From a virus (Duplodnaviria > Caudoviricetes): a DNA stretch of 29,878 nucleotides. The stretch is taken from positions 1 to 29,878 of IMG/VR virus record IMGVR_UViG_3300032221_000051. One strand, given 5' to 3'. The translations under genes were made by a program, and so were the position numbers. This document shows, piece after piece, positions 1-29,878 of this stretch (positions are counted from its first letter, which is position 1; each line of letters starts with the position of its first letter). The notes under the pieces were generated by a model that searched no databases, had not been told where the DNA came from, and saw only the letters and a list, made by a program, of their open reading frames with translations.

Positions 1-513
1 AATGTTATTTAGTACTATCGGAATATCCATTGTAATCTCCATCTCAGGAATAAGATTACACGTAATAGTCCAGTCTGGTGTAAAGAACGGAAGTATCTGC
101 TCCATTATCTTGGTGCCGTCTTCTACGTTCTTAGCATATACGTATGCTTTAAATCCGATGTTATACGGAGTAGGCACGTATTGATATCTTAAGTTCTTCT
201 TACTGGCAACGTCTGCTACGACGACTCTGTTGGTCGTGTTTAGCTTGCGGTCGCCGTCATATCTAATCTGCCCCATCTCAAATGATATCATCGGAAGAGG
301 ATTAGTAGCAGAAGTCTTATCAAAAGCAGGATCTTGAAGTATACGAGCAAGCATCTTATCAACAGGCGCATATGTTACTGGAACCTTTAAAAGTTGAGTT
401 ACTTGATTCTCTTCATTGGTTCTTGTAATCTTCATGTTGTTAAGCAGCGTACCCATAAGGATAACGTACTTACGCATCAAACTAAAGTAGAATGGGTCTC
501 TATTAAATGCCAT
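1..513 (-). CDS. gp15: T4-like gp15 tail sheath stabiliser/tail terminator, 5' part (runs off the window)
   Basis: Not in the ORF track; translated by hand from ATG at 513: MAFNRDPFYFSLMRKYVILMGTLLNNMKITR...KVPVTYAP...LPMISFEMGQIRYDGDRK...YVPTPYNIGF...QILPFFTPDW...DIPIVLNN. These are gp15 motifs. It follows gp13-gp14 with a TAATG overlap at 511-515. Confidence 0.92.
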   Translation of the reverse strand, partial: MAFNRDPFYFSLMRKYVILMGTLLNNMKITRTNEENQVTQLLKVPVTYAPVDKMLARILQDPAFDKTSATNPLPMISFEMGQIRYDGDRKLNTTNRVVVADVASKKNLRYQYVPTPYNIGFKAYVYAKNVEDGTKIMEQILPFFTPDWTITCNLIPEMEITMDIPIVLNNI

Positions 514-1253
514 TATATCCCCGAATCTCCGAACGGATCGCTCTCTGAGAAGTCAATAAATTCCCATCCCTTAAACACCGTACCTTCAGAATTAATATCT
601 TGTTCATCGTCTGCGAAGTCTTTATCAACAGCATCAGAACCTTCAAGGATAAAGTAGTTACCTTCTTCATCTGTAATATCTTGAGGTGTTTCTGTCTGTA
701 TAGTCCAATCAAGAATATTAAGACTATTAAGATATTGAATATCGTCGATAGCAGGAATACCCGTATTGAATACTTCACCTGAGTATTCGAACATCTCGCA
801 TGTCATATCCCATGTCTGCAATGTGCCAAGCTGATAGAACATCTCATAGTTATTAACAAACCGTATCTGGAATACTCTGTTATTCAGTGGGAAGTATATG
901 ATGTCGCCTTCGTTAGGGCGAACCTGAGTTGTCACATCGCCGATCTCTTCTGAGAATCTACGACGTGCAACAGAGAATACAACCTGATTTCGTATTTCAA
1001 CGCCGAACTTAGATAGGAATTCGCCATCGCCAGAAAAACCATCGATAGACTTTATGTACATCTCTATAGGAATAGCCTGATCATATGATGACTGATCATC
1101 TGCTTCATATAGCTTATCGAAGTTGTTTATGGTTCTTGGAATGTATAGAACTTCCTGTCCATAGATCTTTACGCTCTCGATAATAAGATTTTCGAGAAGC
1201 AGCTGCTCTTGCGAGGACTGAAAGTTATTGAAAAAGAAGTTCGTGGTCGGCAT
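513..1253 (-). CDS. gp14: T4-like neck protein gp14
   Basis: EQLLLENLIIESVKIYGQEVLYIPR, SKFGVEIRNQVVFSVARRRF, RPNEGDIIYFPL and FYQLG are gp14 motifs; lies between gp13 and gp15. Confidence 0.93.
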   Translation of the reverse strand: MPTTNFFFNNFQSSQEQLLLENLIIESVKIYGQEVLYIPRTINNFDKLYEADDQSSYDQAIPIEMYIKSIDGFSGDGEFLSKFGVEIRNQVVFSVARRRFSEEIGDVTTQVRPNEGDIIYFPLNNRVFQIRFVNNYEMFYQLGTLQTWDMTCEMFEYSGEVFNTGIPAIDDIQYLNSLNILDWTIQTETPQDITDEEGNYFILEGSDAVDKDFADDEQDINSEGTVFKGWEFIDFSESDPFGDSGI

Positions 1254-1255
1254 GA

Positions 1256-1996
1256 CTATCCGATCATATCTGTGACAGGCAAGCTGTAAGTATAGATCAT
1301 TTCTTGCTCAAGCTTAGCGCGATCAGCAGAAGCTTCATCGTATATTCTTTGACCATTAAATACAAGACCACCTGGCATCTTCATACCATCAAACTTCTTA
1401 AGGTTCTGACCCCACTGTTGCTTAATCAAACACTCAGCATATAGTTGTAACCAGCGATCACCCCAAGCTTTATACCATACTTCTGGGTCGATGACCTCAT
1501 AAGCTTCTACAATAAGAAAATCTCCAACATTGACAAGATCCCAAGACATATCAAGAAACAGAATGTTCTGATGACGATTATATCTGATAGGCTGTTGCCC
1601 AATGAGAAGTTGCTCTAAGAACTGAATATGGCTAATAGCCATATAGTATGGTATCATAGAAACTGAAGTTAGTGTATACAGGTCGTTAAGAGCAATCTGA
1701 TACCGAATATTGAAAAGATTGTTTGCACCAATAACTTGGCCCAGAGGAAAGATACTTACTGCGCCGATAATATTGTCCGGAAGCTTGATGGCCCTGGCAT
1801 CGATGTTCTCTTGGGTAATCTGGTGCTTATAATACACTTTCTGAGAGCCATCGAAGTGATAATCCCAGTAATATCTCAGAGCCTCGTCAACACGATCATC
1901 TACCTGATCGTCATCCACATTGATCTCAATGACCGGCTTGCCTAGCTTTCTCAGGCAGTATTCTTTGAACTCTTCTCTGGTTGTAGGTACGGCCAT
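1256..1996 (-). CDS. gp13: T4-like neck protein gp13
   Basis: PTTREEFKEYCLRKLGKPVIEINVDDDQVDDRVDEAL...YHFDG, IKQQWGQNLKKFDGMKMPGGLVFNGQRIYDEA; AAGGAA SD upstream. Confidence 0.95.
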   Translation of the reverse strand: MAVPTTREEFKEYCLRKLGKPVIEINVDDDQVDDRVDEALRYYWDYHFDGSQKVYYKHQITQENIDARAIKLPDNIIGAVSIFPLGQVIGANNLFNIRYQIALNDLYTLTSVSMIPYYMAISHIQFLEQLLIGQQPIRYNRHQNILFLDMSWDLVNVGDFLIVEAYEVIDPEVWYKAWGDRWLQLYAECLIKQQWGQNLKKFDGMKMPGGLVFNGQRIYDEASADRAKLEQEMIYTYSLPVTDMIG

Positions 1997-2014
1997 GGAA
2001 TATTCCTTTTTGGA

Positions 2015-2022
2015 TATTTATA
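2015..2022 (-). promoter_or_regulatory. T4-type late promoter TATAAATA upstream of gp13
   Basis: Plus strand tatttata at 2015-2022 is TATAAATA on minus, the gp55-dependent late promoter consensus, in the intergenic gap about 18 nt upstream of the gp13 ATG. Confidence 0.8.
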
Positions 2023-2044
2023 CTATTCCACAGTCTCCATTTGA

Positions 2045-2662
2045 CTATACTCTGGCTGCAGTTAGAGCCACCTCATTACCCAGCTGGCCGCGAGGATACG
2101 TATTAAAAGCCAAGCTTATTCTGGTTTCTTTAGCTTCAACAACCTCAACTCGGTGCCTTAGACTAGACGGAAAAATGATTAACTCGTTGGTTCCTACAGG
2201 TAACTTCCAATTATCAGAGTTATACATATTGTACTCTGCTCTAGAGAAATCAAAAAGCATTATATCATTTTTAACAAAACAGATTTTATCTTTACTCTTA
2301 TCTGCATTTACGTAGAATACACCGGATAGAAAAGAGTTGCAGTGATAGTGCTCGTGATGGTACTCGCCAGGATCAGACCAATTTAACCATGACTGGGTTA
2401 GCTCTACCTTTAGGCTTGTATCACTTGGATTATGAATACTTATAAAGTATTCTTTGATAGATCTGTTTATAAACAAGGATAGATCTTTTAAAATAGGATT
2501 ATTTAGAATATACGTGTCTTTACTACTCTTATTTCCTCTGTTTGGTATCTGTTCAGCTGTCTTTAAAAAATTTAAAGTCTCTTCTGATAGCTTCTTTTCG
2601 TACTTAAAGAACATAACTGGAGTGGGAAATAAATGGTAAGTTTGAATATCAGGATTTTCCAT
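2045..2662 (-). CDS. 2OG-Fe(II) dioxygenase, TIGR02466-like family
   Basis: N-terminal LFPTPV; SWLN...YHHEHYHCNSFLSGVFYV (HxH metal ligands); LIIFPSSLRHRV (distal His); RISLAFN (2OG-binding Arg-x-Ser). GGAG SD lies in the P450 3' end, with a 14-nt overlap. Confidence 0.9.
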   Translation of the reverse strand: MENPDIQTYHLFPTPVMFFKYEKKLSEETLNFLKTAEQIPNRGNKSSKDTYILNNPILKDLSLFINRSIKEYFISIHNPSDTSLKVELTQSWLNWSDPGEYHHEHYHCNSFLSGVFYVNADKSKDKICFVKNDIMLFDFSRAEYNMYNSDNWKLPVGTNELIIFPSSLRHRVEVVEAKETRISLAFNTYPRGQLGNEVALTAARV

Positions 2663-3800
2663 AATCTCTCCGCATCATAATATTAGATATCATATCATCG
2701 TTGCCCGATGCAGTCATGATATATTTCAAATCAGAATTATTAGTTATTATCTCATACTTTCCTATCTTATCAAGCAAAATTTCTAGATAAGAACACAGTA
2801 TAGCCCTGGATACAGCAAGCGCAATGCACGCATGAACACCATGACCCCAGGCCAAAGAACCAGTAGTGTCTCTATATATATCAAACCTATCTGGGTTAGT
2901 AAACTTATTAGGGTCTCTATTCGCTGACTCCAAGCATGCAGCGACTCGATCTCCTGGCTTTAAATCGATACCATGCATAGTGATATCTTTTGTAACTGTT
3001 CTTGAAAATCTTCCAGTTGAAGCATGAAATCTAAGCGACTCATCGACTGCTTTTGGTATCAGTGATCTGTCGCTTAGTAATATATCTAATTGATTCTCTC
3101 TATATAGGTCAAGCGTTAGGAATTGCAGTGCTCCTATCATAGAGCTAGCACCTGAAATCATCGGCCCAACAATCAATGAGAACACGTCTAAGTTCTTTGG
3201 GTTATTGTTTATATAGTCATCATATATCCCAGGTCCAAGCGCAGGAACCTTTTGAGATATAGTTGAAATCAATATAGGGTAACTATTGTGCTGGCCCTTA
3301 ATCGAATCTTCTAGACGGGCTGATGGGCTTTTTCTCTGAGTATTAAGAACTATATTCTTAACTTGATCCTTATCTAATGGAAAATTAAGAAACTCAGCTA
3401 CCACCCAAGCACTTAGCTCTTCAGTTATATCTGATAAATCATACGTTGGCTTATCAGTAAAGTAATTATTTGCTTTCTCAGAAAACAATCCTGCTATTCT
3501 CTGTATATTATTCTTGTTGTAAGCATTTCTGACTATATTCTTATAATCATTATGGGTAGGATTATCGCTGGCACCAAGCGTATTGCCGAAGCGCTCAGGC
3601 TGCTCAACTATGAGATTGCCCTTAGCAGAAGAGAATATATCAGGATTATTAAGTATGAAGAATACATCTTCATATCTGGTCATAACATAAAGCTGATACT
3701 TTTCGCTATAATACGCAGAGCCTCTGTTTCTAAGCTCTGCGTACTTTTTAAACTTGCTTATCAGCCATTCGTTAGAATGCGGATCCCACATGCAGCTCAT
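2649..3800 (-). CDS. Cytochrome P450, bacterial soluble type
   Basis: N-terminal Y..LR...YVMTRYEDV..IL..PDIFSS; C-helix DNPTH; K-helix ExxR (VDESLRF); RTVTKDITMHGIDLKPGDRV; ANRDP..F..PDRFDI meander; heme loop LAWGHGVHACIA with the proximal Cys. Start is Met at 3800 or 3791. Confidence 0.95.
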   Translation of the reverse strand: MSCMWDPHSNEWLISKFKKYAELRNRGSAYYSEKYQLYVMTRYEDVFFILNNPDIFSSAKGNLIVEQPERFGNTLGASDNPTHNDYKNIVRNAYNKNNIQRIAGLFSEKANNYFTDKPTYDLSDITEELSAWVVAEFLNFPLDKDQVKNIVLNTQRKSPSARLEDSIKGQHNSYPILISTISQKVPALGPGIYDDYINNNPKNLDVFSLIVGPMISGASSMIGALQFLTLDLYRENQLDILLSDRSLIPKAVDESLRFHASTGRFSRTVTKDITMHGIDLKPGDRVAACLESANRDPNKFTNPDRFDIYRDTTGSLAWGHGVHACIALAVSRAILCSYLEILLDKIGKYEIITNNSDLKYIMTASGNDDMISNIMMRRDYGKS

Positions 3801-3815
3801 AATAAAAATTCTCTA

Positions 3816-4397
3816 TTACGCACCCATCATTGCTACAGAACCTACAGCGCCTTCAACGGCAATCTTAATTCTCCATATTATATCGTTCAGCAGCTTCTTA
3901 TCTTCTTCGCTTAGGCCTTCATTAGTACCATAGTTAAACGTCAGATGATCGATATTTCTTTTCTTAAAGAACTCTAAGAACTCATTAACATCTACGGTTG
4001 TGTTATTAACATCGCTCCATACGACGATCTTTCCGTCTTTTTCATGCATCTGCGCTTGAACGGCATGTTGAAACTCAAACAGAGTTTTAGCGTTTTGTTC
4101 TTCAGTTTCCGCTCGTATTTTCGATAGCTCAAGCTCTTCCGGCGTCTTATCTCTCCACGTATGAACATCAGTATAAGTCGGTGTTCCTAATTGTTTAGTT
4201 AGTTCTTCACTTAATTGATATTCTGTACTTAAAACAATCTGTGTATCACTTTCGTGAACATGGTTTCTTACAAATCTTGCAAACCCATCTGGTGGATTTT
4301 TAGGATCAAGACCCGGAAAATTTGCTGCCATGTTCCAATCAGCAAGAGGATGCTCAAAAGGTTTACCATCTTTAACTTGTATATAAAGTTCCATCAT
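3816..4397 (-). CDS. Hypothetical protein, possibly a tail-fibre-associated accessory or assembly factor
   Basis: 193-aa ORF with AAGGAG SD, packed between the Gly-rich adhesin and the P450. Function is inferred from position only. Confidence 0.7.
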   Translation of the reverse strand: MMELYIQVKDGKPFEHPLADWNMAANFPGLDPKNPPDGFARFVRNHVHESDTQIVLSTEYQLSEELTKQLGTPTYTDVHTWRDKTPEELELSKIRAETEEQNAKTLFEFQHAVQAQMHEKDGKIVVWSDVNNTTVDVNEFLEFFKKRNIDHLTFNYGTNEGLSEEDKKLLNDIIWRIKIAVEGAVGSVAMMGA

Positions 4398-4406
4398 AAA
4401 ACTCCT

Positions 4407-5105
4407 TTAGGTCCAAATAACAAACATATTTCCTGGTTGTCCTGGAGCTGCATTCTGTGGAGCCGCGCCGCCACCGCAACCAAATTGGAAATTAATAGTA
4501 GTACCAGGTATAGGTCTAACAGGATCAGTGTAATTAAAAGTGTAATTCATTTGGCCGCCAGCACCGCCAGCACCACCCCATGCGCCGCCTTGTTGTGGAG
4601 CACCACCTGCACCACCAGCTCCACCACCACCGGCAACTACTGAACCACCACCAGTTGAACTCGAACCGCCACCACCTGGCTGCACATTACCAGGAGCACT
4701 TCCAATACCACCAGGGCCGCCATCACCTTGAGCACTGAAGCCAGGGAATGTCATTACCGTAGCACCGCCTGGTGCACCATTATAACCATTATTACCGATG
4801 CCGTAGATGTTATGGTTGTCACCACCTCCACCTCCACCACCACCAGCATTCAGCGTAAAAGTTATTTGCGAATAGCCAGGCGTAAGAAATGTATAAGGCG
4901 TGCCACATCCATAGCCAGATGCAGGACTAAAGTTCGTATTGCCACCGAGTGACTTACCCCAGAAGTCAGAGTACCTGATCTGGCCTGAAGGAACAGTAGC
5001 TAAGTTTCTAGAATCAGTAGCATTGATGTCGAACTGCGCTATGCCGCCAGTTAGCAGCGTAATAATTTCAGACGCAGATATCTGCCCACTTAATGGTAAA
5101 ACCAT
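4407..5105 (-). CDS. Glycine-rich tail-fibre tip adhesin (gp38-like)
   Basis: N-terminal attachment-type motif LPLSGQISASEI...VPSGQIRYSDFWGKS, then multiple Gly-rich motifs (AGGGGGGGG, GGGGAGGAGG, GGAGGAGG). Directly downstream of an S74-chaperone fibre, matching the T2/S16 gp37-gp38 arrangement. Confidence 0.75.
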   Translation of the reverse strand: MVLPLSGQISASEIITLLTGGIAQFDINATDSRNLATVPSGQIRYSDFWGKSLGGNTNFSPASGYGCGTPYTFLTPGYSQITFTLNAGGGGGGGGDNHNIYGIGNNGYNGAPGGATVMTFPGFSAQGDGGPGGIGSAPGNVQPGGGGSSSTGGGSVVAGGGGAGGAGGAPQQGGAWGGAGGAGGQMNYTFNYTDPVRPIPGTTINFQFGCGGGAAPQNAAPGQPGNMFVIWT

Positions 5106-5107
5106 AA

Positions 5108-5956
5108 TTAACCCTCAACTTTGTCATGCAATTCATTGATAGCTTGAACTAATAAGGCAACGACGCGATCGTAGTGAAGTCCCTTGTATCCGTCTTCTCT
5201 CGTAGCAACGAGCTCAGGCATAACCTTCTCTACCTCGTTGGCAAGCAAGCCAGCTTCTCTCTTTCCTATTTCTTTACCACAAGCTTCAGAAGCAGCTTCG
5301 TTCCAAGTATACAGGTAGCCTTTAATCTTAGAAAGCTTCTCAAGAGCATTAGGAATAGGCTGAATGTTCTCTTTTAAGCGCTCATCAGAAGGCGAACCGT
5401 AGTAAGCCGTAATGTCGTTAGTTGCGATAATAGTTCCAGTAACACCAGATGCTGGAGTACCAACACCTAAGGAGTTGAACTGCGAATTCTGGTTAGTGCC
5501 AGTAAACACGTTAGCCGAATAAGCGTAGATAGCAATATCAGCAATGTTAGCGTATTGCGCTTGGTTCGCGAACAAAGAAAACGTTGCGTAGATGGCTGAG
5601 TTAACGTTTAGGTTAGAAGCAGCATAGCCATTCAAGAAGAGTGCGTTGTTTGCCTGACCAGCAAAGTCAGCGTAGTAAGCGTTTGTTGCATACACGGCAT
5701 TGGCTGCTAGACCAGCGTTTGCAGCGTATCCAGCATTTGCAGCGAAACCAGCAGTATCAGCGTAAACCGAATTTGTAATCTTACCGGTTATCAACGCAGA
5801 GAATGTTGAGAAGCCATTAACGCTAAGCTTCTGTGCCGGCGTTGCATCACCAAGACCCACGTTGCCTGCACTGGATATGTACAGGGTCGTACCGATCTGT
5901 GTTGTGTTGGTCTGACTTACTAGACCATTTTTTACCTGAAAAGCTTTATCTACCAT
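5108..5956 (-). CDS. Short distal tail-fibre protein with C-terminal intramolecular chaperone (peptidase S74)
   Basis: SDERLKENI autocleavage motif, then ALEKL..IKGY.Y.W, GLLANEVEKVMPELV and Y..VVALLVQAINEL; internal 6-aa AxY/FAxN repeats. Confidence 0.88.
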   Translation of the reverse strand: MVDKAFQVKNGLVSQTNTTQIGTTLYISSAGNVGLGDATPAQKLSVNGFSTFSALITGKITNSVYADTAGFAANAGYAANAGLAANAVYATNAYYADFAGQANNALFLNGYAASNLNVNSAIYATFSLFANQAQYANIADIAIYAYSANVFTGTNQNSQFNSLGVGTPASGVTGTIIATNDITAYYGSPSDERLKENIQPIPNALEKLSKIKGYLYTWNEAASEACGKEIGKREAGLLANEVEKVMPELVATREDGYKGLHYDRVVALLVQAINELHDKVEG

Positions 5957-5991
5957 GGTTCACTGTCCCCTATGGGTTGTTATTTTTTTAT

Positions 5992-5999
5992 TATTTATT
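5992..5999 (-). promoter_or_regulatory. Probable late promoter variant AATAAATA upstream of the fibre/adhesin/P450 cluster
   Basis: Plus strand tatttatt at 5992-5999 overlaps the stop of the 1496-aa gene, about 35 nt before the ATG at 5956. One mismatch to TATAAATA in an AT-rich gap. Confidence 0.5.
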
Positions 6000-8900
6000 A
6001 GGTTATTCCGTATCCACCAATAACGAACGTATTTGCACCAACACAAAGTATGGTAGCTAAACCATATTGAGCAAGCGTTCTACTTCCGGTATTAGCAGTT
6101 CCGGCAAGACGCATTGTTACGCCACCGTTCTGTGTAATCGTCTGGTTAGTAGCCGAATCGTTATAAACGTATACTACGTCACCAGCACTAAACACAGCAG
6201 CAGGAACATTAACACCGCCGGTCGTAATAGAGATGTGCTTACCAACATCCGCGGTAGTTAGCGAATAGTTTGTCGTCTGCGGGTTCTGAGGAATACCAAG
6301 ATAACCAACGTTCGATGCAGGTTTAGTTCCAACAAACGACGTATTGTTAGACGTCAGAGTAGCAACGTTTGAAGAAAGACCAGCGGTCGTCTGGTAGTTA
6401 GCTAAGTTGTTAGACAAGTTAGTTGTAGTAACGTAGTTAGCCAAGTTACCAGATAACTGAGCGTTAGATACAACATTAGCTGCAGATACAGTACCAACAA
6501 ACGCTGTATTGTTTGCTGTTACCGCTGCTGTTGCAGTACCCGTAAAGTTAGCAGCATATACCACATTGAACTGATTAGTTGTATTACCAATATCCTGAGT
6601 ACCAACGCCAGTAGCGTTCATATTACCGTTAACGGTTATATTATTAACGATGATATTCTGCCCGTTAGTGAACTGCGGCAATACGTTTGCTGTCCACTGG
6701 GCCGTACCGCCGTCGAAGGCAAATGTAACACCATTAGACGGAGCAAACAGGTTAGAAATAGCGCCATATAATCCTGAGAACGCGTTAGTATAAGCTGTCT
6801 GAGCGTAGTCAGCAGCGTACTGGATCGAGAGGTTGAACGCGTTGTTGGCATAAATGTTAGCCTGAGCGATAGCGTTTACGTACGCTTGATTACCAGCAGT
6901 CTGGGCATAAGCAGCAGATTGTGATTGCGAAGCATAGTTAGCAGTGGCAAGCTGCTGGTTGAGCGAGAACTGTGTAAGATAGTTAGCCAAATTGCCTTGC
7001 AACATTGCGTCTGATACAACGTTTGCAGCCAGCAACGTTCCGACATACTTAGCGCTATTAGCGGTTATCAGATACTGGTTAGCCAGGGTCTGCAACGCAT
7101 TAACAGTAGGCAACGTCATGCCATGTGATAATACCATAAGGTTTGAAGCTGCCTGGTATGTCATATTAAGAGCTGCGCCGCTTATATAGAAGCCAGCACC
7201 ATCGGCAGCAACTTCAGATACTGCACCATAAGCTATATCAAGAAGCTTATCTTTAATGCGTATCTCGTTAGTATTGATATACGCCAAGTTACCGCTTACA
7301 ATAAGGTCTCCGGCAACAGAAACATTACCAGTAAACGCAGCACCTGACAGAAGGGCAACGCCAGTAGAACTATTGACATATGCTTGTGATGCTACCCAAG
7401 CAAGAGCATTGCTGTAAGCAGAATTGGCAAGAATACCAGCTTGAGCAACCGCGTTGCTGTATGCTGTAGCAGATACTGCAATAGCATTATTATATGCTTG
7501 AGCCGCATAGGTCGTGGCCGTATTGGTTATACCAACAATAGCATTTGAGTAAGCGTTAGCAGCCAGCAAACTAGCTTGAGTGACAGCATTGCTATAAGCG
7601 TTGCCCGCGAGCAGGCCAGCTTGGTTAACTGCATTAGTATATGCAGCAGCAGACTGAAGTGTCGCAACACCAGCAGCATTAGTGTAGGCTGCAGTTGCAT
7701 TAGCTGTTACGTCACTGCCAAGAGCATAGCCAGAAGCAATAATACCATTAAGGTATAGAGCATTGTTAGCTGTGCCGACAATAGTCTGAGTAAACGTATG
7801 AGTGTTAGTCCAAGTGAACTGCGCAGCCGTATTAACCGAAGCGGCCGAAGGCGAAGTCCAGTAGATAGCAGTGCCGTTCGATGACAGAACGTCGCCTGGG
7901 TTACCAACAGTACCATTGCCTGTCAATGAACCAGTGACTGCTAAGTTCGAAACACTGATGCTTTGACCATTGGTAAAGCCGCCTGAAGCAGTGTTTGCCC
8001 AGTATACTTTAGCACCATCTGAAGTAAGTACTTGACCTGCGGTACCAACACCACCATTAGCAGTAACAGTATTAACAGTCAAGTCATTAACAGAAATGCT
8101 CTGGCCGTTAGTGAAGCTTGAAGAATGTGTTGTCCAATAAGTGTTAACGCCGTCTGAAGCCAGATATTGACCAGCAGTACCAACAGAACCATTTGAAGTA
8201 AAGCCACCGGTTAGAACAAATGCATTGACCGATATACTTTGGCCATTGACGAAACCGCCAGCACCAGTAGAAGACCAATAAACACTTGAACCATTAGAGG
8301 TTAGAACTTCGCCAGCTAAACCAAGAGCACCGTTGGCCGTAAAGTCACCAGTAACAGCGAACGCATTAACACTAATGCTCTGGCCGTTGACAAAACCACC
8401 GGATATGTTAGCACTGATACCGCCAGTAGCATTTGCAACAATGCTTACACCATCAACGATAACACCACCGAGAACAGTAGTATTTGCCACAGGAAGCGTA
8501 TAGAGAGCGTTAGCATAAGCAGCTGCAGCTTGAGCATCAACGTAACTTACATTAGCATACTCAACATTGCCTGAAGTCGTGATGCCACCAGTGCTATTAA
8601 CACTGAATGGAACAGCATCAAAGTAAATGGTATTAGCCGATACGTATAAGCTCTGCCATTTAGAAGTTGAGTTACCAAGAGAATGAGTATTGTCTGTTGC
8701 AGGAACAACGCTAGTAGCGACGCTCTGGAGGTTGATAGCTATACTATTAGCATAGGCCACGGCATTAGCGTAAGCCGTGGCAGCATCAGCAGCGGCAACA
8801 CCAGAAGCAAATGCTGTAGCATTAGTATACGCAGTGGCCGCATCAGAAGCTGATGTAACGGCAGCAGCCGCAACAGCATTGGCATAAGCCAGAGCAGCAT

Positions 8901-10488
8901 TGCCTGACCAAGCTATAGCATTAGTGTATGCAATCGCAGCGTCAGAAGCCGAGGTAATAGCAGCGGCAGCAACAGCATTAGCATATGCAGTACCGGCCTT
9001 AGTTGAGGCGTCAGTAGCAGCCGTAGCAACCGCATTAGAGTAAGCAGTCGCAGCATCAGAGGCCGAAGTAACTGCGGCAGCAGCAACAGCATTAGAATAA
9101 GCAGTGCCGGCTTTGGTTGAAGCATCGGTCGCAGCAGCAGCGATAGCATTAGAATAAGCCGTAGCAGCATCTGAAGCCGAAGTGATAGCAGCAGTAGCAA
9201 CAGCACTTGTGTATGCATTACTTGCTTTAGTTGTTGCATCGATGGATGCGGCAGCAACAGCATTAGCGTAAGCGTTGGCTGCCTTATTTGTAGCATCAAC
9301 CGCCGCAGCAGCAATAGCAGCTGACTGAGCGTTTGCAGCAATAAGAGTCGCTTGATTTACTGCATTAGTATAAGCGTTAGCGGCATAGAAGAATGCGATT
9401 CCATCAGCAGCAACTACAGCATTAGAATAAGCATTAGCTGCCTTATTAGTAGCATCCGAAGAAGCAACGGCAATAGCATTAGAATAGGCATTACCTACCT
9501 GGGCAACTGTTCCATAGTTAGCAAGGTTAGCCTGAAGCTGTGCATTTGATACAACGTTAACAGCGAATACGCCACCGACATGGACAACATCATTGGCAAC
9601 CAAACGAGCAACGTTATCTGCAAGATAAGCTTCTTGCTGATAGTTCTCAAGAATGGCATTCATCGCCGCTGTATTAGTATAGAGAACCAAATTAGCAGCA
9701 AGCTCGTTGGCATCTACAATAAGACTTGCAGGAACACCATCAACGAACAAGGCGTTGTTAGCGGTAAGACGAACGACGTTAGAAGCTAAACCAGAAAGAG
9801 AAGCGTAGAATGAAAGGTTAGCTTGAAGCTGAGCATTCGATACGACGTTAGTATTGTATACGCCACCAACATAGAGAGCATCGTTAGCAGTAAGACGAAC
9901 TACGTTCGATGACAGACCAGCAAGAGTAGCGTAATTAACCAAGTTGGCATTCAGAGCAGCATTAGAAACTACTTGAGATGAAGCCAAACCACCAATGAAG
10001 TTTGAGTTATTTGCAGTAAGGTTAAGAACATTAGCCGCTAACAAACCCGCCAATTGATAGTTGACAAGATTAGAAGACAGGTTAATGTTAGTAGGATAGT
10101 TAGCGAGGTTGCCCTGCAACTGAGCATTCGACACGACCAGGGGAGCAGCCAGACCGCCGATGTAGTTAGCAGAGTTAACAGTAAGAGGAGCAACGTTCGA
10201 AGCAACGCCTGTCAGCGTCAGATAGTTAGCCAAGTTAGCTTGGAGCTGAGCATTTGATACGACGTTAGAGGCACGAACAGAACCAACGAACGTTGTATTG
10301 TTTGCTGTAGCTTGAAGAACGTTAGCAGCTAAAGTATCATTTAGCTGTACAGTATAGCCACCCTGAATTGCGCCGTCCTGAACAACGAGCTCATGCGTCT
10401 CGTAGTTGACGACTACCTCGCCGTTTGCGCCGGTAAATGTCGCTATCTGAGCGGTATTACCTCTGCGGAACTGTACCTGAGTTGCCAT
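5998..10488 (-). CDS. Large repeat-rich tail fibre or virion filament with Mtd-like N-terminal domain
   Basis: N-terminus QVQFRRGNTAQIATFTGANGEVVVN....LVVQDG..QGG resembles the major tropism determinant N-terminal domain. Three internal repeat families; fibre motifs such as VPATDNTHSLGNSTSKWQSLY. Confidence 0.85.
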   Translation of the reverse strand: MATQVQFRRGNTAQIATFTGANGEVVVNYETHELVVQDGAIQGGYTVQLNDTLAANVLQATANNTTFVGSVRASNVVSNAQLQANLANYLTLTGVASNVAPLTVNSANYIGGLAAPLVVSNAQLQGNLANYPTNINLSSNLVNYQLAGLLAANVLNLTANNSNFIGGLASSQVVSNAALNANLVNYATLAGLSSNVVRLTANDALYVGGVYNTNVVSNAQLQANLSFYASLSGLASNVVRLTANNALFVDGVPASLIVDANELAANLVLYTNTAAMNAILENYQQEAYLADNVARLVANDVVHVGGVFAVNVVSNAQLQANLANYGTVAQVGNAYSNAIAVASSDATNKAANAYSNAVVAADGIAFFYAANAYTNAVNQATLIAANAQSAAIAAAAVDATNKAANAYANAVAAASIDATTKASNAYTSAVATAAITSASDAATAYSNAIAAAATDASTKAGTAYSNAVAAAAVTSASDAATAYSNAVATAATDASTKAGTAYANAVAAAAITSASDAAIAYTNAIAWSGNAALAYANAVAAAAVTSASDAATAYTNATAFASGVAAADAATAYANAVAYANSIAINLQSVATSVVPATDNTHSLGNSTSKWQSLYVSANTIYFDAVPFSVNSTGGITTSGNVEYANVSYVDAQAAAAYANALYTLPVANTTVLGGVIVDGVSIVANATGGISANISGGFVNGQSISVNAFAVTGDFTANGALGLAGEVLTSNGSSVYWSSTGAGGFVNGQSISVNAFVLTGGFTSNGSVGTAGQYLASDGVNTYWTTHSSSFTNGQSISVNDLTVNTVTANGGVGTAGQVLTSDGAKVYWANTASGGFTNGQSISVSNLAVTGSLTGNGTVGNPGDVLSSNGTAIYWTSPSAASVNTAAQFTWTNTHTFTQTIVGTANNALYLNGIIASGYALGSDVTANATAAYTNAAGVATLQSAAAYTNAVNQAGLLAGNAYSNAVTQASLLAANAYSNAIVGITNTATTYAAQAYNNAIAVSATAYSNAVAQAGILANSAYSNALAWVASQAYVNSSTGVALLSGAAFTGNVSVAGDLIVSGNLAYINTNEIRIKDKLLDIAYGAVSEVAADGAGFYISGAALNMTYQAASNLMVLSHGMTLPTVNALQTLANQYLITANSAKYVGTLLAANVVSDAMLQGNLANYLTQFSLNQQLATANYASQSQSAAYAQTAGNQAYVNAIAQANIYANNAFNLSIQYAADYAQTAYTNAFSGLYGAISNLFAPSNGVTFAFDGGTAQWTANVLPQFTNGQNIIVNNITVNGNMNATGVGTQDIGNTTNQFNVVYAANFTGTATAAVTANNTAFVGTVSAANVVSNAQLSGNLANYVTTTNLSNNLANYQTTAGLSSNVATLTSNNTSFVGTKPASNVGYLGIPQNPQTTNYSLTTADVGKHISITTGGVNVPAAVFSAGDVVYVYNDSATNQTITQNGGVTMRLAGTANTGSRTLAQYGLATILCVGANTFVIGGYGIT
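7850..8400 (-). repeat. Four ~46-aa repeats (F[VT]NGQSISV...NG..G..G..L.S.G...YW)
   Basis: Four copies of NGQSISV...YW in the translation of the large fibre. Confidence 0.85.
8740..9490 (-). repeat. Ala-rich 19/15-residue AY[ST]NA repeats (coiled-coil stalk)
   Basis: AYSNAIAAAATDASTKAGT and AYSNAVAAAAVTSASDAAT alternate with a 19-aa period. A second block of mostly 15-mers lies at about 7395-7690. Confidence 0.85.
9515..10335 (-). repeat. Six ~42-aa repeats (L.sNV..LtaN.a..vGg.....VVSNAQLqaNLanY) in the large fibre
   Basis: Visible in translation. Further copies occur near 6975-7070 and 6310-6525. Boundaries approximate. Confidence 0.85.
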
Positions 10489-10490
10489 TC

Positions 10491-11453
10491 TTAGATGCTC
10501 CCGTAATTAACTGTGTTCGTTGCCGGATCGCTAACAAATCCGTAATTCTCGAATGTTGTAACAAAATCGCCTAATAAACCATAATCTAAATGAATAGTAA
10601 TAGCTTCTGCTGTAGATATAGCCAACCAATTATTTAGCAGATATATCTGAAGCTGTTGTATCTCGTCGTTAAACCAAACCGTTCCATCCACTGGTGTAGC
10701 AGGACGGCTGGCATTATTACCGCCAACAAATACGACGGCATTTGCCACTACGTAGTTAGCGGTGACAGTATTGCCAACAAAAAGGTTCTGTCGTACTTTA
10801 TCAAAAGTGAAGTTAGGAGAACCGTTGGCTAATGCACTGTCGTTAAATTGTATCTGAGTATTTGCACCAGCAGCATCTGGTTCACCCCAGTATATGCCGC
10901 CGACGCCGTCAGCAGACAGAACTTGGCGAAGGCCGCCAGTTGAGTTATTTGCATTAATAGAACCGGCGTGAACATTGCTGACAGTAAGAGTGCCGGAGAC
11001 AAACATATTGGCCTGGTTAGCGCCAACATAAACAATTCCAGTACCATTAGAAGTATAAAGCTTATTGTCTGTTAAATTATAAGCCAGTTCACCAGGACTA
11101 ATATAACTTGTGTTAGCCACAAATGTGGCGTTAGGCACTGCATTGGCTACAGAAGACGTCTTGATAGTAATAGTTCTGGCAAGTGCATCGAGCTGGCCAT
11201 CATAGTTGCCGCCATCGATATTGCCAGGAACGTAGTCAAGCTGTAAGGGCTCGACAACATAATAACCAAGAGACTCTTCCCAAACAACAGTTGAGTGGTC
11301 AGTCTTGGTATTAGAGATAACGTCTGTTAGAGCCTCCAATGTGGAAGCGCCGCCCGGTACCTGAATGGTAGGGACGTTCTTGAGAGTAACCTGATTTACA
11401 TTTACGACGCCGTTATTGGATCTTGCCCCAGCGACGAAGTTCTTTACTGTCAT
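10491..11453 (-). CDS. Tail-fibre-like structural protein
   Basis: ITIKTSSVANAVP...PGELAYNLTDNKLY, GANTQIQFND...GSPNFTFD and RPATPVDGTVWFN are motifs typical of phage fibre proteins. Confidence 0.75.
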   Translation of the reverse strand: MTVKNFVAGARSNNGVVNVNQVTLKNVPTIQVPGGASTLEALTDVISNTKTDHSTVVWEESLGYYVVEPLQLDYVPGNIDGGNYDGQLDALARTITIKTSSVANAVPNATFVANTSYISPGELAYNLTDNKLYTSNGTGIVYVGANQANMFVSGTLTVSNVHAGSINANNSTGGLRQVLSADGVGGIYWGEPDAAGANTQIQFNDSALANGSPNFTFDKVRQNLFVGNTVTANYVVANAVVFVGGNNASRPATPVDGTVWFNDEIQQLQIYLLNNWLAISTAEAITIHLDYGLLGDFVTTFENYGFVSDPATNTVNYGSI

Positions 11454-11800
11454 AGCTTGTTCGTTACTCCCGGATTGACCGTGACGATTCCCTCAACAAT
11501 TCTAGAGACGGTAGTCGTATAGGTATTCGCGTCTTCTAGAACCAATTCCACGTCATATACGTATCTTCCAGCTCCAACACAAATGGTTTCTTCTGGAGTA
11601 AGTGATAACGTAATGATACCATTATTACCGTCAACCGAGGTAGTAAATTCTGTACATTTTGAAGATGTATACCACTTCTTCATCTTAGCATATGCGGTAT
11701 AACCATCCAATGGGATGATATCGCCGTTCTCATCAGTCATATTTATCTCAGTGGAGAACGTAGTTCCCTGGTCTATTGAGATATTAGTCTTGATAGCCAT
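11450..11800 (-). CDS. Small conserved virion structural protein, probable Ig-like beta-sandwich
   Basis: NISIDQGTTF...LDGYT....M...ITLSLT.EET....AGRYVYDVE...RIVEG.VTV.PGVT, a pattern I recognise from T4-like structural regions. Confidence 0.75.
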   Translation of the reverse strand: MAIKTNISIDQGTTFSTEINMTDENGDIIPLDGYTAYAKMKKWYTSSKCTEFTTSVDGNNGIITLSLTPEETICVGAGRYVYDVELVLEDANTYTTTVSRIVEGIVTVNPGVTNKL

Positions 11801-11801
11801 G

Positions 11802-12404
11802 TTATTTGTTCACTAGAATCTTAGCAATAGATACCGTCACGTTAACAGCCAGAGTACTATTGAGATACAGCTCGACCGAGTTGGCCACACTGTTCAAACT
11901 AGAAGTAAGGCTAATGAAATAGGTGTTATTAACCATGGTAGCATATTCTGTCTGATATACCGTCAGGTAGTCATTCATTACCATTACCTTGGTCTGAACG
12001 ACATTTCTCTTTGGAATATCAGCAACATTGACGATGTATTCGCAACCAACATACTTGTTCAGGTCATACGTATCAATAATGGTATTAGCATTAGCATTAA
12101 CTTGGACGTTTGCAATACCTTGAGCAGGCGGCACCCACGAACCATTTGCTGACAGCACATAAGATTTTTCTACAGCTTCACTGTTTGGTGCATAGTAAGT
12201 AGTATTGACCGTGCTGTTGCCAACAGTAAAGCCGTTCGCCGTAAAGACACCATTGAGAGTAGCATTACCCTGAGTGACATAGACGTTACCGGTAGCGTCA
12301 CTGGTCATGACTGAACCGGTCATCTGATAGGCAAGCTCGTTTGTTCTATTCAACCAGTATTGGAATGTGCTGGTGTTTGATGTATTAGCGATATAGATCG
12401 ACAT
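11802..12404 (-). CDS. Virion structural or fibre-associated protein
   Basis: N-terminal TFQYWLNRTNEL motif. The C-terminal domain (IDTY....Y...EY.V...YQTEYA) is paralogous to the C-terminus of the 19995-21167 protein. Confidence 0.7.
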   Translation of the reverse strand: MSIYIANTSNTSTFQYWLNRTNELAYQMTGSVMTSDATGNVYVTQGNATLNGVFTANGFTVGNSTVNTTYYAPNSEAVEKSYVLSANGSWVPPAQGIANVQVNANANTIIDTYDLNKYVGCEYIVNVADIPKRNVVQTKVMVMNDYLTVYQTEYATMVNNTYFISLTSSLNSVANSVELYLNSTLAVNVTVSIAKILVNK

Positions 12405-12408
12405 CTAC

Positions 12409-12612
12409 TTAATTTCCTTTCTCGAGCATTTGCTTCAGCAGGTCCTTAACCTCGCCGATGTCGCTCTCTATCTTGCTTATTCTATCTTCTTGTGACCCTA
12501 AGTTTTTCATGAGTTGTCTTTGGCGCTTATATGCCTGAAGACCCTCGTTGTCTATATTTAATATAGCACCTCTATTAGCGCTCGAACGTTGATACTCTTT
12601 GGTCATCTTCAT
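12409..12612 (-). CDS. Small hypothetical protein with C-terminal coiled coil
   Basis: 67-aa ORF filling the gap after the VrlC-like gene; AILNID...Y and the heptad RISKIESDIGEVKDLLKQML. Confidence 0.7.
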   Translation of the reverse strand: MKMTKEYQRSSANRGAILNIDNEGLQAYKRQRQLMKNLGSQEDRISKIESDIGEVKDLLKQMLEKGN

Positions 12613-12614
12613 GT

Positions 12615-15600
12615 TTATACCTGTAAAGCTATACCACGAATATCGTTAAGCTTTGGCACAAGGACTGGATCTTCTGAAAGAAGAACAACCTTGATAGCAA
12701 ATTGCTTGTAAGTAACGAAAGTGCTTCCATTTTCATCCGTATACTGTACGATATTGTCGTTGTTAGAATTAACCCAAGCAGTGTAGTTGACAAGCGGTGC
12801 CGTATTAGCATCTGTATTATATCTAGTTGTATCAATTGATGTTGGTAGATTAAATACATACTCTTTCCAATCATATGGATTCAACGAGCTACTTCTTAAA
12901 CCCTCTGACGTGTTGACCATCTTGGTCCACGACTTAGTATTAAGAGGCGCTGCGTCTTCAGCACATAGTAATCTAGCATAAACCTCAATATCTGTATTTA
13001 TCGGTCTATAACCAGTGATATAAATGCGAAGATCTTCTGAGTCTTGTCCGTCAGCAAGGACAATTGGTTGTGTTACATACTTGGTAGTTGCAGAACCCCA
13101 TGTAGCAACCTCATTAAGATTATTTGATGATAAGATATTCTGGACACAGAGAGCCGCTTTACGGTACATGTCAATAACCGGAGACAGATACTTATTACTA
13201 TTACGCAGAGTAGCCGAAACACCAAGTGTTTTTCCGGTCTTCTGAACTAGCTCATCCGAATAACTAAGAACAAGACGCTCGTAATCATACATCTCGCGTT
13301 CGTTATCTAAAGATAAATCCGAATATGTTCCATCTCTAACATAAGAATTAGAAGTACCAGCAAATGTTATATCAATTGCTGTTCCAGATGGCTCCATAGT
13401 AGCAAAGCGAGGAACGATAGCATGTATTGGTGGATCTCTAAGAGATTCAATATCATATGTGGCTATAAGAGTATTAGCATCTGCTAATGCTACGTTACCT
13501 TGTTGTGGTACTCTAAACACGCCAATTGTCTGGTTTGCCGCAAACCAACCAGTAGAGCTATCAAGCTTAATTCTATCATTCGTGTTATCAAAGAACTGAA
13601 TAACGCCAGTAGTTGTTGAATTGGCAACTGCTGTATTTGTTGCAGAATTAACTATCCAGCACTGATCTCCAAGCATAATCTGATTCTGTGAATTAGCAAG
13701 GGCCAAATTAGTAAAGTTAATATATTCATCATTCTCATTGTTAAAGAATGCAGTAGCTGAACCAACAGTAAAGTTGGCTACCCATAGATTAAATTTAACA
13801 TCTTCAGTTGGTATTGGTGTCCACGACTTAGCATTAGATGATCTAAATGCATCGCCAGAATACGGGTTAGCAAATACTTGCGCTCCTGTAATAAGATCAG
13901 TACCACCTACTTCAGCCATCCACATAGTATACTCAGGAGAACCGCCTTCTGGAACCATATAGAAAGCATAGAACATGCCTTGTTGCAAGAATACTGGTTG
14001 TTCAAAAACAAATGTTGTTGCAACGTTACCAGTGTTTGAAACATTAACGTTTGACGATGCCACATACGAATGGCCAAGTATCTGAGTTGAGTCTGGAAAC
14101 CCGTTTGTAAGTGCACATAGATACAAGTCCATACCTAATGTCGGGTCTTTAGAATGGAAGAATAGATCAACCTTAGTCGTAAATACGCCAGATTCTCCTG
14201 CTGGTGACTCAATTTCAAATGATTGAGCAAGAGGATCGTATCTACGAGAAATTACTTCGTTATATAAAGTTCTATTTTCTGTATAAGATGATGTCTCAAA
14301 TTGAGGAGACAAGGTAGTAATGGTTGCATTTCTACTCGAAATAGAAATATTAGATGCTGTAAATGTAGCAGTTGCTTTAGTTAAAATTGCGTCTTCACCA
14401 GTAATAAGACTATCAACGTCTGCAAACTGGAATACTCTATCACCAACACGGAATTTATCTTCCGGCAACATGAAGATAGCATATACACGGCCTTCACTAT
14501 CAGAAGTAAGAATATCTCCATAATTACCAGTACGAACCATAGCAGCGTCACATCTTCCTGTGGCAGATGCAGCAGCAACAATAGCATTAATGTCTGCTCC
14601 AAGCGCATAGTTAAAGACCGCAGGAGCACAGTATTGTGATACTGGTTGCTCATCAAAGAATGCATATATGCGAGTATTTGGTTTTAAGCTTCTGGCAAAT
14701 ACCGCAATAGTACGTGGTTTCATAAACGGCTGAACTGAAATATCCGTTATGTATTTGCCAAGATCAATAGTGCGCGAGATCGGCGTGATGAAAGCGTCGG
14801 TGACAGTTCTTTCTTGATTAATATCACCAAACGTTGTCCACCAGTTTCCTATACGCGCACCCCATTGATTGGTAATAGAGGTAGTTCTCCAATCACCATA
14901 ACGAGTACCAAACAATGTGCCACCATAATAATCATCAAGGAAGTCGCCAAAGTCAGCAAATGGCTGAGTAAGATCGATGGTAGCATCAATATTAGGTAGA
15001 CGCGTTTCATCTCGGTTCATATCATATGAAGGATACAAAGTCATCGCACCAGACCATTGCCATTGGTCTTGAGTATTATTACGATACTTAGTAGCGTATG
15101 GCTGGAACGTAAACAGCTCTTCAGTATAAGGAAGAGTTAAATAACGGCCTGTCTGTTGAACAGATGAGTTAGAAGCAATGAAGCCTAAGTCAACGTTCTC
15201 ATCATAGTGAAGAGGACGGCCTATGCCTTCAGCGGCATCAATACACCAACGATATTCTTCACTATTTGTTTGACCGTAAACATGCGAATTCTGTGGATCG
15301 GCAAAGATACCATTTTTAAATCTGTTTAAACCAGAAGCGTCTGGAACTTCAATATTAGATGCTTTAGACTCTAACAAAGACAGAGTCTGATAATATTCAA
15401 GACGTTGAATACGCTGGTCAAGAAGACCAATGTCTTTCATCGTATATCCGTTGTTAGTACGGATAGTCGTCTTAGTGGCGTAATCAGTTCTTCTTGTGCC
15501 GTTAGCTTGGCGCGCAGTCAATGATGGAAATGGCTGAACATTAGCATAAGCAAGAAGCATAACGTCAGTATCTACAGTCGGTGACTTAGGCTCAAGTGAT

Positions 15601-18410
15601 GGAGTTCCCTGAACGACACCGAGAGCACCCTTAGTATTAAGAGTGATAAGATCGATACGACCAAGATAGTATTCGATATCTGCTTCGAAGTTATAGTTTG
15701 GAATAGCGAGGTATGAAGTAGAATCAGTTATGAATAGATCAGTCGTCTGAGGATTGATTGTAGCATCCAAGACATTGTTTGCTACTACTGCCGTAAGCTG
15801 CTTAACACCTCTGAAGTCAACGCAATCGCGAAGATCATATGTAGTACCACCACTTGAGAACTGAGGAATATCTATCCAATTAATAGTCGTTGAGTTGGCA
15901 GTTCCATTAGTAGTAGGATAAGAATCAACCGAGAAGAAGCCAACGCCGTTGTTATAATCAGGCTCAAAGAAATCGAGCTGAACAACTATCTTTGATGTGT
16001 TTGATACAACTCCACGGTATTGTGGTTTAAGGGATAGAACAGCATGGTCATAGAAGTATGATTGTTGTCCAGGGCTAAAAGTAAAATACTTTGTTGCTTC
16101 AAACTGGCTGTCAGTTGAATATGCGTTAGGAGATAGGTATACCGCTTTAATATTAAATACGTCAGGAAGACCTAAATTCCACTGAAGCAAAGACTGTGTA
16201 GCGTTATTACTGCAGTCGATACGAACAAACGTATCTTTACGAACATTCTTTCTTGCTTGAGTAGCCTGAGTACGCAAGCCGTTGTATTGAACTATTACGT
16301 TCGCTTGAGCGGAAAGAGCTACACCAACAAGACCAACACTGCCGGTAAATGTAGTCGCGCCGGTGACCGTTACCGATCTATTGCCCGGTAAGTTGCTGTC
16401 AAAGTTGATGAGAGAACTCTTAGGGAAGAAGCGGCCGATGTTCTTTCCGCTGCCCGCAGCAGACACAGCAGCATCGATAACAACAGTATAGTTATTAGTG
16501 AAGCTGACAATACGACGAAAATCAATTACACCGACACTGATATAAATCGCCATGTAATCGCCAACACCAAACGTATTGCGAAGATTGTTGCTTAACGTTG
16601 GGTCAGTAACCGTCGTTCCTGAAACAGTAACAGTGAACGCTAGGTTAGCAGTAGTAGCATCATTGCCCATAGCGACGATGAACTGGTTCTCGATACCATC
16701 GCCGAGAGTTCCAGGGCTATAACCAACTTGGTCATAACCACCGGCATGCGATGTTGGAAGAGTAACACTGAATGTACCATCTGTTCTAAGAATAGTTGCA
16801 GGTGAACTCTCTCGGAAATAGAAATTAGTGTCGTTAATGGTGCCGTTTGCTGAACGAAGTGTCTTCAGCGCCTTCTTAGAAAATGGGAATACCAGAGATG
16901 AAGCACCAGTAGTCTGCAGCGATGCCATCTGAGTAGTATTAGCAAAGTCAGCCCATGCATTTGGTAAGCCGTATGGAGTACCATTAGCAAAGATAGACTT
17001 GGCATGATTTGCGAAGCTATAACCAGGAAGCATCGCGATATCTGTCATATAGATATCGTATCTTGAATCCGGATAACCAGGATCACCTGACTCGTGGATT
17101 ACTTGAAGAACTTTAGCATTACCGACTTTAGTCTTGCCAGAAAATGATGGTTGTAATCTATTATCAATAGCATAGAATGGAGCATTCCAAAGTTCTACTT
17201 CATGATAGTTACGGAATGCGATAGCACCACCATACTGGTTGGCAACGACATAGTTACCATAGTTAGTAGTGATAATCTGGTTCTGACCCTCGGCGGTCGT
17301 GATAGCTCTTGGAGCCTCAACCGAGCGAGGCGCTAGGAACTCAACGCGAGCGCCGTGAACATAAGCAAGACCAGTGGTTACTTGATAATCAAATGCAGAT
17401 GCGTTACCAGAACGTGCTTCAACCGTCTCGATTTGGAATGGTTTAACAACATAATCTCCTGATTCTTCAAATGTTCTTTGGTCAATAATATCGCCAAGAG
17501 TATCATATGGAGATTGTTGCTGATTGATTACCAGCTCTCCATTAATATTAGAAAATTCAAATACTGAGAAGAACGTAGAATTTGGAGAAATAGTATCTCT
17601 ATCACGAACATCTAGACGAGGCGTAAGCTTAAGCCTGTCAGCTCCCGGGGCATTTTCGTTTGGATATCCAAGTGCATTATCTAATAGAGAGTCATCTTCT
17701 GACCAATTGACTACAGTCTCTTCACAAGTGAATCCAACTGACTTGTTACCTACATTTTGATCAAAATCGGAAACAACAGCTATTTGATCAGGTACTAACT
17801 GGAAGAAACCTCTACTATATACTACGCCTTCTTCGACTCTTATGCCATATCCAGCACCAACTGCGGTCTGCGCAATAGAGTTGGTAGTGATAACGTTAAT
17901 AGAGTTGATAATATTATTAGAATCTAGATTAGCAAACTTACCTTGATTGCCGTTATAGATAAACAGCGTCTCGCCTGCCAAGAACTCAACTTCATTGTTG
18001 GCACCGGTATTAAGATAGTTGACGTAATATCTGGTAGTATTAGGATATTGCTGAACTCTGCCATCAACAGAAATAACAGGAACAGCTCGAAGATTTGATA
18101 CACTGCCAACAAGCATGTCAGAATTACTGACAGAATTAATATAGGCATTAGCATTAGCATAGAACGTGTCGTCAACATAGACGAACTTCATCTTAGGATA
18201 AATTGTAGGATTACACCCCTCGACAATAGAACCATCACGGAAAACGTGATTACCAAATCGCTCGATCTGGTTCTGAAGAATTGTCTGTGACTGAGTTAGC
18301 TCGCGTGCTTGTACGGCATACGTCGGCTTAAACAGGATACGATAGTATCTCTTCTGGGGATCAAAATCATCAAAATATGGCGGAACATTAAAGTCAGTGT
18401 CTAAAGGCAT
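12615..18410 (-). CDS. Large virion structural protein, VrlC-like / DUF4815
   Basis: FNVPPYFDDFD...YYRILFKP..AVQARELTQ.Q.ILQNQIERFG.H.F..GS; NENAPGADRLK; RTFEESGDYVV; YTMKDIG.LD.RI..LEYY.TLSLLE; RFKNGIFAD; DPLAQSF; FAIKVVL.S....VP..NDIRGIAL. Confidence 0.9.
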   Translation of the reverse strand: MPLDTDFNVPPYFDDFDPQKRYYRILFKPTYAVQARELTQSQTILQNQIERFGNHVFRDGSIVEGCNPTIYPKMKFVYVDDTFYANANAYINSVSNSDMLVGSVSNLRAVPVISVDGRVQQYPNTTRYYVNYLNTGANNEVEFLAGETLFIYNGNQGKFANLDSNNIINSINVITTNSIAQTAVGAGYGIRVEEGVVYSRGFFQLVPDQIAVVSDFDQNVGNKSVGFTCEETVVNWSEDDSLLDNALGYPNENAPGADRLKLTPRLDVRDRDTISPNSTFFSVFEFSNINGELVINQQQSPYDTLGDIIDQRTFEESGDYVVKPFQIETVEARSGNASAFDYQVTTGLAYVHGARVEFLAPRSVEAPRAITTAEGQNQIITTNYGNYVVANQYGGAIAFRNYHEVELWNAPFYAIDNRLQPSFSGKTKVGNAKVLQVIHESGDPGYPDSRYDIYMTDIAMLPGYSFANHAKSIFANGTPYGLPNAWADFANTTQMASLQTTGASSLVFPFSKKALKTLRSANGTINDTNFYFRESSPATILRTDGTFSVTLPTSHAGGYDQVGYSPGTLGDGIENQFIVAMGNDATTANLAFTVTVSGTTVTDPTLSNNLRNTFGVGDYMAIYISVGVIDFRRIVSFTNNYTVVIDAAVSAAGSGKNIGRFFPKSSLINFDSNLPGNRSVTVTGATTFTGSVGLVGVALSAQANVIVQYNGLRTQATQARKNVRKDTFVRIDCSNNATQSLLQWNLGLPDVFNIKAVYLSPNAYSTDSQFEATKYFTFSPGQQSYFYDHAVLSLKPQYRGVVSNTSKIVVQLDFFEPDYNNGVGFFSVDSYPTTNGTANSTTINWIDIPQFSSGGTTYDLRDCVDFRGVKQLTAVVANNVLDATINPQTTDLFITDSTSYLAIPNYNFEADIEYYLGRIDLITLNTKGALGVVQGTPSLEPKSPTVDTDVMLLAYANVQPFPSLTARQANGTRRTDYATKTTIRTNNGYTMKDIGLLDQRIQRLEYYQTLSLLESKASNIEVPDASGLNRFKNGIFADPQNSHVYGQTNSEEYRWCIDAAEGIGRPLHYDENVDLGFIASNSSVQQTGRYLTLPYTEELFTFQPYATKYRNNTQDQWQWSGAMTLYPSYDMNRDETRLPNIDATIDLTQPFADFGDFLDDYYGGTLFGTRYGDWRTTSITNQWGARIGNWWTTFGDINQERTVTDAFITPISRTIDLGKYITDISVQPFMKPRTIAVFARSLKPNTRIYAFFDEQPVSQYCAPAVFNYALGADINAIVAAASATGRCDAAMVRTGNYGDILTSDSEGRVYAIFMLPEDKFRVGDRVFQFADVDSLITGEDAILTKATATFTASNISISSRNATITTLSPQFETSSYTENRTLYNEVISRRYDPLAQSFEIESPAGESGVFTTKVDLFFHSKDPTLGMDLYLCALTNGFPDSTQILGHSYVASSNVNVSNTGNVATTFVFEQPVFLQQGMFYAFYMVPEGGSPEYTMWMAEVGGTDLITGAQVFANPYSGDAFRSSNAKSWTPIPTEDVKFNLWVANFTVGSATAFFNNENDEYINFTNLALANSQNQIMLGDQCWIVNSATNTAVANSTTTGVIQFFDNTNDRIKLDSSTGWFAANQTIGVFRVPQQGNVALADANTLIATYDIESLRDPPIHAIVPRFATMEPSGTAIDITFAGTSNSYVRDGTYSDLSLDNEREMYDYERLVLSYSDELVQKTGKTLGVSATLRNSNKYLSPVIDMYRKAALCVQNILSSNNLNEVATWGSATTKYVTQPIVLADGQDSEDLRIYITGYRPINTDIEVYARLLCAEDAAPLNTKSWTKMVNTSEGLRSSSLNPYDWKEYVFNLPTSIDTTRYNTDANTAPLVNYTAWVNSNNDNIVQYTDENGSTFVTYKQFAIKVVLLSEDPVLVPKLNDIRGIALQV

Positions 18411-18423
18411 CCTGATCCCACTC

Positions 18424-19989
18424 TTATAGTTGTATTACCAGACGATATGTCTCGCTCTGAGAATTAGAACGTGTTACGTTATTTATATTCTGCACATAAA
18501 GTGGATATTGATCCTTGAGGTATACCTGCGGCCTCTTGGTTATCGTAATATTAGTCACAGGAAGGCTATTTGCCAATGGATCTAAAAGAGCTTCCCCGCT
18601 CTTGAAAGTGTAATCACCAATCCAGCTCAGAGTAGTACTGTTTGACTGGCTGACTATAACACCAAGTGACTTGCTGTTAGCGCCGATAACTTGTTGGTTA
18701 TTGGCAAATGTATACTCAGGATCAAGTGTCGCCTGGAATATCTGATTATACGTATTACCTTTATATATATTACCTTTATAGAACCCCGAGCTATTAGATA
18801 CAAGAGCCACTGGATTTCTTACTATACCAATCTTATTATAACCGCAGTCGGTAGGAATAGTGTTATCTTCGCTTTGCTCGAAGTACCAAGCAAACTCAAG
18901 AGCTTGAATTCCACACTGACTAGCTGGGTTAGCGCCGTGACCACCAGGAGGAGGAATGATGCAGTACGCCACTGCACCGTTACCATAAGAACTGTTAGCT
19001 ATGATTTCAACGTTTGCCCAAGATACATTGGAACCAGGATTTAGCACTTGAATATAAGATATAGAGTTAGTAACAGCATTGATAAAGGTTATGGCTTCCG
19101 GTTCTAAATTTGGGGTAGCATCAGAAGTAATTTTAACCCGAGGTTGAATAGTATATTGTGTAAGTCTAGGAATAACCTTATTGACTTCGATCTCTCGGTC
19201 TAATATAACAAACTTATAGTTATTACCAGCCACAACATAGTCTTTAATATTTGCTAGCTTATAAGCATTATTAGCAACACTATAAAGATACATTGAACTG
19301 TCAACGAATACACCTGGGTCGTTATTAGCAGTTATCTCAAGCACAAGAGCTGTCGAATTAATAACTTCTTGAATATAACCGTTAGACCACGCAGAGTAGT
19401 TAATTCCGGTTTGAAGTACCGGAATAACCTCAATACCAGAATACTGGGCAGCGGTAGACTGAATGGTTGCGTTTGCTACAATAGGAGCAAAGAACTCGGT
19501 GTAATATTCGTCCCATATATTAGAACGAATAGAAGACAAATATCTCCACTTGTATCCATCTGGATATGTCTGGAATGTAGTGGCTTGCTTTAATCTAGGA
19601 GCATAATTCGAAGGAGCACCATTAGCGTTATCGATACAGACATAAAGCTGATAATCACCACCAATTTTTTCAGGAACAGTGATGGTATAGAACTGGCTGT
19701 TGCCAAGATCCTGAGTGTTATCCCATCTTGTATATACAGTATTTGCATCCCATACGTACTTGTTAATAATTGGCGATACTTCACCGTTGGCAAGCCTCTT
19801 ACCAAACATATTTAACCAATTATTCTCAAAATTAACTTCATAGGTATTATTAGCTACTGGAGCAATAGTGTTTGCATCAACTGGTATTGGGTTTGCCACA
19901 AACGCAAAATACTGAGATGTGTTAGAGACAATATTGTCTACCATCTCATTGATAAGTGCTCTACTAAATTCAGATGTTAAGATACCCAT
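18424..19989 (-). CDS. gp8: T4-like baseplate wedge subunit gp8
   Basis: W.ANT.Y..WD, FY.I, LYVCIDNANGAPS..P, DGYKWRYL, IIPPPGGHGANP, IGIVRNP and C-terminal R...QSETYRLVIQL; position after gp6-gp7. Confidence 0.85.
   Translation of the reverse strand: MGILTSEFSRALINEMVDNIVSNTSQYFAFVANPIPVDANTIAPVANNTYEVNFENNWLNMFGKRLANGEVSPIINKYVWDANTVYTRWDNTQDLGNSQFYTITVPEKIGGDYQLYVCIDNANGAPSNYAPRLKQATTFQTYPDGYKWRYLSSIRSNIWDEYYTEFFAPIVANATIQSTAAQYSGIEVIPVLQTGINYSAWSNGYIQEVINSTALVLEITANNDPGVFVDSSMYLYSVANNAYKLANIKDYVVAGNNYKFVILDREIEVNKVIPRLTQYTIQPRVKITSDATPNLEPEAITFINAVTNSISYIQVLNPGSNVSWANVEIIANSSYGNGAVAYCIIPPPGGHGANPASQCGIQALEFAWYFEQSEDNTIPTDCGYNKIGIVRNPVALVSNSSGFYKGNIYKGNTYNQIFQATLDPEYTFANNQQVIGANSKSLGVIVSQSNSTTLSWIGDYTFKSGEALLDPLANSLPVTNITITKRPQVYLKDQYPLYVQNINNVTRSNSQSETYRLVIQL
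18480..18487 (-). promoter_or_regulatory. Candidate late promoter TATAAATA in the 3' end of gp8
   Basis: Perfect consensus about 70 nt upstream of the VrlC-like ATG. It lies in coding sequence, so chance is possible. Confidence 0.55.
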
Positions 19990-19994
19990 ATCAA

Positions 19995-21167
19995 TTATCC
20001 GATCGCAGTTCTTAAAAATTTAAGATTAACACCGGTAGTAGTTCCGGCAAGATCACAGCTCATAGTTAAGATACCCGCGGCTATAACACCAGTAAAGTTT
20101 GTCGCGATTAACTGATCTCCTTGGCTGCTTGCTATTCCGTATTCTGTAATAAAGACATTAGTACCGTCTTGTACCATGCTTAAAGTTTCTATCTGGCTTA
20201 TAAAGTTGTCTGTAATGTATAGATCGTATTTGACACTCTTGTATGCCGTTATCGGGAAAGAATCAAAGTCAATAGTTCCGGTTGACGGAAAATCTAAAGT
20301 ATTTGCGCTTAACGTAGCAACGTTATGAATAACAAGGTCGTTGTTAACGTAAAGATTATTTCCGATACTAACGTTTGCGCCAAATGTCTGGTTATTTGTA
20401 AAGGTATACGAGAACTGAGTGTTAACACCACCACCAGCGGTAGGAATTGACCAGTAGACATTAGAGCCTGTGGATGTAAGAACACTGCCATTTATGCCGA
20501 CTTCGCCGTTGGCAGTAATAGTAGAAGTTGGAGTTACTATAATAGTAGAAGAATTAACTACTAAAGTATTACTGCCCGCATCAAGATAATTCGTTATATA
20601 GACAGGAGTATTGAAGAGCGTATTGGGTCCATCAAATGTATGAGTGTTAGACCAGACATAAGCATAGTTCGTGTTAACACCGCCGAGAGGAGACGGAGGA
20701 GCCCAGTAAGGAACAGCATTTCCATTTAATTTAAGTACGGCCTCATTAACTCCTACAACGCCATTAGCGTACACTTTAGCCGTATTAGTAAAGACAAATG
20801 CCGTGGTATTAACAGTAGCTTGCGGAAAGATGAAGTCGCCGAACGTTCCATTCGGAGTTCTAAATCTATCGAAGACGTCTAAGTTAATAGTATTAGCATG
20901 TGTAGCATTTGACGAGAAGTTATTAAACACCATAGAGTCAGCATTAACGCTGAACAGAACCGTATTATTGCCATGATATATTCCTGTCTGGTCAGCAAAA
21001 AATCTGAATGACCCGGCGTATCCATTACCGACCGTAATGCTAGTTTCTAAGACCGCATTAGTGTAGAGCTCGTTGAAGTTATCATTGATCTTAATAGCGC
21101 CGACGCGTATCGGATCGCCGCTGCCATCATTAGGATATGCACCTACATTAATAATCTGCTGTGACAA
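19995..21167 (-). CDS. Baseplate wedge / fibre connector with gp9/gp10-like N-terminus
   Basis: QQIINVG..PNDGSGDPIR.G..KINDNFNELY is the T4 gp9/gp10 N-terminal motif. TTG start preceded by AGGA. Confidence 0.82.
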   Translation of the reverse strand: MSQQIINVGAYPNDGSGDPIRVGAIKINDNFNELYTNAVLETSITVGNGYAGSFRFFADQTGIYHGNNTVLFSVNADSMVFNNFSSNATHANTINLDVFDRFRTPNGTFGDFIFPQATVNTTAFVFTNTAKVYANGVVGVNEAVLKLNGNAVPYWAPPSPLGGVNTNYAYVWSNTHTFDGPNTLFNTPVYITNYLDAGSNTLVVNSSTIIVTPTSTITANGEVGINGSVLTSTGSNVYWSIPTAGGGVNTQFSYTFTNNQTFGANVSIGNNLYVNNDLVIHNVATLSANTLDFPSTGTIDFDSFPITAYKSVKYDLYITDNFISQIETLSMVQDGTNVFITEYGIASSQGDQLIATNFTGVIAAGILTMSCDLAGTTTGVNLKFLRTAIG

Positions 21168-21181
21168 TGTCCTGTCCTCTC

Positions 21182-24100
21182 TTAAGAAACTCTGTCAAAT
21201 GTTACGTCAATATCATCACATGTAATAACCGTAGAATCCCAGCGGAACAGAGAGCCAATTGGAGTGGTATCGGCCTCGACAGATTCCTTAACGATTCTCA
21301 GTTTCTTTAACTCATCGACGGTCTCAAAATACTTACCAAATAACTCAGAACCAGCTGAGTGGAATGTATTGTAGAAGATATCCTTATATTGAGCCAGAGT
21401 CTTCTGAACTTGAAGCTCATAAGAATAGTCTTGATAAAAATAACTATCTTGTATATATTTATTATTGTCCAATTGGCCTTGTGTATTTAGCCAATATCCT
21501 CGGCCGATGCCGTAGCCTCTGAGTACTACTTGACCAGAGATAGATGATCTAGTATTATATGGAATCAAAGAGCATCTAAGAGTAGCAACTTCTGTAACAT
21601 TTCCGGTTGGTTTAACAAGTGGAACTGGGAGGGTACTATACCCAGCTCCTTGCTGAACTAAGAACGTATTAACGATAGATCCATTAGCATTAGTACGAAC
21701 ATAACCGTATGCTGCCTGCAAGAAGTCAGAACCAGAGAAGTAAAGTGGATCATTATTCTGATATCCGCGGCCGCCGTTTAGGATAACAATATTGTTAGAG
21801 ATAGCGCCGTATAGATATGCCTTGACCGTCTCTTCAACCCAGTAACCACGACCAGAGTCGACGTGCGCAGTGTCTAAAACAGAGTTAGCATCGCCTTTCC
21901 AGTCGGCCGTAATGATCTCGTTCTTACCGTGCGTCTCAAAGTTCGTATTGAACATGAGCGGCTCATAGTTAGCAAACGACGAAGTAAACACAGTAGGTTG
22001 TACAGAATATCTGGATCCAAACTGTGAATTGAACGTTGGATAACCATACAACCACATGAATTCATTATTAACAACTTCACGTATAACAACACTATCAGAT
22101 TGAAGTGGAAAAGCCGGGTCTTGAGATAATAAGACAATCTCATTATTAGTGAATATCGACTGGAATATAGTTCCGTTGCCGGTAACATAAGATTGGTTAA
22201 TAGAAATAAACGCGCCGCCAGTACCGTTTGACCTGCCACCAGATGAGTTAGCAATAAAGATATTAGTATTAGAAACTCTGGAAGTAAAGTCTCGGCCTGG
22301 ATTAGTAACAGTAATATCTACGATAGTACCAACATTGTCAGTAACTATACTTGCGGTTGCGTTAACACCACCCTTCTTAGGATTGATAATACGCATATAG
22401 TCTGTATTGCTATAGCCTCTAGTAACACCATAGGTTTTTATGGCATAGATAGCACTATTGACACTAGAATAGTGAACTGTTCCTGGTAAGAAGTTACTGG
22501 TATACGTAGAGCGCGTGAATGTATTGGCTACCTGCGTATATCCGAGACCAGGCTGAATATTATCAAGATCAGCAAGAGTACCAAATACATCTACTTCATA
22601 CGCAAAACAGTCGCCAATAACTGACGATACGTTGCCGGTAGGATTTTTTGGAAAATCAAATTTTAAAGAATTAATAGGCAGATCTGGAACTATACGATCG
22701 CACAGAATATCGGTATTGTATTCTACTGATGTAAGGTTTGAAATTGATCCAATAGCGAACGAACCGCCATTACCAGTAAAGTCAAGAAGACCACGATATG
22801 TAAATGTAAGGTTATTAGCGCGATAACCGAAACCACCATATACTAGGTCAAAATACAAAGAACCAACGGCTCTACCGATAGCATTAGCCTTAACTACGCC
22901 ACCGGTACCATGCGTAAATGTATTAACCCTAGCGCGTCCAAAGCCGCCTGCAATGATTTCATTCTCGCCATGCGTTTCATAGCGAGTGTTAAACATAAGA
23001 GGTTCGTAGTTAGCGAACGCAGAAGGAAAGATGGTTGGTTGAACATAATATGTAGGGTAATCTGGAAATATATCAGTAGAATTTGCAGTTGGGTTCTTAT
23101 ATAACCACATGAATTCATTATTAACGACTTCACGCACGTGAATACTATCAGTAGCTCCATTAGCATCTAAATATATAGGAACATCATTAGCAAACACGGA
23201 TTCAAATATAGTACCATTACCAGTAATATAAGCTTGTTGGGATAACGTAAACAGCGCTCCATAACCATGGCTCGGGCCGCCAGTAGAATTACTAAAGATA
23301 ACATACGGGTTCGGATAATTAAAATTATCACCCGGTTCAATGATATTAGTTTCTTGAATAATTCCGTTTTCATCGGTAATAAAACCGATTACTGCATTCT
23401 TGCCGAGAGGTATAGTCACATTAACTACAGTTGCAATATCTGTATTATCGTAACCAACACCAGGAAGATCAACTCTTGCAGAATATATCGCCGTATTAGT
23501 TGAACTATATTCTATATTACCTGGCAGCGAATAAGAAGTATACTTGCTTCTCGTAAACGTAGTGACTGCATTAGTATAATTACGGCCAGGAAATGTATTT
23601 CCGATCTCATAGATCGTACCAAATACTTGATTAGCAAATGAGAACGATGGAACTATCTGTGAATTAATATTGGCCGCAGGATCAGCTGGGAATCCATACT
23701 GAGCCGCATCGATAGTTAAGTTTAAATTGTTTCCCAGAAGTGTAATATCACATATAAGATCGGTGTTATACTCTACCTCAGTATTAGAGGTGATGTCAAA
23801 GATATCAAAATTTGCTCCGTAACCAGTAACATCATATAAGTCATTATAAACGTAAGTAGTGGCATTAGCAGTGAAGCCAAAACCGCCGTAGACAAGATCA
23901 AAACCAATAGCACCAAACTGTTGGAAGTAAGAATATCTCTGACGATCAGCAATCTGAAACTGATAACCAAGTCTAAAATCTTGTCCGCCTGATACAATAT
24001 CGAGATGGTCAAGAGAGCCAAGAACTGTTGGTGCAGCAGCAAGAACTGCTGAATCTGACTCGTCAGCATTATAGGTTAATATAAGCTCGCCGATCTTAAA

Positions 24101-24754
24101 GTCGGCGCCAGGTGGAGAAACATTGCTTATATAGAGCAGATTGGAATGGTTATCGATAAGATCTTCACGAATGTATGCCTCAACGACAGCAGTAGTGCCG
24201 GAAGCAAGACCCTTAATTGTCTTACCAATTAAAGACGCATTTTGCTCTTTGAAGTTAACTTCGATGTAGCGCGGTATATACCAGATACCATCAGATACGC
24301 GAAGCATATCGCGGCCTGGCAAATATACGCGAACGTCATCGCCGTATACGAGCTTAAACAGCAAGCGATAGCAGGCAATGTTTGTCTTAGATCTATAGAC
24401 GTCAAGAATATGCTTTAGAAGAAAGCGCTTGTTGACGATGATAGAGAATGGAATACCATATAGGTATTTTTTCTGAAAGTGTTCTAGAAATCTCTCAAGA
24501 GTAGTATCGATATCACGATACTCAAATAGCTCTCTTGATTCATAGAATGGGCCATTGCCGTAGTTTGAACCTTCAGGAAGAGTACCGCGCGCGCTCTCAT
24601 GCTGCATCCATTCATAGTAAGCTTCCATGAATAGAATGAAGTTAGTATCAGAATCCCGATAGAATGCCGGGAACTGATCAGCGACAAAGTTAGATACGAA
24701 ATTCTGATATCTAGTATCTTCTGTCGTGCCGGGTTCTTCTGAATACCTCGTCAT
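21182..24754 (-). CDS. gp7: T4-like baseplate wedge initiator gp7-like protein
   Basis: QFPAFY...FILFMEAYYEW, DIDTTL..F..HF, LLKHI.D.YRSK....Y.LLF...YG, S.G.W; C-terminal IQDSYFYQDYSY and HSAG..LFG; TAATG-coupled to gp6. Confidence 0.85.
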   Translation of the reverse strand: MTRYSEEPGTTEDTRYQNFVSNFVADQFPAFYRDSDTNFILFMEAYYEWMQHESARGTLPEGSNYGNGPFYESRELFEYRDIDTTLERFLEHFQKKYLYGIPFSIIVNKRFLLKHILDVYRSKTNIACYRLLFKLVYGDDVRVYLPGRDMLRVSDGIWYIPRYIEVNFKEQNASLIGKTIKGLASGTTAVVEAYIREDLIDNHSNLLYISNVSPPGADFKIGELILTYNADESDSAVLAAAPTVLGSLDHLDIVSGGQDFRLGYQFQIADRQRYSYFQQFGAIGFDLVYGGFGFTANATTYVYNDLYDVTGYGANFDIFDITSNTEVEYNTDLICDITLLGNNLNLTIDAAQYGFPADPAANINSQIVPSFSFANQVFGTIYEIGNTFPGRNYTNAVTTFTRSKYTSYSLPGNIEYSSTNTAIYSARVDLPGVGYDNTDIATVVNVTIPLGKNAVIGFITDENGIIQETNIIEPGDNFNYPNPYVIFSNSTGGPSHGYGALFTLSQQAYITGNGTIFESVFANDVPIYLDANGATDSIHVREVVNNEFMWLYKNPTANSTDIFPDYPTYYVQPTIFPSAFANYEPLMFNTRYETHGENEIIAGGFGRARVNTFTHGTGGVVKANAIGRAVGSLYFDLVYGGFGYRANNLTFTYRGLLDFTGNGGSFAIGSISNLTSVEYNTDILCDRIVPDLPINSLKFDFPKNPTGNVSSVIGDCFAYEVDVFGTLADLDNIQPGLGYTQVANTFTRSTYTSNFLPGTVHYSSVNSAIYAIKTYGVTRGYSNTDYMRIINPKKGGVNATASIVTDNVGTIVDITVTNPGRDFTSRVSNTNIFIANSSGGRSNGTGGAFISINQSYVTGNGTIFQSIFTNNEIVLLSQDPAFPLQSDSVVIREVVNNEFMWLYGYPTFNSQFGSRYSVQPTVFTSSFANYEPLMFNTNFETHGKNEIITADWKGDANSVLDTAHVDSGRGYWVEETVKAYLYGAISNNIVILNGGRGYQNNDPLYFSGSDFLQAAYGYVRTNANGSIVNTFLVQQGAGYSTLPVPLVKPTGNVTEVATLRCSLIPYNTRSSISGQVVLRGYGIGRGYWLNTQGQLDNNKYIQDSYFYQDYSYELQVQKTLAQYKDIFYNTFHSAGSELFGKYFETVDELKKLRIVKESVEADTTPIGSLFRWDSTVITCDDIDVTFDRVS

Positions 24755-26610
24755 TATTGAACAAACTCAGAGACAGTTACGGTAATATCGCTCGGCTCAA
24801 TAGTTATAATCTTATCTTGTCTAGAAATAAGATCTTTCAAAATGGTTCTCATATAGATAGAGATATAGTTTAAATAAGATTGAACTCTAAACTGGTTTAA
24901 AACAAAGTTACCATTCGCATAATCTATCGTGCCTACAGTATCGATATACGTATTTAGCCCATTTACAGGAGCATAGACATCGATATTACCTCGAGTATCG
25001 TCGATGAGATACGCAAAAGGATAGATCGTTCCATCAGCAGTCTGATAATAAAAGTTACTAGATATTAGAGCAGCATACTTAAACTCTGTAGAGTAAGTAA
25101 GTTTGGGATCTTTCACAATATTTTGAGTAGCAAATAATTCATTATAGAATGGATTATCAGTATTAAAGGTATATGTAGTAGCATAGTTTGGAAGTGGAGT
25201 TATACGCTTAATAAGACGAATAGAAGTGTCATTACTTACAACACTTTGGTCTGAGTTATCGATTGCTTCCACTAGACGGCTATATCTCAAGTCGCTACCA
25301 AACTTTTCAAGATTGACATTGCTATATTTGATAATAGAATCTATAACTTCGGTTTGAATATCAACCGACGATCTAGTAGTACTAAATGAGTTATATTGAA
25401 CCGCAGAAGTCAGATAGACATAGTAATAATCAGGATCGGTAATTTCAACTCTATTAGGAAGGGCGATATACGGATCTAGATAGTTGACGATAGCATCCTT
25501 AACGTAGTTAGGTGCTATATAGCCGGCGGCTGGCTTAAGACATATAATAACTCTACCATATTTCTTTGGCTCAATGTCTTGCCCACCATAAACAGTAACA
25601 TCATTGACTTGTCCACCAAACTCAGCATAGATGAGAGAAGCATAGTCATCAGAAGATACCGCACGATACTGAGTAGCAAAGTATCTTGGCGCATTAAAAC
25701 GAACTGTCTCAATAGACTCTTGGTTAGAACCACCAACAGATGTACCAAGTACTGACACAACAACATTATTAACCTGACCACCATTATATGGGCCAAGGTC
25801 ATCTGATAAAGTTATAACATCAACACCATTGCCATCGGTGCCATCGGTGACAATATACTTAGCAAGAATTATTGCTGAGTTTAGAGGACGACGACCAAAG
25901 TTATCATCGCCAAACTGCAACGCATACTTGTTATTGAACGTAGGCTGCAAGAAGTAAACATTTGAGTTATAGTTTAGGTTTTGCAGAGTTATGGCAGGTG
26001 TGAATAGTGTATTAGTTTGCCCATTATTTTCAATAACACTGACAATAAGCGATGTAGTATCCGCATTTTTATTAGAAAGAACAAAACGCTGATTCTCGAT
26101 GTTGTAATCCATTGTAAAAGAATCTTGGGCATAAACGCCTTCACTTATCTGAAGATTTGTAATCGTAAAAGTATCGTTAGCCGAATTTAAGTTCTCATTA
26201 TAGCGAGTAACAAACTGAAAATTGCCATTAGAGTTTGTGCCAGAAAATCTCGTACCCTGAGGAATAGTTAAACGACCAGAAGTATTAGCGATACCGGAAG
26301 TTTGAAAAGTGATGTTAACATTAGCAATAGCAGTATGAGCTGAGCGCGGAATGTAGTTTAACTCTTTAGCATGCGATATAATAGAGTCATACTTTTGAGC
26401 CGAATCGAGAAACATCTCAGATGCGACCATATTAAGATAGAATGCATTAAGATATGAGTTATAAGACATGACGTCCAGGAGAACGTTCATGTTAGAGCCG
26501 TTATAATCGTAGTCCTTTAGGACTGATTGCTGTTGCATCCATCTCTTAAACTGATCTTTAAGAAGATCAAAGTCAAGAGCTGTTAGATCAATGTTACTAT
26601 TTGCGGCCAT
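24754..26610 (-). CDS. gp6: T4-like baseplate wedge subunit gp6
   Basis: LDFD..K..F, DYDY.GSNM.VLLDV.SYN.Y.NAFY.NMVASEMFLDSA, FGD..FG, GG...ESIE.VRFNAP..F..Q.RAV...DY. Confidence 0.95.
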   Translation of the reverse strand: MAANSNIDLTALDFDLLKDQFKRWMQQQSVLKDYDYNGSNMNVLLDVMSYNSYLNAFYLNMVASEMFLDSAQKYDSIISHAKELNYIPRSAHTAIANVNITFQTSGIANTSGRLTIPQGTRFSGTNSNGNFQFVTRYNENLNSANDTFTITNLQISEGVYAQDSFTMDYNIENQRFVLSNKNADTTSLIVSVIENNGQTNTLFTPAITLQNLNYNSNVYFLQPTFNNKYALQFGDDNFGRRPLNSAIILAKYIVTDGTDGNGVDVITLSDDLGPYNGGQVNNVVVSVLGTSVGGSNQESIETVRFNAPRYFATQYRAVSSDDYASLIYAEFGGQVNDVTVYGGQDIEPKKYGRVIICLKPAAGYIAPNYVKDAIVNYLDPYIALPNRVEITDPDYYYVYLTSAVQYNSFSTTRSSVDIQTEVIDSIIKYSNVNLEKFGSDLRYSRLVEAIDNSDQSVVSNDTSIRLIKRITPLPNYATTYTFNTDNPFYNELFATQNIVKDPKLTYSTEFKYAALISSNFYYQTADGTIYPFAYLIDDTRGNIDVYAPVNGLNTYIDTVGTIDYANGNFVLNQFRVQSYLNYISIYMRTILKDLISRQDKIITIEPSDITVTVSEFVQ

Positions 26611-27038
26611 TAACGGACTCTCTTCAGTATAATGGTAAGTGTCTGAGGTTCTGGATTATTTATAGGAGAATAGAGAACACTAATCTCGACATCATTAGGT
26701 CGGTCTTCATACACATTAACAGCTATATCTTGAAGAAGAGCTCTAGGTTCGTTTAACTCTATTCCTTGAGCAACCGTTTTTTTAATGAATAAAACTTGTT
26801 CATCATATGATAGTTGAAAGAGTACCGCACGAACATCACAGCCAATATCAGGCTGAAACAATCTTTCACCAAGATTTGTATATACTATATTGCGCAAGGC
26901 CTGGTTGATCGCCTTGACGTTTGTGACCTTTGCCAGATCTTTACCAAACGGCGAGTACTTAAAGCTATCTAGGAAGTCTGAAAAGAGCTCGTTATCTCTC
27001 TGACCGAGATTATCTGTAGCTCTAGTTTTAACGGCCAT
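26610..27038 (-). CDS. gp25: T4-like baseplate protein gp25
   Basis: AINQALRNIVYT..GERLFQPDIG...LF...I...EPR and terminal LKRVR. Confidence 0.93.
   Translation of the reverse strand: MAVKTRATDNLGQRDNELFSDFLDSFKYSPFGKDLAKVTNVKAINQALRNIVYTNLGERLFQPDIGCDVRAVLFQLSYDEQVLFIKKTVAQGIELNEPRALLQDIAVNVYEDRPNDVEISVLYSPINNPEPQTLTIILKRVR
26657..26664 (-). promoter_or_regulatory. Candidate late promoter TATAAATA in the 3' end of gp25
   Basis: Perfect consensus about 47 nt upstream of the gp6 ATG; lies in coding sequence. Confidence 0.55.
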
Positions 27039-27047
27039 CTCTTATCC

Positions 27048-28103
27048 TTACGTGAACGTTGATGGACCCAGCGGAGTGCCAGGTAATTGCCAAGTAGTAA
27101 CGCCACCGCCCTGAATCTTTGTAGACGAGCCTTGTATATTAACTTCACCACCAGATTTAATCTTAATACTACCAGATGAAATCTCTATGCTACTTCCGCC
27201 AACCTTAAGGGTTATCTTAGAGTCAGATGATATCATAAAGTCTTCACCGGCCTCAAACGTAGTTCCTTCCTTAGACCGAGTACGCAAGGATGTATCAGAG
27301 TTCAGACCCATCGACTTTTTAGAAGAAGCATCCCACGTATCATCAGTAGACAAAGACATAGCTTTTGAAGATGACGCGCTATAAGTATCTTTAGAAGCAA
27401 AAGACATCGCTTTCTTGGATGTACCGGTAAACGTGTCTCCACTGATATAGCGCTGAAACCCACTGCTATTTATTCGCGTGTCCTTGGATACGTTAACGTC
27501 CCAGCTGCCTCCTTGGGCATCAACTCCAATATCACCTTCCTTAGAGATGATGAAGTGGTTTCCGCCCTTCATCATTGTCACGTTATCTTTTGCGTATGAT
27601 GTATGAACGTGGTCCTCGTACATCGTGCCGGTCTTGGCATTTACTACCGAGTACTTGGTTCCCTGTGTCTGCTGGTTATAGCTGAGTTCAGAGCCGCCGA
27701 CACCGAACATCTTGTTCTGACCGACACCGTGATACTGGTTAGAAGGAGTAGCAAAACCATGGTCTCCGCCCGCCTGCTCCAGCTTACACTTCTCAGCATC
27801 ATTGTGATACTGGCCATCATGATGTGTACACTTACTCTTATTAGTGTATTCTCTAACGCCACCTACGTGTAGATCAACGTTAAAACCTTTTTCATCTTGG
27901 TCATAACTACGAAACTTATAAGTTCCATGAGCAGACAATGTCTGGTGGATGTAGTTCTCTTTATCATTAGGATTGGCATACATCAATGAATGCCCACCTA
28001 AATGGTTTGCTTCGCCGAACCACCATCCTTGCTTTGGTTCTACTTTACCATCGCTGATAGGATCTTTAGGAGACTTCTTATTCTTATCCCATTTAGCTGC
28101 CAT
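27048..28103 (-). CDS. gp5-like baseplate spike, C-terminal beta-helix portion encoded as a separate ORF
   Basis: Likely start MAAKW at 28103 (GGAG SD, 1 nt after the upstream stop) rather than 28136. Short beta-strand repeats (SKKAMSFASKDTYSASSSKAMSLSTDDTWDASSKKSMGL) and a VgrG/gp5-like end ITLKVGGSSIEISSGSIKIKS; immediately before gp25. Confidence 0.72.
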   Translation of the reverse strand: MAAKWDKNKKSPKDPISDGKVEPKQGWWFGEANHLGGHSLMYANPNDKENYIHQTLSAHGTYKFRSYDQDEKGFNVDLHVGGVREYTNKSKCTHHDGQYHNDAEKCKLEQAGGDHGFATPSNQYHGVGQNKMFGVGGSELSYNQQTQGTKYSVVNAKTGTMYEDHVHTSYAKDNVTMMKGGNHFIISKEGDIGVDAQGGSWDVNVSKDTRINSSGFQRYISGDTFTGTSKKAMSFASKDTYSASSSKAMSLSTDDTWDASSKKSMGLNSDTSLRTRSKEGTTFEAGEDFMISSDSKITLKVGGSSIEISSGSIKIKSGGEVNIQGSSTKIQGGGVTTWQLPGTPLGPSTFT

Positions 28104-28104
28104 A

Positions 28105-29763
28105 TTACGCTCCGCTACTCGTGCTATTAGCTCCAAGCGCTGACATCAGGCCTGATACGTTCTTGTTAGTTTGAACAGTATTATAAGTGTTACCGGCATA
28201 TGTTCCAGTTGTATTACCAGTACTTTGAGGAGCATTATAATTACCACCAGAGCCTTGGTTACCACCACCACCGCCGCCTTGATTACCACCACCTCCTCCA
28301 CCACCGCCTTTATTACCAAACTTGCTAAGCATTCCAGTAATATTATTAATTCCACCGAGGTTCATAAACTGATTAGAACCGAATGCACCATTAGCTATAT
28401 TCTGTATTTTGCCAAGTGGACCCATATTCTTGGTAAAGTCTTGGTTTGTCTTCATAGCTTTTTCCATGTCCAATACCGACTTGCTTTCGTTATTAGCTAA
28501 GTCGTTTTGCTGAAACTTCTGAAGCATCTGCTGTAATAATTGGATGAACTGTTGCATATTACTATTATTGCCGCCATTGTTTCCAGAGCCTTTACCAAGA
28601 GCATTATCTTGTCCTCTGGTTTGGACAGCTACAGTAGTAGTTCCTAATATAGCATCAAGAATAGCTGCAGTAAGAGTGCGCTGAATAAAATATGGTTCAA
28701 GTTGAGCAGACAAACTTAATGTAGCAGTTCCTAATATCTCTTCAGTTGCTGATGAATAGAAGTAGTTGTCTTTAGCTGCATTTCTAACCCAGACAGTCTT
28801 AGCCGTATTTTTTGCAGCTAGATTTTCTTGAATAGCCGTATTAGCATAGTAGTATTCTGGTGGTTGTGCATTATACTGTGTCCAACCAGGATAAGGATCT
28901 GTATTAGGATTATTATAATACACTCTATAATAAGAGTCTGGAATACTTGCGTAATTGGGCAATGGATATGGAGGTATTCTATCTGTGTAATCGATACTCT
29001 CAAACTTATATAAAGCTAAAGTATCCGGGCCATATGTTACAGCGTTATCTAAAAGCAATGCTACTGCATTCTTAGTAACTACTTGATTGGCTGGCGACAT
29101 TACGTTAATATACGTCCCGCGTAATGCGTTGAACAATACTTCAATTACCAATGGAAAACCAAGTTTAGCGGCCAAATAACAAAACGCATTACCTAATGCA
29201 TTTGTTACAGTATCATTGTTAGTTCCTAAAGTGTAGTCAGAACCGCCACTTCCACCACCGCCGCCGCCTCCGCCGCCTCCATATCCTCCACCGCCGCCGC
29301 CACCGCCGCCAGAGAAGTTTAATATATCGCGAACTTGTTGAAGCTTCTGAAACATCTGTGGAAGCTTCTGCATCTGTTTATCTGGGTCAACTTTCTGATC
29401 TAATTCAGGAAGCTTAGTCATGTCGTTGTCAGCAGCAATAGTAGGCACGTCTTTCTTAGGTGCAAACATATCATTAACATCCGACATCTTCATCGCACTG
29501 TCAGACATTACCGCTGGAGGATTACCAAACTTGATATCATCTTTCGCACTTATCTTTGGAGCTTCGCCCTGAAGTGCTAACAGATTATTGTAGATGGTTT
29601 TCCCTTCGTCGAGCATAGGAATGCCATCGCCACCACCACCAGACTGGTCTACTTGCCCTTCTTTAGTGCTGCTATTTCCAGGATTGTCGATGCCAGGATG
29701 ATCAATTTTATCGCCGCCTGATTGCTGGTCAGGTTGCCTCTTTACGCCGTCTTGTGTTGCCAT
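28105..29763 (-). CDS. Hypothetical Gly/Gln/Asn-rich protein in the gp5 locus
   Basis: 552-aa ORF coupled to both neighbours, with two long poly-Gly tracts; no catalytic motif recognised. Confidence 0.75.
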   Translation of the reverse strand: MATQDGVKRQPDQQSGGDKIDHPGIDNPGNSSTKEGQVDQSGGGGDGIPMLDEGKTIYNNLLALQGEAPKISAKDDIKFGNPPAVMSDSAMKMSDVNDMFAPKKDVPTIAADNDMTKLPELDQKVDPDKQMQKLPQMFQKLQQVRDILNFSGGGGGGGGGYGGGGGGGGGGSGGSDYTLGTNNDTVTNALGNAFCYLAAKLGFPLVIEVLFNALRGTYINVMSPANQVVTKNAVALLLDNAVTYGPDTLALYKFESIDYTDRIPPYPLPNYASIPDSYYRVYYNNPNTDPYPGWTQYNAQPPEYYYANTAIQENLAAKNTAKTVWVRNAAKDNYFYSSATEEILGTATLSLSAQLEPYFIQRTLTAAILDAILGTTTVAVQTRGQDNALGKGSGNNGGNNSNMQQFIQLLQQMLQKFQQNDLANNESKSVLDMEKAMKTNQDFTKNMGPLGKIQNIANGAFGSNQFMNLGGINNITGMLSKFGNKGGGGGGGGNQGGGGGGNQGSGGNYNAPQSTGNTTGTYAGNTYNTVQTNKNVSGLMSALGANSTSSGA

Positions 29764-29878
29764 TAGTCACTCTTATCATAATCACCGCGCGCGATTGAAC
29801 CCATCACGATCGGATATAGTTTCGCAGTATCATCAGGATGATACATGACTATCACTCTAGAACCAGCGACGAGCCCAG
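29763..29878 (-). CDS. 3' end of a gp5 N-terminal OB-fold ORF (partial)
   Basis: Hand translation of 29876-29763 gives GLVAGSRVIVMYHPDDTAKLYPIVMGSIARGDYDKSD*, matching the end of the gp5/VgrG OB-fold (G..G..V...F.D.....P.I.G.I). TAATG overlap with the next ORF. Confidence 0.7.
   Translation of the reverse strand, partial: GLVAGSRVIVMYHPDDTAKLYPIVMGSIARGDYDKSD

Follow-up and report, generated by a model that had tools for sequence, protein, structure and literature searches.

Previously described P450s

According to PMC9405906, the published viral cytochromes P450 (P450s) come from giant viruses, from Ranid herpesvirus 3 and from Mycobacterium phage Adler. This agrees with the initial annotation of our sequence, which stated that viral P450s are known mainly from giant viruses, with very few phage cases (Adler). 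Here we analyzed a 29,878-nucleotide stretch of T4-like phage DNA (the window), which carries a P450 gene at 2649–3800. Like the published viral enzymes, this P450 and its relatives are virus-encoded, with no redox partner encoded by the virus in the records searched; they differ in that the clade appears restricted to phages and occurs in T4-like aquatic phages. The giant-virus and herpesvirus P450s matched an AF2 model of our protein (pLDDT 88.6, pTM 0.90) only at TM 0.5–0.72 and 10–15% identity. Among viral proteins the closest in fold (TM 0.84) was A0A6J5NCR8 from BFVD, a class-I-like P450 of 380 aa annotated as 'CypX cytochrome P450' and encoded by an uncultured Caudovirales phage. It appears to represent another P450 lineage because its Foldseek identity is only 21%. 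Our literature search retrieved no publication that describes a P450 from T4-like aquatic phages.

Among solved structures, P450-T2 (8FBC) was both the best of the 396 PDB P450 sequences matching at E≤0.001 (E 4.9e-42) and the best fold match (TM 0.84); Foldseek retrieved 500 or more matches from the PDB at E≤0.001, and every one listed was a P450. P450-T2 is a CYP203A-subfamily enzyme from a hot-spring metagenome, homologous to CYP203A1 of Rhodopseudomonas palustris (PMC7780096, PMC11334723), with l-mimosine and emodin as putative substrates (PMC7780096) and a Ser239 that aligns with Thr268 of BM3 (PMC11334723); it was not described from a phage. Both it and the phage P450 are soluble, class-I-type-like proteins of similar length (~390 aa) with Ser at the I-helix alcohol position. 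They are 24–25% identical by Foldseek and ~29% by a count of the HMMER alignment, and P450-T2 has the I-helix acid (AGVES) and CxG, whereas the phage clade has SGASS and CIA. At 24–29% identity to P450-T2, the phage enzyme falls outside the CYP203 family and the CYP203A subfamily as represented by this protein rather than by CYP203A1 itself.

An intact P450 gene among T4-type virion genes

The record behind the window consists of one metagenome contig with a completeness rating of 18%; run X2 gave no cover at about 3800–4600. Every long ORF lies on the minus strand, no tRNAs were found in the window, and the T4-type genes nearby include gp15, gp14, gp13, fibres with an S74 chaperone domain, and baseplate genes of the gp6, gp25 and gp9/10-like types. 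The features surrounding and within the P450 gene are as follows.

1..513, minus strand: gp15-type tail sheath stabiliser, running off the window (PF16724, E 3.9e-48)
513..1253, minus strand: gp14-type neck protein (PF11649, E 2.6e-32)
1256..1996, minus strand: gp13-type head-tail adaptor of the neck (phrog_211, E 2.8e-40)
2045..2662, minus strand: 2OG-Fe(II) oxygenase, 205 aa, second cargo enzyme (PF13759, E 3.2e-21; phrog_81, E 2.4e-42)
2649..3800, minus strand: cytochrome P450, 383 aa (P0001), member of the apparently phage-restricted clade (ORF, Pfam, AF2, Foldseek)
2820..2849, minus strand: heme-thiolate loop WGHGVHACIA, from W318 to the Ala after C325-I (translation)
2883..2894, minus strand: meander PDRF, PERF-type (translation; F306 and R310 invariant in alignments A1 and A3)
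3030..3041, minus strand: K-helix ExxR, here ESLR (translation; E254 and R257 invariant in A1 and A3)
3141..3155, minus strand: I-helix oxygen-activation site SGASS, standing for (A/G)Gx(D/E)(T/S)
3816..4397, minus strand: c7, a conserved phage protein of 193 aa from an unnamed family, the last gene of the fibre module (79 IMG/VR loci have relatives)
4407..5105, minus strand: c6, a glycine-rich protein of 232 aa (sequence; one relative with a weak Gly_rich_2 match)
5108..5956, minus strand: short fibre protein ending in an S74 intramolecular chaperone domain (PF13884, E 5.7e-17; tail-fibre PHROGs)
5998..10488, minus strand: putative fibre protein, 1496 aa and repeat-rich (ORF and sequence; named by position and repeats)

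The ORF at 2649–3800 runs through 383 codons without interruption, as first proposed. The ORF list and a frame check place it on the minus strand, and the plus-strand frame across the same positions is full of stops. A Pfam p450 (PF00067) search, which the initial annotation had suggested, scored 47.1 bits, above the 22.8-bit cut-off (E 1.9e-12), the match being confined to residues 244–326; a six-frame search gave 46.6 bits. Translation places ESLR, PDRF and WGHGVHAC where they had been reported, with the axial Cys325 encoded at 2826–2828 (minus strand). The loop is of the FxxGxxxCxG type, and G319, H323 and C325 are invariant in alignments A1 and A3; the variants are Trp or Phe at position -7 and Ala for the final Gly, with C-I-A in 16/18 clade sequences compared with CxG in 11/11 outgroups. 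These results confirm that the ORF encodes a real P450.

The motif (A/G)Gx(D/E)(T/S) is typical of O2-activating P450s, yet it is not obligatory. In the phage enzyme Ser219 stands where the acid would be and Ser220 supplies the alcohol, leaving no acid–alcohol pair, and G217 and S220 are invariant in A1 and A3. The acid is absent in all 18 aligned clade sequences and kept in 10 of the 11 nearest outgroup P450s; outgroup P450 P0159 also lacks it. This non-canonical I-helix had escaped the initial annotation, together with the minus-strand orientation, the two direct neighbours and the optional status of the gene.

That annotation described the P450 as co-oriented and tightly packed between tail-fibre genes and gp13. 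Co-orientation and tight packing hold, but direct contact does not: its immediate neighbours are c7 upstream, across a gap of 15 nt, and the 2OG oxygenase downstream, the ATG of which overlaps the P450 stop by 14 nt, and the gene therefore touches neither a fibre gene nor gp13. The upstream neighbour c7 (193 aa) matched nothing in Pfam or PHROGs, and in the ESM Atlas it had no feature match, with structural matches at TM ≤0.41 by query and ≤0.51 by the length of the matched entry. A weak structural resemblance to tail-assembly-chaperone clusters (TM <0.5) is a lead only.

Counts of expression signals over the window did not rise above chance. TATAAATA occurred 3 times (3.57 expected), one copy standing just upstream of the gp13-type gene at 2015–2022 (minus strand), sigma-70-like sites occurred 26 times (28.9 expected) and terminator-like sites 13 times (9.0 expected), none of the last on the minus strand at 2045–5956. 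The shared strand, the 15-nt upstream gap, the 14-nt downstream overlap and the lack of a terminator-like site in between suggest that the P450 would be co-transcribed late with the fibre genes.

Distribution of the P450 clade

An alignment-based scan of IMG/VR, where phage labels are themselves predictions, retrieved members of this clade in 31 contigs of T4-like phages, answering the call in the initial annotation for viral homologues and their neighbourhoods. Genes flanking the P450 were T4-type (gp13–20, RNase H, segE), and one 348,701-bp record (G001), rated 100% complete, carries a clade P450 together with T4 portal and terminase genes. The nearest cluster in the ESM Atlas consisted of 79% viruses. 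A single-protein pattern scan of IMG/VR gave seven matches and no relatives, and PHROGs held no family for the P450. In 50,697 GenBank phage records, a collection that perhaps does not include Adler, tblastn detected no P450 at E≤1e-5 and only chance matches at E≤10; blastn of positions 1–6000 against GenBank phages matched nothing beyond short stretches of gp13/gp14, in 8 records.

The clade occupies three genomic settings. In the eight loci of context A, as in the window, the order is glycine-rich protein, c7, P450 in every case (c6 being the glycine-rich protein that precedes c7 in the window), although some phages have the block in front of gp13 and others have it between gp15 and gp16. 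Another 20 P450 loci have unrelated neighbours, nine being jumbo-phage-type oxygenase islands and 11 lying in a replication module. Comparison by hhalign of neighbours among the three contexts, and of neighbours of ~370–400 aa with the P450, gave probabilities ≤1.9% throughout; no neighbour is common to the three settings, and context therefore gives no pathway.

Clade members are 40–72% identical to the window P450 overall. The best 120 metagenome matches are 53–72% identical, and among 1.84 billion protein representatives, only 21 of which reach E≤1e-30, clade representatives are 40–66% identical (full-length ones 40–52%) and the next protein 30%. A quick IQ-TREE analysis of the clade (33 rows) with seven outgroups separated the two by a branch with 100% support; in this quick tree the clade is deep and genomic context tracks phylogeny. 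Among 23 sequences 72 columns are invariant, including every catalytic motif. Among these representatives, the closest named bacterial proteins include the P450s of Falsiroseomonas algicola and F. ponticola (WP_164692518.1, WP_203076271.1), examples of the nearest cellular P450s, which align over their full length at ~30% identity and score 125.7 bits, whereas clade members of full length score 264–437 bits. The I-helix acid, DPPxH and CxG are all retained in these bacterial proteins, and the long, fully supported branch parts them from the clade.

A first pattern scan of 185,579 species genomes detected no relative whatever, and a second, seeded with the closer alignment A4, returned identities of only 22–33% over the best segment among the best 80 of 314 matches and no clade member. 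Taken with the search of the 1.84 billion representatives, these pattern-seeded scans found no cellular relative above 33% identity. The clade is thus phage-only as found so far, given that such scans can miss members. Classical auxiliary metabolic genes have a close host homologue, whereas this clade, with no cellular relative above 33%, does not fit the host-derived type.

P450s are assigned to the same family at 40% identity or more and to the same subfamily at 55%. No protein outside the clade reached 40%: because both 8FBC (24–29%) and the nearest non-clade protein (30%) fall below it, the suggestion that this is possibly a new CYP family finds support within the limits of these tools, on identity figures rather than the official name list.

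An optional cargo slot after the tail-fibre module

The loci with the closest neck genes (L037 and L060; gp13 76% identical to that of the window) show the same region with neither enzyme: fibre, glycine-rich protein, c7, a 67-aa ORF and gp13 follow one another without a P450 and without a 2OG oxygenase. Elsewhere (L033, L047, L081) the position after c7 holds other genes or none, for example an AMP-binding enzyme in L033 and a 2OG oxygenase alone in L047. Altogether, c7 is followed by the P450 in six of 67 loci and by a different gene in 61, and six loci have the glycine-rich protein and c7 without any P450. The 30 proteins scanned downstream of c7 (of 48 distinct) included nine 2OG oxygenases, four glycine-rich proteins, three DUF7483 proteins, one AMP-binding enzyme and one small terminase.

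Synonymous sites are saturated between the window P450 and all 31 relatives (pS 0.71–0.87, pN 0.19–0.37); in pairs with dS <0.7, omega was 0.04–0.26, and the P450 family is under purifying selection. The P450 is thus an optional cargo ('moron') gene, present or absent in a conserved fibre-to-gp13 slot and maintained by purifying selection.

Alternative explanations

A single metagenome contig, 18% complete, could in principle owe its P450 to the joining of bacterial and phage DNA, but such an artefact is virtually negligible as an explanation. A Logan contig of 8,783 bases, assembled separately though possibly from the same sample, spans both sides of the P450 and agrees with 1353–7000 with 0 differences; a contig from a second sample, 94% identical over 1955–2828 (gp13, 2OG oxygenase and the P450 3' end), bridges the 2OG/P450 junction; and the order c7, P450, gp13 recurs in an independent contig (L009). 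Chimeric assembly, a concern of the initial annotation, was rejected on these grounds. Nor does the gene look like a decaying or non-functional passenger recently taken from a bacterium, which we consider highly improbable. The confinement of the Pfam match to residues 244–326 and the lack of the Cys loop in one clade representative (P0137) would suit such a passenger, but omega is low, the 72 invariant columns include all catalytic motifs, GC3 (0.34) is like that of other window genes (0.30–0.46), and the clade is deep, with a context that follows phylogeny. Relaxed selection and near-identity to a chromosomal copy, both raised at the outset as objections, are likewise at odds with the omega values and with cellular relatives at no more than 33% identity. 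With 31 contigs carrying T4-type genes, one of them complete, purifying selection and independent contigs over the junction, the view that this is a genuine phage enzyme has held up.

The conserved order of glycine-rich protein, c7 and P450 in the window and in 8/8 context-A loci, despite two positions of the block, and the tight, co-oriented packing with late genes could also mean that the P450 modifies a virion component, cross-linking or hydroxylating the glycine-rich or fibre proteins as part of tail-fibre morphogenesis. This is very unlikely, since 20 P450 loci have unrelated neighbours, six loci have the glycine-rich protein and c7 without a P450, and many different genes occupy the slot after c7. 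More weight attaches to the electron supply. CYP152, CYP74 and P450nor have altered I-helix motifs and peroxygenase- or rearranging-type chemistry, and with such precedents the phage P450 might dispense with a redox partner and act as a peroxygenase or as a rearranging or coupling enzyme, relying on H2O2 or on a group carried by the substrate instead of NAD(P)H-driven O2 activation. The missing acid in all 18 clade sequences, kept in most of the nearest outgroups, argues against textbook O2 activation, and Fer2, Flavodoxin_1 and Fer4_15 were absent from 5/5 phage records, the complete G001 included; since the window represents only 18% of its own genome, a partner could lie elsewhere in the same phage. 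We nevertheless regard partner-free catalysis as rather unlikely: hosts supply ferredoxins anyway, P0159 lacks the acid too, no peroxygenase-type Arg-Pro signature was seen, and the alcohol position is an invariant Ser (Ser220), as in P450-T2 (Ser239; PMC11334723).

Proposed role and significance

On balance, we think it probable that the window encodes an intact P450 of a clade so far found only in T4-like phages, carried as optional cargo between the fibre module and gp13, predicted to be expressed late and likely to oxidize a small molecule of the host, drawing its electrons from the host's ferredoxin or flavodoxin. Dependence on these host redox partners is suggested because none was found in the phage records searched. 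The substrate would be a small host molecule rather than a protein, and the chemistry may be that of a monooxygenase with an altered proton-delivery route. The closest characterized enzyme, P450-T2, is only 24–29% identical, and its own substrates are given as putative (PMC7780096), which counts against any guess at the substrate.

A bolder reading, which we hold to be distinctly unlikely, is that T4-like aquatic phages, ranging from myoviruses of ~170 kb to jumbo phages of 350 kb, have kept their own CYP family for a long time, one that lacks the canonical acid and needs no phage-encoded (perhaps no) redox partner, and that late in infection it oxidizes, in a partner-independent or substrate-assisted manner, an envelope lipid or a signalling metabolite of the host. 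If true, this would be virus-specific P450 chemistry without a cellular counterpart. In any event the P450 marks a 'cargo slot' that ends the tail-fibre module, where phages swap P450s, 2OG oxygenases and adenylating enzymes. The clade lets one ask, as a natural experiment, how a P450 delivers protons when the I-helix acid is missing, and its predicted soluble enzyme would be a tractable one for studying the oxidative chemistry that phages bring to infected cells. What emerges is a whole, selectively maintained P450 family, apparently phage-only, spread over at least three phage genome architectures and altered clade-wide at its oxygen-activation site.

A cytochrome P450 gene within a T4-like structural region

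With its 29,878 bases the window is an entire IMG/VR record and covers about a fifth of a phage genome (CheckV completeness 18%); all of its long ORFs are on the minus strand. Comparison with Pfam and PHROGs revealed a T4-like set of genes, including gp15, gp14, gp13, fibres with an S74 chaperone domain, and baseplate genes (wedge subunit, a gp9/10-like protein, gp6, gp25 and a gp5-like protein). The cytochrome P450 reported in the initial annotation proved to be a real, uninterrupted ORF of the minus strand (P0001), the plus-strand frame at 2649–3800 being full of stops, and all three named motifs (ESLR, PDRF and WGHGVHAC) were located in its translation.

Features of the P450 region
2045–2662, minus strand: 2OG-Fe(II) oxygenase, downstream of the P450 (PF13759, E 3.2e-21; phrog_81, E 2.4e-42)
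2649–3800, minus strand: P450 P0001, ORF of 383 aa
2820–2849, minus strand: heme-thiolate loop WGHGVHACIA (codon of Cys325 at 2826–2828)
2883–2894, minus strand: meander PDRF
3030–3041, minus strand: K-helix ESLR
3816–4397, minus strand: c7, a conserved phage protein of 193 aa with no family name, 15 nt upstream of the P450
4407–5105, minus strand: glycine-rich protein with runs such as eight consecutive Gly (GC 0.50 versus GC3 0.31)

The gene is co-oriented and tightly packed, as originally described, but its direct neighbours are c7 and the 2OG oxygenase, whose ATG overlaps the P450 stop codon (14 nt), rather than a fibre gene and gp13. In the proposed Pfam p450 search P0001 scored 47.1 bits, above the cut-off (22.8), with a match to residues 244–326 only. 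Among 23 aligned sequences 72 columns were invariant, every catalytic motif included.

A chimeric assembly, which the initial annotation had suggested checking at the P450 junctions, was rejected on several grounds. A contig of 8,783 bases from the separately built Logan set, possibly from the identical sample, covers 1353–7000 with 0 differences; a contig from a second sample of the same study has 50 differences over 1955–2828 (gp13, the 2OG oxygenase and the 3' end of the P450); and a further contig with 13 differences covers 2800–3798. The independent contig L009 carries c7, P450, gp13, gp14 and gp15 in the same order as the window, and the GC3 of the P450 (0.34) is unremarkable among the genes of the window (0.30–0.46). 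In the sequencing run of the second sample (X2), a related strain matched the P450 at 98.7% and the stretch from the 2OG oxygenase to gp13 at 94%; no X2 contig was found over about 3800–4600 (c7 and the start of the glycine-rich gene), which may point to divergence of the fibre-accessory region or be no more than a contig gap.

Synonymous sites were saturated between the window P450 and all 31 IMG/VR relatives (pS 0.71–0.87; pN 0.19–0.37). Among closer pairs that are not saturated, omega was 0.088 for L004 versus L006, 0.047 for L020 versus L030, 0.104 for L019 versus L020, and 0.04–0.26 over all pairs with dS below 0.7. Relaxed dN/dS, along with near-identity to a chromosomal P450, had been named as evidence against a genuine phage enzyme; these values indicate purifying selection.

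Structure and relationship to known P450s

P0001 matched 396 distinct PDB P450 sequences at E≤0.001, the best being 8FBC (E 4.9e-42). An AlphaFold2 model built from 23 relatives (pLDDT 88.6, pTM 0.90) again had 8FBC as its top Foldseek match in the PDB (TM 0.84, identity 24–25%), followed by CYP153A, CYP125, CYP109, CYP199A4 and CYP142. The motifs and the modelled fold show P0001 to be a predicted heme-thiolate P450 with both intact, and it is predicted to work like a soluble class-I bacterial P450. 8FBC is P450-T2, a thermophilic enzyme of the CYP203A subfamily from a hot-spring metagenome, for which a surrogate reductase/ferredoxin pair can serve as electron donor and l-mimosine and emodin are putative substrates only (PMC7780096, PMC11334723).

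Virus-encoded P450s are a known kind. The best match among predicted viral structures was a 'CypX' P450 of an uncultured Caudovirales phage (TM 0.84, identity 21%), followed by P450s of giant viruses and Ranid herpesvirus 3 (TM 0.5–0.72, identity 10–15%). Full-text searches, judged mostly from listings, found no literature that deals with this clade or describes P450s from T4-like aquatic phages. CYP families are delimited by 40% identity. P0001 does not reach family-level identity with CYP203 or with families of known structure, and the suggestion of a new CYP family held in that identity to 8FBC and to non-clade P450s is below 40%; by this rule, on identity, the clade would count as a separate family.

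Distribution of the clade

A word-seeded search retrieved 271 relatives, the best 120 of which were all metagenomic and 53–72% identical over 86–99% of the query, several of them on contigs of 158–360 kb. Five clade proteins lie on contigs of 345,173, 348,701 (IMG/VR), 349,206, 358,712 and 360,465 bases, lengths so similar as to hint that a single group of jumbo phages is represented by several complete genomes. When 1.84 billion representatives were searched exhaustively with HMMER, there were 22,861 matches at E≤1e-3, 6,470 at E≤1e-10 and 21 at E≤1e-30; full-length clade representatives were 40–52% identical (264–437 bits), and the next sequence scored 147.6 bits at 30% identity. The nearest named cellular proteins were Falsiroseomonas P450s (~30% identity), and a quick IQ-TREE analysis split 33 clade rows from 7 outgroups by a long branch with 100% support. 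One clade representative, P0137, has gaps in the alignment at the cysteine loop and in the B-region, and this may be a decayed copy, an assembly error or a gene-calling error.

The suggested search of viral databases for homologues and their neighbourhoods returned 31 IMG/VR loci (44–72% identity), most of them in three genomic settings. No GenBank phage record and no PHROGs family matched P0001, and the nearest ESM Atlas cluster has 51 members, 79% of them from viruses. Among 185,579 prokaryotic species (one genome each), a clade-specific motif scan found no relative; a looser scan found 314, the best 80 only 22–33% identical and mostly actinobacterial P450s. As these scans are pattern-seeded and members can escape them, 'phage-only' here means that none was found, and the viral labels are predictions.

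Genomic settings of the P450

We clustered the ORFs of the 31 loci and the window and named the clusters by Pfam and PHROGs. Context A (the window and eight loci, L002–L004, L006–L009 and L014) consists of the glycine-rich protein, c7 and the P450, with an S74-chaperone fibre gene ahead of the block in the window and seven of the eight loci. The block stands ahead of gp13-gp14-gp15 in the window and L009, and after gp14 and gp15 in L003, L004, L006 and L007 (gp13 also being visible in L003). The small terminase gp16 follows in L003, L006, L007 and L014; where the contig permits, gp17 and the sheath gene come next (L003, L007, L014), with tube and portal beyond (L003, L007). The glycine-rich protein precedes c7 in every P450-bearing context-A locus and is found without a P450 as well.

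Context B comprises nine loci (L005, L010–L013, L015, L016, L025, L028) with a fatty-acid desaturase, a fatty-acid hydroxylase, a Rieske protein, a TctC binding protein and unnamed genes as neighbours. Here the P450 is at about 8001–9150 in most loci, within an island of oxygen-dependent enzymes, and unnamed genes of about 100, 200 and 400 aa repeat on both sides of it. One context-B record, G001 (348,701 bases), has a completeness rating of 100% and encodes a T4 portal (E 4.9e-105) and a terminase, which places it among the jumbo T4-like phages. In context C, with 11 loci, the P450 belongs to a replication-type module of glutaredoxin, segE, a phrog_10499 protein, the P450, a phrog_11903 protein, T4 RNase H and DUF6433. 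The other three loci differ; in L026 the P450 lies between two 2OG oxygenases of the window's type. No remote homology was detected between neighbours of the three contexts (hhalign probabilities ≤1.9%).

A variable cargo slot after c7

Scanning IMG/VR with the c7 alignment (A2) yielded 79 loci, with a c7 ORF called in 67. The P450 followed c7 in six of these, all on contigs from the P450 scan, and another gene did so in the remaining 61. We tested 30 of the 48 distinct downstream proteins against Pfam: nine were 2OG-FeII_Oxy_5, four Gly_rich_2, three DUF7483, one AMP-binding and one small terminase, while two had weak beta-propeller matches, one a weak cupin match and nine no family.

The loci with neck genes closest to those of the window, L037 and L060 (gp13 76%, gp14 66% and gp15 68% identical), run fibre, glycine-rich protein, c7, a 67-aa ORF, gp13, gp14, gp15, with neither P450 nor 2OG oxygenase between c7 and gp13. 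An AMP-binding enzyme fills the slot in L033 (gp13 65% identical), the 2OG oxygenase alone does so in L047, and in L081, L082 and L100 c7 is directly followed by gp16, the arrangement of L003 minus the P450. These layouts mark the P450 and, separately, the 2OG oxygenase as insertions at the point where the fibre module meets the structural module that follows, and neither gene belongs to the virion-building set. The 2OG oxygenase, whose type was the commonest slot occupant in other phages (nine of the 30 proteins tested), is an independent cargo gene rather than a fixed companion of the P450.

The c7 family is widespread in phages, with a conserved N-terminal region of 90–135 residues, and regularly closes tail-fibre modules ahead of the highly variable slot gene (loci L033–L111). 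Weak structural likeness to tail-assembly-chaperone and DUF4376 clusters (TM below 0.5) suggests, as a lead only, that c7 may be a fibre assembly factor.

Predicted expression and chemistry

The P450 is probably a late gene that forms the end of the fibre transcription unit, judging from the shared strand, the short upstream gap, the downstream overlap and the absence of any terminator-like site on the minus strand at 2045–5956. Immediately ahead of gp13, at 2015–2022, there is a TATAAATA motif, although the window holds no more such motifs than expected by chance. Electrons would be supplied by the host: Fer2, Flavodoxin_1 and Fer4_15 were absent from all five records searched, complete G001 included, each of which has exactly one P450, and control genomes matched. 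This agrees with the published view that viral P450s lack redox partners of their own (PMC9405906).

The I-helix of P0001 reads SGASS, as opposed to the usual (A/G)Gx(D/E)(T/S). The acid is missing in all 18 aligned clade sequences, in which Ser at the alcohol position is invariant, whereas 10 of the 11 closest P450s of the outgroup still have Asp or Glu there. In addition, the cysteine stands in C-I-A in 16 of 18 clade sequences and in CxG in 11 of 11 outgroups, and the clade has DNPxH where the outgroups have DPPxH. P450cam-type enzymes use the I-helix acid to relay protons when O2 is activated, so proton delivery must differ here and might proceed via water, via another residue or via a group on the substrate. 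The main competing interpretation is that the chemistry is not a standard monooxygenation.

Since the P450 recurs with unrelated neighbours, its substrate is likely to be a small molecule. In the quick IQ-TREE topology, contexts A and C form a clade (98) with C monophyletic (99) and B basal, and context changes number three, the minimum. This pattern fits long residence of the P450 in phage lineages, with a few relocations.

Follow-up and report, generated by a model that had tools for sequence, protein, structure and literature searches.

Within a 29,878-nucleotide stretch of Caudoviricetes DNA from a T4-like phage (hereafter the window), a cytochrome P450 gene was found two genes behind that of a glycine-rich predicted tip protein and directly ahead of a gene for a second oxygenase, of the 2OG-Fe(II) type. 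This arrangement raises the question of whether such enzymes chemically finish the tip of the tail fibre and, if so, whether the two of them work together.

Layout of the locus and the place of the second oxygenase

All five ORFs are encoded on the minus strand (Table 1), with gaps of 2, 9 and 15 nt and one 14-nt overlap, as a sequence-only reading of this DNA had described, and the families which that reading had assigned were borne out by matches to PF13884 (S74, E 6e-17), PF00067 (P450, E 2e-12) and PF13759/TIGR02466 (2OG). A 1496-aa fibre-like gene lies upstream of the block and gp13/gp14 lie downstream, and a contig from run X1, possibly the window's own source, covers positions 1353-7000 without a difference.

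Table 1. Features of the locus, with positions in the window.
Feature	Position	Strand	Basis
TATAAATA, late-promoter consensus ahead of gp13	2015..2022	-	
TIGR02466-type 2OG-Fe(II) oxygenase, 205 aa	2045..2662	-	His105-x-His107...His170; Arg181-x-Ser183
Intact cytochrome P450, 383 aa	2649..3800	-	ExxR 254-257, heme Cys325, I-helix SGASS
Probable fibre-assembly chaperone, 193 aa	3816..4397	-	Position after Gly-rich ORF; weak structural matches
Glycine-rich protein, predicted fibre-tip adhesin, 232 aa, 27% Gly	4407..5105	-	Beta-sandwich and glycine-rich domain (model)
Adhesin loop APQNA, residues 215-219	4449..4463	-	Invariant, 8/8 motif-bearing adhesins
Adhesin loop PQQG, residues 170-173	4587..4598	-	Invariant, 8/8 motif-bearing adhesins
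Adhesin loop 1, DNHNIYG, residues 96-102	4800..4820	-	Contains the proposed target residues, His and Tyr
Short fibre protein, 282 aa, C-terminal S74 intramolecular chaperone	5108..5956	-	PF13884 at residues 190-250; tail-fibre PHROGs
AATAAATA, candidate late promoter, not separable from chance	5992..5999	-	

The five genes had also been taken for one unit, preceded by a late-promoter-like AATAAATA and followed by a separate TATAAATA for gp13. TATAAATA is present, and each of its three exact copies in the window is located 19-70 nt ahead of a start codon. AATAAATA is present as well, but it is weak evidence because it carries one mismatch and overlies the upstream stop codon, and because such one-mismatch sites do not exceed the number expected by chance (46 observed, 68 expected). 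Scans for sigma-70 promoters and terminators gave chance level only and detected nothing resembling a terminator on the coding strand between 1800 and 6300, so that the block is not established as a closed unit. The conserved unit consists of three genes, encoding the glycine-rich adhesin, the probable chaperone and the P450. The S74 fibre is its usual but not obligatory upstream partner (it is missing upstream in locus L002), and the 2OG gene of the window is an add-on in this phage, outside the conserved P450 module.

The 2OG protein scored above the curated cut-offs (66.5 versus 62.5 bits for TIGR02466, 76 versus 27 bits for PF13759); it has the RxS motif and, instead of the canonical HxD/E...H, the conserved ligand candidates HxH...H, as in 3BVC and 2RG4. 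That 2OG oxygenases tend to stand beside fibre-type genes found support: of 61 distinct close 2OG relatives, 56 are placed behind a glycine-rich gene. An obligatory pathway in which the P450 and the 2OG enzyme act together on the fibre or adhesin would suit the tight gene spacing, the separate occurrence of each enzyme family behind Gly-rich genes, and a locus (L041) where the P450 lies between two distant 2OG genes. Nevertheless, the co-occurrence counts largely refute such cooperation and leave it very improbable: a 2OG gene came next downstream in none of the 11 other adhesin-P450 cassettes with that gene visible, none of the best 80 2OG loci had a P450 of this clade within 3 kb, genome G009 holds the cassette with a 48%-identical 2OG about 59 kb away, and G001 carries five 2OG copies and no P450.

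A viral P450 clade without the usual acid residue

On its motifs and its model, the window protein belongs to the cytochrome P450 superfamily and is a predicted heme enzyme. The catalytic motifs are intact (W318-G-H-G-V-H-A-C325 and E254-S-L-R257), with the Cys, Glu and Arg invariant in 116/116 aligned P450s; the model confirmed the fold (pLDDT 92.8; TM 0.80-0.85 to solved P450s), and dN/dS values of 0.05-0.14 in three pairs of relatives revealed purifying selection. The residue two after the heme Cys is Ala in 115 of the 116, instead of the usual Gly. As to the acid-alcohol pair of the I-helix, the alcohol position (Ser220) is invariant, and position 219 is occupied by S, G or A throughout the 116.

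Among characterised P450s, CYP203A (P450-T2, PDB 8FBC; CYP203A1 of Rhodopseudomonas palustris) was the best match both in sequence (E 5e-42, the next being 7e-26) and in fold (TM 0.85). Shared with it are the B/C-loop pattern GNL...R.G.TLG.SD.P.H, Ser at the alcohol position and Arg-Phe after ExxR; the differences are the lost acid residue (116/116 aligned homologues), a Gly-Pro in the I-helix, a shorter G-to-I region, the viral origin and the place behind a tail gene. P450 families are named at 40% identity or more, and with about 25% (24-25% to 8FBC in the structural alignment) the window protein falls outside CYP203.

The clade comprised 271 matches, the best 120 of them at 53% identity or more; it was present in viral contigs and absent from the GTDB scan. 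P450s have been reported from giant viruses, Ranid herpesvirus 3 and Mycobacterium phage Adler (PMC9405906) and resemble the window's in being virus-encoded with no redox partner of their own nearby, whereas the latter belongs to a large clade with no match among 50,697 GenBank phage records. Full-text literature searches on phage and viral P450s and on virion modification listed nothing that deals with this clade or links a P450 to an adhesin; supplements of viral-metagenome studies may list such genes. With an alignment as query 43 P450 loci were found (a single-protein query had found no viral locus), and 30 of them were without the adhesin; of these, 17 lie within the enzyme islands of very large phages or close to them, with desaturases, FabD and TctC among the island neighbours, 12 lie near RNase H and 1 elsewhere. 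In a tree built without L037, the adhesin-linked P450s nested within the enzyme-island diversity. The complete 349-kb genome of one jumbo phage (G006) encodes a P450 61% identical to the window's, with nearly matching substrate-recognition segments, and contains neither an adhesin of the module family nor HN[IA]YG.

Linkage of the P450 to one version of the predicted fibre tip

The model of the adhesin (pLDDT 72, built from 9 sequences) had no Foldseek match at E 0.001. The top two of 48,161 chains in a VIA search were Bxb1 9d93_Qa (Z 8.3, rmsd 3.4, 134 aligned) and the Pam3 fibre 7ypx (Z 7.8, rmsd 3.1, 121 aligned), both borderline and near the chance range, with the next at Z 6.4. The protein had been called gp38-like, and it may still be a gp38; gp38 (6F45) was absent from the best 50 VIA matches, no Pfam or PHROG match to the gp38 family was found on the window adhesin, and its nearest counterparts are, at borderline Z, Pam3 gp24 and the Bxb1 tail-tip chain. 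T2/S16 gp37-gp38 do offer a parallel in the separate small Gly-rich gene right after the fibre gene and in glycine-rich motifs broken by loops, with the difference that the window has an extra chaperone and enzymes behind, and loops that are conserved rather than hypervariable (PMC12032242). Pam3 gp24 (7YPX; PMC9608196) and Bxb1 chain 9D93 Qa, tip proteins of a TNF-like plus glycine-rich type, resemble the modelled adhesin in their N-terminal helices, beta-sandwich, glycine-rich domain and distal loops, and Pam3 gp25 is likewise a two-domain, chaperone-sized gene product encoded after the tip gene; the Pam3 tip is described as hypervariable, in contrast to the near-invariant loops here, and the passages describing it mention no linked enzyme.

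For the probable chaperone no PDB sequence match was obtained, and its structural matches in the Atlas, to clusters of tail chaperones, were weak (TM at most 0.5). Tfa-like fibre chaperones (Pam3 gp25, Phage_tail_APC) are encoded after the fibre tip, and in 73 of the 77 loci of the present family a Gly-rich ORF comes before the gene. The C-terminal helical portion of the protein (about 3840-4055) was present only in enzyme-bearing modules among the loci examined; a profile of this domain scored 65 bits on the held-out L052, 32 bits on L038 and 9 or less on other loci, the alignment being too variable for database scanning. Many different genes occupy the slot behind the chaperone across loci. 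Of 55 control loci, 18 have a 2OG oxygenase there, and 17 of these 18 genes belong to one subfamily, unlike the window's.

The motif-bearing adhesins were located by a DNA motif scan (an adhesin alignment scan had confirmed nothing), and the matches L048, L049 and L260 were excluded as unrelated or out of frame. The P450 proved tied to the adhesin far more tightly than adjacency alone suggests: every one of the 11 DNHN[IA]YG adhesins in IMG/VR is followed by the chaperone and then, two genes downstream of the adhesin, by the P450, with the block at four genome positions. All 7 metagenome loci long enough to tell agreed, apparently representing the same lineages; the metagenome scan returned 92 matches (83 chance, 9 adhesins) and no clearly new lineage, nor did an adhesin N-domain scan. 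The other chaperone loci, 55 distinct ones, all lacked the P450 within the DNA covered (up to 6 kb), and so did a 94%-complete relative with a different loop in the same slot. The sequence-only reading had proposed checking P450 homologues for co-occurrence with adhesins and had named random genomic contexts as evidence against itself; the linkage holds from the side of the adhesin, and from the side of the enzyme the objection is partly upheld by the 30 of 43 loci lying elsewhere.

Identity at the three tip loops was 0.97 among P450-linked motif adhesins, against 0.34 at their other non-Gly positions and 0.21 at the same loop columns in 5 enzyme-free adhesins, and their scaffolds diverge down to 25% at non-Gly positions. 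The loop was present in 10 of 53 adhesin homologue clusters and different in the other 43. Loop 1 marks all P450-linked adhesins but L038, which has other loops and retains the P450 without the motif; in this one case the P450 sits on a branch three times as long as that of its sister and carries changes in the substrate-recognition regions. Conversely, L052 keeps two of the three loops, with loop 1 altered to DNHNGPYG, and has in the P450's place an adenylating enzyme, for which a scan found 3 loci from 2 lineages. An apparent incongruence between P450 and adhesin trees did not hold up in an AU test, where the key group was not rejected (p 0.08); co-descent of the P450 with the adhesin scaffold is thus not rejected, and the 8 lineages may therefore be one event.

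Such a single origin would suit a host-linked passenger, in which the loops of the adhesin would determine the host and the P450 would oxidise a small metabolite of use in that host alone; with no mutual chemistry, the two would remain together as a result of having arrived jointly, in one block, at the end of a tail-fibre cassette. The persistence of the clade away from adhesins, the variety of genes accepted behind the chaperone and the near match of active-site segments between window and jumbo phage point the same way. However, the adjacency has outlasted moves to four genome positions and the divergence of the scaffold, clade C shows that the gene can move away and yet no motif-bearing adhesin has lost it (0/11), and the loops are near-invariant where those of relatives are hypervariable. 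We consider a passenger possible but somewhat unlikely.

Proposed maturation of the tip and other possible roles for the enzyme

An enzyme kept with one unchanging tip version in related phages may be expected to mature that tip chemically, and our main reading, at a probability of roughly 40%, is a mobile three-gene module whose P450 would oxidise the adhesin tip loop, or an acid attached to it, late in assembly. Adhesin, probable chaperone and P450 would travel as one block; the enzyme would act on the unchanging loop itself or, alternatively, on a small acid that is then attached there. The 2OG gene would have been acquired separately and may act on the same adhesin, without being needed alongside the P450. 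In favour of maturation are the constant company of P450 and motif-bearing adhesin at four genome positions, tip loops far more alike than the rest of the adhesin, the altered loops of L052 and L038 where the enzyme has been replaced or has changed, purifying selection on the P450 in relatives, and the 2OG oxygenases found behind the chaperone in control loci. Counting against maturation are the many P450 loci without adhesin and their enclosing island diversity, L038 with its P450 and no motif, the near-identical active-site segments of G006 without the loop, the single module origin that was not rejected, L052 with two loops and no P450, the different subfamily of 17 of the 18 control-slot 2OG genes, and the binding of small aromatics by CYP203A, the nearest characterised family (PMC7780096).

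A more specific version, in which the phage-only P450 would cross-link or hydroxylate the His/Tyr of the tip loop, the chaperone C-domain would serve as adaptor, and exchangeable enzymes (P450, adenylating, 2OG) would each complete one kind of adhesin and thereby determine host range chemically, appears unlikely; it would amount to RiPP-like chemistry on a virion. The biarylitide enzyme P450Blt is comparable in its Ser at the alcohol position and its His and Tyr partners, but it keeps and needs Glu238 as part of a Glu/Ser pair of which the window P450 has only the Ser, and its substrate is a free Tyr-x-His peptide of five residues, whereas the candidate here is a His-x-x-Tyr within a protein (PMC12002111). 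Biarylitide P450s were not among the best 60 solved relatives of the window P450, and the 15 nt upstream of its gene contain no start-to-stop ORF for an adjacent precursor.

Chemistry on the side of the receptor seemed unlikely. There, the P450 or the adenylating enzyme in its place would alter a small precursor, aromatic or carboxylic, from which the host surface structure bound by this adhesin is made, and the altered surface would block superinfection or the loss of progeny on debris. This would explain covariation with the receptor loops without a protein substrate, and it fits the CYP203A-like B/C loop and Arg264, the exchange of the P450 for an acid-activating enzyme, and island neighbours such as the desaturases, FabD and TctC. 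It also has a precedent in the oad(hrs)-llp pair of T5/BF23, where the gene next to that for receptor binding corresponds to it in specificity (PMC4728585). Llp, however, is a receptor-blocking lipoprotein and not an enzyme, while the module partner is a soluble oxygenase whose N-terminus shows no signal-like or membrane segment, so that its access would presumably be limited to envelope newly made late in infection.

We know of no substrate for the oxygenases whose genes neighbour tail-fibre genes in uncultured phages. In the present module a single enzyme is linked to a single seven-residue loop, and natural controls exist (L052, L038, L072 and L091), and chemical finishing of the tip therefore becomes testable by four-plasmid mass spectrometry. 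Should tip tailoring prove false, there would still be a large, unstudied viral P450 clade without the usual acid residue; if it is true, host range would hinge on a step that follows translation and is not visible in sequence.

The gene block and its transcription signals

The window comes from a T4-like phage record that is 18% complete, and runs through its baseplate-to-neck region. The five ORFs of the block (S74 fibre, predicted adhesin, probable chaperone, P450 and 2OG-Fe(II) oxygenase) lie where the sequence-only reading had placed them, with gaps of 2, 9 and 15 nt and one 14-nt overlap. In that reading they looked like one unit, with a late-promoter-like sequence ahead of it and a separate one for gp13 behind it. 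The exact T4 late-promoter consensus, TATAAATA, occurs three times in the window, each copy just ahead of a start codon, and one of them is indeed that of gp13. The site preceding the block, AATAAATA, belongs to a class rarer than chance (46 observed vs 68 expected), and no terminator-like site was found on the coding strand of the block. Because of this weak AATAAATA and the lack of a terminator-like site, the block is best described as a stretch of a late same-strand run, not as a demonstrated unit. The mismatch with a related contig of sequencing run X2 may reflect a variant tip.

Features of the window and genome positions of the adhesin-chaperone-P450 module
Feature	Position	Remarks
TATAAATA, late-promoter consensus	2015-2022	ahead of gp13
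AATAAATA	5992-5999	overlaps stop codon
Segment unmatched at 85% identity by X2 contig	4200-4535	covers chaperone start and adhesin end; both flanks match
Repetitive fibre-like protein	5998-10488	1496 aa, Ala/Asn-rich, Mtd_N at start; 'ANNA/YAN'-type repeats common to S74 protein
Baseplate-region ORF	27048-28136	362 aa, DUF2345 match, no PHROG match
Baseplate-region ORF	28105-29763	552 aa, long Gly runs, no PHROG match
Module position 1		ahead of gp13
Module position 2		gp15 / small terminase interval
Module position 3		ahead of 113-aa gene
Module position 4		non-structural region, without S74 fibre

Linkage of the P450 to one adhesin loop type

The best matches of the adhesin model, at borderline Z, were the Pam3 fibre and a tail-tip chain of Bxb1, and at 73 of 77 loci the 193-aa family comes after a Gly-rich ORF; since they rest on such matches and on gene position, adhesin and chaperone are likely but predicted labels. 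Adhesins adjoining a P450 share the loops DNHN[IA]YG, PQQG and APQNA; gp38 loops are described as hypervariable host-recognition segments (excerpt of PMC12032242). A DNA pattern for DNHN[IA]YG, built from the P450-adjacent adhesins and scanned across all 2.9 million contigs, gave 13 matches, two by chance and 11 in adhesins, every one of which (11/11) was followed by the chaperone and then the P450. These linked adhesins represent seven lineages plus the window, and the module occupies four genome positions. A metagenome motif scan returned nine adhesins among 92 matches, seven with P450, one with an adenylating enzyme and one cut short. At 55 distinct other chaperone-family loci this P450 was absent from the flanking DNA examined (0/55). 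Identity over 16 loop positions, picked because they looked conserved, reached 97% among eight linked adhesins vs 34% for 155 further non-Gly positions; in five enzyme-free relatives the loop positions were 21% identical. The loop was present in 10 and absent in 43 of 53 adhesin homologue clusters, taken as sequences without gene context. In a related genome, G001 (94% complete), the slot is taken by an adhesin with a different loop, and the P450 is missing. Locus L002 has a module without S74 fibre, followed by ferritin-like, deaminase and Dam genes; its P450 (2572-3870, 432 aa) is longer at the C-terminus by about 50 residues.

The window P450 is full length, with ExxR and heme Cys325, and its model is a confident P450 fold. 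The best 120 of its 271 homologues are at least 53% identical; there was no match among 50,697 GenBank phages, and a pattern-seeded scan of 185,579 GTDB genomes yielded 27 loci, all distant P450s (23-26% identity, or 32-35% for the two that are short pieces). Viral sequences make up 79% of the nearest Atlas cluster, and dN/dS was 0.05-0.14 in three pairs of relatives, the window allele not among them. Among solved proteins, P450-T2 comes closest; it belongs to CYP203A, a subfamily with small aromatics reported as ligands (excerpt of PMC7780096); identity is about 25%, so that by sequence the window P450 has a similar scaffold and falls outside CYP203. The I-helix acid is missing, and Ser220 kept, in 116/116 aligned homologues, which suggests unusual proton delivery.

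Context classes, which we assigned to 43 IMG/VR P450 loci including many near-duplicates, placed 13 behind a Gly-rich gene, 12 near RNase H, 17 within or close to the enzyme islands of very large phages (with desaturases, FabD, TctC and radical SAM genes) and one in a remaining type; 30 of the 43 lack the adhesin. A tree built from 27 viral and 3 cellular rows groups adhesin-linked and RNase H P450s in a single clade (99/100) within island diversity. Co-descent of the P450 tree with adhesin scaffolds was not rejected (p-AU 0.08), so the linkage may have one origin. The RNase H-associated P450s (L015-L024, L040, L042) are a derived clade (100/99) away from tail genes, with their own changes in the I-helix and C-terminal substrate site. 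The islands L011, L029-L037, L039 and L043 also hold fatty-acid hydroxylase, B12 radical SAM, unnamed 300-430-aa and cupin-like 180-220-aa proteins, and the P450 is flanked by unnamed proteins of 100-106 aa that recur. L044:2-583 is a partial P450 of the clade that includes the window P450 (44%); its contig carries an SU10-type adaptor gene and so represents a different phage type.

The two oxygenases

The 2OG oxygenase is a TIGR02466 member. The sequence-only reading had proposed it, with the P450, as part of one candidate system, which the gene neighbourhoods do not support: it was the next gene in 0/11 other adhesin-P450 cassettes with that gene visible, and this P450 did not occur at the best 80 of 525 2OG loci. 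A joint two-oxygenase pathway, for which the adjacency in the window speaks, is accordingly unlikely. A Gly-rich gene stood within three genes upstream in 56 of 61 distinct 2OG relatives (control, 0/256 ORFs across 14 loci from islands and replication regions); as 51 of the 61 fall in one cluster at 70% identity, this association is, judged from sequence clustering, mostly a single lineage. Related T4-like and jumbo genomes gave a different picture: of the 11 PF13759 copies inspected there, including one in G009 that is 48% identical to the window 2OG, none lay behind a Gly-rich gene. This oxygenase gene is widespread and mobile, often alongside adhesins and independent of the P450. One phage group (L262-L341) shows the recurrent order Gly-rich gene, 80-aa gene, 2OG oxygenase and conserved 120-aa gene (42/60), the last chaperone-like by eye; the T4-like relatives L343 and L346 have sugar-modification islands, labelled by eye, with interleaved 2OG copies.

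Enzyme exchanges and the proposed role of the P450

Two loci differ in both loop and enzyme: L052 has the loop DNHNGPYG and an adenylating enzyme instead of the P450, while L038 departs from the usual loops and combines a P450 that changes faster with an adenylating enzyme and a chaperone C-domain that stands alone. The C-domain was found in enzyme-bearing modules only; it could equally be a part capping the DNHN[IA]YG loop type. The phage adenylating (AMP-binding) enzymes L052:6533-8098 and L038:3078-4529 are 53% identical; such enzymes occupy or share the P450 slot downstream of adhesin and chaperone, at only three IMG/VR loci found.

Counted against tip tailoring is the jumbo-phage genome G006 (349 kb, 100% complete), whose P450 is 61% identical to that of the window, with nearly the same substrate-recognition segments. 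It has no adhesin or chaperone of the module families and no HN[IA]YG, and the module loops are absent from its Gly-rich proteins near four PF21722 matches; a window-like pocket is therefore kept without the DNHN[IA]YG loop. We also enter against it the possible single origin of the P450-adhesin linkage, and that biarylitide P450s require a Glu missing here and act on Tyr-x-His in a free peptide (excerpt of PMC12002111). That the P450 is instead a host-linked passenger is only a little less probable than tip maturation; chemistry on the receptor side, similar to that of T5 oad-llp (excerpt of PMC4728585), is somewhat less probable still but also close.

The component parts are of known kinds. 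Neither the P450 clade nor its link with a single type of adhesin loop appeared in the literature listings on P450s of phages and viruses and on virion modification, and the sole P450 passage in PMC12607003 is unrelated. The earlier reading rested on a real observation, interpreted correctly only in part. We favour, at a probability of roughly 0.4, maturation of the adhesin by the P450, because the loops stay invariant solely in the presence of the enzyme, because enzyme swaps and loop changes coincide, and because a late cytoplasmic P450 would meet the nascent adhesin. It would modify the adhesin directly or by way of a small acid, with electrons drawn from partners in the host, an arrangement also proposed for other viral P450s (excerpt of PMC9405906).
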